From positions 2,652-66,651 of the forward strand of contig JACPBX010000003.1 in assembly GCA_016180085.1 (NCBI GenBank): a stretch of 64,000 nucleotides of DNA, given 5' to 3'. This stretch comes from Candidatus Woesearchaeota archaeon. Its GTDB lineage: Archaea; Nanobdellota; Nanobdellia; Woesearchaeales; UBA10216. The notes beneath the pieces were generated by a model. That model made no database searches, had not been told where the DNA came from, and worked only from the letters and a program-made list of their open reading frames with translations. Of the stretch, positions 1-64,000 are shown in pieces (within the stretch, counting starts at the first letter, position 1; each line of letters begins with the position of its first letter). The translations under genes were made by a program, and so were the position numbers.

Positions 1-829
1 TGTTACAGACATGGCTGCGCTTAGGTTAATAATAGAAAAGTATAACATAAAGACTATCTACCATCTTGCGGCGTTGTTGTCGATTGCTGCAGAGAAGAAT
101 CCTGCGCGTGCCCAAGAAGTGAATACAACCGGCTTCATGAATGTTCTTGAGGCTGCTAGGGAGTATGGCTTGAAGGTGTTCTGGCCAAGCTCAATAGCTG
201 TTTTTGGTCCCGATGCTCCAAAGCAGGACACTCCCCAGGACGCTCCGCTTAATCCTGTGACTGTTTACGGCAAGGGCAAGGTCGCTGGCGAGCTGCAAGG
301 CAAGAAGTATTTTGAAGAGTATGGCGTTGATTTCAGGAGTGTGCGTTTTCCCGGCCTAAATGACAGGCTTGCTGAGGGCGAGAAGCCCGGCCCGGGAACG
401 ACTGAGTACGCTATGGACATGATTGCTGCGGCAAAGGAGAACAGGCCATATAAGTCGCCTCTCAGGGCTGACACTATGCTGCCTATGATGGATATGCGCG
501 ATGCTATAAGGGCAATTCTTGGCATCATGGGAGCTCCAGCTAAGAACATCACGATAAGGACAAGTTACAATCTTGCAGCTGTCAGCTTTACTCCGGCTAT
601 GCTTCAAGCTGAAATAAGAAGGCAGGTTGACAGGCCCGGCTTTAAGGTTTCATACGATGAAATTGACCAAATGAAACAAGGCATTGCAGACTCCTGGCCT
701 GACAGAATTGGCGGCTCAGTTGCGCGCCGGGATTGGAGATGGAACCTTGGCGGCTCAGTTGCGCGCCGGGATTGGGGATGGAAACACCTGTATGGTTTGC
801 CAGAAATGGTTAAGCACATGCTGAGCTAA
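1..829 (+). CDS. Extended-SDR NAD-dependent epimerase/dehydratase, L-threonine 3-dehydrogenase-like (5' end off window)
   Basis: The frame is open from the window edge. It has YGKGK (YxxxK catalytic motif) and a C-terminal IADSWP...ARRDWGW...L.EMVKHML tail typical of UDP-glucose-4-epimerase-like threonine dehydrogenases. Stop at 827-829. Confidence 0.7.
   Translation, partial: VTDMAALRLIIEKYNIKTIYHLAALLSIAAEKNPARAQEVNTTGFMNVLEAAREYGLKVFWPSSIAVFGPDAPKQDTPQDAPLNPVTVYGKGKVAGELQGKKYFEEYGVDFRSVRFPGLNDRLAEGEKPGPGTTEYAMDMIAAAKENRPYKSPLRADTMLPMMDMRDAIRAILGIMGAPAKNITIRTSYNLAAVSFTPAMLQAEIRRQVDRPGFKVSYDEIDQMKQGIADSWPDRIGGSVARRDWRWNLGGSVARRDWGWKHLYGLPEMVKHMLS
708..785 (+). repeat. In-frame 39-bp tandem duplication (2 copies, 37/39 identical)
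   Basis: Copy 708-746 is ttggcggctcagttgcgcgccgggattggagatggaacc and copy 747-785 is ttggcggctcagttgcgcgccgggattggggatggaaac. They encode IGGSVARRDWRWN / LGGSVARRDWGWK. Confidence 0.95.
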
Positions 830-874
830 CTATATTTAAATAAAAAGCGAAAGAGTAGAGCGGAGGTGATTAGG

Positions 875-913
875 ATGGGTTGTGGATGCGGAAGTGATGA
901 CGGGGGCAAGTAA
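875..913 (+). CDS. 12-aa Cys/Gly micro-ORF MGCGCGSDDGGK
   Basis: GGAGGTGA at 862-869 lies 5 nt before the ATG. A near-identical peptide is encoded at 5325-5363(-), differing at 7 synonymous positions and one terminal codon. Confidence 0.5.
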   Translation: MGCGCGSDDGGK

Positions 914-1001
914 GCCCCTACATTACCTCAACATGCTTGGCGCTGTACTGGAAGTTTATGTAAGCGGAACTTTTAAATAAAGCAATCAAGGAGGATTTCA
1001 T

Positions 1002-1295
1002 ATGAACGAATTATCGTATAAGCTTTTTTTCAAAGCGATATCGAACAAAACGCGGTTTGAAATAGTGACCCGGCTTGGTTTAGAGCAGAGCAGGGTATCT
1101 CACAATCTGAAATGCCTGGTTGATTGCGGCTTTGTGAATGGCAGGTATAAAGGAAAAAGCAGGATATATTCGCTGACTCCGGAAGTGGTGGACATCTTAA
1201 ACGCCATTAACAGGCATCTGGACAAGTATCACGCCCATCTGAAATCATGCGGGGCGTTGGAAAAGCATGATGCTCCAAGAAGTTTGGGGAGGTGA
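1002..1295 (+). CDS. ArsR/SmtB-family wHTH regulator (unusually short)
   Basis: FKAISNKTRFEI...LGLEQSRVSHNLKCLVDCGFV matches the ArsR recognition helix and wing. SD AAGGAGGA is upstream, and a TATA-like cttttaaataaa lies at about 971-982. Confidence 0.75.
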   Translation: MNELSYKLFFKAISNKTRFEIVTRLGLEQSRVSHNLKCLVDCGFVNGRYKGKSRIYSLTPEVVDILNAINRHLDKYHAHLKSCGALEKHDAPRSLGR

Positions 1296-1301
1296 ATGAA
1301 A

Positions 1302-1370
1302 ATGGCAGAAGACAAAACGTGCGGTTGCGGTTCCGGAAAGAAGGAAAAGGACTGCTGCGGAAGCGGTTAA
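1302..1370 (+). CDS. Stand-alone SEC-C-motif mini-protein (22 aa) MAEDKTCGCGSGKKEKDCCGSG
   Basis: CGCGSGKKxKxCCG fits the SEC-C zinc-binding motif (CxCxSGxKxKxCC). GGAGGTGA at 1288-1295 overlaps the ArsR stop codon. Confidence 0.55.
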   Translation: MAEDKTCGCGSGKKEKDCCGSG

Positions 1371-1406
1371 GCCTTATTCGCAATTAAAGTTGCGGAGGCG
1401 AATCCG

Positions 1407-1448
1407 ATGGCAGATACATGTGAGCATTGCGGCAGCGGAGGTGCTTAA
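1407..1448 (+). CDS. 13-aa micro-ORF MADTCEHCGSGGA
   Basis: GGAGG at 1394-1398 lies 8 nt before the ATG. It has a CxxCGSG core shared with neighbouring micro-ORFs. Confidence 0.35.
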   Translation: MADTCEHCGSGGA

Positions 1449-1499
1449 GCACATCTAGCTGAGCATACATACGATAAAAGCTGAGGAGGTAATAAAAAA

Positions 1500-1739
1500 A
1501 TGGTAAAAGTGAAAGTTTACAGCACGCCAACGTGTCCCTGGTGTAAGAAGACAAAGGAGTTCCTAAAGGAGAACAGCATCCCTTACCAGGACGTAAACGT
1601 TGCAGGCGACCAAAAAGCGGCGGAGGAGATGTTTAAGAAGTCAGGCCAGATGGGCGTGCCAGTAACGGACATCGACGGGCAGATAGTGGTTGGCTTTGAC
1701 AAGCCAAAGTTGAAGGAACTGTTGAAAATCGGCGGATGA
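1500..1739 (+). CDS. Glutaredoxin-like protein (YruB/NrdH-like, CPWC active site)
   Basis: 79 aa, with YSTPTCPWCKKTKEFL and GVPV...GFD glutaredoxin-fold motifs. SD GAGGAGGT is upstream. Confidence 0.9.
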   Translation: MVKVKVYSTPTCPWCKKTKEFLKENSIPYQDVNVAGDQKAAEEMFKKSGQMGVPVTDIDGQIVVGFDKPKLKELLKIGG

Positions 1740-1805
1740 GGTAAAGTTAAGATTTGTTGCTGCCGAGTGATTGAATTTGCCGGAAGTTAGTGGCAGTTTG
1801 GTTTC

Positions 1806-1937
1806 ATGATGAAAGAGATGGTTCAGTTGGCCTGTGAGGTTTGCATTGAAGGAGAAAAGGGAAGAATATGCATTGACATCTGTAAATTTCTCGAAACAGG
1901 GAGGATGGAGTGCAGGTTCAGGGAAAAGCTTATTTAG
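1806..1937 (+). CDS. 43-aa five-Cys mini-protein (CxxC-x8-CxxxC-x9-C)
   Basis: The translation is MMKEMVQLACEVCIEGEKGRICIDICKFLETGRMECRFREKLI. It lies between the glutaredoxin and thioredoxin reductase genes. No clear SD was seen. Confidence 0.35.
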   Translation: MMKEMVQLACEVCIEGEKGRICIDICKFLETGRMECRFREKLI

Positions 1938-2051
1938 CTGGTCTCAAAACAGCGTAGTCAACGGCCTTGGCAGGCAAAAGTCGAAGAAATTGCTGGGAAT
2001 TGGCAAATGAAGTGGTGAGAATGCATAAAACGCTTAAGAGGGAGATGCCGC

Positions 2052-3071
2052 ATGACAAACAAGGCTGAAGGGATGTACGATGTCATAATAATCGGCGCGG
2101 GCGTTACAGGCCTTGCTGCTGGCATGTACGCTGGCAGGTTGAACATGAGGACCCTTGTTCTTGGAGCCACTTCAGGCACTGAGCAGCCAATCGGAGGGGT
2201 TATTACGCTTACCGAGGTCGTGGAGAATTATCCCGCGTTTATCAGGCTGACTGGCTCTGAACTTGCTGAGAACATGAGGAAACATGCAGAGGATTACAAA
2301 GAGAAAGTCACAATTGAAGAAGGAAAAGTGTTGGAAGTCAAGCGCCATGACGAGCGCGGGTGCTTTGCAGTAAAAACAGACGAAAAAGATTACGAAGCAA
2401 AGAGCATTATATTTGCAACAGGCACAAGGTGGAGAAAGTTGCCCATGAAAGGGGCAAAGGAATTTGAGAATAGGGGAGTTCATTATTGCGCGTTATGCGA
2501 TGGGCCTGTGTACAATGGCAAGGTAGTTGCAGTCGTTGGCGGCAGTGACACGGCTGTCAAGGAAGCTCTGTTTTTGGCTGAGTATGCGAAGAAGGTGTAC
2601 ATAATATATCGCGGTGATAAAATAAGGCCTGAGCCTGTTAACGCTAGACGTGTTGACGAGAACAAGAAAATTGTGGTGATAAACAACACTAACATCACTG
2701 AGATTGTGGGTGATAAACTGGTGAGTGAGGTTAAGCTTGATAAAAAGTTTGAAGGAAGCGATGCACTTAAGGTTGATGGTGTTTTTGGTGCTATAGGCAG
2801 CACACCGCTGTCGGAGCTCGCTGTGGGCATAGGCGTAAAGACTAATGAGAAAGGTGAAATCATGATTAACCATAAGGACTCAAGTACAAATGTTAAGGGC
2901 GTTTTTGCCGCTGGCGACGTTACTGACAAGGACTTCAAGCAGGCAATTACTGGTGTAGCGGAAGGAGTTACTGCTGCGCATTCAGCTTACCAGTATGTGA
3001 GCGAAATCGAATTTGTCTGTGTGTTTGATGATAAGCTATATGCGGAATCAAAGGCTGGTAACACGGAGTGA
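2052..3071 (+). CDS. trxB: Thioredoxin-disulfide reductase
   Basis: FAD motif DVIIIGAGVTGLAAG, redox-active CALCDG, and a second dinucleotide motif VVGGSDTAVKEA. Confidence 0.85.
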   Translation: MTNKAEGMYDVIIIGAGVTGLAAGMYAGRLNMRTLVLGATSGTEQPIGGVITLTEVVENYPAFIRLTGSELAENMRKHAEDYKEKVTIEEGKVLEVKRHDERGCFAVKTDEKDYEAKSIIFATGTRWRKLPMKGAKEFENRGVHYCALCDGPVYNGKVVAVVGGSDTAVKEALFLAEYAKKVYIIYRGDKIRPEPVNARRVDENKKIVVINNTNITEIVGDKLVSEVKLDKKFEGSDALKVDGVFGAIGSTPLSELAVGIGVKTNEKGEIMINHKDSSTNVKGVFAAGDVTDKDFKQAITGVAEGVTAAHSAYQYVSEIEFVCVFDDKLYAESKAGNTE

Positions 3072-3078
3072 TGAAAAA

Positions 3079-3234
3079 GTGCGAGAAACAAGAAAGGCAG
3101 GCAAAGTGTACTACACTTGCGATGAGTGCGGCTTTGCCTACGAAACTAAGGAGTTTGCCCAGAAATGCGAGGATTGGTGCTCAGAGCACCACAGCTGCAG
3201 CCTTGAGATTACAAAACATGCTGTTGAGGTTTAG
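3079..3234 (+). CDS. Small Cys-rich zinc-ribbon-like protein (about 51 aa; start uncertain)
   Basis: KVYYTCDECGFAYETKEFAQKCEDWCSEHHSCSLEI. The frame is the same as track ORF 3013-3234. A GTG at 3079 follows GGAGTGA, which overlaps the trxB stop. Confidence 0.55.
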   Translation: MRETRKAGKVYYTCDECGFAYETKEFAQKCEDWCSEHHSCSLEITKHAVEV

Positions 3235-3336
3235 TGCTCTGGAAGTTTTTGCTTCAGTGATTGTTTCATTTGCGTTTAAGCGATAAACTTTTATATTTCC
3301 CATGCAGAGTTCTGCAAGGGTGCTTTTGGTCAGAAA

Positions 3337-5328
3337 ATGACGCGCCATATTGTTTTGGGTAATGGAACGCTGCTGGTGAATATCGACAAGTGGCTGCAGG
3401 TCAGGGATTTTTATTACCCCCACCCAGGCCAGGAGAACCATCTGCTCGGCCATGCGCACAGGGTCGGAGTTTTTGTTGGCGGGAAGCTTTCCTGGGTTAA
3501 TGAGGATTCGTGGCTGAGGAAGCTTTCCTACGTGGATGACACTCTGATCTCTGAAAGTTTGGCCAGTAACGCTGCGATGGAATGTTCATTGAAATTTAAC
3601 GACTGTGTTGACTGCAGCAAGGACGTTTTCCTGAGAAAGCTTACCCTTTCAAACGACAGCGGCAGTGAGAGGGATTTCACTGTTTTCTTCCATCATGATT
3701 TCCACCTTTACGGGGATGGCGTTGGTGATACTACAGGATATGACCCTGTTCGTAATTCTGTTTTTCATTACAAGCGCCGCAGGTACTTTCTCATCTCAGT
3801 TGTGCAGGCTGGCTCGCGCAGGAGCAATATCTTCGAATACTCCGTTGGCTTGTCTGATTCAGGAGGCACTTTAAATGATGCTTATGATGGCGCACTAGGT
3901 AAAATTCCAATAGCGCAGGGCTCTGTTGATTCCATATGCTCGGTAAAAGCGCTGCTTAAGCCTCACTCTTCAGCTGTTTTTTACTATTTTATCTGCTGCG
4001 GCAGGAGCTTTGATGATGTGAACGCTCTTCAGTCTTACGTGCTTGACAAGACACCTGAGGAATTCTTCAGGGAGACTGACGTGTGCTGGAGGGGTTATTG
4101 TGGGAAAGCCAAAAAGCTTCATTTTGCTGACTTGAGCCATGAGGAAGTGGACCTTTTCAAGCGCTCGCTTCTGATTACGAGGACCCAGATTGATAAGCAC
4201 GGTGCTATCCTGGCAGCTAACGACTCCGATAATGTGCAGTTTAACAAAGATACTTATTCATATGTTTGGCATAGGGACGGCGCTTTTGCGGCTTTGGCTT
4301 TGCAGAGGGCTGGCTATTTTGAGCTTGCAGAAAACTTTTACCTTTTCTGCAGCCGGGTGATTGAGCGTAACAAGCGGGAGGGTTATTTCCTGCACAAGTA
4401 CAATCCCGATGGCTCTTTGGGCAGCAGCTGGCACCCGTGGATAAAGGACGAAAAGCCGCAGCTCCCAATACAGGAGGATGGGTCTGCATTACCGGTTTAC
4501 GCGCTGTGGGATTATTATGTGCGCACAGGTGAGAAAAAGTTTGTTCGCGATATGTATGAGAAGTTTGCAAAGCCGGCTGCCGAGTTCATGTGCGGCTATG
4601 TTTACAAGGGGCTGCCAAGGGAGAGTTATGACTTGTGGGAGGAGCGCCAAGGCATCCTTACCTTTACCTGCAATGCCGTCTGTGCTGGGCTGAACGCTGC
4701 CGCAAATCTTGCAAAGGAGTTTCGTGACAAGGATTACAAGCGGTATGCTGCTGCAGCAGCAAAGGTGCATGCCTCGGTTGCAAGGCACTTGTACAGTAAG
4801 ATGCAGGGCAGGTTTGTGCGCATGACCAATCTTGTCAATGGAAAATTTGTTGCCGACTTAACCGTTGACAGCAGTTTGTACGCTAATTTTGCCCTTTGCG
4901 GGTTCAAGCCGGATGACAAGAGGGTCATAGGCACGATGAAGGCAATTGAGAAATACCTTTGGGTAAAAACAGGCATTGGAGGAGTTGCCAGGTATTACAG
5001 CGACCAGTATCACAAGAACTCGAATGATTTTGAAACTGTGCCTGGGAACCCGTGGTTTATCTGTACACTATGGCTAGCGAAATGGTACATTGCCATAGCC
5101 AAGAGCCTGGAAGATTTGAAGAAGCCCAGGGAGCTTATAAGGTGGGTTGTAGAACATGCATTGCCAACAGGCGTGCTTCCTGAGCAGATTCATCCCTATA
5201 GCGGAGAGCCGCTTTCAGTCGCCCCCTTGACGTGGAGTCACTCAGAGTATGTTGATACCGTGCTTGATTACAGTGCAAAGTACAAAGCGCTCAGTTCAGT
5301 AAATGTAAAAATTAAGAAAAAGAATTAA
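3337..5328 (+). CDS. Glycoside hydrolase family 15 (glucoamylase/trehalase-like)
   Basis: YSYVWHRDGAFAALAL, LPIQEDGSALPVYALW, ESYDLWEER and LPEQIHP...PLTWSHSEYV are GH15 catalytic-domain signatures. Confidence 0.9.
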   Translation: MTRHIVLGNGTLLVNIDKWLQVRDFYYPHPGQENHLLGHAHRVGVFVGGKLSWVNEDSWLRKLSYVDDTLISESLASNAAMECSLKFNDCVDCSKDVFLRKLTLSNDSGSERDFTVFFHHDFHLYGDGVGDTTGYDPVRNSVFHYKRRRYFLISVVQAGSRRSNIFEYSVGLSDSGGTLNDAYDGALGKIPIAQGSVDSICSVKALLKPHSSAVFYYFICCGRSFDDVNALQSYVLDKTPEEFFRETDVCWRGYCGKAKKLHFADLSHEEVDLFKRSLLITRTQIDKHGAILAANDSDNVQFNKDTYSYVWHRDGAFAALALQRAGYFELAENFYLFCSRVIERNKREGYFLHKYNPDGSLGSSWHPWIKDEKPQLPIQEDGSALPVYALWDYYVRTGEKKFVRDMYEKFAKPAAEFMCGYVYKGLPRESYDLWEERQGILTFTCNAVCAGLNAAANLAKEFRDKDYKRYAAAAAKVHASVARHLYSKMQGRFVRMTNLVNGKFVADLTVDSSLYANFALCGFKPDDKRVIGTMKAIEKYLWVKTGIGGVARYYSDQYHKNSNDFETVPGNPWFICTLWLAKWYIAIAKSLEDLKKPRELIRWVVEHALPTGVLPEQIHPYSGEPLSVAPLTWSHSEYVDTVLDYSAKYKALSSVNVKIKKKN

Positions 5329-5363
5329 TGCCCTCCATCGTCACTGCCGCATCCGCATCCCAT
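5325..5363 (-). CDS. 12-aa Cys/Gly micro-ORF MGCGCGSDDGGH
   Basis: Strong SD GGAGGAGGG (plus-strand 5372-5380) lies 8 nt before the ATG. It is a paralog of 875-913 with synonymous-only divergence over 11 codons. Confidence 0.5.
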   Translation of the reverse strand: MGCGCGSDDGGH

Positions 5364-5387
5364 TTTACTTTCCCTCCTCCTTCGTGT

Positions 5388-5627
5388 TTAAGCGCCCAGC
5401 TTTAAAGCCTTCTTAAGCGCGTTTTTGTCAAATCCCACAACTATCTGCCCGTCTACGTCTATAACCGGCACGCCCATCTGGCCTGACTTCTCAATCATCT
5501 GCTGGGCAGCCTTGTGGTCGGCTGCCACGTTTATTTCCTGATAGGGAACATTGCTCTCCCTTAGGAACTCCTTCGTTTTCTGGCACCACGGGCATGTAGG
5601 CGTGCTGTAAATGGTTACTTTTGCCAT
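5388..5627 (-). CDS. Glutaredoxin-like protein (YruB/NrdH-like, CPWC), second copy
   Basis: 79 aa, with 55/79 residues identical to 1500-1739 by hand alignment. Confidence 0.9.
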   Translation of the reverse strand: MAKVTIYSTPTCPWCQKTKEFLRESNVPYQEINVAADHKAAQQMIEKSGQMGVPVIDVDGQIVVGFDKNALKKALKLGA

Positions 5628-5642
5628 CGTCCATCTCCGCCC

Positions 5643-5738
5643 TCACATGCCGCTGCCGCAGCATGAGCTGTACTTTTTGCCAGAGCCGCAGCCGCACATT
5701 TTTTCTGATTTTTCGCTTTTTTCTTTCTTCATTGCCAT
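5643..5738 (-). CDS. Stand-alone SEC-C-motif mini-protein (29-31 aa) ...MCGCGSGKKYSSCCGSGM
   Basis: It carries a CGCGSGKKxxxCCG SEC-C motif and sits directly upstream of the glutaredoxin-like gene, as on the other arm. AAGGTGA precedes the second ATG (5732). Confidence 0.55.
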   Translation of the reverse strand: MAMKKEKSEKSEKMCGCGSGKKYSSCCGSGM

Positions 5739-5858
5739 CACCTTCGCTTGTTTTATTTTTTATCCGCATCGTTAATGATAGCGGTTAATAATAAATAATT
5801 GATGTTTAAATTTTAAAATTACTTTTAAAGTTAAACGTTTTGACTGCAGCCGCATTTT

Positions 5859-7421
5859 TTACGGTTCTGTCTTCCACAGTTCTGTTTCCGGATGCTGCGC
5901 TGCCCACGAAAACCAGAAAGCTCCTATGCTTGGCAGCTGCTGAATCTCGGCGTTTTTTAATTCTCCGGAGACCGCCTTTAAGGAAGAGCCGCTGACCTGC
6001 CATTCTCCTCCCGTTTGGTCAAGAAGTTTGCCGCTGCTAAGGTTAAACCTCATCACTTTCGTCCCAATGCTCCTGTCAAACAGCTTTACGGCAGCTGTTT
6101 CGGGGTCTGCAATAACTAACAGTTCCCTCCCTTCGAAATTGTCATTTAATAAGCCAACCGTCAGGATGCTTTCCTCGTTATACGCCTTGTATTTGCCGTT
6201 TAGCTCAATTCCCTGAATTCTTGCCTTTGCAAAAAGCCTTTCGTCCTTGACAGCGACAGGGAACAGCGTTCCCTCACTGTCCTTGTAGCCGCCATACGGG
6301 TCTGTGCCATAAGGCCGTGCGTGGCCAGTGTCCCTGGATAGCACCTTTGTTTCAGGATACAGCTTCTTCCACCTCGCCCATGTTGTTGTTTCAATCGGTA
6401 CAACTGCCAGTTTTTGCCCGGCGAGCTCACCAACTGCACCTTTTCCTGTGAGCTGGTTCCAAAGCGTTTTTGTCTTCCTGTCATACATAAGCAGGTTGTT
6501 GTTGTAAAGCTTTCCTGAAGTGCCGAAAGTGACTGTTTCGCCATTAATTCTTCGCTCAAATGCTATGCCCGTGTCGCACAGGGGGCAGAAGGTAATGGCA
6601 AGCGGCTTTCCACGCACTTCATCGTTGACAATCTCGTGCCAGGTCATTATTTGCTCCGGGTAGGCTCGTGCCTCGCCATCAAGGTAAAGCCCCAGGACGA
6701 TTTCATCGTTGTTAAGCCAATTTTCAGCCTCTGGTGCTGTGATGAACTTGGGGCTGTCGATAGCCGGTATCCTGTCTTGCGGCAGAACCTCAACGATTTC
6801 GTCCAGCGGTATGGTATGTTTCACGCCGTTTGTTACTTTTGCCTCGTCCTTTTCTGCCTCTTTTATGTCTCTGGTTGAGCCAGTCAGCTTGCTTAGCTCT
6901 GATGTCAGCAGCTCATAATTTACAGGTCCTGTTATCCTGTTCCTTATTATGCCTTCTGAATCAATGAAGAAATGCACCGGCTGCCCAATTGTAAAATATT
7001 TCTTGCTCACAGAACCATCCGTATCAACTGCTACCACATAGGATATGTTATGTCTTTTGGCGTATTTAGAGACAGTTTCCAGGTCCTCCCTAATGCTTAC
7101 GCCTATGAACTGCACATCTTTGACCTCTGTTGCCGCCTTATTCAGGTCAGGCTGCTCTTCTCCACATATGGGGCACCATGTTGTGAAGAAGTTGATGTAC
7201 GCGGGTTTGCCGCTGTAGCTGCCGATGCTCACCGTAGTTCCGTCTGTTGCAGTGAGCGAGAACTGCGGCGCTTTTGAGTTAATCTCTCCGCTGCCCTCCT
7301 GGAAAGCGGCGAGTGTTTTTGCTATTTTCCCCTGTGCCTCGCTTGGGCTTTTCTGGCAGCCGGATGCAAGGATTACTGCCATCAATGCCGCCACTATGCC
7401 GATTGCTGCAAATCCTTTCAT
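5859..7421 (-). CDS. Lipoprotein fusing a TlpA/ResA-like thioredoxin domain to a DUF3179 domain
   Basis: Signal/lipobox AVILASGC, thioredoxin-fold WCPIC, and a C-terminal IPAIDSPKF...ARAYP...HEIVND...FCPLCDTG pattern typical of DUF3179. Confidence 0.8.
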   Translation of the reverse strand: MKGFAAIGIVAALMAVILASGCQKSPSEAQGKIAKTLAAFQEGSGEINSKAPQFSLTATDGTTVSIGSYSGKPAYINFFTTWCPICGEEQPDLNKAATEVKDVQFIGVSIREDLETVSKYAKRHNISYVVAVDTDGSVSKKYFTIGQPVHFFIDSEGIIRNRITGPVNYELLTSELSKLTGSTRDIKEAEKDEAKVTNGVKHTIPLDEIVEVLPQDRIPAIDSPKFITAPEAENWLNNDEIVLGLYLDGEARAYPEQIMTWHEIVNDEVRGKPLAITFCPLCDTGIAFERRINGETVTFGTSGKLYNNNLLMYDRKTKTLWNQLTGKGAVGELAGQKLAVVPIETTTWARWKKLYPETKVLSRDTGHARPYGTDPYGGYKDSEGTLFPVAVKDERLFAKARIQGIELNGKYKAYNEESILTVGLLNDNFEGRELLVIADPETAAVKLFDRSIGTKVMRFNLSSGKLLDQTGGEWQVSGSSLKAVSGELKNAEIQQLPSIGAFWFSWAAQHPETELWKTEP

Positions 7422-7564
7422 CGTAGCTGCGCCAAGTGAAAGGCGTATTTAAACGTTTTTTGCCTTTTTAAGCAATGCCTTTTATAATTAAATAGAAAGT
7501 TTTAAATAGGTTAAGCTTTACAAACAGTGTAAATAATGCCTTTTCATCAAGGGAGTGGTTTAAA

Positions 7565-8200
7565 ATGGGTTATGTTGTAATAGCACCGGTCGGCGATAAC
7601 ATTGACGCACTGTTTGTTGGCCTGAAAGAGTTTCCTACAGAAAGGGTTGTCCTCATTACTCCGCCTTCAAGGGTTAAGGATGCGTTGAGGGTAAAAAAGG
7701 ACCTCGAGCGCTTCAAGATACCAGCAGCAGTAGAGGAGGTTGCTGGCAACTTTATGGAAGCCACGTTTGAAGTCATTGCCAGGGTAAAGCAAATTGAAAC
7801 AGGCAGGGACATCATAGTAAATGTGGCAACTGGGGACAGAGTCTCCACCTGTGCTGCCTTGAGCGCAGCGTTTGTCAATGGGCTAAAGGCGTTCGGTGTT
7901 GAGCATGACAAAGTCATGCTTCTGCCGATACTTAGGTTTTCATACTATAAGATGCTGACAGACAGAAAACTAGGCATCCTTAAGCTTCTTTTTAGCAAAG
8001 GCAATAAAACATTTGAGGAACTTGAGAAGGAAACAAGAATGAGTCTGCCCCTAATTTCTTACCACATTAACGGTAACCAAAAGGCTGAGGGACTGAAGCA
8101 GCTTGGGCTTGTTGAAGTTGTTGAGGGAAAGGGCAAGCCTGTAAAGTCTGTAGTGCAGCTCACAATGCTTGGCAGGTTGCTGGTAAAAGGCTACATTTAA
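7565..8200 (+). CDS. Putative regulator: Csa3/CARF-like Rossmann N-domain plus C-terminal wHTH
   Basis: The N-terminus reads VVIAPVGDNIDALFVGLKEFPTERVVLI. The C-terminus reads FEELEKETRMSLPLISYHINGN...GLVEVVEG (winged helix). This is a resemblance only; no HMM was run. Confidence 0.5.
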   Translation: MGYVVIAPVGDNIDALFVGLKEFPTERVVLITPPSRVKDALRVKKDLERFKIPAAVEEVAGNFMEATFEVIARVKQIETGRDIIVNVATGDRVSTCAALSAAFVNGLKAFGVEHDKVMLLPILRFSYYKMLTDRKLGILKLLFSKGNKTFEELEKETRMSLPLISYHINGNQKAEGLKQLGLVEVVEGKGKPVKSVVQLTMLGRLLVKGYI

Positions 8201-8257
8201 CCTGATATTTAATTATTAAAGAAAACTATTATAATAGAACCTCTTTGATGTGCCTAT

Positions 8258-8908
8258 ATGGTTACATTTATGAGGAAGAATCCATTTTCGCTGCACCTGT
8301 TGCTTTTAATCGTCGCAATCTCAGCAGCTTTTTTAATCTCGGGTTGCACTGGCGGCTCGTCAAGGTCGCAAAGCTCGCTTACAGGCGCAGCTACTCTTGA
8401 AGACCTTGAGGGCAGGGAAGTTCCTGCTGCTGGTGATCATACCCCATTAGTCCAAGCTGCTCCAACTGCTCCTGTTGGCAATACCAAAGGTTTCACTGCT
8501 CCTGATTTTACGATTAAAACGATTGATGGCAAAGCCGTTTCGCTGCAGCAGCTCACTTCAGAAAAGCCCACCCTGCTTTACTTCTGGGCAACCTGGTGCC
8601 CTTATTGCAAAAGGGATTTGGCAGCCGCCAGCAAGGTTTACCCTGAGTATAAGGATAAAGTGAATTTTTTGGCAATTGACCTGGATCCTAAGGAAAGCGT
8701 TGCAGCAATCGCAGCGTATAAGCGAAATGGCGGCCATGATTTCATAGACTTCGCCCCTGCTGATTTGAAAGTGCTGCAGGGGTACGGGATTACTTCAACA
8801 ACAACCAAATTCGCAATTGACAGGAGCAGACTAATCCTGTGGAGGGGCTCCGGCGAGGTTGACGAGAAAACGTGGAGAATAATCCTTGATGGGCTCGCTA
8901 ACTCTTGA
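8258..8908 (+). CDS. TlpA/ResA-like thiol:disulfide oxidoreductase lipoprotein
   Basis: Lipobox FLISGC and LLYFWATWCPYCKRDL thioredoxin motif. The 3' end overlaps convergent pyrB by 11 nt. Confidence 0.8.
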   Translation: MVTFMRKNPFSLHLLLLIVAISAAFLISGCTGGSSRSQSSLTGAATLEDLEGREVPAAGDHTPLVQAAPTAPVGNTKGFTAPDFTIKTIDGKAVSLQQLTSEKPTLLYFWATWCPYCKRDLAAASKVYPEYKDKVNFLAIDLDPKESVAAIAAYKRNGGHDFIDFAPADLKVLQGYGITSTTTKFAIDRSRLILWRGSGEVDEKTWRIILDGLANS

Positions 8909-9815
8909 GCAGCATAGACAACAGCGCCATCCTCACAGGTATTCCGTTGTGTGCCTGCTCGAAGTATATGCTCTGCTTTGCCTTGTCAAGTTGGGGATTG
9001 ATTTCATCAACCCTGGGCAGTGGGTGCAAAATCTTGAGCCCTGGCTTCGTGTGCTCCAGGAATGAGGGGTCAAGCTTGTAAACACCTTTTACTCCGTGAT
9101 ACTCTTCGGGGTTAAGGAATCTTTCCTTCTGTATTCTGGTTACGTAAAGGACGTCAAGCTTCTTGCTTACCTTGAAAAGGTCTTCCTCCTCGTAATATTT
9201 TGTTTTTCTCTTTTCAAGCTCTTTTAGGTCTTCTTCCGGCATTCGCAGCGACTTTGGTGAGATAAAATAAATCGTGGGGTTGAAGTATGACAGGGCAAAC
9301 GCGAGCGAGTGCACTGTCCTTCCGTATTTAAGGTCTCCGAGAAAGCCAATTGTCAAGCCGTCCAGGTGGCCGCAGCTTTTTTTTATCGTGAACAGGTCTC
9401 CAAATGTCTGGGTTGGGTGCTCATGCGCGCCATCGCCTGCATTTATGACAGGGTGCTTTGCTATGTCTGCCGCCCTTTTTGCACTCCCTATTTCAGGATG
9501 CCTTATGACTATAATGTCGCAGTAGCCGTCTATTATCCTTATCGTGTCTTCGAAAGTTTCCCCTTTTGATATTGAAGTCATCGATGGCTCTGCAAAGCCA
9601 ACAACGCTTCCTCCCAGTCTGTGCATCGCCGCTTCAAAGCTCAGTCTGGTGCGGGTGGATGGCTCAAAAAACAGCGATGCCATGACCTTTCCCTGCAGCA
9701 ACTGGGAATAGCTTTCCCTGTCCTTTTCAATTGCCGCTGCCTTGCCAACTACCTCTAACAAATCCTCTTTCGAGAAGTCCTTTATTGAGACAACGTCTCT
9801 TCCCAACCAACCCAT
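8898..9815 (-). CDS. pyrB: Aspartate carbamoyltransferase catalytic subunit
   Basis: STRTRLSFEAA, HPTQ and HPLPRVDEI motifs. No pyrI is adjacent. Confidence 0.9.
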   Translation of the reverse strand: MGWLGRDVVSIKDFSKEDLLEVVGKAAAIEKDRESYSQLLQGKVMASLFFEPSTRTRLSFEAAMHRLGGSVVGFAEPSMTSISKGETFEDTIRIIDGYCDIIVIRHPEIGSAKRAADIAKHPVINAGDGAHEHPTQTFGDLFTIKKSCGHLDGLTIGFLGDLKYGRTVHSLAFALSYFNPTIYFISPKSLRMPEEDLKELEKRKTKYYEEEDLFKVSKKLDVLYVTRIQKERFLNPEEYHGVKGVYKLDPSFLEHTKPGLKILHPLPRVDEINPQLDKAKQSIYFEQAHNGIPVRMALLSMLLKS

Positions 9816-9912
9816 ATCAAAAAAGATTAAGGGCAGTTCTTCGTTTATAAAGTTATTGATGCAAATTGGTAGGACACATAACTCTTCTATTCAGGAGTTT
9901 CCAGTGTGTTGC

Positions 9913-10596
9913 TTAACTGTATGCAAAATTTACTGCTGCGCGCGCCAGCAGCTCATCTGTATCGTAAAGCCTTCTTGGTATGTCACCCTGTTTGACAAGC
10001 AAGGGAACCTCTGTGCACCCTGCAATGATCGCCTGGGCGCCTTTCTGCTCCATCTCCCTAATTATACCAACCAATTCCCCCCTGTCTTCTTCCAGGCGGC
10101 GGCCGCTGATAACATTTCCCAGGATTCTCGTTACGTCTTCCTGTCTGGTTGTCAACAAAATACTGATGCCGTACTGCTGCAGTAAGCCTTCATATATTCT
10201 GTTTTTGAGCGTTGTGGTTGTAGCAACGAGTCCTACGGTTTTGTGCCCGTCTGCAACAATTCTTTCGGCAGTAACTTCGCCAATGTGAAGCAAAGGGATG
10301 TTAACTGCTTCTCTTATCTGGCCTGCGTAAGCATGAGCTGAGTTGCAGGGCATTACAAGGAAATCAGCGCCAGCTTCCTCTAGTCCTCTGGCTGCAGTTG
10401 TAAGGATAGGAACGGCAGTTTCAGCATATTTTAATGTTTCAACAATCCCGTTCTCAAAACTCAGAATATCCGCTATGATTCTTGGTGTGACTTCTGGTTT
10501 TGCAGAGGGATGTTTTTGACTGAAGGCAACGACTTGGTTAAGAAAAGCCAGTGTTGCATCAGGCCCCATCCCGCCTATAACTCCTATGGTCTTCAT
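9913..10596 (-). CDS. Aspartate/glutamate racemase family protein
   Basis: IGVIGGMGPDAT at the N-terminus, two catalytic Cys contexts (PCNSAH, AGCTE), 227 aa. Confidence 0.8.
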   Translation of the reverse strand: MKTIGVIGGMGPDATLAFLNQVVAFSQKHPSAKPEVTPRIIADILSFENGIVETLKYAETAVPILTTAARGLEEAGADFLVMPCNSAHAYAGQIREAVNIPLLHIGEVTAERIVADGHKTVGLVATTTTLKNRIYEGLLQQYGISILLTTRQEDVTRILGNVISGRRLEEDRGELVGIIREMEQKGAQAIIAGCTEVPLLVKQGDIPRRLYDTDELLARAAVNFAYS

Positions 10597-10641
10597 GCAA
10601 CCATGGAACGGCTTTTGATATTTAATCTTTTCTTCAGGAGC

Positions 10642-11835
10642 TCAGAATTTCTTGCTGCTTGATTTCTCACCAATAATCTTGTAAGCCTCCCTGAAAGGCA
10701 CGCCTTTCTTAACAAGCTCGTAAGCCTTCTGGGTAGCATAAAGCCCTGGCGTCATTGCTGCCCTGCAGCGCTTTTCGTTGAACCTGAGATTCTTCATCGC
10801 AGCAGCCAGCATTCTGACAGTTTCCAATGTAGTGTCAATTCCCTTCATTAGCGGCTCCTTGGTAAGCTGTAAATCGCGGTTGTACCCGCCTGGCAGGTTG
10901 GCTGTTATGGCAGTCACTGCAGCGACGCATCCAACCAGCACCCCATAACGCCCTCTCGCTAATTCAAAAACATCGTAGTTGTTCTTCTGCGGCATGATGC
11001 TGCTGCCGGTAAGGAAATCTTGCGGCAACGAAACAAAGCCGAATTCAGAGGTCGAAAACAGCATCAGGTCGGTTGCAAGCTTGTTGATGTCCAGCATCAG
11101 CTGCTGCAGCGCCTGCAGCACGAGCAGCTCGAACTTGCCCCTGCTTATCTGCACATAGGTTGTTTCCTGAACCCTTTCAAATCCCAGCAGCTTCGCAGTC
11201 AGCTCCCTGTCAGCCTTGATTGGCAGCCCGTAGCCTGCACCGCTGCCAAGCGGGTTCTGGTTGAGTATTTCTTTCACGGCCGCGATTAGTTTCAAATCGT
11301 CCTCTATTGCTGCAGCAAAGCCGTTAGCCCAGAGCTCAACGGATGATGGCATTGCCTTCTGCATGTGGGTATAGCCCGGCAGCGGGATGTTTTTGTTCCG
11401 TTTGGCTGCAGCAGAGATTTCGTTTTTCAGTCCCGTGGCAGCAGCTGCAGTCTCTCCCAATCTGTCAAGCATGTACAGCCTCAGCGCAGCAGCAACCTGG
11501 TCATTCCTGCTTCTTGCCGTGTGAATTTTCTTTCCAGCCTCTCCAGTCTTTGCCACAAGATAGTTTTCTATTGCGGTGTGGCAGTCCTCGTCCTCCTGTC
11601 TAATCTCAAACTTCCCTTTTTCAGCGGCAATAATGATTTCTTTCAGGGCAGCTTTTAGTTTTGCCAGTTCGCCGCTGCTTAGGACTCCAATCTTGTGCAG
11701 CATCTCAGCATGTGCAATGCTCGCTGCAGCGTCATATTTCAACAGATTTCTGTCCACTATGTAGTCGTTGCCTACAGTGAACTTCTCTACCTCGCTGCTG
11801 AGGCTGTTGCTGCCTTTCTGCCACAACTTTGTCAT
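10642..11835 (-). CDS. argH: Argininosuccinate lyase (short form, 397 aa)
   Basis: SRNDQV and GSSIMPQKNN fumarate-lyase signature. Overlaps argG by 4 nt. Confidence 0.85.
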   Translation of the reverse strand: MTKLWQKGSNSLSSEVEKFTVGNDYIVDRNLLKYDAAASIAHAEMLHKIGVLSSGELAKLKAALKEIIIAAEKGKFEIRQEDEDCHTAIENYLVAKTGEAGKKIHTARSRNDQVAAALRLYMLDRLGETAAAATGLKNEISAAAKRNKNIPLPGYTHMQKAMPSSVELWANGFAAAIEDDLKLIAAVKEILNQNPLGSGAGYGLPIKADRELTAKLLGFERVQETTYVQISRGKFELLVLQALQQLMLDINKLATDLMLFSTSEFGFVSLPQDFLTGSSIMPQKNNYDVFELARGRYGVLVGCVAAVTAITANLPGGYNRDLQLTKEPLMKGIDTTLETVRMLAAAMKNLRFNEKRCRAAMTPGLYATQKAYELVKKGVPFREAYKIIGEKSSSKKF

Positions 11836-13091
11836 TTTTTGCCTTTCGCCTTCTTCTCAGCCTGCTTTGCAAGCTTCATCTGCAGGCTGTAAAGCTCTAT
11901 GAAGCCTGCGCTTGCATTCTGGTTGAAGCTGTAGTCCTTCATGAACGTTGCCAGCCTGCTGTCATAAAGCGCGTAGGGCGTGTCAACCGCAACCGCTTCC
12001 GCTTTTCCCTTGAGCAGCTTCACCGTCACTGTCCCGGTGACTTTCTCGTTCACATTGTCATTGAAGGCGTGTATCGCGTCCATCAGCGGCTCAAACCACA
12101 ATGCCCCGTAGCACAGGTATGCCCACTTTGTGTCCATCATGCTTTTTACCTCATTAAGCATCCTTGTGCTTACATACTTTTCCAGGTTGCGGTGCGCCTC
12201 TATTATTGTGTGCGCCCCAGGCATTTCATAAACCCCCCTTACTTTCAGCCCCATTATCCTGTCCTCTATGTGCGTCACTATGCCCACGCCGTGCTTTCCG
12301 GCTATTTTGTTAAGCTGCATTATCAGCTGCGAAAGCTTCATTCTCTTCCCGTTCAGCGCAACAGGGATTCCCTTTTCGAATTCCAGTTTCACATACTCTG
12401 GAATGTCAGGGGCCTTCTCTGGCTGCGTGTACGTTGTAAGGAACTTCTCAAACTTCGGGACCTGTGACGGGTCCTCTATCTCTCCGCTCTCCCAGGTCAT
12501 GCCCCACATGTTGTCATCTACGCTGTAGGGAAAGTCCTTCTTGGCAGGAACTGGTATGCCGCGCTTCTCAGCATATTCAATTTCCTCATCGCGGCCCATG
12601 CTCCACTCCCTGACAGGAGCTATCACCTTTATGTCCGGCTTCAGGGTGAGGGCAGCTGCTTCAATCCTCACCTGGTCGTTGCCCTTGCCAGTGCAGCCAT
12701 GGGCTATGGCGTCAGCCCCCTCTTTCTCAGCTATTTCTATGGCAACCTTGGCCATCAAATATCTGCTGATTGTGCTGATGTGGTAGTCTCCCTGGTATGA
12801 GCCGTTGGCCTTTATCAGCTTTGACAGGTAATTGTCTGCGAACTCGTCCTTGACGTCAATGACATAGGCCTTCACGGCGCCGAATTTCAGCGCCTTCTGC
12901 TTTATGGCTTCCAGGTCATCACCCTGCTGCCCGAGGTCCAAAGTTACGGTTACCACCTTTGCCCCGTATTCCTCCTGTAGCCAGGTGAGCATGCAGCTCG
13001 TGTCCAGCCCTCCCGAATAGAGCAGCACTACCTTCTTCACTTTCCCTTTTTCTGCTTCATAGCTTGCGACTTTTGTGTATTGATTGTTCAT
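11832..13091 (-). CDS. argG: Argininosuccinate synthase
   Basis: LYSGGLDTS PP-loop and AHGCTGKGNDQVR. Confidence 0.95.
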   Translation of the reverse strand: MNNQYTKVASYEAEKGKVKKVVLLYSGGLDTSCMLTWLQEEYGAKVVTVTLDLGQQGDDLEAIKQKALKFGAVKAYVIDVKDEFADNYLSKLIKANGSYQGDYHISTISRYLMAKVAIEIAEKEGADAIAHGCTGKGNDQVRIEAAALTLKPDIKVIAPVREWSMGRDEEIEYAEKRGIPVPAKKDFPYSVDDNMWGMTWESGEIEDPSQVPKFEKFLTTYTQPEKAPDIPEYVKLEFEKGIPVALNGKRMKLSQLIMQLNKIAGKHGVGIVTHIEDRIMGLKVRGVYEMPGAHTIIEAHRNLEKYVSTRMLNEVKSMMDTKWAYLCYGALWFEPLMDAIHAFNDNVNEKVTGTVTVKLLKGKAEAVAVDTPYALYDSRLATFMKDYSFNQNASAGFIELYSLQMKLAKQAEKKAKGKK

Positions 13092-13153
13092 TTTGGTTCA
13101 CTCCCCCATTCTTGCCCACTTAGTGGCTTTGTTTTATAAGTCTATCGTCACTA

Positions 13154-14239
13154 TCACACTACCACGGAGGTTATCGTTACTGTTCCTCCGGAAAGCAGCA
13201 GGTTAACTTTCCCTTTAACATTTTTTTGCAGTTCGTCTACTTGGCTCATAGTTTCGGCCATTTCTGAATTGAACCAATCTCCATAAAATGCCAGTCTGCC
13301 AAATTGTGAAGACAAGCTGCTAAAGCGGGCATATTCGCCTCCAATAAGTTTCTGGCTTAATTTGCGATGGGCTTCGTAAAGGATAGCGCCACCTGGCGTG
13401 ACGTATAAACCTTCCCTCGTAACTCCGTCAATGTCCGGTATCTGCAGCTCGGCTATTCCTATGCCATAAGCCGCTCCGGCATCAAAGAGTCTTTCCATTA
13501 GCTCGACAGGTTCGCGTGCAATGCCATCATGTTCTCTGCCTGAGGTAGCGAACAAAACCGGGTTTCCGTTTTCGAACCGTATGCACGCCTCGAGAGGAAT
13601 TCCTGGTGCATCAGCCGGATGGGTTACTGTTATCATTCGCCGCAAAAGTTTTTGGGTTAATGGTTCCGGATAATCCTCGTAACACTCGTGGAAAAGGTGT
13701 TTTTCGCTTGTCCATGGGCGCATTTCTGTGGTTGTTGAGCGAATCTCGTGTGCTTGTGTATAAGCCAAGAGAGTTTTTCTGTCAGGGAATTCATTAATGA
13801 AATCTTTATCTTCCCAAGGCACATACACCTCTACGCCCCTGCCCGAATGACGGTATGCTTTTTGGAACCTGTAGAACTCATTTTGGTTTCTTGTTGCTCC
13901 GTGTGCTACAATTGTTATGCCGCGTTCGTTGGCAACCCTAACCTGCGCTAATGCAACAAGCGCCTTTGGTAATGCTCCTCCAAGCAAGTATTCGTAGTAG
14001 CGCGCATTTGCGCGTTGAGCAGGGAAAATGTATTGCCTCACAAACTGTTCCTTACAGTCTGTTGCCACGTATTCGGCGGCCCCTGCTTCAAGTGCAAATT
14101 GTCTTAGCTGTCCGAAGTCAAGCCTTTGCCCTATGTCGGCAGTAAAAGCAATTACTTCGTGCCCTTTATGGGCAAGCCAGTGCAGAGCTACAGTAGCATC
14201 AAGCCCCCCCGTGTAAGCCAATACTATGCCTTTCCCCAT
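13154..14239 (-). CDS. Divergent argininosuccinate-synthase-like PP-loop ATPase paralog
   Basis: AYTGGLDAT PP-loop, but AHGATRNQNEFYRF replaces AHGCTGKGNDQVRF. It has ArgG-like length and order of blocks. Confidence 0.7.
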   Translation of the reverse strand: MGKGIVLAYTGGLDATVALHWLAHKGHEVIAFTADIGQRLDFGQLRQFALEAGAAEYVATDCKEQFVRQYIFPAQRANARYYEYLLGGALPKALVALAQVRVANERGITIVAHGATRNQNEFYRFQKAYRHSGRGVEVYVPWEDKDFINEFPDRKTLLAYTQAHEIRSTTTEMRPWTSEKHLFHECYEDYPEPLTQKLLRRMITVTHPADAPGIPLEACIRFENGNPVLFATSGREHDGIAREPVELMERLFDAGAAYGIGIAELQIPDIDGVTREGLYVTPGGAILYEAHRKLSQKLIGGEYARFSSLSSQFGRLAFYGDWFNSEMAETMSQVDELQKNVKGKVNLLLSGGTVTITSVVV

Positions 14240-14341
14240 TCAGTTTGGGGTTTTTATTCATGTTTTAAGCCTATTGCCCAGCTTAAGACAAAATTAAACA
14301 AAAATGTCTGAAACAAAACATTTATATCCTGAACGGGTTAA

Positions 14342-14983
14342 ATGGCTGCCATGAATATAACGAAATTGGCGGAGCAATACATTGAGGAGCATCCAAGCGT
14401 AAAGGACTGCTTGAGGAAAAGGCTTGTCAACTACTCGCAGCTATCAAGGCGTATAATGAAGGACAACAACCTGAAAAGCAGCGATTTTGATGCAGTGCTT
14501 ATCGCAGCAAGGAGGTATCTTTGGAAACTTTCAAAATTCTCTGCGGCGGAGGACAAAATCAGGTCTTTGCTGGCTAAGAGCTCCATTGACATTAAGACAA
14601 AGATTGCTGTGGCTGTTATTGAAAAGCACATTTTAACGGATGACCTTTTGGAACTTGAGAGAAAAATAAAGAAGAGCCGCAACGTTTTCTATGCAGTAGA
14701 AGGCACAGCCGCCATAACAATCATAACTGCGGCGGTTTTTTTGGATGATATCCGCAGCAGCTTTAAATCCAGCATAATTAAAATTTGGACCAATTTGGCA
14801 CTTGTTGTAATCGCCAGCCCGGAAGAGATTGAGGAAACACCAGGTGTATTCAGTTACCTTGCCGGCCTGCTTGCAGACCGCGGCATAAACGTGCTTGAGG
14901 CGATGAGCTGCTGGTCAGAAACCCTTTTTGTTGTTTCAGAGAAAGACATTGCAAAGGTGCTTGAGGCGCTGAGGTTCCAATAA
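14342..14983 (+). CDS. ACT-domain regulator-like protein (COG2150-like)
   Basis: The C-terminal PGVFSYLAGLLADRGINVLEAMS is ACT-like. The likely real start is ATG 14351, about 24 nt after TATA tttatat. Confidence 0.6.
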   Translation: MAAMNITKLAEQYIEEHPSVKDCLRKRLVNYSQLSRRIMKDNNLKSSDFDAVLIAARRYLWKLSKFSAAEDKIRSLLAKSSIDIKTKIAVAVIEKHILTDDLLELERKIKKSRNVFYAVEGTAAITIITAAVFLDDIRSSFKSSIIKIWTNLALVVIASPEEIEETPGVFSYLAGLLADRGINVLEAMSCWSETLFVVSEKDIAKVLEALRFQ

Positions 14984-15017
14984 TTATATAAAATATCCGC
15001 TGTAGCAACTATTGAAA

Positions 15018-15680
15018 ATGAAAGCTGTTGTGTGCCTGCCGACAAGGAACGAGAAGGACAGCATCCAGCCCATGATTGACAGCATAAAAAAGCTGAGGCT
15101 GCCCCTTTTCATTTCAGATGAGAATTCCACAGACGGCACTCAGGAGATTGCCAGGAAAAACCATGTTCGGGTGTTTCAGAGGGATGGCAAAGGGAAAGGC
15201 TACGGCATGCGGAAGGCTGTGGAGGTCGCAAGGCAGCTTGGCTATGATGTCCTGGTGACCATTGACTGTGACTGCACATACCCTGCCGGAAAGATAACAG
15301 ACCTCCTCAAGGCAATTGAGGGCGGGGCGGATATGGTTATTGCGGTAAGGAACATGAAAAACATACGGCCGCTCCACCGTTTGCCGAATAAAATCCATAC
15401 CTTGGCGATAAACATCCTTTTCTTCAGGTTCTTTGGCAGGAGAAATTGGCTTCACGACATAAACTCCGGCATGAGGGCTTTCAGGCTTGGCAGAATCAGG
15501 CCGTTCAGGTCAAAGGGCTTTGACATTGAGGCGGAAATCACCGTCAGGGCGATTAAGGACGGCCTTAAAATAGCAGAAATCCCTGTTGAATACGAAAAGA
15601 GGGTTGGCGAGTCAAAGATACGGATTAAGGACGGCTTCACAATCCTCATGAGGATAATCAAGGAGAGGTTTTTGCCATAA
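15018..15680 (+). CDS. Family 2 glycosyltransferase (dolichyl-phosphate sugar synthase-like)
   Basis: LPTRNEKDSI...DENSTDGT...TIDCD pattern. TATA ttatataaaa lies about 26 nt upstream. Confidence 0.8.
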   Translation: MKAVVCLPTRNEKDSIQPMIDSIKKLRLPLFISDENSTDGTQEIARKNHVRVFQRDGKGKGYGMRKAVEVARQLGYDVLVTIDCDCTYPAGKITDLLKAIEGGADMVIAVRNMKNIRPLHRLPNKIHTLAINILFFRFFGRRNWLHDINSGMRAFRLGRIRPFRSKGFDIEAEITVRAIKDGLKIAEIPVEYEKRVGESKIRIKDGFTILMRIIKERFLP

Positions 15681-15743
15681 ATTCGTGTGGGTGCTTGCTT
15701 TTCTAGCAATCTTTTTAAACCGCCCTTTGTTGTCTTTTTTTCT

Positions 15744-16346
15744 ATGGTTGATGAGGCAGTTGTGAAGGAAAAGCTCGGGCAGGGCTGCCTGAGGATTAAT
15801 ATGGTCATCGAGATAGTTGGCGCTCCGAAGGAGCACGTTGAGGACACCCTGCGCCTGGTTCTGAAAAAGCTGAGGGAGGAGAAGGGCGTTGACGTGCTTG
15901 GCGGAAAGGTCCACGAGCCAAAGCCGCAGGGCCCGTTTTTCAGCACCTTCGCTGAATTGGAAGTCCTCGTCAAGGACTTCGCAACTCTTATCAACGTCTG
16001 CTTCAATTACATGCCTTCGTCCATTGAAATTGTTGAGCCTGCACAGTTCAGGCTTTCGCCTCTCAACATATCAGACCTGTTTAACGACCTTCTTGGCAGG
16101 CTTCACGAGATTGACATGCGGCTCAAGAACACTAACGCTGCGAATATCCTGCTTGACAAAAACCTCAACAACCTGCTGAAAAATGCAGTCCTCATAATTC
16201 TCGGCTCCGGCTCAAAGACGCTTGGCGAGCTGTCGGTCAAGGTTGGCATTGCGGAACAGCAGCTTGAGCCTTTCCTTGCAAAGTTTGCTGATGAAAAGGT
16301 GGTAAGGAAGGACGGCCACCACTACACAGCCCTTGTCAGGATGTAA
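15744..16346 (+). CDS. Hypothetical protein with C-terminal wHTH-like segment
   Basis: The ATG lies 24 nt after TATA ttttaaac and the composition looks coding. No family was recognised. Confidence 0.5.
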   Translation: MVDEAVVKEKLGQGCLRINMVIEIVGAPKEHVEDTLRLVLKKLREEKGVDVLGGKVHEPKPQGPFFSTFAELEVLVKDFATLINVCFNYMPSSIEIVEPAQFRLSPLNISDLFNDLLGRLHEIDMRLKNTNAANILLDKNLNNLLKNAVLIILGSGSKTLGELSVKVGIAEQQLEPFLAKFADEKVVRKDGHHYTALVRM

Positions 16347-16380
16347 AACTTTAATAATGGTCTCAGCAAATTACCTTCTC

Positions 16381-16986
16381 ATGGCCGAAACTGAAGCAAA
16401 GCAGCAGGATTTGAGGAAGCAGCTAGAAGCTGTTCTTTTCGCAGCTGGCAGGAAAATGCCAGCAGAAGAGCTCGCAAGGCTGTGCCGGACAACCGCCGTT
16501 GTAGTTCTGCAGCAGCTGCAGCAGCTGAAAAGCGAGTATGAAAGCAAGGATTCATCGCTGCTGCTGATAGACGAGGCTGACGGCTGGAAGCTCACAGTGC
16601 GGGAGCAGTATGCCCCTGTTGTGCAGAAGATTGTTGCCGAGACCGAGCTTACAAGGACTATGATTGAGACCCTTGCCGTAATCGCATGGAAGGCTCCGGT
16701 TCTGCAGTCTAACGTGATAAGAATAAGGACGAACAAGGCCTACGACCACCTCGCAGCCCTCGAAAAATCCGGTTTCATAACCAGGGAGAAGCACGGCAGG
16801 TCGAAGATGATAAAGCTTACCGAGCGCTTCTTCAAGTATTTCGACGTGAAAACAGGGCAGGAAGTCAAGGAAAAGTTCAAGGGTCTTGGTCCTGTGGCGG
16901 CAGAAACAGCCACAGAAGCCACAGCAGTCGCAGCTGCTGCGGAAAAGCAGGCTGGCAGCGTAAGTGATGAAAATGTTCCTTCTTGA
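16381..16986 (+). CDS. scpB: Segregation and condensation protein B
   Basis: LEAVLFAAGRKMPAEELA and a tandem wHTH pattern. TATA tttaataa lies about 24 nt upstream of ATG 16381. Confidence 0.8.
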   Translation: MAETEAKQQDLRKQLEAVLFAAGRKMPAEELARLCRTTAVVVLQQLQQLKSEYESKDSSLLLIDEADGWKLTVREQYAPVVQKIVAETELTRTMIETLAVIAWKAPVLQSNVIRIRTNKAYDHLAALEKSGFITREKHGRSKMIKLTERFFKYFDVKTGQEVKEKFKGLGPVAAETATEATAVAAAAEKQAGSVSDENVPS

Positions 16987-17122
16987 GTGCCCAAGGTGCA
17001 AGAACAGGATGAAATATCAGCCTGCCACAAAATCAGCTGATGTTTCTGGAAAGGTCAAGAAATGCGTTTACTGCAACTTCTCGATGAGTGTCCAGAAGTC
17101 TGCGGTGCAGAAGCTTGATTAG
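16967..17122 (+). CDS. 51-aa zinc-ribbon protein (CPRC...CVYC)
   Basis: MKMFLLECPRCKNRMKYQPATKSADVSGKVKKCVYCNFSMSVQKSAVQKLD. It overlaps the scpB 3' end by 20 nt and is below the ORF-track cut-off. Confidence 0.5.
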   Translation: MKMFLLECPRCKNRMKYQPATKSADVSGKVKKCVYCNFSMSVQKSAVQKLD

Positions 17123-17523
17123 GCCACAAGCCGCTCAAGCCTGCCCCCGGTTGCTTGTGCCTTGCGCGCCTTAAGCTCTTCCAGCTTCTGCTCGGCATAA
17201 TCCCGCATCTGCCTTACCTGATCGATTATTAAGGCGTAATGCCTGTCGTCCTTTTCACCAGCGGTTCTCTCCAAGCTGTTAAGCAGCCGTACAGCAAGGG
17301 AGTAGTTGCGCTGTGCAAAACCAACGCTTCCAACCAGGGCAGCCAGGTAAGCAGAATCGACAAGCGATTGGGCAATGCTGAGCGGTGACTCCGGATTTTT
17401 GTTCATATAGGCGTTGCAGGAATTGATTTCAGTCACCAGACAGCTTAACTCGGCGTGCTCCCGCCTTCTTTCTGCCTTGTGCCTGCTGCTTGCCAGCCTC
17501 TCCAGAACTTTGTAGTGTGGCAT
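17119..17523 (-). CDS. Hypothetical helical protein
   Basis: The ORF has plausible composition. The start is uncertain (GTG 17535 or ATG 17523). Confidence 0.4.
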   Translation of the reverse strand: MPHYKVLERLASSRHKAERRREHAELSCLVTEINSCNAYMNKNPESPLSIAQSLVDSAYLAALVGSVGFAQRNYSLAVRLLNSLERTAGEKDDRHYALIIDQVRQMRDYAEQKLEELKARKAQATGGRLERLVA

Positions 17524-17629
17524 TAAACATGGCACGGATGCCCCTTTTCTTTATATTTTTTGTCACTTTTTCAGGCTTTCATCCAAACCTTTTTAAAGCC
17601 CCTTTTCTTCATGTTTCTCGTCGATAAAC

Positions 17630-20600
17630 ATGCCTGAATCTGCAGCTGAAAAAAGCCCTGAAAAGCCTTCTGAAGATATTGTAAAATCCTCCATAGTCAA
17701 CAGGGAGATTGAGGAGGAGATGAAGTCTTCTTACCTGGACTATGCCATGTCTGTCCTTGTTTCAAGGGCATTGCCTGACGTCCGCGACGGGTTAAAGCCT
17801 GTTCAGAGGAGGATTCTTTTTGCCATGCTTGATTTGGGCCTGCAGCACAACAAGCCTCATAGGAAATCTGCAAGGATAGTTGGGGAGTGCTTTGTAAAAG
17901 ACACGGTTGTTTTAACTGAAAGGGGGCTTATGCCTATTCAGAGCATTAAAGTAGGGGATCGTGTTTTTACGCAGAAAGGCATAAAAAAGGTCACTGAACT
18001 CTATGAAATGCCTGAACGAGATCTTTTGCGTGTTGAACTGAGTGGAGGCTACAATAACATTGTTACTCCAGCCCAGAAGTTTAGAGTGATAAATTCCGAT
18101 ATGACATTTAGCTGGAAAGAGGCTAAAGACTTAACTGAAGCGGATTATTTAGTGGTTAAGGCGGACTATCCAGAAATAAGGCAATGTGCGTCTCTCAAAC
18201 CTATAAAAGAGGGTTTTCCAAATAAGCTTAATGAGGACATTGCTTACCTGCTCGGTTTTTTTATTTCAGATGGCTGGGTAGAGAAGGCTACAGGAAGGTT
18301 CGGCTTTTACTCTGCCAGCAGGGCCGTAATTGAAAGGATTTCCTCTATTATAGCAAAACAGTTTGGCTATTCCTACCCTGTGCAAACCAAAGAGTATGAG
18401 CTAACTACAACCAGCCGGTTAGTCCTAATGAAGCAGGCATATCAGGTAAGGGTGAGTCATTACGATTTTACTGAGTTCTTTTCTGTAAATTTTGCGATAA
18501 GGACTGTAGGTGCATTCACGAAAACAATCCCTGAACAGATATTTTGCTCTCCAAAAAATGTTATCTATTCTTTTATTTCTGGACTAATAGATGGTGACGG
18601 AAGTATTCACGCCTCTAGGAATGTTATTAACTACGGTTCTGTATCAGAGCGGCTTATTAGTCAGATTCAAATGCTTTTGCTCTCACTTGGAGTCTTTTCG
18701 TCCCGTTATTCTCAAGTGTCACAGCGACATTTTGTGAATGGGCGATTTGTCCAGTCAAACTCCAAATTGCATTTTTTAGAAATTAAAGGTGATAGCTTGT
18801 TTACTCTGGGAAAGAATATTCGGCCGATAGATGAAGGAAAGTACGCCAGATTAAGTAGAATCCTTTCGTTTGGAAAATGTAAAAAACAAAATTTTGAAAT
18901 TATCCCCTATGCAGCTAAACATGTTTTCTCAGAGCTTTCTAATGCTCATTTAGGTGGCGGTTGGTATCTTGGAGAAGATGGCAAAAAGTTTAGACTTGGC
19001 ATTAAGCATAATTCGGGAATAAAGATACGTTACAAGAAGGATTTGCACTCACTTCCTCTAAGAAAATCCCAAATTGTTGAGTGGCATATTGCCGAAAAAT
19101 TAAAACGAATACAATCAAAATACGCTGCTCTTTTAGGAGAATTTTCATCCCACAAGCTCTTTTTTTTAAAGGTGAAATCAGTATTTCCGTCTCCGCCCGA
19201 AACCACTTATGATGTGCAAGTTGAAGATGATCACGAATTTGTAGCGAACGGTATGCTTTCCCACAATTGCCTAGGTAAATACCACCCGCACGGAGATACG
19301 GCTATTTACGACGCTTTGGTTAGGCTTGCCCAGCCTTTTTCTTTGCGTTACCCCTTGGTGGATGGTCAAGGAAATTTCGGTTCCCTCGATGGGGATGCGG
19401 CAGCGCATCAAAGGTACACTGAGGCGCGCATGACGCCAATTGCAGAGCTCCTTCTTGAGGACATTGACAAGGAAACAGTTGATTTTGCGAAGAACTTTGA
19501 CGGCAGCCTCGAGGAGCCTGTTGTGCTTCCCGGGAAGTTTCCCAACCTTCTTGTCAATGGCAGCTCAGGCATTGCTGTTGGCATGGCAACAAACATCCCT
19601 CCCCACAACCTGAAGGAAGTCATTTCGGCTATTACTGCTGCAATAAAAAATCCGCAGCTGCCTTTTGAGGACCTCATCAGGTTAATTCCGGGCCCTGACT
19701 TTCCCACCGGAGGGATTATTCACGGCACAGAGGGCATTGCTGAAGCTTACAGGACTGGAAGGGGGGTAATCAGGCTGAGGTCCAAGACGTCTTTTGAGCA
19801 TAAAAAGGACAGGACAAGCATAATTGTTTCGGAAATCCCTTACCAGGTTAACAAAAGCCTTCTTGTTGAGGAACTCGCTAATCTAGTCAGGGGCAAGGTT
19901 GTTACGGGCATTGAGGATATTCGCGATGAGAGCGACCGTGATGGAATTCGCGTTGTCATTGACCTGAAGAAGGAGGCCAATCCTGACACTGTCCTGAACC
20001 AGATGCTTGTCCACAGCAGGCTTGACAGCTCTTTCCCGATTGCGCTGGTTGCGCTTGTTGACAGAGTTCCTAAGCAGGTTGCGCTTCGCGGAATGATTGA
20101 CTCCTTCATTGGCCACAGGAAGGATGTTGTCAGGAAAAGGACTGCCTTCCTGCTGAGGAACGCCCGGGACAAGGCACACCTGCTTGAAGGCCTGCTCATA
20201 GCGCTTAGCAATCTTGATGGCGTTGTAAAGCTGATTAAGGGCAGCAGGGACACGGCTGCAGCAAAGAAATCGCTTGTTGAGCAGCTCTCTGTTTCGGTCA
20301 AGCAGGCCGAAGCCATCCTGGATATGAGGCTCCAGCGCCTGGTCTCCCTGGAGCAGCAGAGCATCAGGGACGAGCACCAGCAGCTGTTGAAGGACATCGC
20401 TGACTTCTCTTCCATACTTGCATCAGAGTCAAGAGTCTCTGACATAATAGTTTCTGAGCTTTCAGAAATTGCTCAGAAGCATGGCGATGCGAGAAGGACC
20501 CAGATAGTCGAGGCAGGTGAGGAGCTGCTTGCAGAGGACACCATCAAGCCAGAAGAGGTTGTTGTCACAGTCACTCATGCAGGCTACATCAAGCGCATCA

Positions 20601-21514
20601 GCGTTGATGCCTACAGGCAGCAGAGGAGGGGAGGAAAAGGCATCATAGCTGCAACGACCAAGGAGGGTGACTTCGTTGAAAACATCTTTGTTGCCAACAC
20701 GCACTCCTACATCCTTTTCTTCACAAGCCTGGGCATCGTTCATTGGCTCAAGGTTTACGAGGTTCCTGAGGCTTCAAGGTACGCCTCAGGCAAGGCAATA
20801 GTCAACCTGCTGCGGCTGCGGGAAAGCGAGAAGATTAGCGCTTTCATCCCTGTAAAGGAATTTGCCGGGAACCTCGTAATGATTACAAAGAACGGCACGA
20901 TAAAGAAGACAGAGCTTGCAGCTTATTCGAATCCGAGGAGGGGCGGCATAATAGCAATCACCCTGGAAGACAATGATGAGCTCATTAACGTCGCTTTGAC
21001 AACTGGCAGCCAGCAGCTTATCGTTGCAACGGCCAATGGTCTGGCAGTCAGGTTTAACGAGCAGGATGTCAGGCCTGTTGGGCGCTCAGCCAAGGGAGTC
21101 AGGGCAATCAGGCTTAGGGGCACTGATGCGGTAGTTGGCATGGTCGTAGCCAACGAGGCAGAGTCGCTGCTTACAATCACGGCCAATGGCTACGGCAAGC
21201 GAAGCCCGGTTGCGGATTATCGCCTGATTTCCAGGGGAGGTTCAGGCGTCATAAACATCCAGACCAGTGACAGAAATGGCCCGGTCGCTGCAATAGCTTC
21301 GGTAACCGACAATGATGACATTATTATTGTGAGCAAAAGCGGCAACATAGTGCGCATAGCTGCAAAGGGCATATCAGAGATTGGGAGGAACACCCAGGGA
21401 GTAACGCTCATGCGCCTTGAGCCTGGTGATTCTGTTGTTTCGATAGCCAAGGTTCCCAAGGACACTGCTAACGGCAGCGGCAATGGCGGCAACAACCATG
21501 AAAGCGCAATTTAA
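17630..21514 (+). CDS. gyrA: DNA gyrase subunit A, interrupted by an intein
   Basis: LPDVRDGLKPVQRR, KYHPHGD, QRYTEARM (catalytic Tyr) and C-terminal beta-pinwheel repeats. The exteins are continuous after removing 17888-19267. Confidence 0.95.
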   Translation: MPESAAEKSPEKPSEDIVKSSIVNREIEEEMKSSYLDYAMSVLVSRALPDVRDGLKPVQRRILFAMLDLGLQHNKPHRKSARIVGECFVKDTVVLTERGLMPIQSIKVGDRVFTQKGIKKVTELYEMPERDLLRVELSGGYNNIVTPAQKFRVINSDMTFSWKEAKDLTEADYLVVKADYPEIRQCASLKPIKEGFPNKLNEDIAYLLGFFISDGWVEKATGRFGFYSASRAVIERISSIIAKQFGYSYPVQTKEYELTTTSRLVLMKQAYQVRVSHYDFTEFFSVNFAIRTVGAFTKTIPEQIFCSPKNVIYSFISGLIDGDGSIHASRNVINYGSVSERLISQIQMLLLSLGVFSSRYSQVSQRHFVNGRFVQSNSKLHFLEIKGDSLFTLGKNIRPIDEGKYARLSRILSFGKCKKQNFEIIPYAAKHVFSELSNAHLGGGWYLGEDGKKFRLGIKHNSGIKIRYKKDLHSLPLRKSQIVEWHIAEKLKRIQSKYAALLGEFSSHKLFFLKVKSVFPSPPETTYDVQVEDDHEFVANGMLSHNCLGKYHPHGDTAIYDALVRLAQPFSLRYPLVDGQGNFGSLDGDAAAHQRYTEARMTPIAELLLEDIDKETVDFAKNFDGSLEEPVVLPGKFPNLLVNGSSGIAVGMATNIPPHNLKEVISAITAAIKNPQLPFEDLIRLIPGPDFPTGGIIHGTEGIAEAYRTGRGVIRLRSKTSFEHKKDRTSIIVSEIPYQVNKSLLVEELANLVRGKVVTGIEDIRDESDRDGIRVVIDLKKEANPDTVLNQMLVHSRLDSSFPIALVALVDRVPKQVALRGMIDSFIGHRKDVVRKRTAFLLRNARDKAHLLEGLLIALSNLDGVVKLIKGSRDTAAAKKSLVEQLSVSVKQAEAILDMRLQRLVSLEQQSIRDEHQQLLKDIADFSSILASESRVSDIIVSELSEIAQKHGDARRTQIVEAGEELLAEDTIKPEEVVVTVTHAGYIKRISVDAYRQQRRGGKGIIAATTKEGDFVENIFVANTHSYILFFTSLGIVHWLKVYEVPEASRYASGKAIVNLLRLRESEKISAFIPVKEFAGNLVMITKNGTIKKTELAAYSNPRRGGIIAITLEDNDELINVALTTGSQQLIVATANGLAVRFNEQDVRPVGRSAKGVRAIRLRGTDAVVGMVVANEAESLLTITANGYGKRSPVADYRLISRGGSGVINIQTSDRNGPVAAIASVTDNDDIIIVSKSGNIVRIAAKGISEIGRNTQGVTLMRLEPGDSVVSIAKVPKDTANGSGNGGNNHESAI
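17888..19267 (+). mobile_element. GyrA intein (460 aa) with LAGLIDADG homing endonuclease
   Basis: It starts with Cys (VGE|CFVKDTVVL) and ends SHN|C. LAGLIDADG blocks are LLGFFISDGWV and FISGLIDGDGSI. It is visibly more AT-rich than the exteins. Confidence 0.9.
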
Positions 21515-22445
21515 GGCTGCTGTCGCGACCCATCCCGGCTTTGAGGACATAGCCGCATTGGAAGTTAAGGAGCTTGTAGGTGCCAAAGCAACTATAGCCG
21601 CAGGAGAGAGGGTTGCTTTTCAAACCAAAAACTTAAATGATTTGTGCAAGCTCTGCTACTTGTCGCAGTCTGCGAATTCGGTTTTTCTTTTGCCGCAAAA
21701 AGCTCCCATTAACCCGTTTGAAATGGGTAAGAGGGAATACGAGGTCTTTGGCAGCAATGGTGGAATAAGCGGAAGCCTTTCCTATCTCATGTTGAGGGTC
21801 TCTGGCTACACCGGCAGGGAATCCCTATTTGACCCTTTCACAAGGTCAGGGACAATAGCAATTGAAGCAGCCCTTTTCAGCTCAGGATTCCCGGTCAACC
21901 GCTACCGCAAGGACTCTTTGGCTTCGGCTTTTTCCAAGTTGCCGCAGTTTTCAAAAGCTGACTTCAGTGAATTCTTCGCCGCAGCAGAAAAAGAAGCTTC
22001 CTCTGCTGCCAAAAAGCGTGTCAGAAGTTCAAAGCCGAAGATACTTTCCTCATCGCCTTCAATGCAGCATGTGCGGTTTGCAGAGAAAAACGCCAAAATA
22101 GCTGGTGTTAACAAGATTATCAGGTTCAGCCGCCTTGACATTGAGTGGCTTGATGCCAAGCTTGACGAGCGCTCAATCGATTTGGTTGTCAGTTATCCGC
22201 CGCAGTTTAAAAACAGCAACGATAAATTTGCAGCCGTAGAAAATGAGAAACTGCATAAAATGTACGTGGAATTCTTTTTCCATGCAGATTATTTCCTGAA
22301 AAAAGGTGGCTCAATCGTTTTTTTGCTGAAAAACAAGGCGGCAGTAGCAGCCATAGCTGCTAACCACAAGTTCAAGCCGAAGGTAATGAGGAAATTCAAG
22401 GTTGGCAGCGAGGATTTTGAGCTGGTTTCGTTTACAAAACTTTAA
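21498..22445 (+). CDS. THUMP-domain RNA methyltransferase-like protein
   Basis: The N-terminal THUMP-like region reads HPGFEDIAALEVKEL, and the C-terminus has DLVVSYPPQF (methylase motif IV-like). Overlaps the gyrA end. Confidence 0.65.
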   Translation: MKAQFKAAVATHPGFEDIAALEVKELVGAKATIAAGERVAFQTKNLNDLCKLCYLSQSANSVFLLPQKAPINPFEMGKREYEVFGSNGGISGSLSYLMLRVSGYTGRESLFDPFTRSGTIAIEAALFSSGFPVNRYRKDSLASAFSKLPQFSKADFSEFFAAAEKEASSAAKKRVRSSKPKILSSSPSMQHVRFAEKNAKIAGVNKIIRFSRLDIEWLDAKLDERSIDLVVSYPPQFKNSNDKFAAVENEKLHKMYVEFFFHADYFLKKGGSIVFLLKNKAAVAAIAANHKFKPKVMRKFKVGSEDFELVSFTKL

Positions 22446-22456
22446 AAAAGCCTTGT

Positions 22457-23773
22457 GTGTGCTTTCTGCTTATGATTGGCGGTGTTGAGGTTTTGGTCTG
22501 GGCCATGTATCTTCTTGGCCTGTACTTCACCATTTTCTGGCTCTACGCCTTTCTTGAGAGGTATGAGTTGTTCAGTGAGGAAGCCAGGGGCTCTGCCTCA
22601 GGCAAGAAAAAGCTTGGCCGTTATCCAAAGGTTTCTGTGATAATTCCCGCTTATAATGCTGAAGCAACTATAAGGGACTGCATCCTTTCCGTTGCTAACC
22701 TGGACTATCCAAAGGACAGGCTTGAAATAATGGTTGTCAACGACGGCTCTACAGACAGCACAGCATCAATTGTTTCTGAGCTAATTCGCAGCTGCAAAGG
22801 CGCTGATATAAAATTAATGAGCCAGGAAAACCTTGGCAAGGGCGCTGCCATGAACAATGCTATACGTGCCTGCTCCGGGGAATTTTTCGCCTGCCTTGAT
22901 TCAGACTCTTTTGTTGAGCCTGAAACCCTGCAGAAGATGCTTCATGTTTTCGAGCAGCACGACAGCGAGCTTGCTATTGTGACTCCGGCAATGAAAGTTT
23001 TCAAGCCAAAAAGCTTCCTGCAGAAGTTCCAGCGCCTTGAGTACATCGTCACGCTCTTCTCCAACCGGTTATTGTCGCACTTCGATGCCCTTTACGTTGC
23101 GCCGGGGCCGTTCAGCCTCTACAGGAAAAGCATTGTGACGGACCTTGGCGGCTTTGATGAGCACAACCTTACCGAGGACCAGGAAATAGGCTACAGGATG
23201 CAGAAGCACAATTACAGGCTTAAGCACTGTTTTGACGCTTATGTTTACACGACAGCGCCGAGCAACGTAGGGCAGCTTTACAGGCAGCGCAGCAGGTGGT
23301 GGAGGGGAAGCTTGCTGAACTTTGTCAGTTACAAGTCACTGTTCCTGAATCCGAAGTACGGCCATTTCGGCGTTTTTCAGCTCCCAATGATTATGCTCGG
23401 CTATGTAACTGTCTGCTTTGTGGTTTTTTTCTTCACTTATTTCACAATCCTGCCTTGGTGGCAGAGGTTTTATGAGCTTTACCTTGTCGGGTTTGACCTG
23501 CCAACCCTGTTAAGGGGCATTAAGCTATCTTTTGATGTTTTAAGGTATGACTTCGGCAAGGTCTTCATAATATTCACCCTCACGGCACTCGCCATTACGA
23601 CCTTCCTTCTCGCTCACAGGAGCAGCAGGGAGGCTGTTTTCAAGCACGGCCTGGTTTATCTGCCGTTCTACTTCTTGTTCTACTACATACTTCTGTCATT
23701 CATTTACGTGGCTGCCGCTGTTCAGTTGGTTGTTTCGGGGAGGAAGGATAAATGGCTGGGAAAATCTATCTGA
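22457..23773 (+). CDS. Membrane-embedded processive GT2 glycosyltransferase
   Basis: IIPAYNAE, DSD, TEDQE and QRSRWWRG (QxxRW), flanked by TM helices. Confidence 0.8.
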   Translation: MCFLLMIGGVEVLVWAMYLLGLYFTIFWLYAFLERYELFSEEARGSASGKKKLGRYPKVSVIIPAYNAEATIRDCILSVANLDYPKDRLEIMVVNDGSTDSTASIVSELIRSCKGADIKLMSQENLGKGAAMNNAIRACSGEFFACLDSDSFVEPETLQKMLHVFEQHDSELAIVTPAMKVFKPKSFLQKFQRLEYIVTLFSNRLLSHFDALYVAPGPFSLYRKSIVTDLGGFDEHNLTEDQEIGYRMQKHNYRLKHCFDAYVYTTAPSNVGQLYRQRSRWWRGSLLNFVSYKSLFLNPKYGHFGVFQLPMIMLGYVTVCFVVFFFTYFTILPWWQRFYELYLVGFDLPTLLRGIKLSFDVLRYDFGKVFIIFTLTALAITTFLLAHRSSREAVFKHGLVYLPFYFLFYYILLSFIYVAAAVQLVVSGRKDKWLGKSI

Positions 23774-24474
23774 GAACATACATTGTTGTCGGCTTTATCT
23801 CGCTGCTGGTATTCAGCCTTGGCTTCCTGCTCAGTGTTCTGATTGATGACCAGCGCCTGGTGAGGGTTGAGAAGGCAACCAAGGTGCAGGAGCTCAACTA
23901 CAAGAGCCTCCAGTTCCAGCAGCTTTACCTAAACACCTTAACCAACAATACTGATTCCTGCCCTGTGTTTGAGCTTAGCCTCCAGAGCAGCATAAACAGC
24001 CTGACAGACTCGCTTGAAAGGATGGAGGGCTACAAGGTTTCAGCTAGCTTTAACCAAGCTGAGTTCAACGAGCTCGCCCGGACTTACGTGCTTGACAACC
24101 TGAGGTACTGGCTCTTTTCAAAGAGAACAAAGGAGCTCTGCGACCTAGACTTCGTGTCAGTCCTATACTTTTACTCTGACGAGAAATGCGGCATATGCCC
24201 TGACCAGGGTGTAATACTGTCCTACTACAAGAAGCTGCTTGGCGACAGGCTGCTCGTTTTCCCGATAAACACAGACCTTGAGGCCAGTGAGGCAGCGATT
24301 GAGATGCTGAAGAGGCGCTACAATGTAACCACTTACCCAACCATAATAGTTGAGGATAGCAGGTATGAAGGCGTTGTCTCCAAAAGCGGCCTTATGCCCA
24401 TAGTCTGTGGCTCTTTCAAAACCCCTGTTGAAGAGTGCTCAGCCATTCAAAGCGAGATTGAAGAAGCTCAATGA
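23752..24474 (+). CDS. Membrane-anchored thioredoxin-fold protein (CGIC)
   Basis: N-terminal TM, FYSDEKCGICPDQG and a TYPT cis-Pro loop. Overlaps both neighbours. Confidence 0.55.
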   Translation: MAGKIYLRTYIVVGFISLLVFSLGFLLSVLIDDQRLVRVEKATKVQELNYKSLQFQQLYLNTLTNNTDSCPVFELSLQSSINSLTDSLERMEGYKVSASFNQAEFNELARTYVLDNLRYWLFSKRTKELCDLDFVSVLYFYSDEKCGICPDQGVILSYYKKLLGDRLLVFPINTDLEASEAAIEMLKRRYNVTTYPTIIVEDSRYEGVVSKSGLMPIVCGSFKTPVEECSAIQSEIEEAQ

Positions 24475-26006
24475 TTAACGCCCCTTTTAGCCTTAAAAGC
24501 AGGATACAATTTAAGCCGCTGCTGCCGCTTATAATAATCTTAGCTTTGTTTGTTGCCGCCAAGATTCTCTTCCTCTTAAGGTATCATCTTCCAATCTGGG
24601 ACGAGGCGGTCTACCTGGGCATGGGCAAGTACATTTACTCCCTTGGCAGTTCAGGCTTATGGGAGATACTGAGGCCGCCAGCACTTCCACTGTTAACAGG
24701 CATGGTCTGGAAGCTTCATCTGCCTCAGCTGTTTTTTTCTGAAATAATCACCCTGCTATCAGGGGCTGGCAGCATAGCTTTGTGTTACCTCATTGGGAAA
24801 AAGCTCTTCAACAGGAACGTTGCGGTTCTTGCCTCTGCCCTCCTCGCAGCCTCACCGCTTTTCTTCCTGTACTCCTCTTACATCCTTACAGAAGTGCCTT
24901 CCACACTTTTCGTTCTGGCAACAATCTATTTCTTCGTCAATAAGCGCTACTATCTCTGCGGCTCTTCTGCTGCCTTGGCAATGCTTTTCAAGTTCCCAAA
25001 CGGGCTCATGCTGGCTGCAATAGCGGCAGCGGTTATTGTTCCCAAGCTGATTTCCCAGAAGTCACAGTTGCAACAGCTTATTAAAGTTGCAGTATCATCC
25101 TTTCTGGTTGCCCTGCCTTTCCTTGTTTTCAATTACGTATTCTACAGGCCTTTCACCAGCAATCCTTTCCATGCAATATTCAGGCCTTTCATACTGGCTT
25201 CGTGGCACCAGTCAAACCCTGCAAAGGCCATAACCAGCCCATTGCTTAACTATTCTTTCTATGCGGTTGAGGCGTTCAAGCAGCACTTTGTTTTCATGCT
25301 GGCCCTTGCGGCTGCGTTCCTGTTCTGGAAGAGGAAATGGTTTCATGACTCTGGCAAGCTGCTGCTGGCCTCTTACCTTGCCATCTATGCAGCATACTTC
25401 ACTTACATCCAGAACAAGGACGAGCGCTTCCTGATTTTGTTCCTTCCCGCAGTCTGCATTTTTGCAGCTGCAGCGTTCTTTGAAGTGTTGAAGTTCAGCC
25501 GCGGCATAAGTCTGAAGCATCTGAAGCCTGTGCGTTCATTGGCGCTTGTTGCCATAATGGCGCTTTTGCTTCTTTCCTTTGCCGTTGCAGTCTACAAGGA
25601 CTACCACTTCTACAGCTGGCGCCCGTCATCCGAGCCTGCTGTGGCTTCTGAGCTTTACAGGTCTGTAACAAATCTTGGCATTAAAGGCGCTGTGCTCACA
25701 TCAGAGCCTGTTTTCTCAGCTTATAACGACAACCGCTTTTTCCCTTACTATTTTACCTCCTTCGAAGGCATTCCGCAGGAGCTTAAGGCTTTGAACGAGT
25801 GGGAGCAGAACAAGACGTTTGAGGCAGTTATTTTTAGTTCAGAAACACTCTTCTGTCCCTCAGGCGACTTTGAATGTGAGGCTGCCAAGGCCAACATGTA
25901 CGGCTACCTGCAGTCAGGCTTCAGGCAGGTCTTTAACGGCACCTATTATGACGGCCTCGTGAGCTATTACGTTTTCGTGAACGAATCGCTATACGGAAAA
26001 GAATGA
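24471..26006 (+). CDS. GT-C fold glycosyltransferase (ArnT/PMT family 39-like)
   Basis: Polytopic membrane protein. PIWDEAVYLGMG in the first loop is typical of the DE/DD motif of GT-C enzymes. Confidence 0.75.
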   Translation: MINAPFSLKSRIQFKPLLPLIIILALFVAAKILFLLRYHLPIWDEAVYLGMGKYIYSLGSSGLWEILRPPALPLLTGMVWKLHLPQLFFSEIITLLSGAGSIALCYLIGKKLFNRNVAVLASALLAASPLFFLYSSYILTEVPSTLFVLATIYFFVNKRYYLCGSSAALAMLFKFPNGLMLAAIAAAVIVPKLISQKSQLQQLIKVAVSSFLVALPFLVFNYVFYRPFTSNPFHAIFRPFILASWHQSNPAKAITSPLLNYSFYAVEAFKQHFVFMLALAAAFLFWKRKWFHDSGKLLLASYLAIYAAYFTYIQNKDERFLILFLPAVCIFAAAAFFEVLKFSRGISLKHLKPVRSLALVAIMALLLLSFAVAVYKDYHFYSWRPSSEPAVASELYRSVTNLGIKGAVLTSEPVFSAYNDNRFFPYYFTSFEGIPQELKALNEWEQNKTFEAVIFSSETLFCPSGDFECEAAKANMYGYLQSGFRQVFNGTYYDGLVSYYVFVNESLYGKE

Positions 26007-26017
26007 GCTGCAGCATC

Positions 26018-26497
26018 TTACTTTTTCTTCACCTTAATCATATCCCCCAAGGTAAGCTGGTCTTTCTTGGCAGGAGGCACTATGTCTTCTACTGCTTCAG
26101 CCTTTTCCACAAGCTTCATTCCAAGGGTCTTCCCTATCCTTTTCGCTTCCTCCACGCTTGGCTTTAAAGTTCCGGTTTCCATCTTGTGGAGCACCGACTC
26201 CTTCACCCCAATCAGTTTGGCAAAGTCCTCCAGCTTCATGAACCCGTCTTCCCTCTTCCTGCCGAGCTCTTCCCTCTTCTGCTTGACCAGCTGGCCGAAG
26301 TTTGCGACAACGGCTTCCAGCTCTTCCTCTTCAGCAGGCATTTGCATCTTTTCCGCTTTTTTCATCGCAGCAGCCGCAACCTGAATCTTCCCAACAACCT
26401 TCCCGTACCTGCTGCAGCCGTTGCACACCGCCAGCACAGTCCCTTCCACGGACGCCTTTAGCACTGCCTGTTCCCTTCCGCACATGTCACAGTCCAT
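26018..26497 (-). CDS. Archaeal multiprotein bridging factor 1 (Zn ribbon + XRE HTH)
   Basis: CDMCG...CNGC at the N-terminus, and C-terminal FAKLIGVKESVLHKMETG HTH. Confidence 0.85.
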   Translation of the reverse strand: MDCDMCGREQAVLKASVEGTVLAVCNGCSRYGKVVGKIQVAAAAMKKAEKMQMPAEEEELEAVVANFGQLVKQKREELGRKREDGFMKLEDFAKLIGVKESVLHKMETGTLKPSVEEAKRIGKTLGMKLVEKAEAVEDIVPPAKKDQLTLGDMIKVKKK

Positions 26498-26634
26498 TTC
26501 CAGAATTCCTCTTTGCTCCTTTCTGCAGAAGCCGGTATAGCCGCGTTTTTAATTTTATCGCTCAATCCTGCTGCCCAGCCTTCTGTTCATGGTTTGTAGT
26601 TAAGTTTAAATACGCATTTTAAGGTTAATGGAAT

Positions 26635-27477
26635 ATGCTTGAGCACCTTTTCCCTCACTCCTGGATTAGGGAGCGCGTCTGGCTTATGTTCTTCCTTGGC
26701 TTTGCATTCTCGGTAGTGGGCATGGGCTCTGCCCTTATACTGTTTCCGGGTGATGCTGCTTTTCCGGCCATAGCCTTTACAGCGCTTCTTTCCCTGCCAT
26801 CGCTTAACAGGCTGCTTGCCGCTGAGTCAGGCGAGGCTGCCTCTGAGGAAAGATTCGACCTGCTGGACCCTTTCAGGAACCATGCTGATATCTTTGGGGT
26901 TTACCTGTTCCTGTTTCTGGGCGTTCTTCTGGCGTTTTCTGTTTTTGCCCTGCTCCTTCCCGGCATAGCAGCTAATGAACTCTTCTCTGGGCAGCTGGCT
27001 GCCGTTGGCCTTGCCGGAAAGGCAACAGGTGCCGCGTTTGGCATCTCTTTCGCGTCTGTCTTTTTCAACAACTTCCTTGTTTTCTGCTTTGCGTTTTTGG
27101 CTTCCTTTATTTACGGCAGCGGCTCTGTCTTTGTCATAATCTGGAACGCTTCTGTCTGGGGGGTTGTGTTTGGCTCCATAGCGAGGGAAGCCTCATTGAA
27201 TGTGGCCCTTGGCCCTCTGGCTTACTTTGGCAAGATGATGCTTGCTGTATCTCCCCACATGATAACAGAAGCCTCGGCATATGTGTTGGCAGCGATTGCA
27301 GGCGGGATTGTCTCCCAGGCAATTATCAGAGAGAAGTTTTTTTCGGCAAGATTTTCAAACGTTGTTCAGGCTGCCCTGGTCGTATTTTTGTTCGCGACTG
27401 TGCTGCTTGTTGCCTCAGCTTACATTGAAACAGGCATCACCTACAGGATGCTCAGGCTGCTTGGGCTTGGTGCTTAA
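26635..27477 (+). CDS. SpoIIM/DUF95-like integral membrane protein
   Basis: FFNNFLV...IIWNASVWG pattern with multiple TM helices. TATA gtttaaata lies about 20 nt upstream. Confidence 0.6.
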   Translation: MLEHLFPHSWIRERVWLMFFLGFAFSVVGMGSALILFPGDAAFPAIAFTALLSLPSLNRLLAAESGEAASEERFDLLDPFRNHADIFGVYLFLFLGVLLAFSVFALLLPGIAANELFSGQLAAVGLAGKATGAAFGISFASVFFNNFLVFCFAFLASFIYGSGSVFVIIWNASVWGVVFGSIAREASLNVALGPLAYFGKMMLAVSPHMITEASAYVLAAIAGGIVSQAIIREKFFSARFSNVVQAALVVFLFATVLLVASAYIETGITYRMLRLLGLGA

Positions 27478-27498
27478 CCGTCTTAACCGTAAAGCAAA

Positions 27499-30400
27499 AT
27501 GTTCAGTAAAAAAGGTGTGCGGGAAGGAGCACATGGAGGCGCGCATGGGAGCGCTGTTGGGAAGGGCAGGCACGGCCAGCGTGCTGCAGCTGCAGCAACT
27601 CCCGCTGTAACTTTTCACAGCCGTCTGCCTTTCCTGTTGCTCGCCGTAGTTGTTTTTCTGGGCGTTGTAGGCTTTGCTGTCTTTAACGTTTACAACTTCA
27701 GGTTTGGCGCTGTTGGCAAGGCTTACTCTGCTGTTGTCCTGAACGAAAGCAGCTTCAGGACAGGCGCTGTGCTGAGCTCTGAAGCCTCTGTCCCGAGGCA
27801 GCTCAGCCTTGTTGTGCAGGGCCCTGTTTCAGCCGCAACTGCCCTGATAAGCGGCACTGCTTCTGGCGTTACGGTAAGCATCGGTCCTGACTCTGTTTAC
27901 GAGCAGTATGGAGAACTGCCTGTGCAGCCTGAGCAGGTTGGAGATTTCTCATACGAGATAAACAGGCAGTGCAGCTCCTTCCCCTGCGAGGTTGAGCTTA
28001 CGGTTGTTTCAGCGTCATCCGGAACTGTTGCTTTGTCTGACTTCAGCCTCGTGCCGGCAGTAGCAGAATCAGACATGCCAAGCATTAGCGTTGAAACCGA
28101 TAAGAACTACTACAACATTGGCGATTCCGTCATGCTGGTGGGCGCTCCGCAAGCTGGCTCAAAGCCTGTTTCGGTTGTAAATAACCCGAAGCCGGAAGCT
28201 GTTCCCGGAAATATCACTGTTAAGGTTCAGAGGATGTCAGTCCGGGCAGATTCGGCTGAGCCGGGCTGGGAGGATGTTTCTGGGGTAATGGCTGTTGCAA
28301 AGGATGTTTCTGTTCCTGCTTCCGGCTTTCTTGACATCGCAGCTGAGCTTGGCATTTCAGAATTTTTCAGGGCGTCTGAGCCAGGAAGGTTCAGGATTCT
28401 GGCTGAGTTCGCAATGCCTGATGGCTCGGTGCTGAGCGATGCCTCTGAGTTTGCCGCCAGGGCAGAACAAAAAGAGCTGGCCTGCAGCATCAATTTCGAC
28501 TGTCCTGTTTATCATTCGTGCCAGAATGGGGTGTGCGTCAACTTCTGCGGTGGGGAAGGGCAGCCAGGCCAGCCCGGCCAGCCTGGCGAGCCGGCAGAGC
28601 CTCCTGAGGAACCGCCTGAGGAACCAGGAAACAAGTCGGTGCAGGCTTCCAGGTCAGACCTGTCTAGAATGAACATTGCCAGGCTGAATGCGCTGGGCTT
28701 TGAGATTGAAAAAGGCCAGGGTAATGCCGATGTTGGCAATATTGACCTTTCAGATTACAGCATCACAGCTGAGGGCGATGCAGTTGTTGTCAGCAAAGGC
28801 AGCTCGGTCAGGAAGTTTTCCGGTGATGCTGGCAGCTTTGTCATTGCTGACAGCAAGGGCAATAAAATATTACTCAAAAGGGTTGCTCCGCAGCAGCAAA
28901 AGGTTGCCTCGCACATAATCGAGCTGAAGTCAGAGCCCCTGCTGAAGTATAAGGCATCAGTCGAGGAGCAGCTTGCCACTTCTGCAAGTGCAGGCGGTGC
29001 AGCCGGAGTTGACGGCTATGCAGGTCCGGCTAAAGACTCTGTGAAAGACTTGGTGAAGAATAGCGTTGATGCTTACAAAAAAAGGCTTGCCGATGCAAAG
29101 GTGCAGGCGCTGCTGGAAATGGCGCAGGCAAATCCAAACCTGCCAGGCAGCATAGTGAAGGAATACAGCAAAGCCTTCAGCGGGTTCGCAGCAAATCTCA
29201 GCGACGAGGAAGCTGCCACAGTCAGGAAGCTGCCCAGCGTCAGGGCAGTTTACCCAAACGGCAGGGTCTTTGCGCTGCTTGACAACAGCGTTAACCAGAT
29301 TTCTGCTGACGAGGTATGGAAGCTCAAGGACAAAAACGGGGCAGCCCTGACCGGAAAAGGCGTTACCATAGCCATTATTGATACTGGCGTTGACTACACC
29401 CATCCCGACCTTGGAGGCTGTTTTGGCAGTGGCTGCAAGGTCGCAGGTGGTTATGACTTTTTTAATGATGATCCCGATCCAATTGACGACCATGGCCACG
29501 GCACCCACGTTGCCGCAACTGCTGCCGGCAGCGGAATTCTGAAAGGAGTTGCCCCTGATGCCACAGTTTACGCTTACAAGGTTCTCGGCGCTGGAGGAGG
29601 GGGAAACTGGGACGATGTAATAGCTGCCATTGAGCGCTCTGTTGACCCGAATGAAGATGGCGACTTTTCCGACCACCTTGACGTTATAAGCATGAGCCTT
29701 GGTGGCTCTGGCAACCCTGACGACCCTCAGTCGCAGGCAGTTGACAATGCAGTGAGCAACGGCGTTGTTGCAGTTATTGCTGCAGGAAACTCTGGCCCTG
29801 GGAGCGGCACTATTGGAAGCCCCGGAACCGCCAGAAAGGCAATAACCGTTGGCGCTGTTGACAAGTGCGACAACATTGCAGGCTTCAGCTCCCGCGGGCC
29901 GGTTGTTTGGGAAGGCGGAACATTGCTTAAGCCAGACATAGTTGCTCCTGGAGTTGACATCTGCGCAGCGCAGTGGGACAGCTGGCTGGCTGATTTGAAA
30001 TGCGTTGATGACAGGCACATAGCCATCTCCGGCACTTCAATGGCAACCCCACATGTCTCAGGCGCTGCAGCGCTTCTGCTCCAGGCCAACCCAGAATGGA
30101 GTCCTGAAGATGTCAAGTCAGCCATGATGCTTGGCGCTCACGACCTTGGCCTCAGCCCGACAGACCAGGGAGCTGGCAGGCTTGACGTGCTCAGGTCGCT
30201 CAATCCGGCAATTTCCGTCTTGCCGAACAGCGTATCATTTGAGCTTTCTGAAGGCACCTCATACTCTACAGACCTTGAAATCACAAACCTTCTTGATAAG
30301 GAAATGGCTGTGGAATTCAGTGCTGTTACCTTCGACTTGGATGGGAAGGTGTACGACTTCGCGAGTGTTGAGCCCGAAAGCCTTACCCTGGCTCCAAATG

Positions 30401-31047
30401 GCAAAGGCACAGTGCAGCTTTTAGTTGACGTCCAGCCCGACTCTGAAGGCTACTTCATCGGGAGGATATCAGTGCAGGTTCCCAGCCCTTCACGCCCTGA
30501 TGAAGTGGATGTTCTTGTCGTGCCTTTTTCATTCTCGCGGACTTCCCAGATGGTTGTTTCGGCTGTTGATTCCGGAGGCAGGCCCCTGCTTGCTGACTTC
30601 TATCTCCACAGCAACGACCTTGAGCAATTATCCCGTGCATCATTCGGGATTGACTACGTAGGTGACAGCTATACATTCAAGCTGAAAAGTGGCAGTTATA
30701 CGGTCCACGCTGTAAGCGTTTTCGAAAGCCCTGTCCAGTTTTTCCTTTCCAAGGCTGTTGCGCTGCCTGTTGGCTCAAAGCTAAGCATCCCGCTGAGCAC
30801 TGCCGACGCAAGGCAGTTCAAGGTCCCGGCAGAATCCTTCAGCAAGGTTCCTCTCAGGCTTAACACGTGGGAAAAGGCTTTGCTGATATACAATGACAAA
30901 TCACTGTGGTCAACCACTTACACGGCATTCTCCCCAAATATTCCTGACGGTAATAAGGTTGTTTACGTTTCAGACAGGCCTGAAAACGGCCTTAACACTG
31001 ACGTGATAATAGACTACGAGGGCTATCCCACAAACATACCAAAATGA
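27499..31047 (+). CDS. Membrane-anchored subtilisin-like (S8) serine protease with I9 propeptide
   Basis: IIDTGVDYTHPDL (Asp), HGHGTHVAAT (His), SGTSMATPHVSGAAALL (Ser). I9-like FSGFAANLSDEEA...VRAVYPN. Confidence 0.9.
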   Translation: MFSKKGVREGAHGGAHGSAVGKGRHGQRAAAAATPAVTFHSRLPFLLLAVVVFLGVVGFAVFNVYNFRFGAVGKAYSAVVLNESSFRTGAVLSSEASVPRQLSLVVQGPVSAATALISGTASGVTVSIGPDSVYEQYGELPVQPEQVGDFSYEINRQCSSFPCEVELTVVSASSGTVALSDFSLVPAVAESDMPSISVETDKNYYNIGDSVMLVGAPQAGSKPVSVVNNPKPEAVPGNITVKVQRMSVRADSAEPGWEDVSGVMAVAKDVSVPASGFLDIAAELGISEFFRASEPGRFRILAEFAMPDGSVLSDASEFAARAEQKELACSINFDCPVYHSCQNGVCVNFCGGEGQPGQPGQPGEPAEPPEEPPEEPGNKSVQASRSDLSRMNIARLNALGFEIEKGQGNADVGNIDLSDYSITAEGDAVVVSKGSSVRKFSGDAGSFVIADSKGNKILLKRVAPQQQKVASHIIELKSEPLLKYKASVEEQLATSASAGGAAGVDGYAGPAKDSVKDLVKNSVDAYKKRLADAKVQALLEMAQANPNLPGSIVKEYSKAFSGFAANLSDEEAATVRKLPSVRAVYPNGRVFALLDNSVNQISADEVWKLKDKNGAALTGKGVTIAIIDTGVDYTHPDLGGCFGSGCKVAGGYDFFNDDPDPIDDHGHGTHVAATAAGSGILKGVAPDATVYAYKVLGAGGGGNWDDVIAAIERSVDPNEDGDFSDHLDVISMSLGGSGNPDDPQSQAVDNAVSNGVVAVIAAGNSGPGSGTIGSPGTARKAITVGAVDKCDNIAGFSSRGPVVWEGGTLLKPDIVAPGVDICAAQWDSWLADLKCVDDRHIAISGTSMATPHVSGAAALLLQANPEWSPEDVKSAMMLGAHDLGLSPTDQGAGRLDVLRSLNPAISVLPNSVSFELSEGTSYSTDLEITNLLDKEMAVEFSAVTFDLDGKVYDFASVEPESLTLAPNGKGTVQLLVDVQPDSEGYFIGRISVQVPSPSRPDEVDVLVVPFSFSRTSQMVVSAVDSGGRPLLADFYLHSNDLEQLSRASFGIDYVGDSYTFKLKSGSYTVHAVSVFESPVQFFLSKAVALPVGSKLSIPLSTADARQFKVPAESFSKVPLRLNTWEKALLIYNDKSLWSTTYTAFSPNIPDGNKVVYVSDRPENGLNTDVIIDYEGYPTNIPK

Positions 31048-34000
31048 AAATGAGAGCTGTTCATTGCTTGCCGAACAAAAAATTCTGCACCAGCAGAATT
31101 CTGGCTGCAGTGCTGCTGGCCGCTGTTGCTGTGCTGGTTTCAGGATGTTACACTGATGACTACCTGTTGTCATCTGAGCATTACTTTTCCGGGTGGGTTT
31201 TGCATAACGTTGATGCCTCAACAAAGACAGACCTGAGCTACTCAAAAGCCGATGTTGCCGAGCTGAACTACTCATTTGGCTTCCCTTCATCTGTGCCTGC
31301 AGAGTCTTCCTCAGTGGACTGGTGGATAATGCCCCTTCACAAAAACCAGCTCTTTGCTTTCGTGATTGGCTTGAATAAGGTCTTTCCTGTCCCGCTTAAT
31401 ACCACCTATTACATTTTCGGCCAGAACGGCCCTGAGGATTTTTACGAAACAAAGTGGTCTTTCAGCACGCAGCTTAGCCATAGTTATGCCCTGTCTGGCG
31501 CTGGAGAAATTGTTCCAATTGCTCCCGAAGCAACGCAGTTCTTTCCTTCAGATGACGCGTTTTTTGACGCATACAACCCTGTGGCTGGCGAGTCAAAGCC
31601 CGTGCTGCTCGGCTCACCCCCGTTCCTGCCCACAAGCGTTTCAGTTACCGATACAGGCAGCTCTGCCCACATAAACCTCTCAAGCCCCCTCATCAGTCTC
31701 GCCAGTGGCAATGGCTTTGTGAGCTATTACGCGGATGAATTTGCAGCTCCGACTTACAAGGTGCTTAAATCAGATGGCAAAATTTTCTGGGAGGGCGAGC
31801 TTACAGATGCCAGTACAGGCAAAATCAGCCACAAAGCGCTTGACGTTTCTGTTTCAAAGCCTGACACTTACAGTATTGTGCTTAAGATTCCTCTGCCTTA
31901 CGAGGCATGGAACCTTACAGAGGTTACAGCATCATTCACTTACCCTTCCTCAGACATAAGCCCGCCTGTGCTTGAAAAGGTTGATGTTTTGCCAAGATTT
32001 ACTCCAGGCAAGGACCTTCCGGTTTCTGTGCGGTTTTCTGATAATGTGCAAATCGCATCTGTTGAGGTTTACGCGAGAATATCTCCCGAGTCAGAATGGC
32101 AAAAGCTTTCGGTCACTGAAGAGTCAGGGCTTGCCAACGCCTTCTTCTCAGTTGCGGAAGGCGCTTCAAGGGTTGACCTTAAGCTTGCTGCAAAAGACCT
32201 GTCAGGCAACGGGGCTTCTTACATAATAAATTATGCATCGCTCCCTGCTGTTGAAACAAAGCTTGCGCTTGATGTCCCTTCAGAGCTGACAAGGCTCCAG
32301 AAGGTTCGCCTGTCCGGCACATGCTCCCACACGAATGGGCAGAATTGCAATGAAGAGCTTATATTAATAAGGGTTGATGGCTCTGAAGCTGCAAGGACAA
32401 TCGCCAGAGAAGGCAAATTCGAGCTTGACTTTACAATGCCTGAAAGCTCCTCGCCCGAATCGAAGCTATCTGCAGCCTTCCTGGGCACAGGAACGCTCTC
32501 CCAGGCATCTACAGATGTTTCAGTGGCTGTTCCCTCGCATGGCCGTGATGTTGGAGTTGCTGATTTGTCAGTCAGGGACGCGCTGTTGGGTGAGCCTTTC
32601 AAGGTATCAGCCAGGGTTGTCAATGTTGGCGGGCAGGAAGAAAAGGATGTGGCTGTTGAGCTTACAGCCAACGGCGACCTGATTTCTTCCAAGACATTGG
32701 AGGCCCTTGCTGTTGCCGAAAGCAGGGATGTGTCGTTTGACTTCTTCCCTGAAGAAGGGTTCTACGATATTGCAATCTCAGCAACAGCAAAGGCAGATGA
32801 GAACAGCCTTAACAATGAGGTCAGTGAAGGTGTTGATGTAGAATATGCTGCTCCTGACGTTTCTGTTTATGCTGAGCCTGCCAAGACAGCTGTTTTCTCC
32901 AAAACAGCCGTAACCTTGCAAGTGACAAACTACGGCGAGGTAAAGGCTACTGGCATTAAAGCGCAGCTTTATGACCTCTACAAGCCTGTCAGTACATTTA
33001 TTGACTTGTCAGAGGAAAAGCCAGGTAAAGGCAGTGGAGGCGGAGGAGGCGGTAAAGAAGGCAAGAAAAAAGTTTCGGCTTCTTATAACGATACTGATTA
33101 CGATATAGAGGCAGAGCGTGTCGGCCAAAGCATTGTGCTGACGGTTTCGGTGAAGGGCAAGCCGGAAACAGCTGAGGAGCTCACATTTACAAACAGCCTA
33201 AAGGTGCAAAAGCTTGCCAGTGGGGTTTACTTTTACATGGACTTTGCCTCACATTTTGGCGCTTTCTTTCGGATAGGCACGGCAACTGTTTCTGAGGTTT
33301 CTGTTGGTAACCTTAACAGCTTTGAGGAGAGGGCAGTGCCTGTTGACTGGGCGCCTGGCTCTATTGGCGAATACATCCTGGTTGCTTTTGTTTCCGCAGA
33401 CTCTGACAGCTACACTGGCAACAATTACTATTCTGTGGATGGCAGGTCGCTGAAGGAAGGCGTCAACGTTGAAAGCTCCCTGAGCATAGACTTCAGCAAA
33501 AAATTCGTTACAGGCGTAAAGACAGCCATCCCTGCTGAGGTAGAGAACATAGGAAGCGAGTCTGCAAAGAAGATTGTTGTTTCGCTTTACGAGGAAAAAG
33601 ATGAGGATGGAAGCGAAGAGGAGAAGACGAAGGAGTCTAAGCCGGTTCCTGGAGCAATAAAAGCTACGCTTATAGGGACGCAAGCAATAGATGAGCTGGA
33701 TGTTAAGAAATCAAGGAAGCTCATTTTTGACTGGGTGCCGAAGAAATCCGGCGTAAGGCGCCTGACCCTGATTGCAGAGGTCAAAGGCGATGTTGACGCC
33801 AGTGATAACGATGCCGTTGGCTTTGCCAGGGTTGTTCCGAAGGACAAGGCAGACCTTGATGCTTCGCTATTCCACCCGGATGATGAATTGCTGGCAGGGC
33901 AGGCAGTAAATGTTACAGGCAGCGCCTATAACGCAGGCATCAAGGCTGCCGAAAACACTGTTGCCTCGCTCTACGAAATCAAAGGTAGTTTAGATGATTT

Positions 34001-36722
34001 AGATGAAGATGATATCGCAAGCAGGGAACGGAAGCTTGTTGGCAGGAAGGAGCTTGGCTCTGTCAGACCAGAATCCTTTTTTGAGTTTGACTTTGACTGG
34101 ACGCCATCTTCAGCAGGAGAATTTTCACTAGAGCTGGTGCTCGAGGCATCTAACGAAGGCAATAATGAAGACAATACCGACATCGTGGAAGCTTTTGTGC
34201 AGAGGAAAGAGGTTGACGCCGAGGTTAGCAGCCTTGAGTTTCCCGACTTCATCATTTCCGAAGCCCAGAACCCGATATACGCCATTGTTACCAAAATCGG
34301 AAAGGAGGAGCCTGGGCCGTTTAACATCACGCTGAAGGCAAACGGCCTCGTCGTTTCAACAGTGTATGACTTCACCTTCAGCCAGTTTACAACGACACAG
34401 TATGTCCAACTTTGGTGGACTCCGGCTGCAGCCGGTAAATACGTTGTTGAGGCAGAGCTCAACCTCAGTGATTCTGACACTTCAAACAATGCAAAATCAA
34501 AGAAGGCGGATGTGACCGGCAAGAGGCAGGTGAACATTACCTTCCTTGCCCCAGATGGCACGCCTGCCGAGAGGCTGCTGGCAGTTGGAGATTTTGATGG
34601 CACTGTGACTGGGACAGTAGGCGTCACTTTGCCTGATGCTCCGGTTGACGTCTGGATTGGCATGAAGGAAGAAGAAGGGAATTCTGTCGCTTCTGTCTAT
34701 GAGAAGTCGTCCATTAGGGGGAATGTTACTGTAGTTACAGCCCGCTCAGCTACGCCTTCTGTCCAGAACGGCGTGCTTGTCTACGAGTTTTTCGCCAACA
34801 ATATCTCGTGGAGCTACCAGTCTGTTTCAGAGTTCCTAAGCAGGAGGCTTTCAGACCTGACCATCCGCTACACCGAGCTCAAGGCGTTTGTGTGCGATGG
34901 CTTTGACTTTGCAGGCTCAAAATGCGGGAACTGGCAGGAAGTGCCTTCTGACATAATTGTTGACTCCGGCGTTTTGCTTGTGACAGCCTCAGCGAGCAGG
35001 GCAAACTCATTTGCGATTGGCGACAAGGACTACGACGATGACAACCAGCCAGACTGGGATGACAGCGATGCCGATAATGACGGCGTTGACGATGAAACAG
35101 ACAGCTTTGTCTGCTTCAACGGCAGGCTCAAGTCGACAAAGCTGAATGTGAGCGTTGACGGAAGTTCGGATGCAAAGGATGTTGAAGGCAAGAAAACGGT
35201 GGATTTCAAGCAGGGTGAAAGGCAGATAGCAGAGTTCACGGCTGATTTCGACAAGGGCGTCCTTGACTGCAGGGATGTTACGGTTGAAAAGCAGCCTGAG
35301 TCAGCCAAATCAGGCTACGTTCTTATTTCAGGAATAGCTAATTCAGCTGAGCCCAAGAAGGTTTTTGTTGACAAGATCGCGAAGATAAGCAGGGTCTGCG
35401 TAAAAGATGCTGAGATAATCTCCATAGCTGAAGTAAGCCAGGGCTGCACGGGAAGCAGCGAGTTCATTGTGCTATGCAACGGAGTGAAGCAGGGCAGCTA
35501 TACCTGCACAGAAACAGAAAGCCAGTATGTAATCACAGGCGTTGTGCACTCTGGAATAATAGAGCTTACAGATTGCCAGGAGTCGTGGTTATGCACTGAC
35601 TGGAGCGCATGCGTTTCAGGGAAGCAAACACGCAGCTGCACTGACTCGCACAACTGCGGCACACAGTCAAGCAAGCCTCTGGGCGAGCAGCCCTGTCAAA
35701 CTAGTGGCGGAGGCGGTGGAGGTGGTGGAGGAGGAGGCGGTGCTTCGCGAAGGACGTTTGGGCTTGATGATCTGGAAAACTGGGTTGCAGGCAAGACAGA
35801 GCAGCTGCTGGTAAGGGAAAAGGACGTCATTACCTTTGACTTCGGCAGGCGCAATTACAGGCTGGTTGTGAGGGATATAGCGAGTGCCTTTGTAAGGATT
35901 GACATTTCATCAGAAACAAAGGACAGCACAATAGGCAAAAGCGAAACCATGCTGTTTGACCTTAACAAGGATGGCACTGATGACCTTGCCCTGACATTCA
36001 TAAGCCTTGATTTCAACAAGGCTGTTATCACGCTGCAAAGGCTTGAGCCAAAGCCAGTGGAAGCAGCCAAGCCAAAACCTGCGCAGCCTTCCACGCAGCC
36101 TACGCAGCAGTCAGAATCAGAACAGCCACCTCAACAGCAGGTAGTGCAGCCAGAAAAAGAGCCTGCACAACCACGCATTGGCCTCAGAAATGTGGGCAGG
36201 ACTGCGTTCTTTGCCTTGATAGCTGGAGTGCTGGCCGTAATTCTACTGGCAGCAATCGCTTTCGTCTCAAACATGCTGGGCAGGCCGAGGCAGCCTAAAC
36301 AACCTCGGCAGCCTTACCAGCTTCAGCAGCCGCACCACCCACCGTACCAACCTCATCACCCCGCTTACTATCAGGCTCATCACGCAGCCGCAACCCACCC
36401 AACGGCTCACATTCCAACACACATCCCAGCCCATCCTGCGCAGCAGCCTGCACACCCACCAGTTCATCCTGCCCATGCTGCCGTCCATGCCGTCCAGCCC
36501 AGGGCACAGGCTGCACCAAGCCCGACAATTGCAGATGTTGAGGCGTTCATTAACCGCTGTCTGGCGAGAAGGCTGTCTTCTGAGCAGATTGTAAGGCTCT
36601 TCGCCAATGCCGGCTGGAGCCCCAGGCTTATTGAGCACGTTATCAAGGTTAAGATTGCAGAACTCACCAGGGAAAGGCATAGGATTGAGCATTCGCTGCA
36701 CATGCACGAAACCAGGAAGTAA
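31044..36722 (+). CDS. Giant (1892 aa) surface lipoprotein/adhesin with C-terminal TM anchor
   Basis: Lipobox LVSGC and repeated CARDB-like beta-sandwich segments. It has two poly-Gly linkers (DNA 35706-41 encodes 12 Gly), the TM segment FFALIAGVLAVILLAAIAFV and a His/Pro/Gln-rich tail. ATGA overlap with the protease gene. Confidence 0.8.
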   Translation: MKMRAVHCLPNKKFCTSRILAAVLLAAVAVLVSGCYTDDYLLSSEHYFSGWVLHNVDASTKTDLSYSKADVAELNYSFGFPSSVPAESSSVDWWIMPLHKNQLFAFVIGLNKVFPVPLNTTYYIFGQNGPEDFYETKWSFSTQLSHSYALSGAGEIVPIAPEATQFFPSDDAFFDAYNPVAGESKPVLLGSPPFLPTSVSVTDTGSSAHINLSSPLISLASGNGFVSYYADEFAAPTYKVLKSDGKIFWEGELTDASTGKISHKALDVSVSKPDTYSIVLKIPLPYEAWNLTEVTASFTYPSSDISPPVLEKVDVLPRFTPGKDLPVSVRFSDNVQIASVEVYARISPESEWQKLSVTEESGLANAFFSVAEGASRVDLKLAAKDLSGNGASYIINYASLPAVETKLALDVPSELTRLQKVRLSGTCSHTNGQNCNEELILIRVDGSEAARTIAREGKFELDFTMPESSSPESKLSAAFLGTGTLSQASTDVSVAVPSHGRDVGVADLSVRDALLGEPFKVSARVVNVGGQEEKDVAVELTANGDLISSKTLEALAVAESRDVSFDFFPEEGFYDIAISATAKADENSLNNEVSEGVDVEYAAPDVSVYAEPAKTAVFSKTAVTLQVTNYGEVKATGIKAQLYDLYKPVSTFIDLSEEKPGKGSGGGGGGKEGKKKVSASYNDTDYDIEAERVGQSIVLTVSVKGKPETAEELTFTNSLKVQKLASGVYFYMDFASHFGAFFRIGTATVSEVSVGNLNSFEERAVPVDWAPGSIGEYILVAFVSADSDSYTGNNYYSVDGRSLKEGVNVESSLSIDFSKKFVTGVKTAIPAEVENIGSESAKKIVVSLYEEKDEDGSEEEKTKESKPVPGAIKATLIGTQAIDELDVKKSRKLIFDWVPKKSGVRRLTLIAEVKGDVDASDNDAVGFARVVPKDKADLDASLFHPDDELLAGQAVNVTGSAYNAGIKAAENTVASLYEIKGSLDDLDEDDIASRERKLVGRKELGSVRPESFFEFDFDWTPSSAGEFSLELVLEASNEGNNEDNTDIVEAFVQRKEVDAEVSSLEFPDFIISEAQNPIYAIVTKIGKEEPGPFNITLKANGLVVSTVYDFTFSQFTTTQYVQLWWTPAAAGKYVVEAELNLSDSDTSNNAKSKKADVTGKRQVNITFLAPDGTPAERLLAVGDFDGTVTGTVGVTLPDAPVDVWIGMKEEEGNSVASVYEKSSIRGNVTVVTARSATPSVQNGVLVYEFFANNISWSYQSVSEFLSRRLSDLTIRYTELKAFVCDGFDFAGSKCGNWQEVPSDIIVDSGVLLVTASASRANSFAIGDKDYDDDNQPDWDDSDADNDGVDDETDSFVCFNGRLKSTKLNVSVDGSSDAKDVEGKKTVDFKQGERQIAEFTADFDKGVLDCRDVTVEKQPESAKSGYVLISGIANSAEPKKVFVDKIAKISRVCVKDAEIISIAEVSQGCTGSSEFIVLCNGVKQGSYTCTETESQYVITGVVHSGIIELTDCQESWLCTDWSACVSGKQTRSCTDSHNCGTQSSKPLGEQPCQTSGGGGGGGGGGGGASRRTFGLDDLENWVAGKTEQLLVREKDVITFDFGRRNYRLVVRDIASAFVRIDISSETKDSTIGKSETMLFDLNKDGTDDLALTFISLDFNKAVITLQRLEPKPVEAAKPKPAQPSTQPTQQSESEQPPQQQVVQPEKEPAQPRIGLRNVGRTAFFALIAGVLAVILLAAIAFVSNMLGRPRQPKQPRQPYQLQQPHHPPYQPHHPAYYQAHHAAATHPTAHIPTHIPAHPAQQPAHPPVHPAHAAVHAVQPRAQAAPSPTIADVEAFINRCLARRLSSEQIVRLFANAGWSPRLIEHVIKVKIAELTRERHRIEHSLHMHETRK

Positions 36723-36733
36723 AAGCTAAAATG

Positions 36734-36901
36734 TCAGAATTTTCCACTAGTCTTTGACTAGTGGCAGAACCTGTTATTCTGCCAAATTCCATTGAGGAAA
36801 ATTCTGAGCACTAAGCAGCATCGGCAGCAGCCGATGCGCAGAGACAGCAAAGCTGTCTCTGAACCACCCATATAATCCCACCCGTCTCTGATGGGTGGTT
36901 C
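36734..36901. other. Cluster of perfect stem-loops (possible structured RNA or multi-hairpin terminator)
   Basis: A 12-bp outer stem (36734-45/36796-807) encloses hairpins 36744-64 and 36763-83. These are followed by hairpins 36818-37, 36840-60 and 36861-901. Confidence 0.5.
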
Positions 36902-36937
36902 TTTAGAGCAAAAGCCTAAAGCCAGGAAAATCAGAAA

Positions 36938-37285
36938 TCAGTAAACTGCCTTTTTGCCCCTGCTCTCCTGTAAGCACTTCTCAAAAACAGGGTTTTCAAT
37001 CCACCCGCATCTGCCTTCAACACAGCCGCAGCTTGTCAGCTTCAGGCAGTCGTATTCTGCCCGGTACTCGCAAGTCGTTATCAACCCTTCAGCCTCAGCA
37101 GCTGTTGTGCACACCTGCCCCGAGCACCCTCCAACGCCGCAGTCAGAGTCAGTGCTGCATTCAGGCTGCAGTTGCGTGTCATTTCTGGTTTTATTTTCCT
37201 GTGGTTGCAAAGGTGTGCATGCTGCAATTATCAGGATTGCGGCCGTTATAATGGTCATAATAAGAAAAGTAGGAGCATGCTTCAT
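36938..37285 (-). CDS. Small secreted Cys-rich lipoprotein (multi-cysteine-cluster domain)
   Basis: MKHAPTFLIMTIITAAILIIAAC lipobox, then about 10 Cys in 80 aa (CSTDSDCGVGGCSGQVC...CGCVEGRCGW). TATA ttttataat lies 22 nt upstream of ATG 37285. Confidence 0.65.
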   Translation of the reverse strand: MKHAPTFLIMTIITAAILIIAACTPLQPQENKTRNDTQLQPECSTDSDCGVGGCSGQVCTTAAEAEGLITTCEYRAEYDCLKLTSCGCVEGRCGWIENPVFEKCLQESRGKKAVY

Positions 37286-37399
37286 ACTACCCGCGCTGTC
37301 TGCGCATTTTATAATCATTTCGGTTATGTCAGTAATTTCTGCTTTCAGCGAGATCGGAATACAATATTTTACTACTTCATAATGGTTAAAATAGAAAGG

Positions 37400-37407
37400 T
37401 TTATATA
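37400..37407 (+). promoter_or_regulatory. TATA box for leaderless 37430 gene
   Basis: tttatata lies 23 nt upstream of ATG 37430. Confidence 0.5.
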
Positions 37408-37429
37408 CTGCCCTGCATCATGGTCGTGC

Positions 37430-38821
37430 ATGTTGCAGGACTTGAGTGGCATAGAACTCTTTGAACGCGCAGATAGTGAGAAGATCCTCGCAGCAGAAGA
37501 GGGAACTCCCGGCCAGTCGGACCATTTTCTTGCAGAGTATTATGTGAGAACTGGTGAGATGAGATTTATCCTCACTGTAGAGAAAGGCGGTGAGCTCGAA
37601 AAGAAGGTGTGGACATATTATCTGCCTACAGGCAGCGGATATGCACCAGGCGGATCGCTTCAAGATGAAGACCTCACAATCATTCAGAGGGGCATAAGAG
37701 CCGTTGAGCAAGCACATCATACCCGTCTTTCAGCACCACCGCGAAAAGATTTAGAAGGTGTTCTTCGGGATGTAACGCATCGCGAAACTGAAGACATTAC
37801 AGACAGCACGCGCTTTTCGGCAGGGGACTGCATACTGGTGCAAAATAGTCCAGGAGAAATTATTGTCGCAAAAGTATCAAAAGCAGAGGTGGAAAACATT
37901 CCAGGCATTCCCGGAAAAATCTTGCGTCTCTACACAGAGGGCGATTCATTGCTTGGCAGCGGGGTAGCCATCTCCAATGGGAAAGTAAGATATGATGAGT
38001 TTGGTCCAGACTGGTGGCCTTCCAAATTGAAGGTTGTTTTCGCTACTGGCTTCGAAGAGGGAAGGCAAGCAGAGGGAAAAAAAGTGTGGAAAATCTCAGA
38101 AGCCGAAGCGCGCATATTGGCAAAATACGTGAGCGCGATTAAAGACCCGACACCTGCATCAAGCATGAACAGGAGCGAACTTGTCACATATGCTGCATTA
38201 CAATCGTTGCAATACGAGCGTTGGGGTCTCGACGAAATAGAGTTTTTGAGTCGTGGGAATGAACAAAAAAAGAGACGGCTTTTGGAGCATAGGTACAAAG
38301 ATGTCACAGCGGAAAATTATGGAAGAGCCATTGACACGCTCGTTGAAAGAGTTGGGGAAGGCACGTTTGTTAATGTTGCAAAAAAAATTTTTGAGGAACA
38401 TCTCAGGGGTTTGCACACGAAGCTCCATCTTGAGTCCACTCCTTTCCAGCCTCACTCAGATATCGGGCCTCTGTCGGAAATGTACACAAAAGCGGCTCAC
38501 GATGCAATCAGGGGGGTGCATCCTGTTCCGAGAACGATGGAAGAAAGTGGGTTTGTGGTAAATGTTAAGACGCTCTTTGGCGATCCTGACTTCTGGGCTG
38601 CACTGCGCACGCGTCATGCCGGTGCATTCAACGAGCTTGTGGACTACGTGGAGGGCCTCCCGCATGATTTTGAGCAGCGAAACTACGGTGCCAGAACACG
38701 CATCGATCCTGTCGCGCTTGTGCAGCAATATTTCCCAAATGCGCATGCAGAAATCACAGGGAGCAGGCCGGATTTCACATCCGCCACTCCAAAAGCGATC
38801 AGGGTCGTAGGGAAGAACTAG
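37430..38821 (+). CDS. Hypothetical protein (463 aa), no recognisable domain
   Basis: Long ORF with balanced composition. The track start at 37172 overlaps the opposite gene, so ATG 37430 after the TATA is preferred. Confidence 0.6.
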   Translation: MLQDLSGIELFERADSEKILAAEEGTPGQSDHFLAEYYVRTGEMRFILTVEKGGELEKKVWTYYLPTGSGYAPGGSLQDEDLTIIQRGIRAVEQAHHTRLSAPPRKDLEGVLRDVTHRETEDITDSTRFSAGDCILVQNSPGEIIVAKVSKAEVENIPGIPGKILRLYTEGDSLLGSGVAISNGKVRYDEFGPDWWPSKLKVVFATGFEEGRQAEGKKVWKISEAEARILAKYVSAIKDPTPASSMNRSELVTYAALQSLQYERWGLDEIEFLSRGNEQKKRRLLEHRYKDVTAENYGRAIDTLVERVGEGTFVNVAKKIFEEHLRGLHTKLHLESTPFQPHSDIGPLSEMYTKAAHDAIRGVHPVPRTMEESGFVVNVKTLFGDPDFWAALRTRHAGAFNELVDYVEGLPHDFEQRNYGARTRIDPVALVQQYFPNAHAEITGSRPDFTSATPKAIRVVGKN

Positions 38822-38867
38822 GGCCAGGCTTTGGCCTCATGTCGGGGTTGGCATTTTTGTGCTTTAA

Positions 38868-41069
38868 TTATTTCGCAAAATTCAGATTTACCTTGTTAAT
38901 CTCATCCAAACCGTCAAGGCCGTTCATCTTTATCATCCTGTCTGAAAGGGTGTAAAGCACATCATCCATGTAGAGGCTTCTTTTCACGTCATATTCCGAG
39001 CGGAAGTAGTAGCCGCTCTTTAGCAAAGCTTCCCTTCCTTCCTCGCCGTCAAGGTGCGTTATCCTGCCCTTCAGCCCAAAGCCATTTTCGGTGTCAAGGC
39101 TGAACACGTAAGCCCCTTGCCACACATACTCGCCATAAGCGTAAGGCGGCACCTTGCCTTCAGCATATCTGCTTTCATCAATCTCAGCCAGCAGCACAGG
39201 AATTACCAGCAGGTTCTTTTGCCTGCTGAACAGGAATGCCTTGTGGTCCTGCAGCGCATAGGAGTCTGTTCCGCGGTCTCCAATGTTGTACTTCGCAACC
39301 TCCCTCGGATTTTCAGGGTCTGAAACATCAAACAGCGCCAGCTTTATGCCCTGGTACCATGCAAAGTCTCCGGTTTCAGCCTCTGCTGCTTCCTTTCCCA
39401 GGCCGATGACGTGGTTTTCGTCGTAAGGATGGAGGTAGTCTGAGTAGCCCGGTATCTTCAGCTTGCCCAGCACCCTGGGCGCAGTCGGCTCGCTCAAATC
39501 AATCACGAAGAGCGGGTCAACCTTCTTAAAAGTGACCATGTATGCCCTGTCTCCCATGAACCTCGCAGAGTAAATCTTCTCTCCCGGAGCCAGGTCCTCA
39601 ACAGCCCCGACAACTTTAAGGCTTTTGTCAAGAACATATATGTGGTTTTGCGATCTTGCCCCTCCTTCAAACCGTGAAACCTGCCCTGTTGTTGTGGCTA
39701 TCCTAAAATAGCTGTCGTGCTCATCCATTGAGAACTGGTTCAGCACATGGCCTGGAACACTGCCTTGGCCTTCATAGTCTATCCTGCCGCTGCTTATCGC
39801 TATCTTGTGCACTACTGTCTTTTCAGTTTCCTTCGCAAGCTTCTCCTCAAAAGCTACCATTCTTTGCTGAGCCTTTTCCTCAAGTTGCTTTGTTTCCTCC
39901 TTATTCAGGCTGCTGACGTACTTGTTTAGCGCTTCTCCAATCTGCCGAGTTTTCTCTCCGGCTTCAATGGCTGATTTCCTTATCTCGCCTATTCTGGCAG
40001 CGACAATTCCGGGAACTACCGGGACAACAACCTCGTCTATTATGTTGTCCATCGTGTAAAAGTCATTCCATTTCGTGTACGTGATGTAAATGTTGCCCAA
40101 AGATACGTACATGTTCTGCGCGCTTCCTGAAAGGAACGTCTTGCTTGTGTAGTCCTCAGCGTTGTTTTGGGTGTTTACCGAGATTATGTTCACGTAATTG
40201 TAGTTATAGTCAGGGCTGTCAAAGTAGTAGATGTCTGCTGCAGCCACTTCCCTGGCAGCTGCGTTGCCCTCGCTTATGATTGGAAGAGGAACCGGCTGAG
40301 GCTCGTAATAGTACACTTGTTGACTGGCAACTGCATAAACATAGTCGCCAATCATCCTGGCATCGTGATAGTTGCCGCTGACTGTCAGGTTTCTTGCAAG
40401 CACAGGGCTTTCCCTGTTGCTTATGTCGTAAACTTCCATGAGCATGAATGTTCCAGAGTACCTTATTGGCCGCTTAACCACTGCAGGGCTTGCAATGCTC
40501 ACGCCAACAGTGCCAATAGATGTCTCTTCTAGACCGTTGCCGTAGCTGTAGTCCTGCCCAAGCACAACCAGCCTGTCCTTGTTCACAAAAATCTCGGCAG
40601 GGTTTCCTTTCAGTGCAGTTTCAGAAACAACCCTTGCGTTTTCAGCAGGATAAGCATCAACAATGACCAGCTTATTGCCGGCTATAGTGTAGATGTATTT
40701 GCCATCGTTCTTAACAATATCAGCTTCATCAACGCCTTCAACCTGTATGTTCGTTGCTGAGAAGTCATCAGACCTTACTGCCGCAGCAGCTGACGACTCA
40801 GCAACAGTGCTGGTTGCCATGGTAGTGGCAAATGCCTGCGTTTTTGCAAATGAGCTTCCAAATCCCCCATTAAAGCCGCTGCTGTAACTAAGCTTTTCAC
40901 GGCTCGCTTTTAGAAAATCAGTCAGCTCATCATAAGAATTAAACTTCTTCAGCCGATTCTGCCCTTCAGTGCCTGGCTGGCTGCCTGCGAACAGCAGCGC
41001 CCCGCCTATGAAGCCAACAAAGACCAATGCCAATGCCGCCAGTGCAAAATTCTTGTTCATAACCATCAC
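38868..41069 (-). CDS. Secreted beta-propeller domain protein (COG4880-like)
   Basis: N-terminal TM/signal, NIQVEGVDEADIVKNDGKYIY and repeated blade-like segments. Confidence 0.75.
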   Translation of the reverse strand: MMVMNKNFALAALALVFVGFIGGALLFAGSQPGTEGQNRLKKFNSYDELTDFLKASREKLSYSSGFNGGFGSSFAKTQAFATTMATSTVAESSAAAAVRSDDFSATNIQVEGVDEADIVKNDGKYIYTIAGNKLVIVDAYPAENARVVSETALKGNPAEIFVNKDRLVVLGQDYSYGNGLEETSIGTVGVSIASPAVVKRPIRYSGTFMLMEVYDISNRESPVLARNLTVSGNYHDARMIGDYVYAVASQQVYYYEPQPVPLPIISEGNAAAREVAAADIYYFDSPDYNYNYVNIISVNTQNNAEDYTSKTFLSGSAQNMYVSLGNIYITYTKWNDFYTMDNIIDEVVVPVVPGIVAARIGEIRKSAIEAGEKTRQIGEALNKYVSSLNKEETKQLEEKAQQRMVAFEEKLAKETEKTVVHKIAISSGRIDYEGQGSVPGHVLNQFSMDEHDSYFRIATTTGQVSRFEGGARSQNHIYVLDKSLKVVGAVEDLAPGEKIYSARFMGDRAYMVTFKKVDPLFVIDLSEPTAPRVLGKLKIPGYSDYLHPYDENHVIGLGKEAAEAETGDFAWYQGIKLALFDVSDPENPREVAKYNIGDRGTDSYALQDHKAFLFSRQKNLLVIPVLLAEIDESRYAEGKVPPYAYGEYVWQGAYVFSLDTENGFGLKGRITHLDGEEGREALLKSGYYFRSEYDVKRSLYMDDVLYTLSDRMIKMNGLDGLDEINKVNLNFAK

Positions 41070-41165
41070 CTTCTCGTCTGAAAATCGTTTGATAAACTGC
41101 CGGTAAGACGCTCTTTTATTTATAACCCCAAGTAGGCTTCAATTTGGCTTGAAGTTATGGCATGG

Positions 41166-41855
41166 TCAGCTTTGCCTTGACCTTTCCCTGATTACATCGT
41201 AAATCAGGTACACAACTAGGGCAAACAAAGCCCCAACAGCAAACCACAAGGCTATGTTTGCGGGCTGCTGGACCGTTTGCACAACCACTTCCCTGATTAC
41301 AGGAGATGCTGTTGCATTCGCAACCCCTTCCGCAGCCTCAGATGCAGCTTTTGCCGCTTGAGGAACAACTGCTTCAGCAGCCTTTTGCGCAATTTGCTGT
41401 GCAGAATATGATGCTGTAAAGCTTCTGCCTATCGCTCCTTGCTGCAGAACGCTAAAAAGCTGTATGGCAATCCCTGTAGCAGCCACTACCCCAACAACCG
41501 GCAGAATCCTCTTGAGCTTATTAGCTAAGCTCTCAGTAGCAGTGGCTTTAGGCGCAATAATGATGTACTTGTTGGCGAGGCTGTAATGCAGCACCTCACG
41601 TCCTTTCGGTGAGTAGTGGAACTCCTCCGCCTTTACAATTCCGCTCTGCAGAAGCTGCTTAAGGTTGTAATGCACAGTCGAAAGGGGCATCCTCAGGTCC
41701 TTTGCTACCTCTGTTTCTGTCGCGTGCTTCTCCTTTACGGCCAGGTAATCAAGGATTCTCCTGCATACGTCGTTGCTGACTATCTGCGCAAGCTGCTTCG
41801 CCCTGCTCTCTTCCAGCGAAACCAGCAAAAAATTCTTTGAGGCCATGGCAGCCAA
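41166..41855 (-). CDS. Membrane-tethered ArsR-like wHTH regulator
   Basis: ILDYLAVKEKHATETEVAKDLRMPLSTVHYNLKQLLQSGIV, plus TM segments in the C-terminal half. Confidence 0.7.
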   Translation of the reverse strand: MAAMASKNFLLVSLEESRAKQLAQIVSNDVCRRILDYLAVKEKHATETEVAKDLRMPLSTVHYNLKQLLQSGIVKAEEFHYSPKGREVLHYSLANKYIIIAPKATATESLANKLKRILPVVGVVAATGIAIQLFSVLQQGAIGRSFTASYSAQQIAQKAAEAVVPQAAKAASEAAEGVANATASPVIREVVVQTVQQPANIALWFAVGALFALVVYLIYDVIRERSRQS

Positions 41856-42023
41856 AGCATTAACAACGCCTATAAATATCCTTTCAAAGCTTCAAGCGCG
41901 ATTGCAGTTATTAATTTATACTAGCCCGACTAACCAGTGTATGGAGGAAATAAGGCTTTCCTCCCGGCAAGGCATGTCGCACTCACTTTTCAGCATAGTG
42001 CCTAAATTATTCGTGGAGCCAAA

Positions 42024-42581
42024 ATGAAAACCTCAAAAACAAGCCAAAACCGCTTCATAACCCTTCTTCTGACAGGCACTCCAGGCACCGGAAAGACGTG
42101 GCTGGCTAAAAAACTCTCACTTTTACTGGATTATGCGTACTTTGATGTTGGCTTGTTCATGAAGAAGGCTCGCCTTTACAGCAGCTACGACAGGAAAAGG
42201 CGCACCTACGTTGTAGACGAGGCAAAACTGGCCAGTTCACTCATAAAAGTGAGGGAAAAGTCTCTGGAAGCCTTTAAAGCCTCTAAAACAGGCAAAAAGG
42301 GCATAATTTTCGACTCTCACATGTCTCACTGCCTGCCTTCCAAGTACTCTGATTTGTGCATTGTGACAAGCTGCGGCTTAAAAACCCTTCAGCAGCGGCT
42401 AAGAAGGAAGGGCTACAGCCAGGCAAAGGTAAGGGAAAACCTGGATGCTGAGATCTTCGATACGTGCCTTTCCGAGGCGCAGGAAAACGGCCATAAAGTC
42501 CTGAACTTTGACAGCACCGCAGCCAAAAATTCTGATGTAAAAGCTCTTGCAGGCCGCATAAAGAAACTAGTCCGGACTTAG
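42024..42581 (+). CDS. Adenylate kinase isoenzyme 6 / Fap7-like NTPase
   Basis: Walker A LLTGTPGTGKTWLA, about 185 aa. Confidence 0.65.
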   Translation: MKTSKTSQNRFITLLLTGTPGTGKTWLAKKLSLLLDYAYFDVGLFMKKARLYSSYDRKRRTYVVDEAKLASSLIKVREKSLEAFKASKTGKKGIIFDSHMSHCLPSKYSDLCIVTSCGLKTLQQRLRRKGYSQAKVRENLDAEIFDTCLSEAQENGHKVLNFDSTAAKNSDVKALAGRIKKLVRT

Positions 42582-42618
42582 TCCGGATTCAGTCCGGACT
42601 TAGTTCGTTAACGAACTT
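42569..42618. repeat. Array A: four tandem 11-nt units (AGTCCGGAyTt) ending in gaactt
   Basis: The units are agtccggactt agtccggattc agtccggactt agttcgttaac, followed by gaactt. The array spans the ends of two convergent genes. Confidence 0.9.
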
Positions 42619-43297
42619 CCTCCAAACTGTTTTTTTCAGCCAAAATTACCTTCTTCGAGCCCTTTTCGCTGTGCCTTATCATCCTTTTGTGCTTTAGCTC
42701 CCTAAAATAATCGTAGAATGCAGTCCTTCCGCACAGCGCCTTCTCTCCGACGATGATTTCCTCAATTTCCCTTGTTGAGTGGGTTTCTTTTGCTGCAATT
42801 TCAAGGATTTGTTTCAGTATGTAATCTTTTCGCCTGCTCCTTATAGCCGTTACGACCTTGTTTTCAAAATAAGTCCGTTTTCGGTCCGGATTTAGTTCGG
42901 ATTTAGTTCGGATTAAGTCCGGAAACGAACTTGTTTTTGCCTCTTTCAGCCCCGCTTTTAGCTCTTCCCTAAGGCCTTGTATTGCTGCTTTAAGCTCCGA
43001 AGCGTCTGCCTTTAGCCCTGCAATCAGGGTTTTGTGCTCTCCCAGCTCCCTTTGGGTCTTGGTGTGCCTTTGTTCGTTGAGCAGGTCCTTGTGCTTAAGG
43101 AATTTGACCCACGAGCTTAGCAGGGTAATGTCTTGCTTTACCTTTGAGAACGCAGCTACGACCTTTCCTTCAATCACCGCAAAAGGGGATATAGAAAGCT
43201 CACCGGAAGGCCTTTCCTGCCAACCCACCTGCCGCTCCTCTCGTCTTTTCTCACTTCTTCTGCTTCTTGCGCCGAAAAGTAGGTCCAGAATTCCCAT
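42608..43297 (-). CDS. Hypothetical coiled-coil protein with C-terminal wHTH-like domain (229 aa)
   Basis: The ATG at 43297 follows TATA atttaaat (43324-31). A heptad-like LKA.. region is present, and the C-terminus reads REIEEIIVGEKALCGRTAFYDYFRELKHKRMI. Confidence 0.55.
   Translation of the reverse strand: MGILDLLFGARSRRSEKRREERQVGWQERPSGELSISPFAVIEGKVVAAFSKVKQDITLLSSWVKFLKHKDLLNEQRHTKTQRELGEHKTLIAGLKADASELKAAIQGLREELKAGLKEAKTSSFPDLIRTKSELNPDRKRTYFENKVVTAIRSRRKDYILKQILEIAAKETHSTREIEEIIVGEKALCGRTAFYDYFRELKHKRMIRHSEKGSKKVILAEKNSLEEVR
42872..42932. repeat. Array B: five tandem 11-nt units of the same family, ending in gaactt
   Basis: The units are agtccgttttc ggtccggattt agttcggattt agttcggatta agtccggaaac, followed by gaactt. 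The array lies inside the 42608-43297 CDS and is out of register with codons. Confidence 0.9.
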
Positions 43298-43478
43298 GGT
43301 TGAGGTTATACTGTAGGAAACGTATTTAAATACTTTGCCCACAGGAGAAAAAGTGAGCATTTTTGCTTCATTATGCTTCACTACAGCAACTGCCTGCCCT
43401 GTGTTGAGGCGATTGCAGTTGCCAAATACGTCAAAACAGGTCAAAATAGTTCGCATAAAAATCTAAAAGTGAGGGTTT

Positions 43479-44543
43479 ATGAGGAATCAGATTGCAGCAA
43501 TAGAGCTTAGGGCGCTTGTGGGTGAGCTTAAGCAGCTTGAAGGCTCTTGGCTGGACCAGGTTTATGATTTGGAGGCAGCCGAAGCTAAGCCCGGCAAGGC
43601 GCTGGTGTTCCAGCTTAACAAAAGTGAGGGTAAAAGGTTTCTTGTCTGCCTGGCTCCTTCTTCGGTGTTCTTCTCGGTGAACAAGCCTGCGACCGCAGAG
43701 AAGCAGAGCGGCTTTTGCAGCACGCTGAGGCATCATCTGGGTAATGCCAGGTTGGTTTCAATCAGCCAGCCCGGCTCTGAGCGCATCCTTGAGCTTGTTT
43801 TCTCGTCGAGAAATCAGCAAAGGCAGCTTAGGCTTGTTATTGAACTTTTCAGCAAGGGCAACGTAATCCTGGCAGATGAGAAAGGCGTTATTCTGGGCTG
43901 TGCTGAGCACCAGGCGTGGAAGGACAGGACGGTAAAGCCGGGCTACACATACTCTCTCCCTCCAGCCACTGCTGACTTTGCAGCTATGGCACAGGAGCAA
44001 TTTGCCAAGGCAGTTTTGTCGTCGGGAAAAGACTCTGTGGTGAAGGCGCTGGCTGTCGACCTTGGCCTTTCCGGATTTTATGCTGAAGAGCTCTGTTTGG
44101 CAGCAGCTATTGCGAAAGACAAAAAGCCGCAGCAGCTGTCCCAGCAGGACTTAAGCAGCCTTTATTCGGCATTGCAGCAATTGCTGTCCAGGAAGCAGCC
44201 AATAAACGCTGCCTTGGAGGCAAAAGCCGCAGCCCATATTGCTGAAACTTCCTTGTCGTCTAAAACTGCACCTTACTCAAGGCAGATGAAAGAGCTTGAG
44301 ATTGCTGTTGAGCGGCAGAAAACAGCTGTTTCTGAGCTGGGTAAGGCTGCGCAGGAAGCCACCAAAGCAGCCGAGTTCATCTACGAGCACTACATGGAAA
44401 TCAGGCAAATTCTTGACGACTACAACAGGCTACGCAAGACATTTACTCCTGAACAGCTTAGGGAGTATTTCAGCAGCAACAAGCTTATCAAATCCATCGA
44501 CGAGAAAACAGGCCAGATTGCGCTTGAGATTGGCAACGATTAA
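43479..44543 (+). CDS. NFACT-N (FbpA/Rqc2-like) protein lacking the NFACT-R/DUF814 part
   Basis: N-terminal IAAIELRALVGELKQLEGSWLDQVYD...LVFQL...FLVCL pattern, then coiled coil. It ends at 354 aa. Confidence 0.6.
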   Translation: MRNQIAAIELRALVGELKQLEGSWLDQVYDLEAAEAKPGKALVFQLNKSEGKRFLVCLAPSSVFFSVNKPATAEKQSGFCSTLRHHLGNARLVSISQPGSERILELVFSSRNQQRQLRLVIELFSKGNVILADEKGVILGCAEHQAWKDRTVKPGYTYSLPPATADFAAMAQEQFAKAVLSSGKDSVVKALAVDLGLSGFYAEELCLAAAIAKDKKPQQLSQQDLSSLYSALQQLLSRKQPINAALEAKAAAHIAETSLSSKTAPYSRQMKELEIAVERQKTAVSELGKAAQEATKAAEFIYEHYMEIRQILDDYNRLRKTFTPEQLREYFSSNKLIKSIDEKTGQIALEIGND

Positions 44544-44899
44544 GTTGTGGTCCCAGTGGGTGCGTTCTGCGCTTGGTATTGTGGAGAATTTTTTTCAATT
44601 TCGGCGATTCTGTCGGTCAGTTCTTCCACTTTGTGACTCGCCATAACCGCTTTTACTGTGTGGTATATGGCATATCCCAAAATTAAAGCCCCAGTGCTCA
44701 TTTCAAAAGCCCGTGCCCAATAAGGATAGGATTCTCCGTTTGCTACTGTGTTAACAGCATTATTAACTGCATCATATACTAAATTCCCACCTAAAGCAAA
44801 ACCAATAAAGCCTTTTATACGTCCATCAATGCTCCTCTCGTTCCAAGTTTCTTTTTGGGTTTCTAGCACCTGCAATTCAATGTTTTCGTCTTCCGTCAT
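44540..44899 (-). CDS. Hypothetical small membrane protein
   Basis: Two hydrophobic segments. Convergent 4-nt overlap with 43479-44543. Confidence 0.45.
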   Translation of the reverse strand: MTEDENIELQVLETQKETWNERSIDGRIKGFIGFALGGNLVYDAVNNAVNTVANGESYPYWARAFEMSTGALILGYAIYHTVKAVMASHKVEELTDRIAEIEKNSPQYQAQNAPTGTTT

Positions 44900-44969
44900 A
44901 TTACGTTAGTTTTCCAGTACTTTTATTTAAACTTTTCTATAATTTATTACTTATTAGTAATTACGTATT

Positions 44970-45554
44970 TCAGTAGTAGAAGTCCTTAAAGGCTGCTTCT
45001 TTTGCCGTTTCTTTTCCTCCCTTCGCAGCTGTCGCCTTTGCCTGCATCTTCCCGAACAGCGAGATAAAGACGTCCTTCTCAACAGCTATTCCCGCTGCCG
45101 TCAGCGCATCCGCGAGATTGTAGCCGGAATAATCCGTAGCTGCATCGTATTCCAGCAGCTTTTTTGCTGTGTAGCTGCAAAGAAAGCCATCGTTGAGGGC
45201 GATTACGATATTTTTGCCTTTGTCGTCGAGAAACTCAGTATTTTCTACTGCTGTTTTATGGCTGTTACTGTCGTTTATTCCGTGATTTCTCAGCTCCAGC
45301 CGAATCAGCTCTGCCGCTATCTCCCTGAAGCTGCTTTTGCCTATCCATTGCCGTAATGCCTGTTCGCCTGTAAGCCCCAGGAACGCCCCTAAAGCCTCAC
45401 TTTTTGCCTTTTCAGGCCTTATTAGCCTGCCAAGGTATTTTGACACCTTCTGGCGAGGGCCTGAGCCTGTCCAGCTGTTTGCAACGAGGTAGGCATACTC
45501 CTTTCCGGAAATCCGCTTTATTCTTACGAAAACCATTCCAATCAGCCAATCCAA
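44970..45554 (-). CDS. Hypothetical protein
   Basis: ORF with the N-terminal VRIKRISGKEYAYLV...KVSKYLGRL motif. TATA ttaatatat is upstream. Confidence 0.5.
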   Translation of the reverse strand: MDWLIGMVFVRIKRISGKEYAYLVANSWTGSGPRQKVSKYLGRLIRPEKAKSEALGAFLGLTGEQALRQWIGKSSFREIAAELIRLELRNHGINDSNSHKTAVENTEFLDDKGKNIVIALNDGFLCSYTAKKLLEYDAATDYSGYNLADALTAAGIAVEKDVFISLFGKMQAKATAAKGGKETAKEAAFKDFYY

Positions 45555-45654
45555 TTTTAGGCACTAGGTGATATATTAAGCTTGTGGCGTGCCAACTGCA
45601 ATTGCTGCAGATTTGGCCTTAAAATATCTAAAAGCCGTGTTTCCAGTCTAAGAA

Positions 45655-46107
45655 TTACCTGTGCGGCTCAGCCCTTTTCCTGTAATGGTTTCTGGGGGTT
45701 CTCTGGGCAGTCTTTGGCGCTGGCCGGGCGCGTGGAGTAGCGCCTTCTCGCGTTATGCCCCTGTGGAATGGTATCCTCATTTGCGTGGCAACGTAAATCA
45801 TCTGCGGTTTTTGTTTTTGCCCCCATTCTTTGAGCGTTCTTGCTACACTATCTTCGAGCGGCGACGGCTTTCCCCATCCCATTCCCGGTAAATGCCTCAT
45901 TAATGCTGCGTTGTAATAAGCAGCGTAATCACTAAGAGCAACTGCCGCACCCATTGCCGCCTTGTAGGTGCGGCCGCCTGATGGGTTGTAAACCATAAGG
46001 TCTGGGCGACTCGTGCTTAGTTTAAAAGTTTTACTGGAGCTTGGTGTTTTCCTGGCTGTAAAAGGGAAATAGAACTCTTCAGATTCTTGCCCACATAATC
46101 TTTTCAT
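45655..46107 (-). CDS. Hypothetical basic-tailed protein (uncertain)
   Basis: The only support is the open reading frame. There is a 29-nt overlap with the upstream gene, and an alternative start at 45996. Confidence 0.35.
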   Translation of the reverse strand: MKRLCGQESEEFYFPFTARKTPSSSKTFKLSTSRPDLMVYNPSGGRTYKAAMGAAVALSDYAAYYNAALMRHLPGMGWGKPSPLEDSVARTLKEWGQKQKPQMIYVATQMRIPFHRGITREGATPRARPAPKTAQRTPRNHYRKRAEPHR

Positions 46108-47041
46108 AGAACAATTTTCCTTTCTGCGTGGTGATGCTTAAAAAAGTTGGAAAGTACTTTTCACTTTCAGGCAGCAAGGCGAACTTGAACTTTGCAAGCC
46201 TCTGAGGCATGACCGGCTTCAGTCTGTGCATGGCATCCTCCACCTGCTGCTGACCTAAGTCTTTGGTTGTAACTGCGGGAATGCCGTATGAATCGGTTTT
46301 GTATGGAGCTTTGCGTTGGCTGCCAAGCTTGAATACTCCTATTGCGCGTTCTGTTTCTATCTTGAATCCTCCAAAGGCAAACTGCTGGCGTCTTTGCACC
46401 CTTACACAGGTGACTCCACTTCCGCTTTCTCCATTCTTTCCTGCCACATACAGGTCTGCCAGCACAGAGTCAGGAACAAGTAACTGCAAGCCAAGCTCCG
46501 GAAGCAGCCATGCGAAATGCTGCCTTATGTAGCTCGGCGCTATTATAGTTACGTCGAGTCCTTGCTCTTCCACAAGGCGCCCGAACCGCTGTCCGGATTT
46601 TCCTATGAGTTCTGTATCGTTGGTAATGAGGTAGCTTTTCCCAAACCTCTGTGCAACTATTCTTGCCTCCAATGCCAGCCGTTTGTCTGTTGGGCTGAGG
46701 TTAAGGTTGGATACCACTGGCGCATCAGGCTCTGAGAATTGCCTTGTAGGGAATGAGGTGCTGGTTTCCTCGATTATCTGTCCAAGTGACCGGGGAACCC
46801 ACGGCACTTTCTCGCTTTCAGGAATTGTCGGTTCAGCTCGCCAGAAATTCTCGTATTCCGTAATAACAGGGCTTATCATGCGTATTCTTATTCCTTTGAG
46901 GTTAAGCCACCTTGCTGCCAGCATGCCATAAAGCCCCCTGGTCGCGAGCTGCAAGAGGAACCACGTATCGGCTATTGCCAGTGCAGAGGGGTCATCAATC
47001 CTGTCGTAGGCTTCCCTTATTTTGGCCCCAACGTTCACCAT
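46079..47041 (-). CDS. PIN-like N-domain protein, paralog A
   Basis: LAIADTWFLL, VITEYENF and YLITNDTEL resemble the PIN acidic residues. LLPELGLQLLVPDSVLADL and the C-terminal ...WARI are shared with paralog B. TATA lies at about 47066-78. Confidence 0.6.
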   Translation of the reverse strand: MVNVGAKIREAYDRIDDPSALAIADTWFLLQLATRGLYGMLAARWLNLKGIRIRMISPVITEYENFWRAEPTIPESEKVPWVPRSLGQIIEETSTSFPTRQFSEPDAPVVSNLNLSPTDKRLALEARIVAQRFGKSYLITNDTELIGKSGQRFGRLVEEQGLDVTIIAPSYIRQHFAWLLPELGLQLLVPDSVLADLYVAGKNGESGSGVTCVRVQRRQQFAFGGFKIETERAIGVFKLGSQRKAPYKTDSYGIPAVTTKDLGQQQVEDAMHRLKPVMPQRLAKFKFALLPESEKYFPTFLSITTQKGKLFYEKIMWARI

Positions 47042-47105
47042 AATCCTGTGGGACTGTTTGGTACTATTTATATTTAAAGCATATCGTGTGTAGACAGTAT
47101 CTGTT

Positions 47106-48191
47106 TTACCTTATTCTTGCCCATTCGACGAACAGGTAAGCTTTCCTTATTAAATCGCCCATTGTAAAAATAAGCCGTTCCTGTTGATAGGGCTTAGAGA
47201 AGTCAATGCCACTGCCTTTGACCATGCGTGCTAAGGCAGCAGGGTCAGAAGCGGCATCTTTTACTTTCCTCAGTTTTTTCATGTGCTCTCTAGTACCGAT
47301 TGTTATTCTTTCTCTTTGAAGAATCTCAGTAAGCCCCCTGTGCCTGGCAGAGACAACAGCTATTTTTTCAGGGAAGCTGTCTAGCGTTGCAGCAAAGTTT
47401 CCAAATTCCAGGTTTACTGCTTTATAGTCCTGCTCTTTTCCTTCTGCTAAATCAAACAGCGCATTTGCCATTATTATTGGCACGTCATATCGCCTTTCTT
47501 CGCTTCGCATTTTGCCCCATTTGAATCTCAGCTCCATTGCAGTGTCGAACCTGTAATACTTTCCGCCGTAGCTGAACGGTTCTTTTCTGCTAACTGCGAG
47601 GAATGGCATGCCATCCCCTTTTAGCTCTCCTGAGGCAAGCCTGGCAATGTCTGCTAGGACAGGTGCTCTTATGAGTAGCTCAAGGTCAAGCTCAGGCAGA
47701 AGGCCAGCTATGTTTCTTTCAACGCTGTCCGGAGTAATGCAGGTTATGCTATTTGCGAAAGGGCTAGTCCTTAGAACAGGCGGTATGTCATAGTCTGCCG
47801 TGGCAACATAAACTTTTGCTCGTGTTTCTGCTGCTCTTCCTACGGCAGCCTCAGCAACTTTCACATCAGTTCCGCTTAGCTGTTTTGGAGGGTTGCTCAT
47901 AAATGCACGCGCAGCAAACCCGACTTGTGCCTTACCCATAGTTTCAAGGGGCGCTTGTGCTTTCGGGATGCCCTCCCTGTCAGGGCTGCCATATCTGTGA
48001 AGAGTTCTGTATTCCGCTTCAACTTGACTTGTGAAAACCAAACCGAGATTTTTCTTGCTTGCCCACTCTGCCGCCAGCAATGCCCATAGCCGTCTTCCTA
48101 AAAGGTCAACTACGAACGAAGTGTCTACTATGATCCTTTCATTTCCTTCCAGTTTAAGCGCTTCTTTCAGGGCGTGCTCAAGAGTGTTCAT
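47106..48191 (-). CDS. PIN-like N-domain protein, paralog B
   Basis: RIIVDTSFVVDLL, QVEAEY and YVATADYD are PIN-like. It has LLPELDLELLIRAPVLADI and ends ...WARIR. Confidence 0.65.
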   Translation of the reverse strand: MNTLEHALKEALKLEGNERIIVDTSFVVDLLGRRLWALLAAEWASKKNLGLVFTSQVEAEYRTLHRYGSPDREGIPKAQAPLETMGKAQVGFAARAFMSNPPKQLSGTDVKVAEAAVGRAAETRAKVYVATADYDIPPVLRTSPFANSITCITPDSVERNIAGLLPELDLELLIRAPVLADIARLASGELKGDGMPFLAVSRKEPFSYGGKYYRFDTAMELRFKWGKMRSEERRYDVPIIMANALFDLAEGKEQDYKAVNLEFGNFAATLDSFPEKIAVVSARHRGLTEILQRERITIGTREHMKKLRKVKDAASDPAALARMVKGSGIDFSKPYQQERLIFTMGDLIRKAYLFVEWARIR

Positions 48192-48212
48192 GCTTGAAGG
48201 AAAACGGTTTGG

Positions 48213-48222
48213 TTATTTAAAA
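48213..48222 (-). promoter_or_regulatory. TATA box for PIN-like paralog B (leaderless)
   Basis: The minus strand reads ttttaaataa, 22 nt upstream of ATG 48191. Confidence 0.5.
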
Positions 48223-48240
48223 TGTCTCAGAAAAAGAAGT

Positions 48241-48356
48241 GTGAACAGCGATCCTGTTTTCCCGCACGACGTGCAGTACTGGTAGGAACGTGCGCCTGCT
48301 TAACTGTCCGAGTTCGAAATGGGATCGGGTGTACCCAGGCGGCCATGGCCGTTCAC
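48241..48356 (-). rRNA. rrf: 5S ribosomal RNA
   Basis: The reverse complement reads GTGAACGGCCATGGCCGCCTGGGTACACCCGATCCCATTTCGAACTCGGACAGTTAAGCAGGCGCACGTTCCTACCAGTACTGC...GCTGTTCAC. Helix I closes with gtgaacggc/gctgttcac. A T-tract follows. Confidence 0.9.
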
Positions 48357-48378
48357 ATGCCTGAGGATAAGGAGGAGG

Positions 48379-48386
48379 TTTATAAA
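48379..48386 (-). promoter_or_regulatory. TATA box for 5S rRNA
   Basis: tttataaa lies 23 nt upstream of the 5S 5' end. Confidence 0.55.
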
Positions 48387-48397
48387 GTTTGCTGTGA

Positions 48398-48622
48398 CTA
48401 TTTGTAATGCGGCATATTCTTGTTCGGTGCCCCTTGCGCTGGTCGCTCAGCCCGTGTTTGGGGGTAGTAGCCTCTGCCGCTTCTGTATCCGCCAGTCTGT
48501 CCTGTTTGAACTTCTTGAACTGAAGTTATCACCGGAACAATCGGTGCAGGCATAAATCCGCTAGGCACCTGTGCGTCTTTGGTGAGTCTGATAAGAATTC
48601 CAACCAGGTCAGGCATAGGCAT
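48398..48622 (-). CDS. Possible 74-aa protein with RGG/YY-like tail (uncertain)
   Basis: The ATG lies about 20 nt after TATA tttaaata (about 48643-52). No family was recognised. Confidence 0.3.
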   Translation of the reverse strand: MPMPDLVGILIRLTKDAQVPSGFMPAPIVPVITSVQEVQTGQTGGYRSGRGYYPQTRAERPAQGAPNKNMPHYK

Positions 48623-48663
48623 ATGTTGCGGCAACTGCGCATTATTTAAAAATTTTTAGTTCT

Positions 48664-49782
48664 TCACGTTTGCGTTGTTCCGAAGCGCTCGTATGCCTGC
48701 CGTATTACCTGTTGCAGCGCTTGCTCCTGCCCTTCTTTTGTCCTTTGGCTTCTGAACATGCCGATTAAGTTATCCAGCCATAGTATGTCGCTTACTGCTT
48801 TTTCCATCATGTCTAAGCCTTTCCTTTCCAGTTGTCCTGGTTTTGTGAACCTGAATATGCCCAGGCCACCAGGCTGTAACTGGGGATTGACCTCGTATGG
48901 CTGTTCAAACCTCCTCAGGAAAAGGTTTATGTCTTCTGGAGAACTCCTCAATTTCGCAGGTATGCCGTACCAGTCTTGCATGTGGGCAGCCTCTGTGCCG
49001 GCATGTCCGGTGCTGGCCTGCATTTCCGGTTGAGGCTGTTGTGGAGCTGTTGTGATTTGCTGTGCTTCCCGCTGCGCTTCTGTTGGCACGGCTTTCAGCC
49101 TGTCAATCAGCACCCTTACCTCTTCCCTGCTTGCCTTTCCTTCTTTCTGCAGCGAGATTGCGCCATCTATTTGCTGCAGCAGCTTGACAACATTGCGCCT
49201 CGCATTTTCATTTTGGTATAATGAGGCGTTTTTGAACAAAACCGCTGAGACAACCCTTTTCCTTTCTTTCATGTATGTTGGCATGGCTATATCTTTAGTT
49301 GTTAGAGAGTAATCCCGTGTGGCAGCGGCAACCGCTTCTTCAAGGTCAGCAGGATTTCGGGCAGGAGTTGGCAAAAGTTCATACTGCACTATTTTCTTTT
49401 GCCCTATGTGGGCTCCCGTCACTCCTATGCTGAATTCTATAAGATGCTGGAGGCAGGGCTCCAGTGTTTCCCTGAATAGCTGGGCAATGCTTGGCGGAAT
49501 CGCTGCCGGGTTCGGCAGTGTTGCTCCTTTCAGATTTTCTGCTTCCGGGCCATAGTACGTGTGCTGGCTGAAGCTTCCGCTTGAGTGCTCCAAATGGCAG
49601 ACCTGGATTAGCTCTTCAGGCGTTCTTCCCCCAAGCATGGGCTTTAATAGAGCCCGGATTCTCTCTTCCTTGGCTTTGGCATTTTTCTCCCCTCTTGTTT
49701 CTTCCTCTATCTGCCTTATTTTTGCAGCAAGGTCTTCGTTAGGTGAGGGCTGCCTGCTGTTTTGCTCCTGTTGTTGCGCCAT
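48664..49782 (-). CDS. Hypothetical protein (372 aa)
   Basis: Long ORF. TATA atttaaaaa (49805-13) lies 23 nt upstream. No family was recognised. Confidence 0.6.
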   Translation of the reverse strand: MAQQQEQNSRQPSPNEDLAAKIRQIEEETRGEKNAKAKEERIRALLKPMLGGRTPEELIQVCHLEHSSGSFSQHTYYGPEAENLKGATLPNPAAIPPSIAQLFRETLEPCLQHLIEFSIGVTGAHIGQKKIVQYELLPTPARNPADLEEAVAAATRDYSLTTKDIAMPTYMKERKRVVSAVLFKNASLYQNENARRNVVKLLQQIDGAISLQKEGKASREEVRVLIDRLKAVPTEAQREAQQITTAPQQPQPEMQASTGHAGTEAAHMQDWYGIPAKLRSSPEDINLFLRRFEQPYEVNPQLQPGGLGIFRFTKPGQLERKGLDMMEKAVSDILWLDNLIGMFRSQRTKEGQEQALQQVIRQAYERFGTTQT

Positions 49783-49845
49783 CGCTGCCTTTTGGGCTGT
49801 CAGAATTTAAAAACCTTTCTATTTTAATAACTAGAAAGTAGTTAA

Positions 49846-50646
49846 TTATTTGATGGCTTTGGCATCGGCAGCCGTGTGTATGTGCTGCTCCTTCTCAGCA
49901 GAGGTATGGCCGAAGAGAAGCCCCTGCTCTGCCAGCTTCGGGAACACATCATACTCAAGGCTGCTGCCGCTTATGTTGAAAATCTCGGGGGTTGCAATAA
50001 AGATTGGCGAAAAAACAAGGTAAACGTCAGTCTTGCGAGGCTTTTGTATGAACTCAAGTATGCGGTTGCCTTCCACTTTTACTGTTCCTTTCTCGCTCGG
50101 GTTTGGTGCTGTTGTCAGCATCAGCGTTGCGACCGCTGTTCCCTGCCTGAGGTGCTGGTTCCAGAGCTCCTGCACATTTACCCTGTCGAATATCACATGG
50201 CCATAGACAACTAGGAAGTTCGCATTGATCTTCCCCTTCAGCAGCCGCAGGGTGTCTGCGCTTCCGTTGCTTTCTTTTTCTTCTATGTAGCTGACCTTGA
50301 CGTTTTGGCTGCTTCCGTCTTTAAGCACGTCAAAGACCATGGTCAGGACATTGTGCCTTGCTACGATAAATATGTCCCTGAAGCCGTTTTCCCTAAGCTT
50401 TTTTACCGCCTTCTCGATGACGGTTGCGTTTTTAATCCTGGCTGTAATCCTGTATTCTGTGCCGGAAATCTTCAGCCTCTCTTCAGGGCCTCCGGCAAGT
50501 ATTGCCGCCTGCTTGTGTTCCCCCATTGCAGTCTTTGCCAGGAACTCGATTGCCTGCGACCTGTTCCTTATGAATATGTTGTCCACGACCGAGTCTACGC
50601 CTTTGAGGATGCTGTCCTCTATCGTGATGCTTATCTTCCGTTTCAT
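49846..50646 (-). CDS. Ribbon-helix-helix (CopG-like) N-domain fused to a sugar nucleotidyltransferase-like domain
   Basis: The N-terminal KISITIEDSILKGVDSVVDN...RNRSQAIEFL is RHH-like, followed by AAILAGGPEERL, a degenerate GxGTRL nucleotidyltransferase loop. Confidence 0.6.
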   Translation of the reverse strand: MKRKISITIEDSILKGVDSVVDNIFIRNRSQAIEFLAKTAMGEHKQAAILAGGPEERLKISGTEYRITARIKNATVIEKAVKKLRENGFRDIFIVARHNVLTMVFDVLKDGSSQNVKVSYIEEKESNGSADTLRLLKGKINANFLVVYGHVIFDRVNVQELWNQHLRQGTAVATLMLTTAPNPSEKGTVKVEGNRILEFIQKPRKTDVYLVFSPIFIATPEIFNISGSSLEYDVFPKLAEQGLLFGHTSAEKEQHIHTAADAKAIK

Positions 50647-50740
50647 CCCTGGCCGCTTGTGGGACCATAGTATATAAATGTATCGGATAAGGTAGGATAA
50701 TGGTAAGATATTTATATGGCTGGGTTGAATTGGCTTTCTT

Positions 50741-52042
50741 ATGAAAATTGCGGTTGTGGGATGCGGTTACGTCGGTTTAGTTACGGGCGCCTGCCTGGCT
50801 AATCTTGGCAACGACGTCATATGCGTTGACATTAACGATGAGAAGATCTCCAATTTGAGGAAAGGCATTATTCCGTTTTTTGAGCCTGGCATTCGCGACC
50901 TTGTTGAGATGAACCTTGCCCAGAAGAGGCTTATGTTTACTACTGATTCTGAGCTCGCCATAAAGAACTCTGACGTTATCTTCATTGCCGTCGGCACTCC
51001 TTCGGACAAGGACGGCAAGGCTGACCTTTCCGCAGTTTTTGGGGCTGCAGAGCACATTGCGCGCTACATGGACTCGTATAAGGTCGTTATCGTGAAGAGC
51101 ACTGTTCCTGTTGGCACTGGCCATAACCTTAGGGAGTTTATCAGGCAGAAGCAGAAGAAGCCGGTAGAGTTTGATGTTGCGTCCAATCCTGAGTTCCTGA
51201 GAGAGGGTGAGGCTGTCAATGACTTTATGATTCCCGACAGGGTTGTGGTTGGCATTGACAATGGCAAGGCGAAGGAGGTTGTGCTTTCAATCTACAAGCC
51301 GATTGAAAGGACCGGCAAGCCCATACTTGTTACTGACGTGAAGAGCTCTGAGCTCATCAAATACGCCAGCAATGCAATGCTGGCAGCGAGGATTTCTTTC
51401 ATGAACGAGCTCTCGCACCTTTGCGAGGCGGTTGGTGCTGATGTTAAGGTAATAGCAAAGGGCATCGGCCTTGACAGCAGGATTGGCCCAAGGTTTCTGC
51501 AGGCAGGCATCGGTTATGGCGGAAGCTGTTTTCCAAAGGATGTTCGCGCCTTGATTCACATGCTGAAGGAGTCAGGCTGCAGTTCAAGGCTTCTGGAGTC
51601 TGTTGACGCTGTTAATGAAACCCAAAAGCTTTCCATCATTCCGAAAATCAGGAAGCTCGTTCCTGACATGAAAGGCAAGAAAGTGACAGTCTGGGGCCTT
51701 TCGTTCAAGCCCAAGACCGATGACATGAGGGATGCCCCGTCTGTTGTCATAATAAATGAGCTTCAGAAACTTGGAGCTGTTGTCTCGGCCTTTGACCCGG
51801 TTTCCGAGAGGAACGCCAGGTGCATTCTTGGGAATGTGCATTATGCAGACACGCCCTTTGGCGCGCTTGAAGGCTCTCATTGCCTGGTAATAGTCACAGA
51901 GTGGGACCTGTTCAGGGAGCTTGACAAGAACAGGATGAAGCTGCTCATGGCCGAGCCTAACATCGTTGACGGCCGCAACATCTACGAGCCGGGGGAGATG
52001 CTAAGTTTGGGTTTCAACTACGTTGGTGTCGGGAGAGGCTGA
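50741..52042 (+). CDS. ugd: UDP-glucose 6-dehydrogenase
   Basis: KIAVVGCGYVGLV and GYGGSCFPKD. TATA tttatat lies 24 nt upstream. Confidence 0.9.
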   Translation: MKIAVVGCGYVGLVTGACLANLGNDVICVDINDEKISNLRKGIIPFFEPGIRDLVEMNLAQKRLMFTTDSELAIKNSDVIFIAVGTPSDKDGKADLSAVFGAAEHIARYMDSYKVVIVKSTVPVGTGHNLREFIRQKQKKPVEFDVASNPEFLREGEAVNDFMIPDRVVVGIDNGKAKEVVLSIYKPIERTGKPILVTDVKSSELIKYASNAMLAARISFMNELSHLCEAVGADVKVIAKGIGLDSRIGPRFLQAGIGYGGSCFPKDVRALIHMLKESGCSSRLLESVDAVNETQKLSIIPKIRKLVPDMKGKKVTVWGLSFKPKTDDMRDAPSVVIINELQKLGAVVSAFDPVSERNARCILGNVHYADTPFGALEGSHCLVIVTEWDLFRELDKNRMKLLMAEPNIVDGRNIYEPGEMLSLGFNYVGVGRG

Positions 52043-52045
52043 CGC

Positions 52046-52789
52046 ATGAAAGCCATTATCACAGCTGCCGGCTACGCCTCAAGGCTTTGGCCGCTGACCA
52101 AGGATATTCCAAAGCCCCTTATAGAGGTCAAGGGCAAGCCTATAGTTGAGCACATCCTTAACAGGATTTCTGAGATTCCAGATGTCAACGAGGTTTTTAT
52201 TGTCACGAATGCGAAGTTTTACCCGTTGTTTGAGGACTGGCTGCTGGAGGCGAGGGCGGCTGCCGGTGTGCCTGTGAAGCTGGTAAATGACGGCACAACT
52301 TCAAATGACGACCGCCTGGGCCAGGTTGGTGACATTCACCTGGTCATGGAACGTGAAAAAATCACCGATGGCCTTCTTGTTGTTGCCGGTGACAACCTGT
52401 TCAACTTCTCCCTTCTGCCTGCTTACAATGCTTTTTTGCGGCAGCAGGGCATCCTGAATCCGCTGTATGAGTCAAAGTCCTACAGGGCAGCTCGCGAGTC
52501 AGGAAGCGTTGTCATTGATGATGAAACTGGCGAGTTTCTTGAGTTTATGGAGAAGTCTCCAACCCCAAAGTCAACACTGATCTCTTTGGGGATTTATTTT
52601 TTCCCAAAGTCAAAGCTGCAGCTGATAAAAAAATATGTTGAGGAAAAGAACAACCCTGATAAGATGGGCTTTTTCCTCATGTGGCTTATGCAGCATGAGA
52701 AGATCCTTGGACATGTTTACACCGAGAAATGGTTTGACATTGGCTGGATTGAGGCTCTGGAGACTGCCAGAAAGGAATTTGAGCCCTGA
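52046..52789 (+). CDS. Sugar-phosphate nucleotidyltransferase
   Basis: KAIITAAGYASRLWPLTKDIPKPLIEV. Confidence 0.8.
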   Translation: MKAIITAAGYASRLWPLTKDIPKPLIEVKGKPIVEHILNRISEIPDVNEVFIVTNAKFYPLFEDWLLEARAAAGVPVKLVNDGTTSNDDRLGQVGDIHLVMEREKITDGLLVVAGDNLFNFSLLPAYNAFLRQQGILNPLYESKSYRAARESGSVVIDDETGEFLEFMEKSPTPKSTLISLGIYFFPKSKLQLIKKYVEEKNNPDKMGFFLMWLMQHEKILGHVYTEKWFDIGWIEALETARKEFEP

Positions 52790-52812
52790 TTTAAAATAGC
52801 AAATAAACTAAA

Positions 52813-53745
52813 ATGAAAAAAACAGTTGTTGTTACCGGGGGAGCTGGCTTTATAGGCAGCCATTTGTGCAGGTTCCTTCTAAGCAAGGGCTTCAGGGTTG
52901 TCTGCGTTGACAATTTTCTCACAGGCAGCAGCGTCAACATAAGGGATTTGATGGGCAACAGCGATTTTGTTTTTATGAATCATGACGTGACAAAGCCGCT
53001 TGAAATCCCGGGGCATGTTCATTTTGTCCTTCATTTTGCAAGCGCAGCCTCTCCTGTTGATTACATGCGCTTTCCGATTCAGACGCTCAAGGTAGGGAGC
53101 CTTGGAACACATAACCTGCTTGGGCTTGCCAAGGCAAAAAAGGCTGTTTTTATGCTGGCTTCCACTTCAGAGGTTTACGGCGACCCCCTGGTTCATCCGC
53201 AGCCTGAAACTTATTGGGGCAATGTCAACCCTATTGGGCCTCGTGGCGTGTATGATGAGGCAAAGAGGTTTTCCGAGGCGTTGACAATGGCTTACCACCG
53301 CTTTCACAGGATGGACACGAAAATAGCCAGGATTTTCAACACTTACGGCCCTTGCATGAGAAAGGATGATGGCCGGGTTGTGCCAAACTTTGTCACGCAA
53401 GCGCTTTCTGGCAAGCCTCTTACTGTTCACGGCGATGGCTCCCAAACCCGCAGTTTTTGTTACATAACAGATATGGTTGAAGGAATTTACAGGCTGATGC
53501 TGTCAGGTGTTAATGACCCTGTCAACCTTGGGAACCCTGAGGAGTTCACTGTTATGGATTTTGCAAAGAAAATACTGGAGCTTACAGGCAGCCGCGGCAA
53601 AATTGCATTCAAGCCTCTGCCGGTTGACGACCCCAAAACGAGGTGCCCTGGCATTTCAAAGGCAAGGAAGCTTCTTAAGTGGGAGCCAAAAGTAAGTGTT
53701 GGCGAAGGCCTGAAAAAGACGATTGAGTGGTTTAGGAAGAACTAA
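52813..53745 (+). CDS. UDP-glucuronate decarboxylase (UDP-xylose synthase)-like SDR
   Basis: [25 protein letters not shown], and a length and C-terminus typical of UXS. Confidence 0.8.
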
Positions 53746-54016
53746 TGGAAAAAGAAGAATGCGGGTTCACAGAACCCGGTTAACTCAGCTCCACTCTCAC
53801 TATGTGATGCAATAAGCTAACTTCTATTTAATCCTTTCGGTATGTTCTGCTTCACTGCGAATATTTCTTTCGGCAAAACCGAAAAACTTGCAAAATTTAC
53901 CTAAATTTTTGAAAGACTTCCGAGAATTTTGAAAACAATTCGTAATAGTCCAGAAATTTTATGGAATTTAAGGGAATAAGCTTATGAATTTCTTAATCCT
54001 AGTCTGTTGCGGGACT

Positions 54017-56158
<2,142 letters not shown>

Positions 56159-56184
56159 ATAGCCCTTCTTTCTTTTCGCTGCTG

Positions 56185-57105
56185 ATGAAAGCGCTTATTA
56201 CCGGTGTCAGCGGCTTTGTCGGCTCTCACCTTGTGAAACACCTCGTTGTGAATGGTTTTGTGGTTTTCGGGATTGACAGGGCAGGTTCTGTGATTGATGG
56301 CTGCGTTGTTGAGCCTTGTGATGTGACGGATTACGATGCTGTTTTTGCCGTTGTCAGTCGCGTAAAGCCGGATTTTATCTTTCACCTTGCTGGCCAGAGC
56401 TCTGTGTCGAGGAGCTGGAAAGAGCCTGAGCTTACAAGGAAGGTCAATGTTGGCGGGACCAAAAACTTTTTGGATGCGGTTGCGGCTGCGAACATCAGTC
56501 CTACGGTTCTTGTTGTTTCATCTGCTGAGGTCTACGGCATTGCAAAGAAATTCCCTATCAATGAGTCTGAACCGCTGAAGCCGGTCAGCCCCTACGGCGA
56601 GTCCAGGGTTGAGCAGGAGAAGGTTGCGCTTGAGTATTTTCAGAAGGGAATGCGGGTGATAATTGCGAGGAGCTTTAACCATACAGGTCCTGGCCAGCCT
56701 TCCGGGCTTGTGTGCTCAAGCTTTGCAAGGCAGCTTGCAGACATTGGGAAGGGGAGGCAGCCTGCTGTTGTAAGGGTTGGTGACCTTAAGGTGGTTAGGG
56801 ATTTTACTGATGTGAGGGATGTTGTCAATGCTTATCTATTGCTGCTTCAGAAAGGCAGGCCTGGCGAGGTTTACAACGTCTGCAGCGGCAGGGCTTGCAC
56901 GATTGGCGAGGTCCTTGACAGGCTTGTCAGGCTAAGCGGCCTGAAGGTCGCTTTTGAGCAGGAGGCTTCAAGGCTCAGGGAGCAGGCTGTGCCTGTTCTT
57001 CATGGCGATAACTCAAAGCTTGTCGCAGCAACAGGCTGGGAGCCAGTGATAGGCCTTGATGAAACGCTTTCAGACCTTCTGAACTATTGGAGGAATGCAA
57101 GGTGA
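56185..57105 (+). CDS. rmd: GDP-4-dehydro-6-deoxy-D-mannose reductase-like SDR
   Basis: ALITGVSGFVGSHL and PYGESR (YxxxK variant). It is about 306 aa and lies immediately downstream of gmd. Confidence 0.65.
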   Translation: MKALITGVSGFVGSHLVKHLVVNGFVVFGIDRAGSVIDGCVVEPCDVTDYDAVFAVVSRVKPDFIFHLAGQSSVSRSWKEPELTRKVNVGGTKNFLDAVAAANISPTVLVVSSAEVYGIAKKFPINESEPLKPVSPYGESRVEQEKVALEYFQKGMRVIIARSFNHTGPGQPSGLVCSSFARQLADIGKGRQPAVVRVGDLKVVRDFTDVRDVVNAYLLLLQKGRPGEVYNVCSGRACTIGEVLDRLVRLSGLKVAFEQEASRLREQAVPVLHGDNSKLVAATGWEPVIGLDETLSDLLNYWRNAR

Positions 57106-57110
57106 AGGCG

Positions 57111-58355
57111 ATGAGGGTGCTTGTTTTTGGCAGCAGCGCTTTTCCCCGCTGGAAGAACGATGCTATTCCTGGTTTTGTTTACAGCCTTTCAAAGCGGCTG
57201 TGCGGCAAGGGCATTGGTGTTTCTGTCCTTGTGCCCCACCATCCGGGCTCAAAAACACGTGAAACAGTTGATGGGATGAGAGTTTACCGTTTCCGTTATT
57301 TCTTTCCAAGCGGCCTTGAGCGCCTCTGCTACGGTGGCGGTATCCTGCCTAATATGAAAAAAAGCATCCTTGCAAGGCTGCAGCTTCCGTTTCTTGTGGC
57401 TTCGGAATTCCTCTCGTTGTGGAAGATTGCAAGGAAGGAAAAGCCTGGCCTGATTCATGCCCACTGGATTCTCCCGCAGGGCTTTGTTGCTGCCATAATC
57501 GGAAAACTCCTCAGAATCCCTGTTGTCGTAACAGCCCATGCCGGTGACGTTTTTCCCCTTCGCAGCCTTTTATTTAGCGTCCTGTCTAAATTTGCCATCG
57601 GCTCTGCAGCTGCTGTGACTGTTAACAGCAACTTTACCATGGCTGCTGTAGCAAAAATATCCAAGTCAAAGGAAATAAGCGTGATTCCAATGGGCGTTGA
57701 CCTTAAGCTGTTCTCTTCAGCATCGGCTTCCGCAGCAGCTTCGGTAAGGAAAAGGTTTGGTATCAGCAGCAAGAATGGCAAAATGCTGCTGTTCGTTGGC
57801 AGGTTGGCTGAGAAGAAAGGTGTCACTTACCTGATAGCAGCAATGAGGAAAATTATCGGGAGCCATCCAGACTGCAAGCTTGTTATTGTTGGTGAAGGGC
57901 CTGAGAAGGGTGCATTAGTCCGGCAGTCACAGCAGTCTGGATTGTTTGGCAGCATCGTCTTTGCAGGCAGTGTCCCAAACGCAGCGCTTCCGTCATTTTA
58001 CAGGGCAGCAGACGTTTTTGTGCTTCCATCAATCATCGACAGTAAGGGTGACACAGAAGGCCTGGGCGTTGTCCTTCTTGAGGCAATTGCTGCAGGAACT
58101 CCGGCAATAGCCAGCAACGTTGGCGGCATACCTGACATAGTCATCCACAACAAAACCGGGTTGCTGGTTGAGCAGAAGAGCCCTGAGCAGCTGGCAGCAG
58201 CAGTAAAATTGCTGCTGGCAAGCCCGCAGCTCAGAAAAAAACTGGCTGCAACAGCAAAATCCCATGTTGCGAAGGACTTTTCGTGGGAAATGGTTTCTGG
58301 CAAGTTCTACTCCCTGTGCGAAGCGGTTATTTCAGGAAAGACCAAAACCTTTTAA
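57111..58355 (+). CDS. Family 4 (GT-B) glycosyltransferase
   Basis: EGLGVVLLEAIAAGTPAIASNVGGIPDIV (EX7E region). Confidence 0.85.
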   Translation: MRVLVFGSSAFPRWKNDAIPGFVYSLSKRLCGKGIGVSVLVPHHPGSKTRETVDGMRVYRFRYFFPSGLERLCYGGGILPNMKKSILARLQLPFLVASEFLSLWKIARKEKPGLIHAHWILPQGFVAAIIGKLLRIPVVVTAHAGDVFPLRSLLFSVLSKFAIGSAAAVTVNSNFTMAAVAKISKSKEISVIPMGVDLKLFSSASASAAASVRKRFGISSKNGKMLLFVGRLAEKKGVTYLIAAMRKIIGSHPDCKLVIVGEGPEKGALVRQSQQSGLFGSIVFAGSVPNAALPSFYRAADVFVLPSIIDSKGDTEGLGVVLLEAIAAGTPAIASNVGGIPDIVIHNKTGLLVEQKSPEQLAAAVKLLLASPQLRKKLAATAKSHVAKDFSWEMVSGKFYSLCEAVISGKTKTF

Positions 58356-58389
58356 TAAGTTGGCTTAATCTTCTGTGACTGAAACAAGA

Positions 58390-59358
58390 ATGAAAGTTTT
58401 GGTTACCGGGGGAGCCGGGTTCATCGGCAGCAATTTCATCAGGCACCTGCTTAATAGCCGCAGCGATGTTGAGGTTGTGAATTTTGACAAGCTGACTTAT
58501 GCTGGCAACCTCAACAGCTTAAAAGATATTTCAAACAGCCGCAGCCTTGGCAGCCGCTACAGATTCGTCAGGGGAGATATTTGCGATGCTTCTGCTGTTG
58601 AGAAAGCAATGAGGGGCTGCGATGCTGTTGTTAACTTTGCTGCCGAGAGCCATGTTGATAGGTCGATAAGCGATGCCCAGCCGTTCATCCGCACAAACTA
58701 CGTTGGCACTTATGTCCTTTTGGAAGTTGCCAGGAAGCTGGCAATCAGGCGCTTTATCCAGATTGGCACTGATGAGTCCTACGGCAGCCGCCTGAAGGGC
58801 TTTTTCACTGAGAAGGACAGGCTTTCCCCCTCCAGCCCTTACTCTGCCAGCAAGGCTGCTGCAGACGTGCTTGCGCTTTCTTATTTTACCACCCACAATC
58901 TGCCGGTTATAGTTGTGAGGAGCTCCAATAACTTCGGGCCTTTCCAGTATCCTGAAAAGCTAATCCCGCTTTTCATCACCAATGCGCTCGAGAACAAGCC
59001 CCTGCCGGTTTACGGGGACGGCCTTTACAGGCGCGACTGGCTTTTTGTTGAGGACAACTGCGAGGCAATTGCCCTGGTTATGGGGAAGGGAAAGCCTGGT
59101 GAGATTTACAATATTGGCGGAGGCAATGAAAAGGCCAACCTTGATGTGACTAATGCTGTTCTTGCGCTGCTGGGCAAGCCTAAGTCGCTCATAAGCCATG
59201 TTGCCGACAGGCCCGGCCATGACCGTAGGTATGCTGTTAACGCAGCAAAGATTAAAAAGCTTGGCTGGAAGCCCAAACACAGGTTTGGGGATGCGCTTAG
59301 GGCAACTGTTGAATGGTATAAGGATAATGAATGGTGGTGGGGGCCGTTAAGAAAATGA
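58390..59358 (+). CDS. rfbB: dTDP-glucose 4,6-dehydratase
   Basis: [34 protein letters not shown]. Confidence 0.9.
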   Translation: MKVLVTGGAGFIGSNFIRHLLNSRSDVEVVNFDKLTYAGNLNSLKDISNSRSLGSRYRFVRGDICDASAVEKAMRGCDAVVNFAAESHVDRSISDAQPFIRTNYVGTYVLLEVARKLAIRRFIQIGTDESYGSRLKGFFTEKDRLSPSSPYSASKAAADVLALSYFTTHNLPVIVVRSSNNFGPFQYPEKLIPLFITNALENKPLPVYGDGLYRRDWLFVEDNCEAIALVMGKGKPGEIYNIGGGNEKANLDVTNAVLALLGKPKSLISHVADRPGHDRRYAVNAAKIKKLGWKPKHRFGDALRATVEWYKDNEWWWGPLRK

Positions 59359-60083
59359 AAGGCGTGATTCTTGCAGGGGGTAAGGGAACGAGGATGATGC
59401 CTCTGACCAAGGTTACCAATAAGCACCTTTTGCCTATTTATAATGAACCCATGATTTATTACCCAATTAAGACATTGGCTGCTGCCGGGATTAAGGATAT
59501 CCTGATAGTTGTTGGTGGTGAGAGCATGGGTGAATTTCTCAGGCTGCTTGGCAGCGGCAGGGAGTTTGGCGTTAACCTTACGTACAGGTGCCAGGAGGGT
59601 GCAGGCGGCATTCCTGCTGCACTTGCCCTTGCCAAGGAGTTTGCTGACAACGACAGGGTAATGGTTGTTTTGGGCGATAATGTCATGGATGAGAGCTTGA
59701 AGGAGGAAGCCCATAAGTTTGAAAGCGGCAACAGTGGCTGCCATATCTTTCTGAAGGAAGTCCATGACCCTCAGCGCTATGGCGTTGTTGAGCTTGATGG
59801 CGGAAAGGTTGTTGCGATACATGAGAAGCCGGAAAAGCCTCCGACAAACCTTTGCGTTACAGGCGTTTACATGTTTGACAGCGCTGTTTTTGGCATAATC
59901 CCGGACATGAAGCCTTCAAGGCGAGGCGAGCTGGAAATAGTTGATGTGCTTAACCACTATCTCAAGGAGGGCAGGCTTTCCTGGAGCAGGCTCAAGGGCT
60001 ACTGGACTGACGCTGGAACGTTTGAGGCGTGGTTTGAGGCTAACGCCATAGTTCGGGAAAATAGCATCAAGGGCGGGAAATAA
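59355..60083 (+). CDS. rfbA: Glucose-1-phosphate thymidylyltransferase-like (short form)
   Basis: KGVILAGGKGTRMMPLTKVTNKHLLPIYNEPMIYYPI. ATGA overlap with rfbB. Confidence 0.8.
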   Translation: MKGVILAGGKGTRMMPLTKVTNKHLLPIYNEPMIYYPIKTLAAAGIKDILIVVGGESMGEFLRLLGSGREFGVNLTYRCQEGAGGIPAALALAKEFADNDRVMVVLGDNVMDESLKEEAHKFESGNSGCHIFLKEVHDPQRYGVVELDGGKVVAIHEKPEKPPTNLCVTGVYMFDSAVFGIIPDMKPSRRGELEIVDVLNHYLKEGRLSWSRLKGYWTDAGTFEAWFEANAIVRENSIKGGK

Positions 60084-60091
60084 TAGGAATG

Positions 60092-61561
60092 TTAAGTCTT
60101 AATTTGCAGCTGCTGCGGCAGCAGGGACTTTAACTTTTTGATGTCTTCCTTTCTGATTTCCCTGAGCACTACGAGAATGCCAAGGTAAACGATCCCCAGC
60201 ATTGCGTATTCAAGCGGCAGCAGGAATTTATTGCTGAGCTGGACCGGCTGCGCGATTGCGAAAACAGCGAGCGATGCAACTGTTATCTTTGCAAGGCTGT
60301 CGTAGTTGATGAATCTTCCAAGCTTTCTGTAAACGATTATTCCGAAGACGAGAGCTTCGGCTGCTGCTATTGCTGCTATGCCTGCTGCTGCGCCGTTAAG
60401 CCCGTACTTGGGTATTAGGACGGTGTTGGCTGCAATGGCTGCTACAAGGGCAGAGGCTGACACGAAGACAGTTACTGACGGCTTTCCAAGCGCATTGATT
60501 ATTGTTGTGAGCAGGTAGGCGAATGTAAGCGCCGCCATTCCCAGAGTTAGTATGGCTGCAGGCCCTGCTGCGGCAGCGTAGTCTGACTTGTAGAGCAGCA
60601 TCACAAGCGGCTTTGCCGTAGCCATCATCACCAGGCTGGCTGGCAGCATCAGGATGAAGACATACCTCATGGCTTCCTGCACAAAGGATTGCGCGCTTTT
60701 GACTGATGATTTCAGCTTTTCGGCAACAGCAGGCAGCATAATCATTCCAAGCGCAGTTAAGACAAAATAGTTTATCCTTGCAACTGTGCCTGCAGCAGCA
60801 TAATAGCCTGTGAGCTGGCTGTTGCCGAGCATTGCCTGCACCTGGAGAAGGTCGGAGTTCATGAAGGCGATTATGAGCACTGAGAACATGGCTATCGGGA
60901 CAGAGAAGCCGTATAGCTCTTTGGTGCTGTGAAAGCCGCTGCTGTTCTGGGCAATCCTTGCAGTGTAAGCCAGGTAGGCAAGCGCTATTGCAGATGACAG
61001 GGGCAGCGCAATTACGGCTCCTGTTACGGAGAAGAGGTAGGCAAGCAGGAAAGTCAGCACCAGCCTGCTTGCAGAGTAGAGTATGAGCTGCTTGGCTTGT
61101 TCAGGGAACCTGCCGAGGCCTGTCAGGTATCCGCCGTAGACTGCTGTAATGCTGTACAAAACCACCAGCGGGGTTAGAATCCACAGAAGCTGCTGCAGCG
61201 AGTTGTCCTTTAATGCAATGGCAATCGGGGCTGCGAGGAAAAAGTATATTGCGGCAATGGCCGTTCCCATTATGAGCTGGTTTTTAAGCATGGCCTTTGC
61301 GATTGCCTGTGCGTGGTCCTTCCTTTCTGCAGTGAATTTGGCAATTGCCTGTATTATTCCCGGCGTCAGTAGCACATTCAGCACCGAAGCAACAGCGTAA
61401 ACGATTCCGAATCTTCCGTAAAGCTCGGGCCCCAGGAACCTTCCCATGCCAAGGTTTATCAGCGTTCCTGAGAGAAGCAGGATAACCTGCGATGAGAGAA
61501 CGTATGCGGCATTCTTTGTTGTGGACATTTTTCCGTCTCGGCTTTTAGCTTTAGCTTTCAA
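60092..61561 (-). CDS. MOP/Wzx-type oligosaccharide flippase
   Basis: 489 aa with about 12-14 TM helices. The N-terminus is typical of the polysaccharide-biosynthesis flippase family. Confidence 0.8.
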   Translation of the reverse strand: MKAKAKSRDGKMSTTKNAAYVLSSQVILLLSGTLINLGMGRFLGPELYGRFGIVYAVASVLNVLLTPGIIQAIAKFTAERKDHAQAIAKAMLKNQLIMGTAIAAIYFFLAAPIAIALKDNSLQQLLWILTPLVVLYSITAVYGGYLTGLGRFPEQAKQLILYSASRLVLTFLLAYLFSVTGAVIALPLSSAIALAYLAYTARIAQNSSGFHSTKELYGFSVPIAMFSVLIIAFMNSDLLQVQAMLGNSQLTGYYAAAGTVARINYFVLTALGMIMLPAVAEKLKSSVKSAQSFVQEAMRYVFILMLPASLVMMATAKPLVMLLYKSDYAAAAGPAAILTLGMAALTFAYLLTTIINALGKPSVTVFVSASALVAAIAANTVLIPKYGLNGAAAGIAAIAAAEALVFGIIVYRKLGRFINYDSLAKITVASLAVFAIAQPVQLSNKFLLPLEYAMLGIVYLGILVVLREIRKEDIKKLKSLLPQQLQIKT

Positions 61562-61564
61562 CCT

Positions 61565-63619
61565 TCAGCTTTTCGTAGCATTGATGTGTCTGCTTACTTC
61601 GTCAGTTATCTGTGCAAATGTCTTATTCGTAATTTCCAGCACGTAAACCGCAGTTGTCAGGTTTGGTGCGTTTACGTAGTTTTCGCCAGCCGTTACGTAG
61701 TTAAGTAGCCATCTTTGGCTTCCTAAGCTGGCTACCCAGTCGAACCTGCCTGTGGTTTGGTTGTTGCTGAGGTTTCGTACATAAACTTGTTGTTCTTTGT
61801 ATTTTGTTGCTGTTGGTATTGAGCTGTTGATGCCAAGCTCTATTGCTGTGTCGCCTTCTGCTTCGTTAGCGTTTCCTCCGCCACCGGCAGCAAGCGTCCA
61901 GCTCAGTGTTGTAGAGTTCAGCACGAAATAAGTGTCTGGTCTGTTGACTCCTGTGAAGCTGCAATTGTATCCTATTCCCGTTATTGAAGTTGCCAGCGTG
62001 TTTTTGACGGGGTTTGTTCTGTTGCCTATCGTGACGTTCTGAGTGTTTTGGTGGTTGGCGTCGAACACTTGGCACGTCGGCACAGAAACGGAACTGTATC
62101 TTTGGTGGAAGTCCAAGCTGAGATTAACAAAGCCGACGCTTGCTGTACTGTTCAAAACCTTACTCTCAAGAGTAACGTTATTGTATTTCATCGGGCTTGT
62201 TGTGTTGCTTACTGAAAAGTTTGTGACGTTCCATCTCGTAGCAGCACCGCCTCGCTGGAACATGAAAATTGGCTTTCCGCTATCAAGATTAGACAGGTCA
62301 TGAGCCACCCAGCCAGTATCTTCATTTCCGGCAGCAGTTCCATCTCCCATTGTGCACTTCGCGTGTGTCTTGTTAAAGGTGAAAGTGAGGTTATACCACG
62401 TGCCAGTTGACCCGCTCCAAGTTGGATTTGCCTTTGCTGTGCCTGCGCCGTTGTCGTATTGGAGAAAGTAGAGGACGCCGTCGCCAGCGGCTCCTAAACA
62501 CAACAAGCTGTCTCCGCTTGAACTGCTGTAAGGGTTGTTGTCTGTTGCTCCTATCGCGTCCCAGTTTATTCTTATTCCTACCCCCATCGTTACAGCCCCT
62601 TCCAGCTGCATCATGTGCGTGCTAATCATGGTTCCAACTTCGTTCTGCTGCACAGAAATGTTGTCAGCCCTGAAAGTTGAGCAGGAGAAAGTGTTTGTAC
62701 CGTCGCAGGTTGCAGAGTAAGAGAAAGCGTACCCTTTATCGCCTGCTGGGGCGAATTTTATGGTAACTCCTGTTGTTCCGCTTGTTGTGGTATTCACCCA
62801 CTGCGGGTTGGTAGCGTATTCCTGGTCGTCCCAGGTGTCCCAAATGGAAGCGTTCAGAGGAACAAACACTCCATTGACTACTCCGCCGGTAGTTCTTGAC
62901 TGGTTTATGTCGTTTGCGTTGTTGAAGTCGTCCACTGCTGTTGTCGCGTCGATTATGGGGTCAATTTCTATCCTTGTGGTTTGTGTTGGGCTTAGCGTTG
63001 ATGGATGCAGTATCGTATCGTATTTAATCATGCCGCCGTAGGTTTTGGCTTTCGGTTTAAACCTTACCTGCTCTCCTACGAAGAATTGTGCTGTGTAGTA
63101 GTAATCGCTGCCATTAACGCTTTTTGCTGCCGGGACGTTTACCCATTCCCTTACAGTTATGGCTGTTGTGCTGGTATTTACTGTTGTCTGATTGTAAAAT
63201 GATGAGTTCTCAGGGTTGAAGAGCTGTTCTACAGAGATGTTGTATATTGTAACGGTTTTTTGCACAGCCCTCAGTACTTCCACTGCATTGATGTAGCCTT
63301 GGTCGTTCTTGAATCTTAGCGTGATGTTCAGTCCTTGGTCAAAAGCGGTGTAGTTTGCGTACTGATAAAGTACTGTTTCTCCTACTTTGGCTATTTCTGG
63401 TGTTATGTTAAGGCGTCCTACTCCGCCTACTTCGTGCCATATGCTGGTTCCGCTTTTGGTTCCTCCTATCTGGAGTTCTGCAGAGCTCACGCTACCGGCT
63501 TGGAGCAACAGTAGTGAAAGGGTCATTACAGCAATAATTAACAGAACTTTTAGTCCTAACAATTGCCTTACCGTATTTTCTGCCATTTCCCAAATCTTCT
63601 TCATTCCAAACCACCTCAT
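61565..63619 (-). CDS. Secreted, sequon-dense surface (S-layer candidate) glycoprotein
   Basis: Signal peptide LLIIAVMTLSLLLLQAGSVSSA. By hand count it has 30 N-x-S/T sequons in 684 aa. It lies 4 nt upstream of the flippase. Confidence 0.6.
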   Translation of the reverse strand: MRWFGMKKIWEMAENTVRQLLGLKVLLIIAVMTLSLLLLQAGSVSSAELQIGGTKSGTSIWHEVGGVGRLNITPEIAKVGETVLYQYANYTAFDQGLNITLRFKNDQGYINAVEVLRAVQKTVTIYNISVEQLFNPENSSFYNQTTVNTSTTAITVREWVNVPAAKSVNGSDYYYTAQFFVGEQVRFKPKAKTYGGMIKYDTILHPSTLSPTQTTRIEIDPIIDATTAVDDFNNANDINQSRTTGGVVNGVFVPLNASIWDTWDDQEYATNPQWVNTTTSGTTGVTIKFAPAGDKGYAFSYSATCDGTNTFSCSTFRADNISVQQNEVGTMISTHMMQLEGAVTMGVGIRINWDAIGATDNNPYSSSSGDSLLCLGAAGDGVLYFLQYDNGAGTAKANPTWSGSTGTWYNLTFTFNKTHAKCTMGDGTAAGNEDTGWVAHDLSNLDSGKPIFMFQRGGAATRWNVTNFSVSNTTSPMKYNNVTLESKVLNSTASVGFVNLSLDFHQRYSSVSVPTCQVFDANHQNTQNVTIGNRTNPVKNTLATSITGIGYNCSFTGVNRPDTYFVLNSTTLSWTLAAGGGGNANEAEGDTAIELGINSSIPTATKYKEQQVYVRNLSNNQTTGRFDWVASLGSQRWLLNYVTAGENYVNAPNLTTAVYVLEITNKTFAQITDEVSRHINATKS

Positions 63620-63643
63620 AAACGTTGAGTTTTTATATAATTT

Positions 63644-64000
63644 TTACGTGATTGTAACGTTCAAAGCCTCCAAGTCATTCCATAAGCTGTTGACAGCAGT
63701 GAAATTGGCAGCGAAAGTGCCAGTTGCTGTGTAGTTATAAGTCACAAAAACTATGGCATTCTCCTGCGGTTGCAACGTGATTGGGCTGCTGCTGCTGACT
63801 ATTCCGTTGCCGGTGTTCAGGCTCCAGCTCACATTTGTCATATCAACAGTCATGTAGTTCTTAACGTAAGCCTCAAAAGTCCTCAAAGAGCCGCTGCTGT
63901 TAAGAACGGAAAAGTTGCCCACGCCAAGATATTCGACCTCAACAGGAATGCTGGAGGAGGCTGTAAGACCGCCGCCCTGTGCCGTAGCCGTAACCGAGTA
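63644..64000 (-). CDS. Surface protein, C-terminal part only (5' end off window)
   Basis: The frame is open to the window edge. It is a beta-sandwich-like, Asn/Thr/Ser-rich sequence with several sequons. Confidence 0.5.
   Translation of the reverse strand, partial: YSVTATAQGGGLTASSSIPVEVEYLGVGNFSVLNSSGSLRTFEAYVKNYMTVDMTNVSWSLNTGNGIVSSSSPITLQPQENAIVFVTYNYTATGTFAANFTAVNSLWNDLEALNVTIT

What the first reader, a model, noticed from the sequence alone, without database searches (positions are those of the whole stretch)
875..5738. Mirror-image thiol/metal island carrying seven Cys-rich micro-ORFs that the ORF track cannot see
Seen in the sequence:
- Thioredoxin reductase (2052-3071) and GH15 are bracketed by two inverted modules, each built on a 79-aa CPWC glutaredoxin-like gene (1500-1739 + and 5388-5627 -).
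- Around them lie seven ORFs of 12-51 aa: 875-913 MGCGCGSDDGGK; 1302-1370 MAEDKTCGCGSGKKEKDCCGSG; 1407-1448 MADTCEHCGSGGA; 1806-1937 (43 aa, five Cys); 3079-3234 (CxxC...CxxxC...C); 5325-5363(-) MGCGCGSDDGGH; and 5643-5738(-) ...MCGCGSGKKYSSCCGSGM.
- Five have GGAGG-type Shine-Dalgarno boxes 5-9 nt upstream (862-869, 1288-1295, 1394-1398, minus-strand 5372-5380, and AAGGTGA before 5732). Most other genes in the window look leaderless.
- The three shortest peptides and both SEC-C-motif mini-proteins share a CGSG/CGCGS core.
- An ArsR/SmtB-type repressor gene sits inside the + module, and its stop overlaps the next micro-ORF's SD.

Inference: this looks like a coordinated system of thiolate-rich mini-peptides, either micro-metallothionein/zinc-knuckle peptides or dedicated Grx/TrxR substrates, under metal- or redox-responsive control. 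An alternative reading is that they are Cys/Gly-rich leader peptides. I know of no described system with this architecture.
Basis: partly seen in the sequence, partly recalled or inferred. Interest (0 to 1): 0.8.

Follow-up and report, generated by a model that had tools for sequence, protein, structure and literature searches.

The report
Tiny cysteine-peptide genes flanking archaeal glutaredoxins
A thioredoxin/glutaredoxin gene cluster of an uncultured DPANN archaeon carries several unannotated genes for 11-30-residue cysteine-rich peptides that are conserved in related genomes; they are probably small metal- or thiol-handling helpers, but nobody has tested what they do.

Summary

The window comes from a Woesearchaeota (DPANN) contig. 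Its backbone is an ordinary thioredoxin reductase plus glutaredoxin-like thioredoxin system.

What is new is that the micro-ORFs behave as real genes:
- The two MGCGCGSDDGG copies differ at 7 of 30 bases, all synonymous (p~1e-5).
- Orthologous peptides sit in the same slot after the glutaredoxin gene in other Woesearchaeota (MCGSCGCSDDGGSK, MCGSCGCNDDGG..., MGCGSDDDSGK, MGCACGSGGCCSDEGGSGK).
- They carry the best SD sites (GGAGGTGA) in a genome where 47 of 48 long genes have none.
- No dinucleotide shuffle of the window reproduces them.

The 22- and 29-residue ORFs are stand-alone SecA-type metal-binding knuckles (C-x-C-x8-C-C). The 51-residue ORF is a conserved DUF7128 zinc-finger mini-protein. 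The 43-residue ORF is an orphan found in two lineages.

A leader-peptide role is unlikely, because several copies are the last cistron before a terminator.

Most likely they are abundant thiolate ligands that buffer or chaperone metals and are kept reduced by the adjacent thioredoxin system. A CmtR-like ArsR and an HFX_2341-type regulator probably control them. The function is inferred, not shown.

The parts
875..913 (+). Micro-ORF c1, MGCGCGSDDGGK (12 aa). SD GGAGGTGA at 862-869.
   Evidence: It is a paralogue of 5325-5363 with 7 synonymous and 0 non-synonymous differences in codons 2-11.
1002..1295 (+). ArsR/SmtB-family regulator. It has a CmtR-like cysteine pattern (C-x3-C in the recognition helix plus a C-terminal Cys) and a 14-aa in-frame deletion in the wHTH.
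   Evidence: Pfam HTH_5 scores 29.6 bits. NCBIfam HTH_metalloreg scores 49.5 bits, below the cut-off of 55, and CmtR is the second hit. The alignment with 5 homologues shows the deletion.
1302..1370 (+). SEC-C mini-protein 1 (22 aa), C-x-C-x8-C-C. Its SD GGAGGTGA at 1288-1295 overlaps the ArsR stop codon.
   Evidence: The orthologue in L004 is 95% identical, with pS 0.32 and pN 0.02.
1407..1448 (+). Micro-ORF m3, MADTCEHCGSGGA (13 aa). SD GGAGG at 1394-1398.
   Evidence: Positional counterparts between ArsR or SEC-C and Grx are L004 MCGTCGDGGGA and L002 MCDSCGCGGSSPPKAR.
1500..1739 (+). Glutaredoxin-like thioredoxin 1 (YruB family, CPWC).
   Evidence: TIGR02196 scores 102.7 bits against a cut-off of 88.55. 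Pfam Glutaredoxin.
1806..1937 (+). p43, a 43-aa ORF with five Cys. It is an orphan seen in two lineages.
   Evidence: It has only one homologue cluster among 5.8 billion proteins. Against L004, pS is 0.43 and pN is 0.06. The AF2 model is weak, pLDDT 73.
2052..3071 (+). Thioredoxin-disulfide reductase (CALC active site).
   Evidence: Pyr_redox_2 E-value 1.6e-43. TIGR01292 scores 301 bits, below the equivalog cut-off of 343. It lies downstream of Grx in most related loci.
3079..3234 (+). p51, a DUF7128-type C4 zinc-finger mini-protein with a GTG start. It is coupled to the TrxR stop codon.
   Evidence: Pfam DUF7128 scores 21 bits, below the cut-off of 25.7. It has 14 DPANN homologues, several of them hitting PF23447. 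There are five invariant Cys. The AF2 model has pLDDT 94 and a beta-beta-alpha fold, and its best PDB matches are C2H2 zinc fingers.
3337..5328 (+). GH15 glycoside hydrolase. It is a bystander that converges on the minus-strand module.
   Evidence: Pfam Glyco_hydro_15. The same convergent neighbour is seen in L081, L082 and L093.
5325..5363 (-). Micro-ORF c2, MGCGCGSDDGGH (12 aa). It is the last cistron after Grx2, with SD at 5380-5372 and an oligo-T tract downstream.
   Evidence: Orthologues sit in the same slot in L081/L082 (identical), L091, L092, L095, L020 and L007.
5388..5627 (-). Glutaredoxin-like thioredoxin 2 (YruB family, CPWC).
   Evidence: TIGR02196 scores 103.9 bits. It is 100% identical to NCBI MBI2140836.1 from a Woesearchaeota contig of 147,581 bp.
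5643..5732 (-). SD AAGGTGA.
   Evidence: Pfam SEC-C scores 17.3 bits, below the cut-off of 20.4. The top PDB hits are the YchJ and SecA metal-binding domains. A stand-alone 29-aa homologue exists as P0016. Orthologues are present in L081, L091, L092 and L095.
5859..7421 (-). Predicted lipoprotein that fuses a TlpA/AhpC-TSA-like thioredoxin domain to DUF3179. It is the first gene of the minus-strand operon.
   Evidence: Pfam DUF3179 scores 342 bits and AhpC-TSA 84 bits. The same gene order is seen in L091, L092 and L095.
7565..8200 (+). HFX_2341_N plus wHTH regulator, divergent from the minus-strand operon.
   Evidence: Pfam. The same divergent partner is found in L091, L092, L095, L027 and L029.
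8258..8908 (+). Second TlpA-like redoxin. It marks the right edge of the thiol island.
   Evidence: Pfam AhpC-TSA, Redoxin and Thioredoxin. The next genes are unrelated: ATCase and a racemase.

Best explanation
This is a thiol-redox / soft-metal stress island of a Woesearchaeota (DPANN) archaeon.

Backbone. An ordinary thioredoxin system: one thioredoxin reductase and two YruB-type glutaredoxin-like thioredoxins.

Tiny genes. At least five unannotated tiny genes are embedded in it. I consider them genuinely translated and under selection at the peptide level:
- Two are stand-alone SecA-type metal-binding knuckles of 22 and 29 aa (C-x-C-x8-C-C).
- Three belong to a family of 11-19-aa peptides. 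The core is M-(G)-C-x(1,2)-C-G, followed by an Asp/Ser/Gly tail.

Two further small proteins accompany them: a 51-aa C4 zinc finger and a 43-aa orphan with five Cys.

Expression. Each tiny gene sits behind the strongest ribosome-binding sites of an otherwise SD-poor genome. This suggests they are made in quantity as internal or terminal cistrons.

Proposed mechanism (inferred, not shown):
- The peptides act as soluble thiolate (plus carboxylate) ligands that bind, buffer or hand over soft metals (Zn, Cd, Cu, Fe).
- The co-transcribed Grx-like thioredoxin and TrxR keep their cysteines reduced.
- A CmtR-like ArsR sensor sets transcription of the plus module, and an HFX_2341-type regulator sets that of the minus module.
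For: Coding and selection:
- Copies c1 and c2 differ at 7 of 30 bases in codons 2-11. All 7 are synonymous, and the flanks are unrelated. A random set of 7 substitutions keeps the peptide in 3 of 300,000 trials.
- SEC-C mini, window vs L004: pS 0.32, pN 0.02. p43: pS 0.43, pN 0.06. Grx for comparison: pS 0.59, pN 0.10.

Orthologous slots:
- The order DUF3179 fusion -> SEC-C mini -> Grx -> micro-ORF recurs in L091, L092 and L095, with SD GGAGGTGA kept in front of each micro-ORF.
- The order ArsR -> (SEC-C) -> micro-ORF -> Grx recurs in L004 and L002.

Specificity:
- The window has 6 such micro-ORFs against 0 in each of 30 shuffles. The window plus 80 loci (728 kb) has 13 against 0-1 per shuffle set.
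- Perfect GGAGGTGA-plus-start sites number 28. Eight of the nine that lead ORFs of 22 aa or fewer are Cys/Gly micro-ORFs; the ninth is a 2-codon ORF.
- SD is otherwise rare: 1 of 48 long ORFs.
- By the same criteria they occur in 7 of about 40 archaeal Grx loci and 0 of about 40 bacterial ones.

Metal and thiol context:
- The SEC-C spacing is exact, and the top PDB hits are the YchJ and SecA zinc-binding domains.
- The ArsR has a CmtR-like Cys pattern.
- The L004 module converges on a YHS + 2xHMA P1B-ATPase.
- Micro-ORFs elsewhere precede a peroxiredoxin (L010) or an Lgt-DsbA-Grx operon (L027).
- p51 is a confident zinc-finger-like fold.
Against: - There is no expression or biochemical evidence of any kind.
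- The number of cysteines is not conserved: 1 in L095, 2 in the window, 3 in L091/L092 and 4 in L020. A fixed single-peptide metal site is therefore unlikely.
- The micro-ORFs are missing from most Grx loci, including close ones (L093, L096, L100). They are an accessory, lineage-restricted feature.
- The exact MGCGCGSDDGG peptide was found in only two further metagenome contigs, both about 93% identical to the window.
- Metal-specific neighbours (P1B-ATPase, CmtR-like ArsR) are present in only some loci. The window's own ArsR carries a deletion that may inactivate it.
- The micro-ORF descriptor used in the shuffle test was defined after seeing the peptides.
Confidence: 0.5

Rival explanations
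1. Gene-encoded low-molecular-weight thiol. The micro-peptides (Gly-Cys-Gly core plus an acidic tail) act as a ribosomally made surrogate for glutathione or phytochelatin. They would serve as redox buffer or co-substrate for the adjacent glutaredoxin-like proteins, in an organism that probably cannot synthesise a conventional thiol cofactor.
For: - The peptides are nearly always next to a glutaredoxin-fold gene.
- One orthologue keeps only a single Cys but retains the G-C-G-S-D-D core (L095). That fits a thiol better than a chelator.
- The strongest SD sites in the genome suggest abundance.
- The second residue is always Gly, Ala or Cys. By general knowledge this favours removal of the initiator Met.
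Against: - YruB/NrdH-type proteins with a CPWC site are, as far as known, reduced directly by TrxR without a thiol co-substrate (own knowledge; the NCBIfam description leaves this open).
- TrxR is encoded right beside them.
- Peptides this short are usually degraded quickly.
- I did not test whether the genome lacks thiol-cofactor biosynthesis.
- No chemistry has been done.
Confidence: 0.2
2. Cysteine- or glycine-sensing leader peptides (upstream-ORF attenuators). They would tune translation or transcription of the downstream thiol genes according to charged tRNA supply, like the polycysteine leader ORFs of mycobacteria.
For: - Some members are the first ORF of an operon or lie just upstream of Grx or peroxiredoxin: window 875-913 and 1407-1448, L029, L027, L010, L002.
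- L010 and L029 have consecutive Cys codons.
- There is precedent in bioRxiv 10.1101/834739.
Against: - The best-conserved member is the last cistron. It is followed by an oligo-T tract and a convergent gene in the window, L081, L082, L091, L092 and L095, so there is nothing downstream to regulate.
- Downstream genes have their own SD sites.
- The RNA around the micro-ORFs shows no significant structure: z = -1.5, -1.0 and +1.8.
- Conservation extends to the Ser/Asp/Gly tail, not only to the Cys codons.
Confidence: 0.1
3. Not genes. The micro-ORFs are chance ORFs in G-rich spacers, or the conserved element is an RNA or DNA motif (for example a ribosome-loading site), and the peptide is irrelevant.
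For: - They are very short.
- They are unannotated in the GenBank record.
- The tail after DDGG varies, and one orthologue has a frame-shifted C-terminus (L091).
Against: - Wobble-only divergence between paralogues, p~1e-5.
- Zero occurrences in shuffles.
- Start codon, frame and SD are kept across lineages while the nucleotide sequence changes.
- No RNA family or significant fold was found.
Confidence: 0.05
4. Precursors of modified or secreted peptides: RiPP-like natural products, or metal-scavenging peptides such as methanobactin-type chalkophores.
For: The composition, rich in Cys, Gly and Ser, resembles the core regions of thiazole/oxazole peptides (own knowledge).
Against: - There is no leader region, since the peptides are only 7-19 aa.
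- No cyclodehydratase, radical-SAM enzyme, MNIO, protease or exporter gene lies in the window island or in any related locus inspected.
Confidence: 0.03

Closest known systems
SecA-type metal-binding domain (SEC-C motif, PF02810) as found in SecA, YecA and YchJ
   Same: The 22- and 29-aa ORFs have the exact C-x-C-G-S-G-K-K-x3-C-C spacing. Their best matches in the PDB are the YchJ and SecA zinc-binding domains. A charged linker precedes the knuckle, as in the SecA C-terminal tail.
   Different: Here the knuckle is the whole protein, in an archaeon that has no SecA/SecB pathway. It is encoded inside a glutaredoxin operon. Pfam scores (17.3 and 10.5 bits) are below the gathering cut-off of 20.4. 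The last ligand is Cys rather than the His common in SecA.
ArsR/SmtB metal sensor with a cysteine-rich effector (SmtB-SmtA metallothionein; CmtR with a P1B-ATPase)
   Same: An ArsR-family gene with a CmtR-like cysteine arrangement directly precedes genes for Cys-rich peptides. In L004 the module abuts a YHS/HMA P1B-ATPase.
   Different: The peptides are 11-29 aa, against 50-60 aa for bacterial metallothioneins. They show no similarity to SmtA/BmtA or MymT and have a variable Cys count. The effector genes are co-directional with the regulator and mixed with thioredoxin-system genes. Metal binding and metal-dependent derepression are untested.
TrxR-like reductase plus YruB/NrdH-type glutaredoxin-like thioredoxin. 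Examples are the Clostridium pasteurianum Cp34/Cp9 peroxiredoxin-reducing system and archaeal Grx-fold thioredoxins such as MJ0307 (own knowledge; the MJ0307 reference is listed in PMC5627308).
   Same: Both Grx-like genes pass the YruB family cut-off. In the plus module Grx1 is followed by p43 and then the TrxR gene; in most related loci TrxR follows Grx directly (52 tblastn hits among 80 loci).
   Different: This part is ordinary. The micro-ORFs and SEC-C minis have no counterpart in the described systems.
Polycysteine leaderless short ORFs acting as cysteine-responsive attenuators in mycobacteria (bioRxiv 10.1101/834739)
   Same: Very short Cys-rich ORFs associated with sulfur and thiol genes. 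Some DPANN members sit upstream of the operon.
   Different: Here the ORFs are SD-led, not leaderless. Cys alternates with Gly. The most conserved member is the terminal cistron with nothing downstream to attenuate.
Haloarchaeal zinc-finger micro-proteins / DUF7128 (PF23447)
   Same: p51 and its DPANN homologues hit PF23447. It is predicted with high confidence as a beta-beta-alpha zinc-finger-like fold with four invariant Cys.
   Different: The window protein scores below the Pfam cut-off (21 against 25.7 bits). It carries an extra invariant HHSC element. It is consistently placed beside Grx, TrxR, ArsR or HxlR genes.
Glutathione and phytochelatins (enzymatically made Glu-Cys-Gly thiols)
   Same: The composition (Cys, Gly, acidic residues), the small size and the genomic company of a glutaredoxin-fold protein.
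   Different: The peptides here are ribosomally encoded and alpha-linked. There is no synthetase, and no evidence yet that they accumulate or are used by the Grx-like proteins.

Membership tests
SEC-C motif / SecA metal-binding domain (PF02810) | Ligand spacing C-x-C-x8-C-[CH] with a G-S-G-K-K core | tested here: met
   1302-1370 reads CGCGSGKKEKDCC and 5643-5732 reads CGCGSGKKYSSCC. The orthologues in L004, L081, L091, L092 and L095 keep the spacing.
SEC-C motif / SecA metal-binding domain (PF02810) | Score at or above the Pfam gathering threshold (20.4 bits) | tested here: not met
   Scores are 17.3 and 10.5 bits. However, all ten best PDB sequence matches are SEC-C domains; the best is YchJ-C at E = 0.0024.
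SEC-C motif / SecA metal-binding domain (PF02810) | Binds Zn or Fe through the four ligands | not testable with these tools
   Needs metal analysis of the purified or synthetic peptide.
Bacterial metallothionein (SmtA/BmtA, MymT) | Sequence similarity to a known metallothionein family | tested here: not met
   None of the small ORFs of 20 aa or more gave a metallothionein hit in Pfam or NCBIfam. The 12-13-aa peptides are too short for these tools.
Bacterial metallothionein (SmtA/BmtA, MymT) | High Cys content in C-x-C / C-C / C-x-x-C motifs, no aromatic residues, and a metal-sensor regulator nearby | tested here: inconclusive
   The motifs and the absence of aromatic residues are met for the micro-peptides. 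A CmtR-like ArsR is adjacent in the window, L004 and L002. However, the Cys number varies from 1 to 4 and the window's ArsR is truncated internally.
Cys-responsive leader-ORF attenuator | The ORF lies upstream of, and on the same transcript as, the regulated genes | tested here: not met
   Not met for c2 and its orthologues, which are the terminal cistron before an oligo-T tract and a convergent gene. Met by position only for 875-913, 1407-1448, L027, L029 and L010.
Cys-responsive leader-ORF attenuator | An alternative RNA structure or coupling that links ORF translation to downstream expression | tested here: not met
   Folding z-scores are -1.5, -1.0 and +1.8. There is no Rfam hit in the region.
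YruB-family glutaredoxin-like protein (TIGR02196) | Score above the curated cut-off, plus a CxxC active site | tested here: met
   Scores are 102.7 and 103.9 bits against a cut-off of 88.55. Both have CPWC.
Thioredoxin-disulfide reductase (TIGR01292) | Equivalog score cut-off (343 bits) and a CxxC redox centre | tested here: inconclusive
   The score is 301 bits, below the cut-off, but it is the top hit over the full length. CALC is present. The NADPH-binding HRRxxxR motif reads YRGDKIR (sequence), so the electron donor is uncertain.
ArsR/SmtB metalloregulator, CmtR-like subtype | A complete winged helix-turn-helix | tested here: not met
   There is a 14-aa in-frame gap covering the end of helix 2 and helix 3, relative to 5 homologues. 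NCBIfam HTH_metalloreg scores 49.5 bits, below the cut-off of 55. Pfam HTH_5 passes at 29.6 bits against 22.
ArsR/SmtB metalloregulator, CmtR-like subtype | Cys-x3-Cys in the recognition helix plus a C-terminal Cys (the CmtR Cd/Pb site; own knowledge of the M. tuberculosis CmtR sequence) | tested here: met
   SHNLKCLVDCGF and the C-terminal LKSCG are conserved in four of the five aligned homologues (L004, L002, L046, L022); the distant paralogue L083b keeps only one Cys of the pair. CmtR is the second-best NCBIfam hit, E = 1.4e-6, far below its equivalog cut-off.
DUF7128 (PF23447) | Pfam gathering score (25.7 bits) | tested here: inconclusive
   The window protein scores 21 bits. Six of its 14 homologues carry a precomputed PF23447 hit.
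RiPP precursor | A leader region plus a neighbouring maturase or exporter | tested here: not met
   The peptides are 7-19 aa with no leader. Neighbours are redox proteins, regulators, GH15 and an epimerase.

The most novel reading that the evidence does not exclude
DPANN archaea, which lack most biosynthetic pathways, encode their low-molecular-weight thiol directly in the genome. On this reading, highly translated 10-18-residue Gly-Cys-Asp peptides (mature form about GCGCGSDDGG) serve as a ribosomally made analogue of glutathione or phytochelatin. They would act as redox buffer, as co-substrate of the adjacent glutaredoxin-fold proteins, and as metal chelator.
Probability: 0.2. Interest if true: 0.85.

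Novelty: new variant of a known kind. Interest (0 to 1): 0.62.

Why it matters
If the peptides are made, they would be among the shortest conserved protein-coding genes known in archaea. They would show that gene callers systematically miss a class of functional genes in DPANN genomes; the GenBank record annotates only three proteins between the two glutaredoxin genes.

They would also give a handle on how ultra-small, biosynthetically poor archaea handle thiol redox balance and soft metals. No low-molecular-weight thiol or metallothionein has been described for these organisms.

The SD-plus-micro-ORF signature (GGAGGTGA, 5-6 nt, ATG, Gly/Cys-rich ORF of 22 codons or fewer) is simple enough to screen all DPANN genomes. 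The peptides are short enough to synthesise and test directly.

Tried and rejected
1. Leader-peptide / attenuator reading. Rejected as the general explanation because c2 and its orthologues are terminal cistrons and no RNA structure is significant.
2. Known RNA family. None was found in the region at Rfam gathering thresholds.
3. Back-translated search for MGCGCGSDDGG in metagenome contigs. It returned only two near-identical relatives, so the exact peptide is narrow.
4. Two viral-collection scans. They gave only chance matches inside long GC-rich frames, or nothing.
5. Protein database searches of the peptides. The tool needs at least 40 aa, so the 12-31-aa ORFs could not be searched that way. 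A phmmer run of the 32-aa ORF (from the GTG at 5741) against 1.8 billion representatives gave 4 hits, one of them a stand-alone 29-mer.
6. p43. It has a single homologue cluster and a weak structure model, so no fold search was run.
7. RiPP and secreted-peptide ideas. No maturase or exporter was found in any locus.
8. Strict 'mirror-image island'. The gene orders of the two modules differ, and the GH15 gene between them is an unrelated convergent neighbour.
9. Three further Grx2-like loci (L093, L096, L100) lack micro-ORFs. The feature is therefore not universal to this glutaredoxin clade.

Full report
**Observation.** I read 1-7000 and listed all ORFs of 20 aa or more.
- GGAGGTGA at 862-869 lies 5 nt before the ATG at 875.
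- GGAGGTGA at 1288-1295 lies 6 nt before the ATG at 1302, and its TGA is the ArsR stop codon.
- GGAGG at 1394-1398 lies 8 nt before 1407.
- GGAGGAGGG on the minus strand (5380-5372) lies 8 nt before 5363.
- AAGGTGA lies 6 nt before the ATG at 5732.

The two 79-aa CPWC genes are 70% identical in protein. They form a 203-nt inverted repeat at 79% identity.

Family scans confirm the larger genes:
- YruB-type glutaredoxin-like proteins: 102.7 and 103.9 bits against a cut-off of 88.55.
- A thioredoxin reductase: Pyr_redox_2 at 1.6e-43. TIGR01292 scores 301 bits, the top hit but below the equivalog cut-off.
- GH15, and an ArsR-family HTH.

**Is it more than chance?**
- Of 48 long, mutually non-overlapping ORFs in the 64-kb window, one has an SD-like motif. 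Thirteen have a TATA-like box 18-42 nt upstream of the start codon.
- The octamer GGAGGTGA occurs twice in 64 kb, both times in front of a micro-ORF.
- I defined a descriptor: ATG, an SD within 16 nt, 6-30 codons, at least 2 Cys, and at least 60% C/G/D/S/E. It finds 6 ORFs in the window, all within 875-5741, and none in 30 dinucleotide shuffles. Over the window plus 80 related loci (728 kb) it finds 13, against 0-1 per shuffle set.
- The descriptor was written after seeing the peptides, so this is supportive rather than independent evidence.

**Coding signal.**
- The two MGCGCGSDDGG copies have unrelated flanks. They differ at 7 of the 30 bases of codons 2-11, and all seven differences are synonymous. 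Only the last codon differs in meaning (K/H).
- Random placement of 7 substitutions preserves the peptide in 3 of 300,000 trials. Even restricted to third positions, only 3% do.
- Window versus L004: the SEC-C mini has pS 0.32 and pN 0.02, p43 has pS 0.43 and pN 0.06, and the neighbouring Grx gene has pS 0.59 and pN 0.10.

**Source and relatives.**
- Grx2 is 100% identical to NCBI MBI2140836.1 and Grx1 to MBI2140832.1, both on a 147,581-bp Candidatus Woesearchaeota contig. The accession numbers leave room for only three annotated proteins between them, so most of the small ORFs are indeed unannotated.
- A genome scan with the two Grx proteins gave 80 loci, about half DPANN archaea and half bacteria, mostly Omnitrophota. 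A local tblastn gave 52 TrxR hits among these 80 loci, nearly one per locus and mostly directly after Grx, so that pair is a common, ordinary unit.
- The closest locus, L004, has ArsR -> MAKDKTCGCGSGKKEKDCCGSG -> MCGTCGDGGGA (SD GGAGGTGA) -> Grx -> the 43-aa ORF. It then meets a convergent P1B-ATPase with YHS and two HMA domains.
- L002 has ArsR -> MCDSCGCGGSSPPKAR -> Grx -> a p51 homologue.
- A back-translated search for MGCGCGSDDGG in metagenome contigs returned only two contigs, about 93% identical to window 3334-5764. They have the same SEC-C -> Grx -> micro-ORF arrangement converging on GH15.

**Orthologues of the minus-strand module.** I looked up contigs that encode close Grx2 homologues. 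This gave three further Woesearchaeota lineages (L091, L092, L095) with the same order as window 8200->5325. The order is HFX_2341_N regulator, divergent from TlpA-like/DUF3179 fusion -> SEC-C mini -> Grx -> micro-ORF.
- Their SEC-C minis are MKKGEKKSEKLCGCGSGKKSSDCCGC, MKKGKNEKSEKLCGCGSGKKYSECCGC and MKKEKSEKSEKLCGCGSGKKYSECCGSGM. The last is gene-called as a 29-aa product.
- Their micro-ORFs, each 5-6 nt after GGAGGTGA, are MCGSCGCNDDGGINSFS, MCGSCGCSDDGGSK and MGCGSDDDSGK.
- L020 (MGCACGSGGCCSDEGGSGK) and L007 (MGCGCGGCCGCSSD...) have a micro-ORF in the same post-Grx slot.
- Each of these terminal micro-ORFs is followed by T-rich sequence and, in the window and in L081, L082, L091, L092 and L095, by a convergent gene.

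Other DPANN loci carry related SD-led micro-ORFs at the head of thiol operons:
- MGGCCGGE before Grx in L029.
- MGGDGDGCACGGNSDC before Lgt-DsbA-Grx in L027.
- MGGDGCC before a peroxiredoxin in L010.

L027 and L029 are again divergent from an HFX_2341_N regulator.

Perfect GGAGGTGA-plus-start sites number 28 across all sequence held. Nine lead ORFs of 22 aa or fewer; eight of these are Cys/Gly micro-ORFs and the ninth is a 2-codon ORF. By the same criteria, 7 of about 40 archaeal loci and 0 of about 40 bacterial loci have them. Three Grx2-like loci (L093, L096, L100) have none.

**The larger small proteins.**
- *SEC-C minis.* Both have the exact C-x-C-x8-C-C spacing. Pfam SEC-C scores are sub-threshold (17.3 and 10.5 bits against 20.4), but all ten best PDB sequence matches are SecA, YchJ or 'SEC-C motif' metal-binding domains. 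A phmmer run against 1.8 billion representatives found one stand-alone 29-mer at 93% identity.
- *p51.* It has 14 homologues in Woese-, Pace- and Nanoarchaeota, several with PF23447, and five invariant Cys. A confident AF2 model (pLDDT 94) shows a beta-beta-alpha fold whose best PDB matches are C2H2 zinc fingers (Kaiso, TM 0.62, rmsd 1.8 over 36 columns). The E-values are not significant, as expected for so small a domain. Its neighbours elsewhere are Grx, TrxR, ArsR, HxlR and a DSP-type phosphatase.
- *p43.* It has a single homologue cluster and a weak model.

**Regulators and extent.**
- The ArsR-family protein has Cys-x3-Cys in the recognition helix and a C-terminal Cys. Four of the five aligned homologues keep this pattern; the distant paralogue L083b does not. 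This is the arrangement I know from the Cd/Pb sensor CmtR, which is its second-best NCBIfam hit. It also lacks 14 residues of the wHTH that all five homologues have.
- On the other side the island continues with a predicted lipoprotein that fuses a TlpA-like thioredoxin domain to DUF3179 (5859-7421), an HFX_2341_N/wHTH regulator (7565-8200) and a second TlpA-like redoxin (8258-8908). Unrelated metabolic genes follow.
- DUF3179 is listed among predicted selenoprotein families with a UxxC/T motif (PMC9312934). That is consistent with a redox role.

**Mechanism.**

Shown:
- The ORFs exist, are non-random, carry coding-type conservation, and keep their SD and frame across lineages.
- They are physically tied to Grx-like genes and to two regulator types.

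Inferred:
- They are translated, probably strongly, since they own the best SD sites in an SD-poor genome.
- The products are soluble thiolate-rich ligands. For the SEC-C minis a Zn/Fe knuckle is the obvious reading.
- For the 11-19-aa family I favour metal buffering or hand-over by Cys thiolates and Asp carboxylates, with the co-transcribed Grx-like thioredoxin and TrxR keeping them reduced.
- Supporting context: the CmtR-like sensor, the P1B-ATPase neighbour in L004, and the C-x-C / C-C / C-x-x-C motifs.

The variable Cys count (1-4) is the main internal argument against a defined chelate site. It keeps alive the rival that the peptides are a gene-encoded thiol used with the glutaredoxin-fold proteins.

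A leader-peptide role, for which mycobacterial polycysteine ORFs are the precedent (bioRxiv 10.1101/834739), cannot apply to the terminal-cistron members. It also finds no support in RNA folding or Rfam. It remains possible for the operon-initial members in L010, L027 and L029.

**Comparison and novelty.** The TrxR/Grx-like pair, the ArsR family, the SEC-C motif and DUF7128 are all known. What I could not find described is twofold:
- the family of SD-led 7-19-codon Gly/Cys/Asp ORFs;
- the stand-alone SEC-C knuckles as fixed components of DPANN glutaredoxin operons.

I therefore class the finding as a new variant of a known kind: small Cys-rich metal or thiol proteins attached to a thioredoxin system. 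Its real but untested novelty lies in the micro-peptide family.

**Limits.**
- All evidence is comparative.
- The number of independent lineages is about eleven.
- Collection scans were capped.
- The peptides were too short for the protein databases.

Noticed in passing
window 1002-1295: The ArsR-family gene lacks 14 residues (end of helix 2 and helix 3 of the wHTH) that are present in all five aligned homologues. The deletion is in frame. The regulator may be crippled, or the assembly may have collapsed a stretch.
   Followed up: partly
window 708-783: A perfect-register tandem duplication of 39 nt (97% identical) lies near the 3' end of the epimerase/dehydratase-family gene (11-829). It duplicates the 13-aa segment LGGSVARRDW(R/G)W(N/K).
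   Followed up: no
whole window (48 long ORFs): Only 1 of 48 long ORFs has an SD-like motif, and 13 have a TTTAAATA-type box 18-42 nt upstream of the start codon. Translation in this genome may therefore be largely leaderless. SD sites are concentrated on internal cistrons and micro-ORFs of the thiol island.
   Followed up: partly
window 7565-8200; L091 285-911; L092 517-1143; L095 1-565; L027 2669-3304; L029 4193-4828: A regulator of about 210 aa (HFX_2341_N Rossmann-like domain plus wHTH, distantly Csa3-like) is the conserved divergent partner of operons that contain a Cys/Gly micro-ORF, in six lineages. Its ligand and targets are unknown.
   Followed up: partly
window 5859-7421: This gene fuses a TlpA/AhpC-TSA-like thioredoxin domain to DUF3179 behind a lipobox-like N-terminus (…LASGC…). 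The fusion is conserved as the first gene of the operon in L091, L092 and L095. DUF3179 has no known function and is listed as a predicted selenoprotein family elsewhere.
   Followed up: partly
L092 3606-3743(-), L091 3773-3907(-), L090 6430-6558(+): A further unannotated family of about 45 aa with nine Cys (…CCDSGVCPACDCCICICTKELKK…). In L091 and L092 it lies next to the p51 homologue and is divergent from an HxlR-type regulator. It is not present in the window.
   Followed up: partly
L091 3329-3451(-), L010 3328-3450(+), L003 4735-4854(+), L048 4864-4974: A family of about 40 aa with the N-terminus M..CP..GCK...G.C.HE followed by one transmembrane helix recurs near Grx genes in DPANN loci. 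One copy has a perfect GGAGGTGA SD. There is no Pfam hit.
   Followed up: no
window 2052-3071: In the thioredoxin reductase, the position of the NADPH 2'-phosphate motif HRRxxxR reads YRGDKIR. The physiological electron donor may therefore not be NADPH.
   Followed up: no
L077 3716-3778: An Omnitrophota (bacterial) locus has a 20-aa ORF, MGCGCCGPKKAKKKSKKKKK, 85 nt upstream of a rubredoxin gene. It has an MGCGC start like the archaeal peptides but a poly-Lys tail.
   Followed up: no
window 5325-5328: The stop codon of GH15 (plus strand, 5326-5328) overlaps the stop codon of the minus-strand micro-ORF (ends at 5325) almost base for base. The same tight convergence is kept in L081 and L082.
   Followed up: partly

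What the first reader, a model, noticed from the sequence alone, without database searches (positions are those of the whole stretch)
1302..1370. Free-standing SEC-C zinc-motif mini-proteins placed just upstream of each glutaredoxin-like gene
The SEC-C motif (Pfam PF02810, CxCxSGxKxKxCC[HG]) is known as the zinc-binding C-terminal tail of SecA and of larger proteins such as YchJ. Here it appears twice as essentially the whole protein: 22 aa at 1302-1370, and 29-31 aa at 5643-5738(-). In both cases it lies on the same strand as, and upstream of, a CPWC glutaredoxin-like gene. The motif cores differ by synonymous changes only. CGCGSGKK is tgc ggt tgc ggt tcc gga aag aag versus tgc ggc tgc ggc tct ggc aaa aag, and CCGSG also differs only synonymously. 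This argues for selection at the peptide level. A minimal Zn(Cys)4 knuckle coupled to a disulfide reductase suggests a redox-switchable zinc or thiol buffer.
Basis: partly seen in the sequence, partly recalled or inferred. Interest (0 to 1): 0.6.

Follow-up and report, generated by a model that had tools for sequence, protein, structure and literature searches.

The report
Tiny SEC-C metal-knuckle genes beside glutaredoxins
Two unannotated genes of 22 and 29 codons in a tiny DPANN archaeon each encode little more than the four-cysteine metal knuckle known from the tail of bacterial SecA; close relatives keep them, under strong selection, directly in front of a glutaredoxin-like gene, so they probably act as small metal/thiol partners of that enzyme, though this is untested.

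Summary
Window 1302-1370(+) encodes MAEDKTCGCGSGKKEKDCCGSG, and 5643-5732(-) encodes MKKEKSEKSEKMCGCGSGKKYSSCCGSGM. Each has a Shine-Dalgarno site and a CxCx8CC motif, and each lies upstream of a YruB-type CPWC glutaredoxin-like gene on the same strand.

They are real genes. Orthologues occur in one other genome (A type) and in five other distinct sequences (B type). The reading frames have no gaps, dN/dS is 0.05-0.07, and the flanking spacers are diverged and full of indels.

They resemble SEC-C specifically: every PDB sequence hit is a SEC-C domain. However, both score below Pfam's threshold.

The link to glutaredoxin is confined to a narrow clade:
- A third glutaredoxin paralogue in this genome has no mini-ORF.
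- None of 80 more distant YruB loci has one.
- Ten unrelated free-standing SEC-C minis have neighbours with nothing in common.
- One Peregrinibacteria locus puts a double SEC-C mini in an ArsR-CcdA-TlpA operon beside a glutaredoxin.

NCBI already annotates free-standing archaeal SEC-C minis, so the kind is known. What is new is the subfamily and its operon. The most likely function is a metal-thiolate peptide that switches with redox state and is re-reduced by the glutaredoxin-like protein and thioredoxin reductase. This is inferred, not shown, and no expression data could be obtained.

The parts
1302..1370 (+). Mini-ORF A: 22-aa SEC-C-like Cys4 knuckle peptide, MAEDKTCGCGSGKKEKDCCGSG, plus stop codon
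   Evidence: SD GGAGGTG at 1287-1293. The orthologue in L074 has 4 synonymous and 1 non-synonymous change; nucleotide identity is 93% against 20-47% in the flanking spacers. PF02810 scores 10.5 bits, below the cut-off.
5643..5732 (-). Mini-ORF B: 29-aa SEC-C-like Cys4 knuckle peptide, MKKEKSEKSEKMCGCGSGKKYSSCCGSGM, plus stop codon
   Evidence: Conserved GGTGA SD. Orthologues in L190/L193, L299, L301, L308 and L311. dN/dS is 0.066. PF02810 scores 17.3 bits. PDB hits are all SEC-C domains. AF2 gives pLDDT 82-85 over the core.
1500..1739 (+). Grx A: 79-aa CPWC glutaredoxin-like protein of the YruB family
   Evidence: TIGR02196 scores 102.7 bits against a cut-off of 88.55, and PF00462 gives E = 5e-18. 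It is 81% identical to the L074 orthologue.
5388..5627 (-). Grx B: 79-aa CPWC glutaredoxin-like protein of the YruB family. Its start lies 15 nt after the stop of mini-ORF B.
   Evidence: TIGR02196 scores 103.9 bits. It is 81-85% identical to the orthologues that follow B-type minis.
1002..1295 (+). ArsR/SmtB-family regulator. Its stop codon lies inside the SD of mini-ORF A. Compared with the L074 orthologue it lacks 11 residues of the HTH region.
   Evidence: PF01022 gives E = 6.5e-7. NF033788 scores 49.5 bits, below its cut-off of 55. There is a weak CmtR hit. The L074 ArsR is 108 aa.
1407..1448 (+). Micro-ORF MADTCEHCGSGGA, with its own GGAGG SD, between mini-ORF A and Grx A
   Evidence: L074 has the counterpart MCGTCGDGGGA at the same position.
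1806..1937 (+). 43-aa Cys-rich ORF downstream of Grx A, with no family match
   Evidence: It is conserved in L074, with dN 0.059 and dS 0.643.
2052..3071 (+). Thioredoxin-reductase-like flavoprotein, the probable reductase that recycles the Grx-like proteins
   Evidence: PF07992 gives E = 1.6e-43. TIGR01292 scores 301 bits, below its equivalog cut-off of 343.
5325..5363 (-). Micro-ORF MGCGCGSDDGGH downstream of Grx B, followed by an oligo-T tract (5301-5324) that looks like a terminator
   Evidence: Counterparts of the CxxCGC type follow Grx in L299, L301 and L308. The sequence is 100% identical in L190 and L193.
5794..5825 (-). Conserved AT-rich box that looks like an archaeal TATA/BRE element (TTTAAAA.TTAAACAT.AATTAT), about 60-90 nt upstream of mini-ORF B. 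It implies that the mini-ORF is the first cistron.
   Evidence: It is conserved in the window, L190, L193, L299, L301, L308 and L311, whereas the surrounding spacer is not. Its role as a promoter is inferred.
5859..7421 (-). Lipoprotein fusing a TlpA-type redoxin to DUF3179. It lies directly upstream of mini-ORF B in every B-type locus.
   Evidence: PF11376 gives E = 3e-102 and PF00578 gives E = 9e-24. The synteny is seen in L299, L301, L308 and L311.

Best explanation
The two mini-ORFs are real, translated genes. Each encodes a free-standing SEC-C-type knuckle that binds one metal ion (Zn or Fe) through Cys-x-Cys...Cys-Cys.

Each is made from the same transcript as a TrxR-dependent CPWC glutaredoxin-like redoxin, within a thiol-redox island. 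The inferred transcripts are arsR-miniA-microORF-grxA-43aa-trxR, and promoter-miniB-grxB-microORF-terminator.

Proposed mechanism:
1. In the reduced state the peptide holds a metal ion.
2. Oxidants or thiol-reactive stress convert its four thiolates to disulfides, and the metal is released.
3. The co-expressed redoxin, recycled by the island's thioredoxin reductase, re-reduces the peptide, which binds metal again.

The outcome would be a cheap, rechargeable thiol/metal buffer or redox relay in a 1-Mb archaeon that shows no glutathione synthesis.

Shown here: gene reality, motif, selection and synteny. Inferred: co-transcription, metal binding, the redox switch and reduction by Grx.
For: Real genes: the ORFs are conserved without gaps, dN/dS is 0.045 and 0.066, and the spacers are 16-51% identical with indels. 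SD sites are conserved. There is no Rfam hit and no unusual RNA stability.

SEC-C knuckle: the CxCx8CC spacing and the conserved Ser are kept. All 10 PDB sequence hits are SEC-C domains, including 22-aa SecA MBD peptides that have solved structures. The AF2 core has pLDDT 82-85, and its only three Foldseek hits are SEC-C folds.

Linkage: the mini-then-Grx order is kept in L074 (A type) and in L190/L193, L299, L301, L308 and L311 (B type). TrxR, CcdA and two TlpA-like genes lie in the same island.

Independent parallel: in Peregrinibacteria locus L053, a double SEC-C mini sits in an ArsR-CcdA-TlpA operon, divergent from a Grx gene.

Precedents: a synthetic 27-aa SecA MBD peptide binds Zn with a Kd of 36 nM and prefers Fe, and that preference depends on the conserved Ser (10.1101/613315). 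The C-terminal SEC-C cysteines of YchJ form reversible ROS-induced disulfides (PMC13377102).

No convincing glutamate-cysteine ligase was found in the genome.
Against: Both peptides score below Pfam's SEC-C threshold. The conserved aromatic residue of SecA-type MBDs is absent from A, L074, L190 and L299.

The Grx link is restricted to one clade. The third Grx paralogue has no mini, none of 80 more distant YruB loci has one, and other SEC-C minis have unrelated neighbours. No SEC-C-Grx fusion appears among the top 120 Grx homologues.

B-type minis are linked just as tightly to the upstream TlpA-DUF3179 gene as to Grx, so the partner cannot be assigned from synteny alone.

One Cys4 site per peptide gives little buffering capacity. 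The genome is only 83% complete, so absence of thiol biosynthesis is weak evidence.
Confidence: 0.4

Rival explanations
1. The peptides handle soft metals rather than sense redox state. They would act as small metallothionein-like or metallochaperone peptides for Cu(I), Zn, Cd or similar ions, expressed under an ArsR/SmtB (CmtR-like, Cys-rich) metal sensor. Grx and TrxR would only keep their thiols reduced.
For: ArsR lies immediately upstream of mini-ORF A, and its stop codon sits within the mini-ORF's SD. The ArsR has a C-x3-C in the recognition-helix region plus a C-terminal Cys, and gives a weak CmtR hit. In L074 the cluster abuts a CPC / YN / MxxSS P1B-type ATPase. Tandem SEC-C minis with 20-25% Cys occur in L053, L082 and L092. 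A ferritin gene lies 1.9 kb from the L141 mini. Further Cys-rich micro-ORFs sit in the same island.
Against: Module B has no ArsR and no transporter. The ATPase adjacency is not conserved: in this genome the homologue lies on another contig, at C20:2-718. The window's ArsR has lost 11 residues of its HTH relative to L074. A single four-Cys site cannot form a metallothionein-type cluster.
Confidence: 0.25
2. The peptide is an adaptor knuckle. As with the MBDs of SecA and YecA, it would dock onto a partner macromolecule (the ribosome, a chaperone, a nucleic acid, or the Grx itself), and its metal site would be purely structural.
For: The only experimentally established roles of SecA-type MBDs are binding to SecB, ribosomes and membranes (10.1101/613315). 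In YchJ the SEC-C lysines contact DNA (PMC13377102). The B-type peptides have a Lys/Glu-rich, linker-like N-terminus and a net charge of +3 to +4.
Against: From established knowledge, archaea lack SecA and SecB. The aromatic residue conserved in SecB/ribosome-binding MBDs varies here. Mini-ORF A has a net charge of 0. No candidate partner other than Grx and TlpA-DUF3179 is syntenic.
Confidence: 0.1
3. The mini-ORFs are regulatory upstream ORFs. Translation of their Cys codons would gate expression of the downstream Grx, for example by sensing Cys-tRNA or redox state, and the peptide product would be irrelevant.
For: Mini-ORF B ends 5-51 nt before the Grx start. The ORFs are very short and rich in Cys.
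Against: Non-Cys residues (G-S-G-K-K) are invariant while synonymous sites are saturated. Grx has its own SD, and the spacer length varies. No RNA structure is more stable than shuffled sequence (z = +0.65 and -0.87), and there is no Rfam hit. Homologous minis that pass Pfam's threshold occur elsewhere with no Grx downstream. Mini-ORF A is separated from Grx A by another ORF.
Confidence: 0.07
4. The peptides are precursors of a post-translationally modified natural product (a Cys-rich RiPP).
For: Short, Cys-rich, unannotated ORFs are typical of RiPP precursors.
Against: No radical-SAM enzyme, cyclodehydratase, protease or exporter gene lies within about 4 kb of either module or in the orthologous loci. 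The sequence matches a known metal-binding fold that folds on its own.
Confidence: 0.03

Closest known systems
SecA C-terminal metal-binding domain (SEC-C motif, Pfam PF02810; PDB 1SX0, 1SX1, 1TM6, 1OZB)
   Same: It shares the CxCx8C[CH] ligand spacing, the G-S-G-K-K core and the inward-pointing conserved Ser. The size also matches: the solved structures are of 22-27-aa peptides that fold on Zn or Fe. These are the best PDB sequence hits and the only fold hits.
   Different: Here the knuckle is the whole gene product, in an archaeon that has no SecA or SecB. Gly replaces the usual Pro between the first two Cys. The aromatic residue is not conserved. The scores fall below Pfam's threshold.
YchJ (UPF0225; two SEC-C motifs; PDB 9L6B), a ROS-sensing regulator of Salmonella (PMC13377102)
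   Same: It is the best PDB hit (9l6b_C, E = 0.0024). Its C-terminal SEC-C cysteines are reported to undergo reversible oxidation, which is the chemistry proposed here.
   Different: YchJ is a protein of about 150 aa with an NTF2-like core that binds DNA as a disulfide-linked dimer. The peptides here have no such core, and no DNA-binding role is indicated.
Free-standing archaeal 'SEC-C (metal-binding) domain-containing proteins' annotated by NCBI, e.g. MBI5390836.1 (Woesearchaeota, 33 aa) and MDH5449553.1 (Bathyarchaeota, 31 aa)
   Same: They have the same architecture, a Lys-rich leader followed by one SEC-C knuckle, and MBI5390836.1 is from the same phylum.
   Different: Those pass Pfam's threshold, are long enough to be called as genes, and have unrelated neighbours. 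The window's subfamily (CGCGSGKK...CCG[SG|C], 22-29 aa) is almost entirely uncalled: only the 29-aa ORF in L311 is a called gene. It is locked into a Grx operon.
Clostridium pasteurianum Cp34/Cp9 system (a TrxR-like flavoprotein with a YruB-type glutaredoxin-like protein, from the rubredoxin locus); from my own knowledge, not checked in the library
   Same: It pairs a TrxR-like reductase with a small CPxC Grx-like redoxin, next to a tiny Cys4 metalloprotein gene. In other Woesearchaeota a rubrerythrin-type rubredoxin mini-domain occupies the position upstream of YruB.
   Different: The Cys4 partner here has the SEC-C fold, not the rubredoxin fold. No peroxiredoxin substrate is encoded nearby.
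SmtB-SmtA type pairs (an ArsR/SmtB repressor next to a gene-encoded metallothionein) and zinc-thiolate redox switches such as Hsp33 and RsrA; from my own knowledge
   Same: An ArsR-family gene lies directly upstream of a small Cys-rich peptide gene (module A). The concept of metal release from a Cys4 site on oxidation is shared.
   Different: The peptide has a single four-Cys site and no cluster. Module B lacks ArsR. No chaperone or anti-sigma domain is attached.

Membership tests
SEC-C motif / SecA-like metal-binding domain (PF02810) | Four metal ligands spaced CxCx8C[C/H] | tested here: met
   A has C7-x-C9-x8-C18-C19. B has C13-x-C15-x8-C24-C25. The ligands are invariant in all 8 family sequences.
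SEC-C motif / SecA-like metal-binding domain (PF02810) | Conserved Ser two residues after the second Cys (E. coli SecA Ser-889) within a G-S-G-K core | tested here: met
   CGCGSGKK is present in A, B and all orthologues. The columns S20, G21 and K23 are invariant in the 54-sequence alignment. The role of the Ser is taken from 10.1101/613315.
SEC-C motif / SecA-like metal-binding domain (PF02810) | Conserved aromatic residue (SecA Tyr-893) after the Lys pair | tested here: inconclusive
   Tyr is present in window B, L301, L308 and L311. It is Glu in A, L074 and L190, and Ser in L299.
SEC-C motif / SecA-like metal-binding domain (PF02810) | Score at or above Pfam's gathering threshold (20.4 bits) | tested here: not met
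   A scores 10.5 bits and B scores 17.3 bits. Related minis do pass: L121 22.2, L141 24.6 and L053 27.0 bits.
SEC-C motif / SecA-like metal-binding domain (PF02810) | Knuckle fold superimposable on the SecA MBD | tested here: inconclusive
   The AF2 core has pLDDT 82-85. The only Foldseek hits are 1ozb_I, 1sx0 (rmsd 0.7 A over 18 columns) and 2i9w, but E is about 8, and the input MSA was built from SEC-C segments.
SEC-C motif / SecA-like metal-binding domain (PF02810) | Binds one Zn or Fe ion per domain | not testable with these tools
   This needs peptide biochemistry.
YruB-family glutaredoxin-like protein (TIGR02196) | Score above the curated cut-off, and a CPxC active site in a thioredoxin fold of about 75-80 aa | tested here: met
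   Grx A scores 102.7 and Grx B 103.9 bits, against a cut-off of 88.55. Both have CPWC.
Metallothionein (gene-encoded multi-metal thiolate cluster protein) | Many Cys arranged to form polynuclear metal-thiolate clusters | tested here: not met
   There are only 4 Cys in 22 or 29 residues, which is one mononuclear site. Tandem-motif relatives (L053, L082, L092) come closer.
Leader peptide / attenuator uORF | Alternative RNA structures or tight, conserved coupling to the regulated gene, with the peptide sequence itself unconstrained | tested here: not met
   There is no stable structure (z = +0.65 and -0.87) and no Rfam hit. The spacer varies from 5 to 51 nt. The peptide is under purifying selection.
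Cys-rich RiPP precursor (e.g. SCIFF-type) | Adjacent dedicated maturase, such as a radical SAM enzyme | tested here: not met
   No such gene is present in the window's island or in any orthologous locus.

The most novel reading that the evidence does not exclude
DPANN archaea that cannot make glutathione-type thiols would use ribosomally made Cys micro-peptides as their low-molecular-weight thiol and metal buffer. The set would comprise the 22-29-aa SEC-C knuckles together with the neighbouring 11-13-aa CxxCGC peptides, all recharged by a dedicated YruB-type redoxin and thioredoxin reductase. In this reading the 22-aa SEC-C peptide would be among the smallest natural gene-encoded metalloproteins. 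Metal released from it on oxidation could also be the signal read by the adjacent Cys-rich ArsR, giving a relay from redox state to metal to transcription.
Probability: 0.15. Interest if true: 0.75.

Novelty: new variant of a known kind. Interest (0 to 1): 0.45.

Why it matters
Real genes of 22-29 codons fall below most gene callers' limits. None of the window's peptides is in a collection of 15 billion proteins, and only one orthologue (L311) was called as a gene.

The finding gives a simple, testable system: two synthetic peptides, two 79-aa redoxins and one reductase. With it one can ask what a bare SEC-C knuckle does outside SecA, whether it is a Zn site or an Fe site, and whether it works as a redox switch, as recently proposed for YchJ. 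It also shows how organisms with very small genomes may organise their thiol and metal homeostasis.

The gain is incremental, because free-standing SEC-C minis are already annotated in archaea and the glutaredoxin link holds only in a narrow clade.

Tried and rejected
1. My first genome pattern had one residue too many in the spacer. I kept it as a shifted-spacing negative control.
2. The search for homologous proteins refuses queries under 40 aa, so I found mini-ORF relatives with degenerate DNA patterns instead.
3. Rosetta-stone fusion: none of the top 120 Grx homologues carries PF02810. The longer ArsR in L303 has no SEC-C tail.
4. Read-through fusion: in the window, the TGA stop of mini-ORF B is in frame with Grx B, 5 codons upstream. 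The orthologues use TAA or TAG, and in L299 the Grx start is in a different frame. I rejected this idea.
5. Structured RNA or riboswitch: no Rfam hit, and folding is no more stable than shuffled sequence.
6. A general neighbourhood rule for SEC-C minis: a Pfam tally of 52 neighbours of ten unrelated minis shows no recurrent family and no thioredoxin-fold or ArsR protein.
7. Copper-ATPase linkage: it is seen in L074 but not conserved in this genome.
8. The Grx tree was meant to date when the mini was gained, but 79 columns resolve too little. Only (winA, L074) + L303 is supported.
10. Checks for LMW-thiol synthesis are only suggestive, because the MAG is 83% complete.
Full report
**What is there.** Window 1302-1370(+) reads MAEDKTCGCGSGKKEKDCCGSG (22 aa). 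Window 5643-5732(-) reads MKKEKSEKSEKMCGCGSGKKYSSCCGSGM (29 aa; an ATG at 5738 would give 31 aa). Both have a Shine-Dalgarno sequence 5-8 nt before the start: GGAGGTG for A and GGTGA for B. Both contain CxCx8CC with a G-S-G-K-K core, which spans nearly the whole peptide. Each lies upstream of, and on the same strand as, a 79-aa CPWC protein that scores above the curated cut-off of TIGR02196, the YruB-family glutaredoxin-like protein. Over the 13 shared core residues, 7 of 8.3 synonymous sites differ between A and B, and none of 30.7 non-synonymous sites differs.

**Is it more than chance?** The 1.0-Mb, 45-contig genome contains only these two matches to C.C.SG.K.{3,6}C[CH] in all six frames. 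In 401 genomes of the same phylum, the correctly spaced degenerate DNA pattern hits 30 genomes. The reversed pattern gives 4 hits, and a pattern with one extra spacer residue also gives 4. Two caveats apply. The genome has a third YruB-type paralogue (C35:14670-14909, 82% identical to Grx B) that has its own promoter-like box and no mini-ORF. Both peptides also fall below Pfam's SEC-C gathering score (10.5 and 17.3 bits against 20.4).

**Are they genes?** Yes, with high confidence (about 0.9).

A GTDB-wide pattern scan found an A-type orthologue in a groundwater Woesearchaeota MAG (L074, JACPMZ010000010.1). Its gene order matches module A: ArsR, then MAKDKTCGCGSGKKEKDCCGSG, an 11-aa Cys micro-ORF, Grx (81% identical) and a 43-aa Cys-rich ORF.

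B-type orthologues have five further distinct peptide sequences, found on six contigs: two JGI metagenome contigs carrying the same peptide (L190, L193), two NCBI MAGs (L299, L301) and two Logan assemblies (L308, L311). Their sequences are:
- MKKEKSEKSEKLCGCGSGKKESQCCGSGM (L190, L193)
- MKKGEKKSEKLCGCGSGKKSSDCCGC (L299)
- MKKGKNEKSEKLCGCGSGKKYSECCGC (L301)
- MKKEKSEKSEKMCGCGSGKKYSECCGC (L308)
- MKKEKSEKSEKLCGCGSGKKYSECCGSGM (L311)

The conservation pattern is that of a coding gene:
- Mini-ORF A is 93% identical to its orthologue at the nucleotide level, without gaps, while its flanking spacers are 20-47% identical.
- Mini-ORF B is 83% identical, without gaps, while its spacers are 16-51% identical and contain indels.
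- dN/dS is 0.045 for A and 0.066 for B, as low as or lower than for the adjacent Grx genes (0.09-0.12).
- All replacements fall at non-ligand, non-core positions.
- There is no Rfam match, and the RNA folds no better than shuffled sequence.

None of the window's peptide variants is in a collection of 15 billion proteins. The gene tables returned for the orthologous loci do not list the mini-ORFs, except for the 29-aa ORF in L311.

**Is it SEC-C?** In character yes, formally sub-threshold.
- A phmmer search of the PDB with peptide B returns ten hits, and all are SEC-C metal domains. They include the YchJ C-terminus (9l6b, E = 0.0024), the SecA C-terminus bound to SecB (1ozb) and the 22-aa SecA MBD peptides 1tm6 and 1sx0.
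- The ligand spacing and the Ser corresponding to SecA Ser-889 are kept.
- The conserved aromatic residue is present in only some members.
- An AF2 model of the 32-aa form, built with a 54-sequence alignment of SEC-C segments from fetched loci, has pLDDT 82-85 over the motif. Its only three Foldseek hits in the PDB are SEC-C folds (1ozb_I, 1sx0 at 0.7 A over 18 columns, and 2i9w). The E-values are not significant at this length, and the alignment makes the test partly circular.
- Other minis of the same phylum pass Pfam's threshold: L121 at 22.2 bits and L141 at 24.6 bits.

**Is the glutaredoxin link general?** No.
- Among 80 YruB-type Grx loci from across GTDB (51-70% identity), none has a SEC-C mini.
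- Close Grx homologues in other contexts have none either: L300, L302, L304-L307, L309/L310, L312/L313 and this genome's own third paralogue.
- An A-like cluster in L303 (ArsR, Grx, a DUF7128 protein, then TrxR further on) lacks it.
- Ten unrelated free-standing SEC-C minis (Nanoarchaeota, Nitrososphaerota, Bathyarchaeota, an actinobacterium and others) have neighbours with nothing in common. A Pfam tally of 52 of those neighbours shows no recurrent family and no thioredoxin-fold or ArsR protein.
- No SEC-C-Grx fusion appears among the top 120 Grx homologues.

Two results still point to a thiol-redox role. First, in every B-type locus the block is the same: a TlpA-DUF3179 lipoprotein gene, a conserved AT-rich box, the mini, Grx and a CxxCGC micro-ORF. 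The window's island also holds a thioredoxin reductase, a second TlpA-like lipoprotein and, 1.9 kb before the window start, a CcdA/DsbD_TM gene. Second, an unrelated CPR bacterium (Peregrinibacteria, L053) has a double SEC-C mini (27 bits) as the fourth gene of an ArsR-CcdA-TlpA-like operon, which is divergently transcribed from a Grx gene.

In other lineages the slot next to the YruB Grx is filled by other tiny Cys4 proteins:
- a free-standing rubrerythrin-type rubredoxin domain, 13-36 nt upstream (PF21349, 50 bits);
- a GDCCVxC protein downstream (NF041374, 66 bits);
- an HVO_2753-like zinc ribbon;
- a 15-aa MCDTCGCGEKEEKED ORF, 5 nt upstream.

 This suggests that these redoxins commonly travel with a small metal-thiolate partner.

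**How it most likely works (inferred).** Isolated SecA MBD peptides of 22-27 aa fold on their own around one metal ion. The reported Zn Kd is 36 nM, and the peptide prefers Fe in a way that depends on the conserved Ser (10.1101/613315). The C-terminal SEC-C cysteines of YchJ are reported to form reversible ROS-induced disulfides (PMC13377102).

I therefore propose that the peptides are redox-switchable metal-thiolate knuckles. Oxidation would convert the four thiolates to disulfides and release the metal. The co-expressed CPWC redoxin, recycled by the island's thioredoxin reductase, would restore them. The genome shows no convincing glutamate-cysteine ligase: PF04262 gives no hit and PF04107 only a marginal partial one. 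This fits a need for an alternative thiol buffer, but the MAG is only 83% complete. Confidence in this mechanism is about 0.4.

The main rival is soft-metal handling under the Cys-rich, CmtR-like ArsR (0.25). Module A's ArsR and the P1B ATPase next to the cluster in L074 favour it. The lack of either in module B, and the ATPase's different location in this genome, weaken it. Adaptor, uORF and RiPP readings are less likely, for the reasons given under the rival explanations.

**Novelty.** NCBI already annotates free-standing archaeal SEC-C minis, for example MBI5390836.1 from Woesearchaeota and MDH5449553.1 from Bathyarchaeota. New here are a shorter, almost entirely uncalled CGCGSGKK...CCG subfamily and its conserved operon with a YruB redoxin inside a thiol-redox island. 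That makes it a new variant of a known kind, of moderate interest.

Noticed in passing
window 1806-1937 (+); L074 5974-6114: A 43-aa Cys-rich ORF (MMKEMVQLACEVCIEGEKGRICIDICKFLETGRMECRFREKLI) lies downstream of Grx A. It has no Pfam or NCBIfam match. It is conserved in L074 with dN 0.059 and dS 0.643, so it is probably another real small protein of the island.
   Followed up: partly
window 5301-5470 (-); L190, L193: The last ~150 nt of module B (the 3' end of Grx B, the micro-ORF MGCGCGSDDGGH and the oligo-T tract) are 100% identical in the window, L190 and L193. The mini-ORF region is only ~83% identical, and the contigs average 91% identity over 2.45 kb. This suggests a recombination or gene-conversion breakpoint inside Grx B.
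   Followed up: partly
window 830-5300 compared with L308 and L311: The island is mosaic. In L308 the B block is followed directly by the SDR/epimerase gene that sits at window 2-829, so the segment from ArsR to GH15 (about 4.4 kb) is absent there. In L311, L299 and L301 a DUF7128-like small gene follows the B block. In the window, inverted copies of the 12-aa micro-ORF (875-913 and 5325-5363) flank the variable segment.
   Followed up: partly
window 1002-1295 (+): The ArsR-like protein (97 aa) lacks 11 residues that are present in the L074 orthologue (108 aa; ...IVSLLMKGPKSVTQLCRKLGFEQSRVSH...). These lie in the helix before the recognition helix. The protein keeps a C-x3-C plus a C-terminal Cys, an arrangement resembling CmtR.
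   Followed up: partly
L053 962-1102(-); L082 about 3270-3390(+); L092 about 930-1110(+): Small proteins built from two or more tandem SEC-C-like units occur in these loci, for example MEQSQQQQLDQQCGCGSGKKAGSCCMAKQPCSCGSGKEAGQCCFKEQ. Their Cys content is 17-25%. They may form a metallothionein-like class assembled from SEC-C knuckles.
   Followed up: no
L233, L234, L262, L287 (upstream of Grx); L235, L239, L243, L244, L277 (downstream of Grx): In other Woesearchaeota and DPANN or CPR genomes, the YruB Grx gene is flanked by a free-standing rubrerythrin-type rubredoxin mini-domain (44-61 aa) or by a GDCCVxC protein (58-64 aa). The general pattern is a tiny Cys4 protein next to a YruB redoxin.
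   Followed up: partly
window 3013-3234 (+); L303 3247-3405: A DUF7128-like small Cys protein (...YYTCDECGFAYETKEFAQKCEDWCSEHHSCSLEITKHAVEV) overlaps the 3' end of TrxR in the window. In L303 its homologue lies directly after Grx, and it also occurs in L299, L301 and L311. It looks like a further conserved small member of the island.
   Followed up: partly
window 7565-8200 (+); L299 1-411, L301 17-643: The Csa3-like regulator (PF19810 HFX_2341_N in the orthologous loci) is transcribed divergently from TlpA-DUF3179 in the window, L299 and L301. It is therefore a syntenic candidate regulator of the B block.
   Followed up: no
window 5627-5645 (-): In the window only, the TGA stop of mini-ORF B is in frame with the Grx B start, 5 codons downstream. 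The orthologues use TAA or TAG, and in L299 the Grx start is in another frame, so a read-through fusion is unlikely.
   Followed up: yes
G000 C22:221-769 (about 1.9 kb before the window start) and C41:11221-11730: Two CcdA/DsbD_TM genes are present. The one on C22 extends the thiol-redox island beyond the window. The one on C41 lies next to another weak thioredoxin-like hit (C41:10357-10536).
   Followed up: no

What the first reader, a model, noticed from the sequence alone, without database searches (positions are those of the whole stretch)
5325..5363. Two copies of a 12-aa peptide (MGCGCGSDDGG-K/H) differ almost only at synonymous sites
Compared codon by codon, 875-913 is atg ggt tgt gga tgc gga agt gat gac ggg ggc aag taa. 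The reverse complement of 5325-5363 is atg gga tgc gga tgc ggc agt gac gat gga ggg cat taa. Seven codons differ synonymously, none differs non-synonymously in the first 11 codons, and only the last codon changes (K/H). Two 39-nt segments 4.4 kb apart on opposite strands that drift only at third positions are the signature expected of a translated peptide under purifying selection. It is not what a chance ORF or a conserved RNA/DNA motif would show.
Basis: seen in the sequence. Interest (0 to 1): 0.65.

Follow-up and report, generated by a model that had tools for sequence, protein, structure and literature searches.

The report
Tiny two-cysteine peptide genes in archaea
Two 12-codon genes in a Woesearchaeota (DPANN archaeon) genome belong to a small, unannotated family of 9-13-residue peptides with an N-terminal Cys-Gly-Cys pair, encoded beside an ArsR-type regulator, glutaredoxin, thioredoxin reductase or mercuric reductase; they most likely act as free dithiol peptides in metal or thiol stress.

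Summary
Window 875-913 (+) encodes MGCGCGSDDGGK and 5363-5325 (-) encodes MGCGCGSDDGGH. Codons 2-11 differ at seven third positions, all synonymous (chance about 6e-5 or less). Both ORFs have a strong Shine-Dalgarno site, ATG and TAA, and their flanks are unrelated. The neighbouring glutaredoxin paralogs are saturated at silent sites (dS 1.4, 70% aa identity), so the peptide is the better conserved of the two.

Loci found through the neighbouring ArsR gene, without using the peptide, carry further alleles:
- MCGCGSDDGGK
- MGCGCGSDDDSGK
- MSCGCSDDGGKK
- MCGCSDGSGK
- MCGCDGSGK

Every length difference is a whole number of codons. Each allele keeps its ribosome-binding site and TAA stop. Each lies next to arsR, with merA, glutaredoxin or thioredoxin reductase nearby. 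The window also holds two SEC-C-like mini ORFs and a third tiny CxxC ORF.

My best reading is a real, translated micro-gene encoding a soluble N-terminal dithiol peptide. It would act as a soft-metal (Hg) ligand or hand-off agent and/or as a redox-active thiol recycled by Grx/TrxR, under ArsR control. Function is inferred and translation is not demonstrated. The family was seen in only a few related DPANN contigs. No database family or paper matches it.

The parts
835..842 (+). TATA-like box TTTAAATA about 33 nt upstream of the copy-1 start codon (possible own archaeal promoter; inferred)
   Evidence: Sequence. The same box and leader are conserved in L020 and L021. A near-identical box lies before arsR at 972-979.
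862..869 (+). Shine-Dalgarno GGAGGTGA of micro-ORF copy 1, 5 nt before the ATG
   Evidence: Only two GGAGGTGA-N3-9-ATG sites exist in the 64 kb window (0.15 expected), and both precede tiny Cys-rich ORFs.
875..913 (+). Micro-ORF copy 1: MGCGCGSDDGGK*
   Evidence: Orthologous alleles lie upstream of arsR in L020 (MCGCGSDDGGK) and L021/L022 (MGCGCGSDDDSGK).
1002..1295 (+). ArsR/SmtB-family regulator (97 aa, = MBI2140831.1). It lacks about 11 residues of the helix-turn-helix present in all homologs.
   Evidence: Pfam HTH_5 and NCBIfam HTH_metalloreg; homolog sequences; closest solved structures are CzrA, NmtR and SmtB; accession.
1302..1370 (+). SEC-C-like mini ORF MAEDKTCGCGSGKKEKDCCGSG (an alternative ATG lies at 1296), with a perfect SD
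   Evidence: Pfam SEC-C is the only hit, below threshold at 10.9 bits. Ortholog in L015 at 6354-6422.
1407..1448 (+). Third tiny ORF, CxxC type: MADTCEHCGSGGA, SD GGAGGCGA
   Evidence: Positional homolog MCGTCGDGGGA in L015 at 6454-6489, with in-frame length differences.
1500..1739 (+). Glutaredoxin-like protein 1 (YruB family, CPWC active site)
   Evidence: Pfam Glutaredoxin; TIGR02196 at 102.7 bits against a cutoff of 88.55.
2052..3071 (+). Thioredoxin-reductase-like flavoprotein (339 aa)
   Evidence: Pyr_redox_2; TIGR01292 at 301 bits, below the equivalog cutoff of 343.
5325..5363 (-). Micro-ORF copy 2: MGCGCGSDDGGH*. It is the last gene of the Grx2 operon, and its stop overlaps the stop of the convergent GH15 gene by 4 nt.
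   Evidence: The sequence is identical in metagenome contigs L009 and L010.
5372..5380 (-). Shine-Dalgarno GGAGGAGGG of copy 2
5388..5627 (-). Glutaredoxin-like protein 2 (YruB family), paralog of 1500-1739 (70% aa identity, dS 1.38)
5643..5732 (-). SEC-C-like mini ORF 2: MKKEKSEKSEKMCGCGSGKKYSSCCGSGM
   Evidence: Pfam SEC-C at 17.1 bits against a cutoff of 20.4. Conserved in L009/L010.
5859..7421 (-). Predicted exported thioredoxin-like (AhpC/TSA, ResA-like) + DUF3179 fusion protein upstream of the copy-2 module

Best explanation
The two 39-nt segments are real protein-coding micro-genes of a previously unannotated family. The peptides are 9-13 residues long with the pattern M-(G/S)0-1-C-G-C-(G)-S-D-(D)-G-(S)-G-K/H.

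Shown:
- The ORFs are under purifying selection at the amino-acid level.
- Each has its own strong ribosome-binding site.
- They are embedded in, or abut, operons of an ArsR/SmtB-type regulator together with glutaredoxin, thioredoxin reductase or mercuric reductase in related Woesearchaeota.

Inferred:
- After removal of the initiator Met, the peptide exposes a vicinal Cys-X-Cys dithiol at its extreme N-terminus, followed by a flexible, acidic Gly/Ser/Asp tail.
- It works in trans as a soluble low-molecular-weight dithiol.
- It chelates thiophilic metals, above all Hg(II), which needs a bis-thiolate ligand. It then hands them to the C-terminal Cys pair of NmerA-less archaeal MerA or to the ArsR sensor.
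- And/or it cycles between dithiol and intramolecular disulfide and is re-reduced by the adjacent Grx/TrxR.
- Expression would rise when the ArsR repressor is released by metal or thiol stress.
- In the window itself no merA is present, so the redox or metal-buffer role alongside Grx/TrxR is the relevant one.
For: Coding constraint: there are 7 of 7 synonymous third-position differences in codons 2-11 (P about 6e-5 or less). The neighbouring Grx paralogs show dN 0.18, dS 1.38 and only 70% aa identity. At that rate, 10 unchanged residues would be expected about 3% of the time (my arithmetic). Only the sense frame is translatable in both copies.

Translation signals: a perfect anti-16S match, GGAGGTGA, lies 5 nt before the ATG. 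Only two such sites exist in the 64 kb window, both before tiny Cys ORFs, against 0.15 expected.

Family: loci fetched through ArsR homologs carry these alleles:
- MCGCGSDDGGK (L020)
- MGCGCGSDDDSGK and MSCGCSDDGGKK (L021/22)
- MCGCSDGSGK (L027)
- MCGCDGSGK (L067)
- looser relatives MCGTCGDGGGA (L015) and MCDSCGCGGSSPPKAR (L029)

The five CGC-type alleles keep SD, ATG and TAA, and their indels are whole codons, while their flanks diverge with non-triplet indels. Of 29 SD-preceded ATG ORFs of 8-17 codons in 123 kb of loci, 10 start with CxC or CxxC, and all 10 lie in these ArsR/Grx/MerA loci.

Context: the flavoproteins next to arsR in L020, L022, L015 and L023 pass the curated MerA equivalog cutoff (492-566 bits against 454). 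They have the CVNVGC site plus a C-terminal CCVE and lack the N-terminal NmerA domain. The window and L015, L029 and L067 carry YruB-type Grx and TrxR instead.

Chemistry from the literature: H-Cys-Gly-Cys-NH2 has E0' = -0.167 V and catalyses disulfide formation and isomerisation. Genetically encoded CXC peptides of 16 and 24 residues (CRC/CWC-alpha-helix-HDEL among those recovered) rescue a pdi1 deletion in yeast (bioRxiv 10.64898/2026.01.27.701630). Archaeal mer operons are typically merA with an arsR-type regulator and, in Sulfolobus, a small TRASH metal-binding protein (PMC3466566).
Against: - There is no direct evidence of transcription or translation.
- The family was found only on a handful of contigs of related DPANN archaea. 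Strict pattern scans of 185,579 species genomes and of the JGI metagenomes gave only two further true hits, both near-identical to copy 2.
- The three copies upstream of arsR (window, L020, L021) sit in a block of about 90-95% nucleotide identity that includes non-coding DNA. They are therefore weak as independent evidence.
- More distant ArsR-MerA or ArsR loci lack the ORF (L023-25, L028, L056-66), so MerA does not require it.
- The window has no merA, and its ArsR has lost part of the DNA-binding helix.
- Two cysteines make a weak chelator compared with metallothioneins.
- Very short peptides may be unstable in vivo.
- The metal role and the redox role cannot be separated with sequence data.
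Confidence: 0.5

Rival explanations
1. The peptide is a regulatory partner of ArsR, not a bulk buffer. It would deliver metal to the ArsR-type repressor or form a metal- or disulfide-bridged complex with it, tuning derepression. This would resemble CopZ acting on CopY, or the TRASH protein MerH acting on the Sulfolobus ArsR-type MerR.
For: ArsR is the most constant neighbour, present in 6 of 7 distinct contexts, with the ORF placed immediately upstream or downstream of it. The ArsR clade has conserved Cys motifs (LKCLxxCGF, C-terminal CG). Small metal-binding partners of ArsR-type mer regulators are known in Sulfolobus (PMC3466566).
Against: Copy 2 has no adjacent regulator. The window's ArsR has an internal HTH deletion, yet both peptide copies stay intact. 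No ArsR-peptide fusion exists among the 120 homologs.
Confidence: 0.15
2. The ORF is a cis-acting upstream or leader ORF. Translation of the Cys-rich mini-ORF would matter, rather than its product. It could couple ribosomes to the next gene or sense Cys-tRNA or thiol status to control downstream thiol genes.
For: Several copies precede another gene: arsR (window, L020, L021a), merA (L021b), a 42-aa Cys-rich membrane protein (L027, L067) and grx (L015, L029). In copy 1 the SD can pair with a TTACCTC box just after the stop codon (z = -2.76).
Against: Copy 2 is the last gene of its operon and faces a convergent gene, so it has nothing to regulate. The position relative to arsR is not fixed. The non-Cys residues (S-D-D-G-G) are conserved at the amino-acid level across saturated silent sites. 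The hairpin is not shared by the other copies and shows no covariation.
Confidence: 0.12
3. The ORFs are non-functional relics, for example truncated descendants of the neighbouring SEC-C-like zinc-knuckle mini-genes. They would be kept by chance or by a DNA-level constraint such as a promoter or operator.
For: They share the CGCGS pentapeptide with the adjacent SEC-C-like ORFs. The upstream-of-arsR copies sit inside strongly conserved non-coding DNA. About 250 nt around copy 2 is 100% identical in L009/L010, so that pair is uninformative.
Against: The silent-site-only divergence between the paralogs has P of about 6e-5 or less. Across the five CGC-type alleles there are only whole-codon indels, and SD/ATG/TAA are retained, while flanks diverge. 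The Ser codon class differs from the SEC-C ORFs (AGT against TCC/TCT), which argues against recent derivation. No palindrome or operator-like repeat covers the ORF.
Confidence: 0.08
4. The peptide is a precursor of a modified product (RiPP) or a peptide-derived cofactor, whose Cys residues are processed enzymatically.
For: It is very small, Cys/Gly-rich and highly conserved, which resembles precursor peptides such as PqqA or MftA (my own knowledge).
Against: No radical-SAM enzyme, YcaO, lanthipeptide synthetase, peptidase or exporter lies in any of the loci (Pfam lists). Nine to thirteen residues leave no room for a leader plus a core. There is no NCBIfam or Pfam hit.
Confidence: 0.05

Closest known systems
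SmtB-SmtA type pairs (ArsR/SmtB-family repressor next to a gene-encoded metallothionein)
   Same: An ArsR/SmtB-family regulator sits directly beside a small, gene-encoded, Cys-containing, aromatic-free peptide that could bind thiophilic metals. The closest solved relatives of the regulator are CzrA, NmtR and SmtB.
   Different: Bacterial metallothioneins are about 55 residues long, with many Cys forming a metal-thiolate cluster (my own knowledge). These peptides have 9-13 residues and only two Cys. There is no sequence match to any Pfam or NCBIfam family.
Mercury hand-off modules of mer operons: NmerA/MerP (HMA fold, GMTCxxC) and the Sulfolobus TRASH protein MerH with an ArsR-type MerR
   Same: A dithiol module is encoded beside merA and an arsR-type regulator. 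The MerA proteins here lack NmerA, so a trans-acting dithiol would fill the same niche. Archaeal mer operons with arsR and a small metal-binding protein are described in PMC3466566.
   Different: Those are folded domains of about 70 residues. Here the product is an unstructured peptide, with CxC rather than CxxC spacing in most alleles. It is absent from more distant ArsR-MerA loci, and there is no merA in the window.
SEC-C motif / SecA metal-binding domain (Pfam PF02810)
   Same: It shares the C-G-C-G-S start of the motif. Genuine SEC-C-like mini ORFs (CGCGSGKK...CCGSG) lie in the same operons at window 1302-1370 and 5732-5643.
   Different: The peptide lacks the second Cys/His pair that completes the four-ligand site. 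It gives no Pfam hit, and its Ser codon class differs from that of the SEC-C-like ORFs.
Designed CXC peptides (CGC tripeptide, CXC-linker-HDEL) that mimic protein disulfide isomerase
   Same: An N-terminal Cys-X-Cys is followed by a short flexible Gly/Ser-type tail, about 12 residues in total and genetically encodable. CGC has E0' of -0.167 V and thiol-disulfide exchange activity.
   Different: Those are synthetic and act in the oxidising eukaryotic ER. Here the peptide is a natural cytoplasmic product of an anaerobic-type archaeon, and its activity is untested.
Phytochelatins and synthetic (Glu-Cys)n-Gly analogues
   Same: They are small peptides with alternating Cys and carboxylate-bearing residues that buffer Hg, Cd and As (my own knowledge).
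   Different: Phytochelatins are made enzymatically from glutathione, not on the ribosome. There are only two Cys here.

Membership tests
Translated micro-gene (small ORF-encoded peptide) | Substitutions between diverged copies are biased to synonymous sites | tested here: met
   There are 7 of 7 synonymous third-position differences in codons 2-11, with P of about 6e-5 or less. The adjacent Grx paralogs have dS 1.38.
Translated micro-gene (small ORF-encoded peptide) | Start codon, ribosome-binding site and stop codon are retained in homologs, and indels are whole codons | tested here: met
   The five CGC-type alleles (9-13 codons) retain all of these features. The two looser alleles are L015 (11 codons), which also keeps a GGAGGTGA SD and TAA, and L029 (16 codons). 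No alternative frame is translatable in both window copies.
Translated micro-gene (small ORF-encoded peptide) | Direct detection of translation or of the peptide | not testable with these tools
   This needs Ribo-seq or targeted mass spectrometry.
Metallothionein | Sequence membership in a described metallothionein family | tested here: not met
   No Pfam or NCBIfam hit for the padded or concatenated peptide, even at E <= 1-10.
Metallothionein | High Cys content with CxC/CxxC motifs, no aromatic residues, and formation of metal-thiolate clusters | tested here: inconclusive
   The CxC motif is present, Cys content is 2 of 12 (17%) and there are no aromatic residues. Cluster formation with only two Cys is doubtful and cannot be tested here.
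SEC-C motif (PF02810) | CxC ... C(C/H) four-ligand metal site, with a score above the Pfam gathering threshold | tested here: not met
   The peptide has only the first CxC and gives no hit. Even the neighbouring full mini ORFs score 10.9-17.1 bits against the 20.4 cutoff.
mer operon accessory protein (MerP/NmerA HMA domain, TRASH/MerH) | Folded HMA (GMTCxxC) or TRASH (C-x19-22-C-x3-C) domain | tested here: not met
   The peptide has 9-13 residues and neither motif.
mer operon accessory protein (MerP/NmerA HMA domain, TRASH/MerH) | Encoded in an operon with a bona fide merA | tested here: inconclusive
   This is met in L020 and L021/L022, where MerA scores 547-556 bits against a cutoff of 454 and ends in a C-terminal CC pair. 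It is not met in the window (no merA), L027, L067 or L029.
Leader peptide / regulatory upstream ORF | Fixed position upstream of the regulated gene on the same transcript | tested here: not met
   Copy 2 is the last ORF of its operon and faces a convergent gene. In homologs the position varies between upstream and downstream of arsR.
RiPP precursor | Co-located modifying enzymes and a leader-core architecture | tested here: not met
   No modifying enzyme families appear in any locus. The peptide is too short for a leader plus a core.
Structured RNA element | Match to a known RNA family, or a shared fold with covariation | tested here: not met
   Rfam finds only a 5S rRNA and a tRNA, far from the ORFs. 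Folding z-scores are -2.76, +1.63, +0.38 and -0.26 with no common fold, and there is no informative covariation.

The most novel reading that the evidence does not exclude
These micro-genes encode a ribosomally made low-molecular-weight dithiol, a natural counterpart of the synthetic CGC mini-oxidoreductase. In genome-reduced DPANN archaea it would take the place of glutathione-type thiols. It would serve as a general redox buffer and as the Hg(II)/soft-metal carrier, kept reduced by the adjacent glutaredoxin and thioredoxin reductase and induced through ArsR. It would be among the shortest functional gene products known and a new class of cellular thiol cofactor.
Probability: 0.2. Interest if true: 0.85.

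Novelty: new variant of a known kind. Interest (0 to 1): 0.6.

Why it matters
- Genes of 9-13 codons are invisible to standard annotation. This is a clean case where comparative sequence evidence alone shows that one is selected as a protein.
- If the peptide is a soluble dithiol, it would address what DPANN archaea use as a low-molecular-weight thiol. It would also address how NmerA-less archaeal MerA receives Hg(II).
- It would be a natural example of the minimal CXC catalysts that have so far only been designed in the laboratory.
- A 10-residue genetically encodable Hg/Cd/As ligand with its own regulator would be useful for biosensing and bioremediation.
- The hypotheses are cheap to test, because the peptide can simply be synthesised.

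Tried and rejected
- **Species-genome scan.** A degenerate DNA pattern for M-G-C-G-C-G-x-[DE]-[DE]-G against 185,579 species genomes gave one hit. It is a chance match inside a Chloroflexota amidase-like gene, in another frame.
- **JGI metagenome scan.** The same pattern gave 13 hits. Only L009 and L010 are real and belong to the same lineage. The rest lie inside longer ORFs or overlap rsmA out of frame.
- **IMG/VR scan.** A looser pattern gave 22 hits, all inside phage genes or antisense to them.
- **Family searches.** NCBIfam and Pfam searches with the padded or concatenated peptide found nothing.
- **Protein database search.** I therefore could not test whether longer proteins begin with this sequence.
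- **Exact look-up.** A look-up of the window's ArsR in the contig index found nothing, although the protein is in the protein collection.
- **RNA explanations.** Rfam was negative. Only copy 1 folds unusually well, through SD/anti-SD pairing, and this is neither shared with the other copies nor supported by covariation.
- **Operator or palindrome over the ORF.** None was found.
- **Fusion with ArsR.** No N- or C-terminal extension resembling the peptide exists in the 120 ArsR homologs.
- **Literature.** String searches for the peptide and topic searches found no description.
- **The 42-aa Cys-rich membrane ORF and other small neighbours.** No informative Pfam hits.
Full report
**Observation.** The two segments are exactly as described. 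Window 875-913 (+) reads ATG GGT TGT GGA TGC GGA AGT GAT GAC GGG GGC AAG TAA. The reverse complement of 5325-5363 reads ATG GGA TGC GGA TGC GGC AGT GAC GAT GGA GGG CAT TAA. A degenerate back-translation of MGCGCGSDDGG with up to three mismatches finds only these two places in the 64 kb, with none in 100 shuffles. They differ at nt 6, 9, 18, 24, 27, 30 and 33, all third positions and all synonymous, and at two positions of the last codon (K/H). The chance that seven random substitutions in codons 2-11 all hit third positions is 5.9e-5. Simulations that also required synonymy gave 0 to 1e-5.

Both ORFs are preceded by a Shine-Dalgarno sequence: GGAGGTGA five nt before the ATG of copy 1, and GGAGGAGGG eight nt before that of copy 2. 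Both end in TAA. Outside the ORF the two loci share nothing but the SD. GGAGGTGA-N3-9-ATG occurs only twice in the whole window (0.15 expected), and both sites precede tiny Cys-rich ORFs.

**Is it coding?** Third-position-only change is also almost silent in one antisense frame, which would read PPSSLPHP(Q/H)P. The substitution pattern alone therefore does not fix the strand. In both window copies, however, every frame other than the proposed one has either an internal stop or no start codon upstream.

The duplication is old. The 79-aa glutaredoxin-like paralogs beside the two copies (1500-1739 + and 5627-5388 -) are 70% identical in protein, with dN 0.18 and dS 1.38. At that rate, ten unchanged residues would be expected only about 3% of the time (my arithmetic). 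Gene conversion cannot explain the identity, because silent sites differ.

No Rfam family lies near either copy. Folding of four family members gives z-scores of -2.76, +1.63, +0.38 and -0.26 with no common structure.

**Organism and context.** The neighbouring 97-aa ArsR/SmtB-type regulator (1002-1295) is identical to MBI2140831.1 of a Candidatus Woesearchaeota MAG, on a contig of 147,581 bp.

The copy-1 locus runs in this order:
1. micro-ORF (875-913)
2. arsR
3. a 22-aa SEC-C-like mini ORF, MAEDKTCGCGSGKKEKDCCGSG (1302-1370)
4. a third tiny ORF, MADTCEHCGSGGA (1407-1448)
5. YruB-type glutaredoxin (1500-1739)
6. a thioredoxin-reductase-like flavoprotein (2052-3071)

The copy-2 locus, on the minus strand, runs in this order:
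1. an exported thioredoxin-like/DUF3179 fusion (7421-5859)
2. a second SEC-C-like mini ORF, MKKEKSEKSEKMCGCGSGKKYSSCCGSGM (5732-5643)
3. the glutaredoxin paralog
4. the micro-ORF, as the last gene

Its stop overlaps that of a convergent GH15 glycosidase gene. SEC-C is the only Pfam family the mini ORFs touch, and they score below threshold (17.1 and 10.9 bits against 20.4).

**Relatives.** Strict pattern scans were nearly empty. The species-genome collection gave one chance hit. The JGI metagenomes gave only two true hits, L009 and L010. These are about 91% identical to the window overall but 100% identical for roughly 250 nt around copy 2, so they say nothing about selection. IMG/VR gave only chance hits.

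The informative relatives came from a route that did not use the peptide. I took homologs of the ArsR protein and then fetched the contigs that encode them. Scanning those loci for tiny ORFs gave the following.

| Locus (ArsR identity to the window) | Peptide | Position |
|---|---|---|
| L020 (67%) | MCGCGSDDGGK | upstream of arsR-merA |
| L021/L022 (59%) | MGCGCGSDDDSGK | upstream of arsR |
| L021/L022 (59%) | MSCGCSDDGGKK | between arsR and merA |
| L027 (61%) | MCGCSDGSGK | just after arsR |
| L067 (56%; syntenic with the window: epimerase, arsR, peptide, 42-aa Cys-rich membrane ORF, grx, trxR) | MCGCDGSGK | just after arsR |
| L015/16/19 (64%) | MCGTCGDGGGA | between a SEC-C-like mini ORF and grx; positional homolog of window 1407-1448 |
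| L029-33 (50%) | MCDSCGCGGSSPPKAR | overlaps the arsR 3' end, before grx |

All five CGC-type alleles keep an SD, ATG and TAA, and all their length differences are whole codons. Their flanks differ by substitutions and non-triplet indels. Of 29 SD-preceded ATG ORFs of 8-17 codons in 123 kb of loci, ten begin with CxC or CxxC, and all ten lie in these operons.

Two limits apply. First, the three upstream-of-arsR copies (window, L020, L021) sit in a block of about 90-95% nucleotide identity that also covers the promoters, so they are not independent. Second, more distant ArsR loci (L023-25, L028, L056-66) lack the ORF.

**What the neighbours say.** The 467-471-aa flavoproteins beside arsR in L020, L022, L015 and L023 score 492-566 bits on the curated MerA equivalog model (cutoff 454). 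They carry the CVNVGC redox site and a C-terminal CCVE pair, and they start at the core, so they lack the NmerA metal-binding domain. The window has no merA. Its partners are glutaredoxin and thioredoxin reductase.

The regulator's closest solved relatives are the metal sensors CzrA, NmtR and SmtB. The window's copy lacks about 11 residues of the helix-turn-helix that every homolog has. Archaeal mer operons are described as merA with, in some lineages, an arsR-type regulator and a small TRASH metal-binding protein (PMC3466566). No 9-13-residue component is mentioned there or in any paper retrieved by sequence-string or topic searches.

**Mechanism (inferred).** By the established specificity of methionine aminopeptidase, initiator Met is removed before Gly, Ser or Cys. 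The mature peptides would therefore start G-C-G-C, S-C-G-C or C-G-C, placing a vicinal dithiol at the extreme N-terminus ahead of a flexible acidic Gly/Ser/Asp tail and a C-terminal Lys or His.

Such a peptide can do two chemically related things. First, it can bind thiophilic metals as a bis-thiolate. Hg(II) needs exactly this, and MerA takes Hg(II) from thiol ligands onto its C-terminal Cys pair. In bacteria the fused NmerA domain does this job, and these archaeal enzymes lack it. Second, it can cycle between dithiol and an intramolecular disulfide. H-Cys-Gly-Cys-NH2 has E0' = -0.167 V and catalyses disulfide exchange, and genetically encoded CXC peptides can replace PDI in yeast (bioRxiv 10.64898/2026.01.27.701630). 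The adjacent Grx/TrxR would be the obvious recycling system.

Because several copies are co-oriented with arsR and separated from it by only 6-90 nt, expression is probably under ArsR control.

I commit to this 'soluble dithiol peptide acting in trans in metal or thiol stress' model at about 0.5. That it is a genuine selected coding gene I put at about 0.85.

**Rivals.**
- A dedicated ArsR co-factor or metallochaperone (0.15) fits the constant arsR linkage. It does not fit copy 2, which has no regulator beside it, or the damaged ArsR of the window.
- A cis-acting leader ORF (0.12) fits the copies that precede other genes and the SD/anti-SD hairpin around copy 1. It fails for copy 2, which ends its operon, and it does not explain amino-acid conservation of the non-Cys residues.
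- A relic of the SEC-C-like mini genes, or a DNA-level constraint (0.08), is contradicted by the silent-site pattern, the whole-codon indels and the different Ser codon class.
- A RiPP or cofactor precursor (0.05) lacks any modifying enzyme in the seven locus types and has no room for a leader.

**Comparison with known systems.** Functionally the nearest paradigms are:
- SmtB-SmtA (ArsR-family repressor plus metallothionein);
- NmerA/MerP and Sulfolobus MerH (dithiol hand-off modules of mer operons);
- the SEC-C zinc knuckle, of which the peptide resembles only the first half;
- phytochelatins;
- the synthetic CXC oxidoreductase mimics.

It is a sequence member of none of them. At 9-13 residues with two cysteines it is far smaller than any of the gene-encoded ones. 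I therefore class it as a new variant of a known kind, namely small gene-encoded thiol or metal-binding peptides under an ArsR-type regulator. There is a 0.2 chance that it is something more novel: a ribosomally made low-molecular-weight thiol cofactor of DPANN archaea.

**Verdict.** The feature is larger than reported. The two copies are part of a cluster of at least five tiny Cys-rich ORFs in the window, and of a small family across related Woesearchaeota ArsR/Grx/TrxR/MerA loci. Translation and function remain untested, and the phylogenetic breadth seen here is narrow.

Noticed in passing
window 1302-1370 (+) and 5732-5643 (-); L015 6354-6422; L009/L010: There are 22-29-aa mini ORFs consisting almost only of a SEC-C-like metal-binding motif (CGCGSGKK...CCGSG), each with a strong SD, placed directly before the two glutaredoxin paralogs. 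SEC-C is the only Pfam hit and it is below threshold.
   Followed up: partly
window 1407-1448 (+); L015 6454-6489: A third tiny ORF, MADTCEHCGSGGA (CxxC type, SD GGAGGCGA), lies between the SEC-C-like ORF and grx. A positional homolog, MCGTCGDGGGA, sits in a related MAG and differs by whole codons.
   Followed up: partly
window 1002-1295 (+): The ArsR-family regulator lacks about 11 residues (equivalent to LLRKGSKSVTAIC, part of the helix-turn-helix) that are present in all 8 homologs inspected. It may be inactive, yet both peptide genes remain intact.
   Followed up: partly
window 708-783 (+); L067 1-30: There is a perfect-register 39-nt tandem duplication (1.9 copies, 97% match) inside the 3' end of the epimerase ORF 11-829. 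The syntenic contig L067 begins with the same sequence. From about 800 onward the window is about 95% identical to L020, which suggests a recombination junction that brought in the peptide-arsR 5' block.
   Followed up: partly
window about 5180-5440 (-) compared with L009/L010: About 250 nt spanning the end of grx2, micro-ORF copy 2 and the GH15 3' end are 100% identical to two metagenome contigs that are otherwise about 91% identical. This could be a local sweep, recombination or an unusually strong constraint.
   Followed up: no
L027 1250-1338; L067 531-659: A 42-aa ORF (MKMAKLCPMSGCKEKQGMCIHDKAMVFVALAVIAFVIYRVVI) follows the tiny ORF in two loci. It has a three-Cys N-terminus plus one predicted transmembrane helix and gives no Pfam hit. 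It could be a small thiol or metal membrane protein.
   Followed up: partly
window 845-945 (+): The SD of copy 1 (GGAGGTGAT) can pair with ATTACCTC just after the stop codon, enclosing the whole ORF in a hairpin (-33.5 kcal/mol, z = -2.76). The box is conserved in L020 and L021, but there is no covariation to judge it by.
   Followed up: partly
window 835-842 and 972-979 (+): Near-identical TATA-like boxes (TTTAAATAAA(A)GC) precede both the micro-ORF and arsR. They are conserved in L020 and L021, which suggests two adjacent archaeal promoters of the same type.
   Followed up: no
window 5325-5328: The stop codons of the convergent GH15 gene (3337-5328, +) and micro-ORF copy 2 (5363-5325, -) overlap by 4 nt.
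   Followed up: no
window 48240-48356 (-) and 54016-54107 (+): There is a 5S rRNA gene (68.5 bits) and a tRNA-Leu(CAG), the only structured RNAs detected in the window.
   Followed up: no
L015 589-2321 (-) and 7042-9636 (-): The related MAG carries a second arsR-merA pair and a YHS/HMA P-type ATPase within 6 kb of its ArsR-mini-ORF-Grx module. Metal-resistance genes therefore cluster around these micro-ORFs.
   Followed up: no
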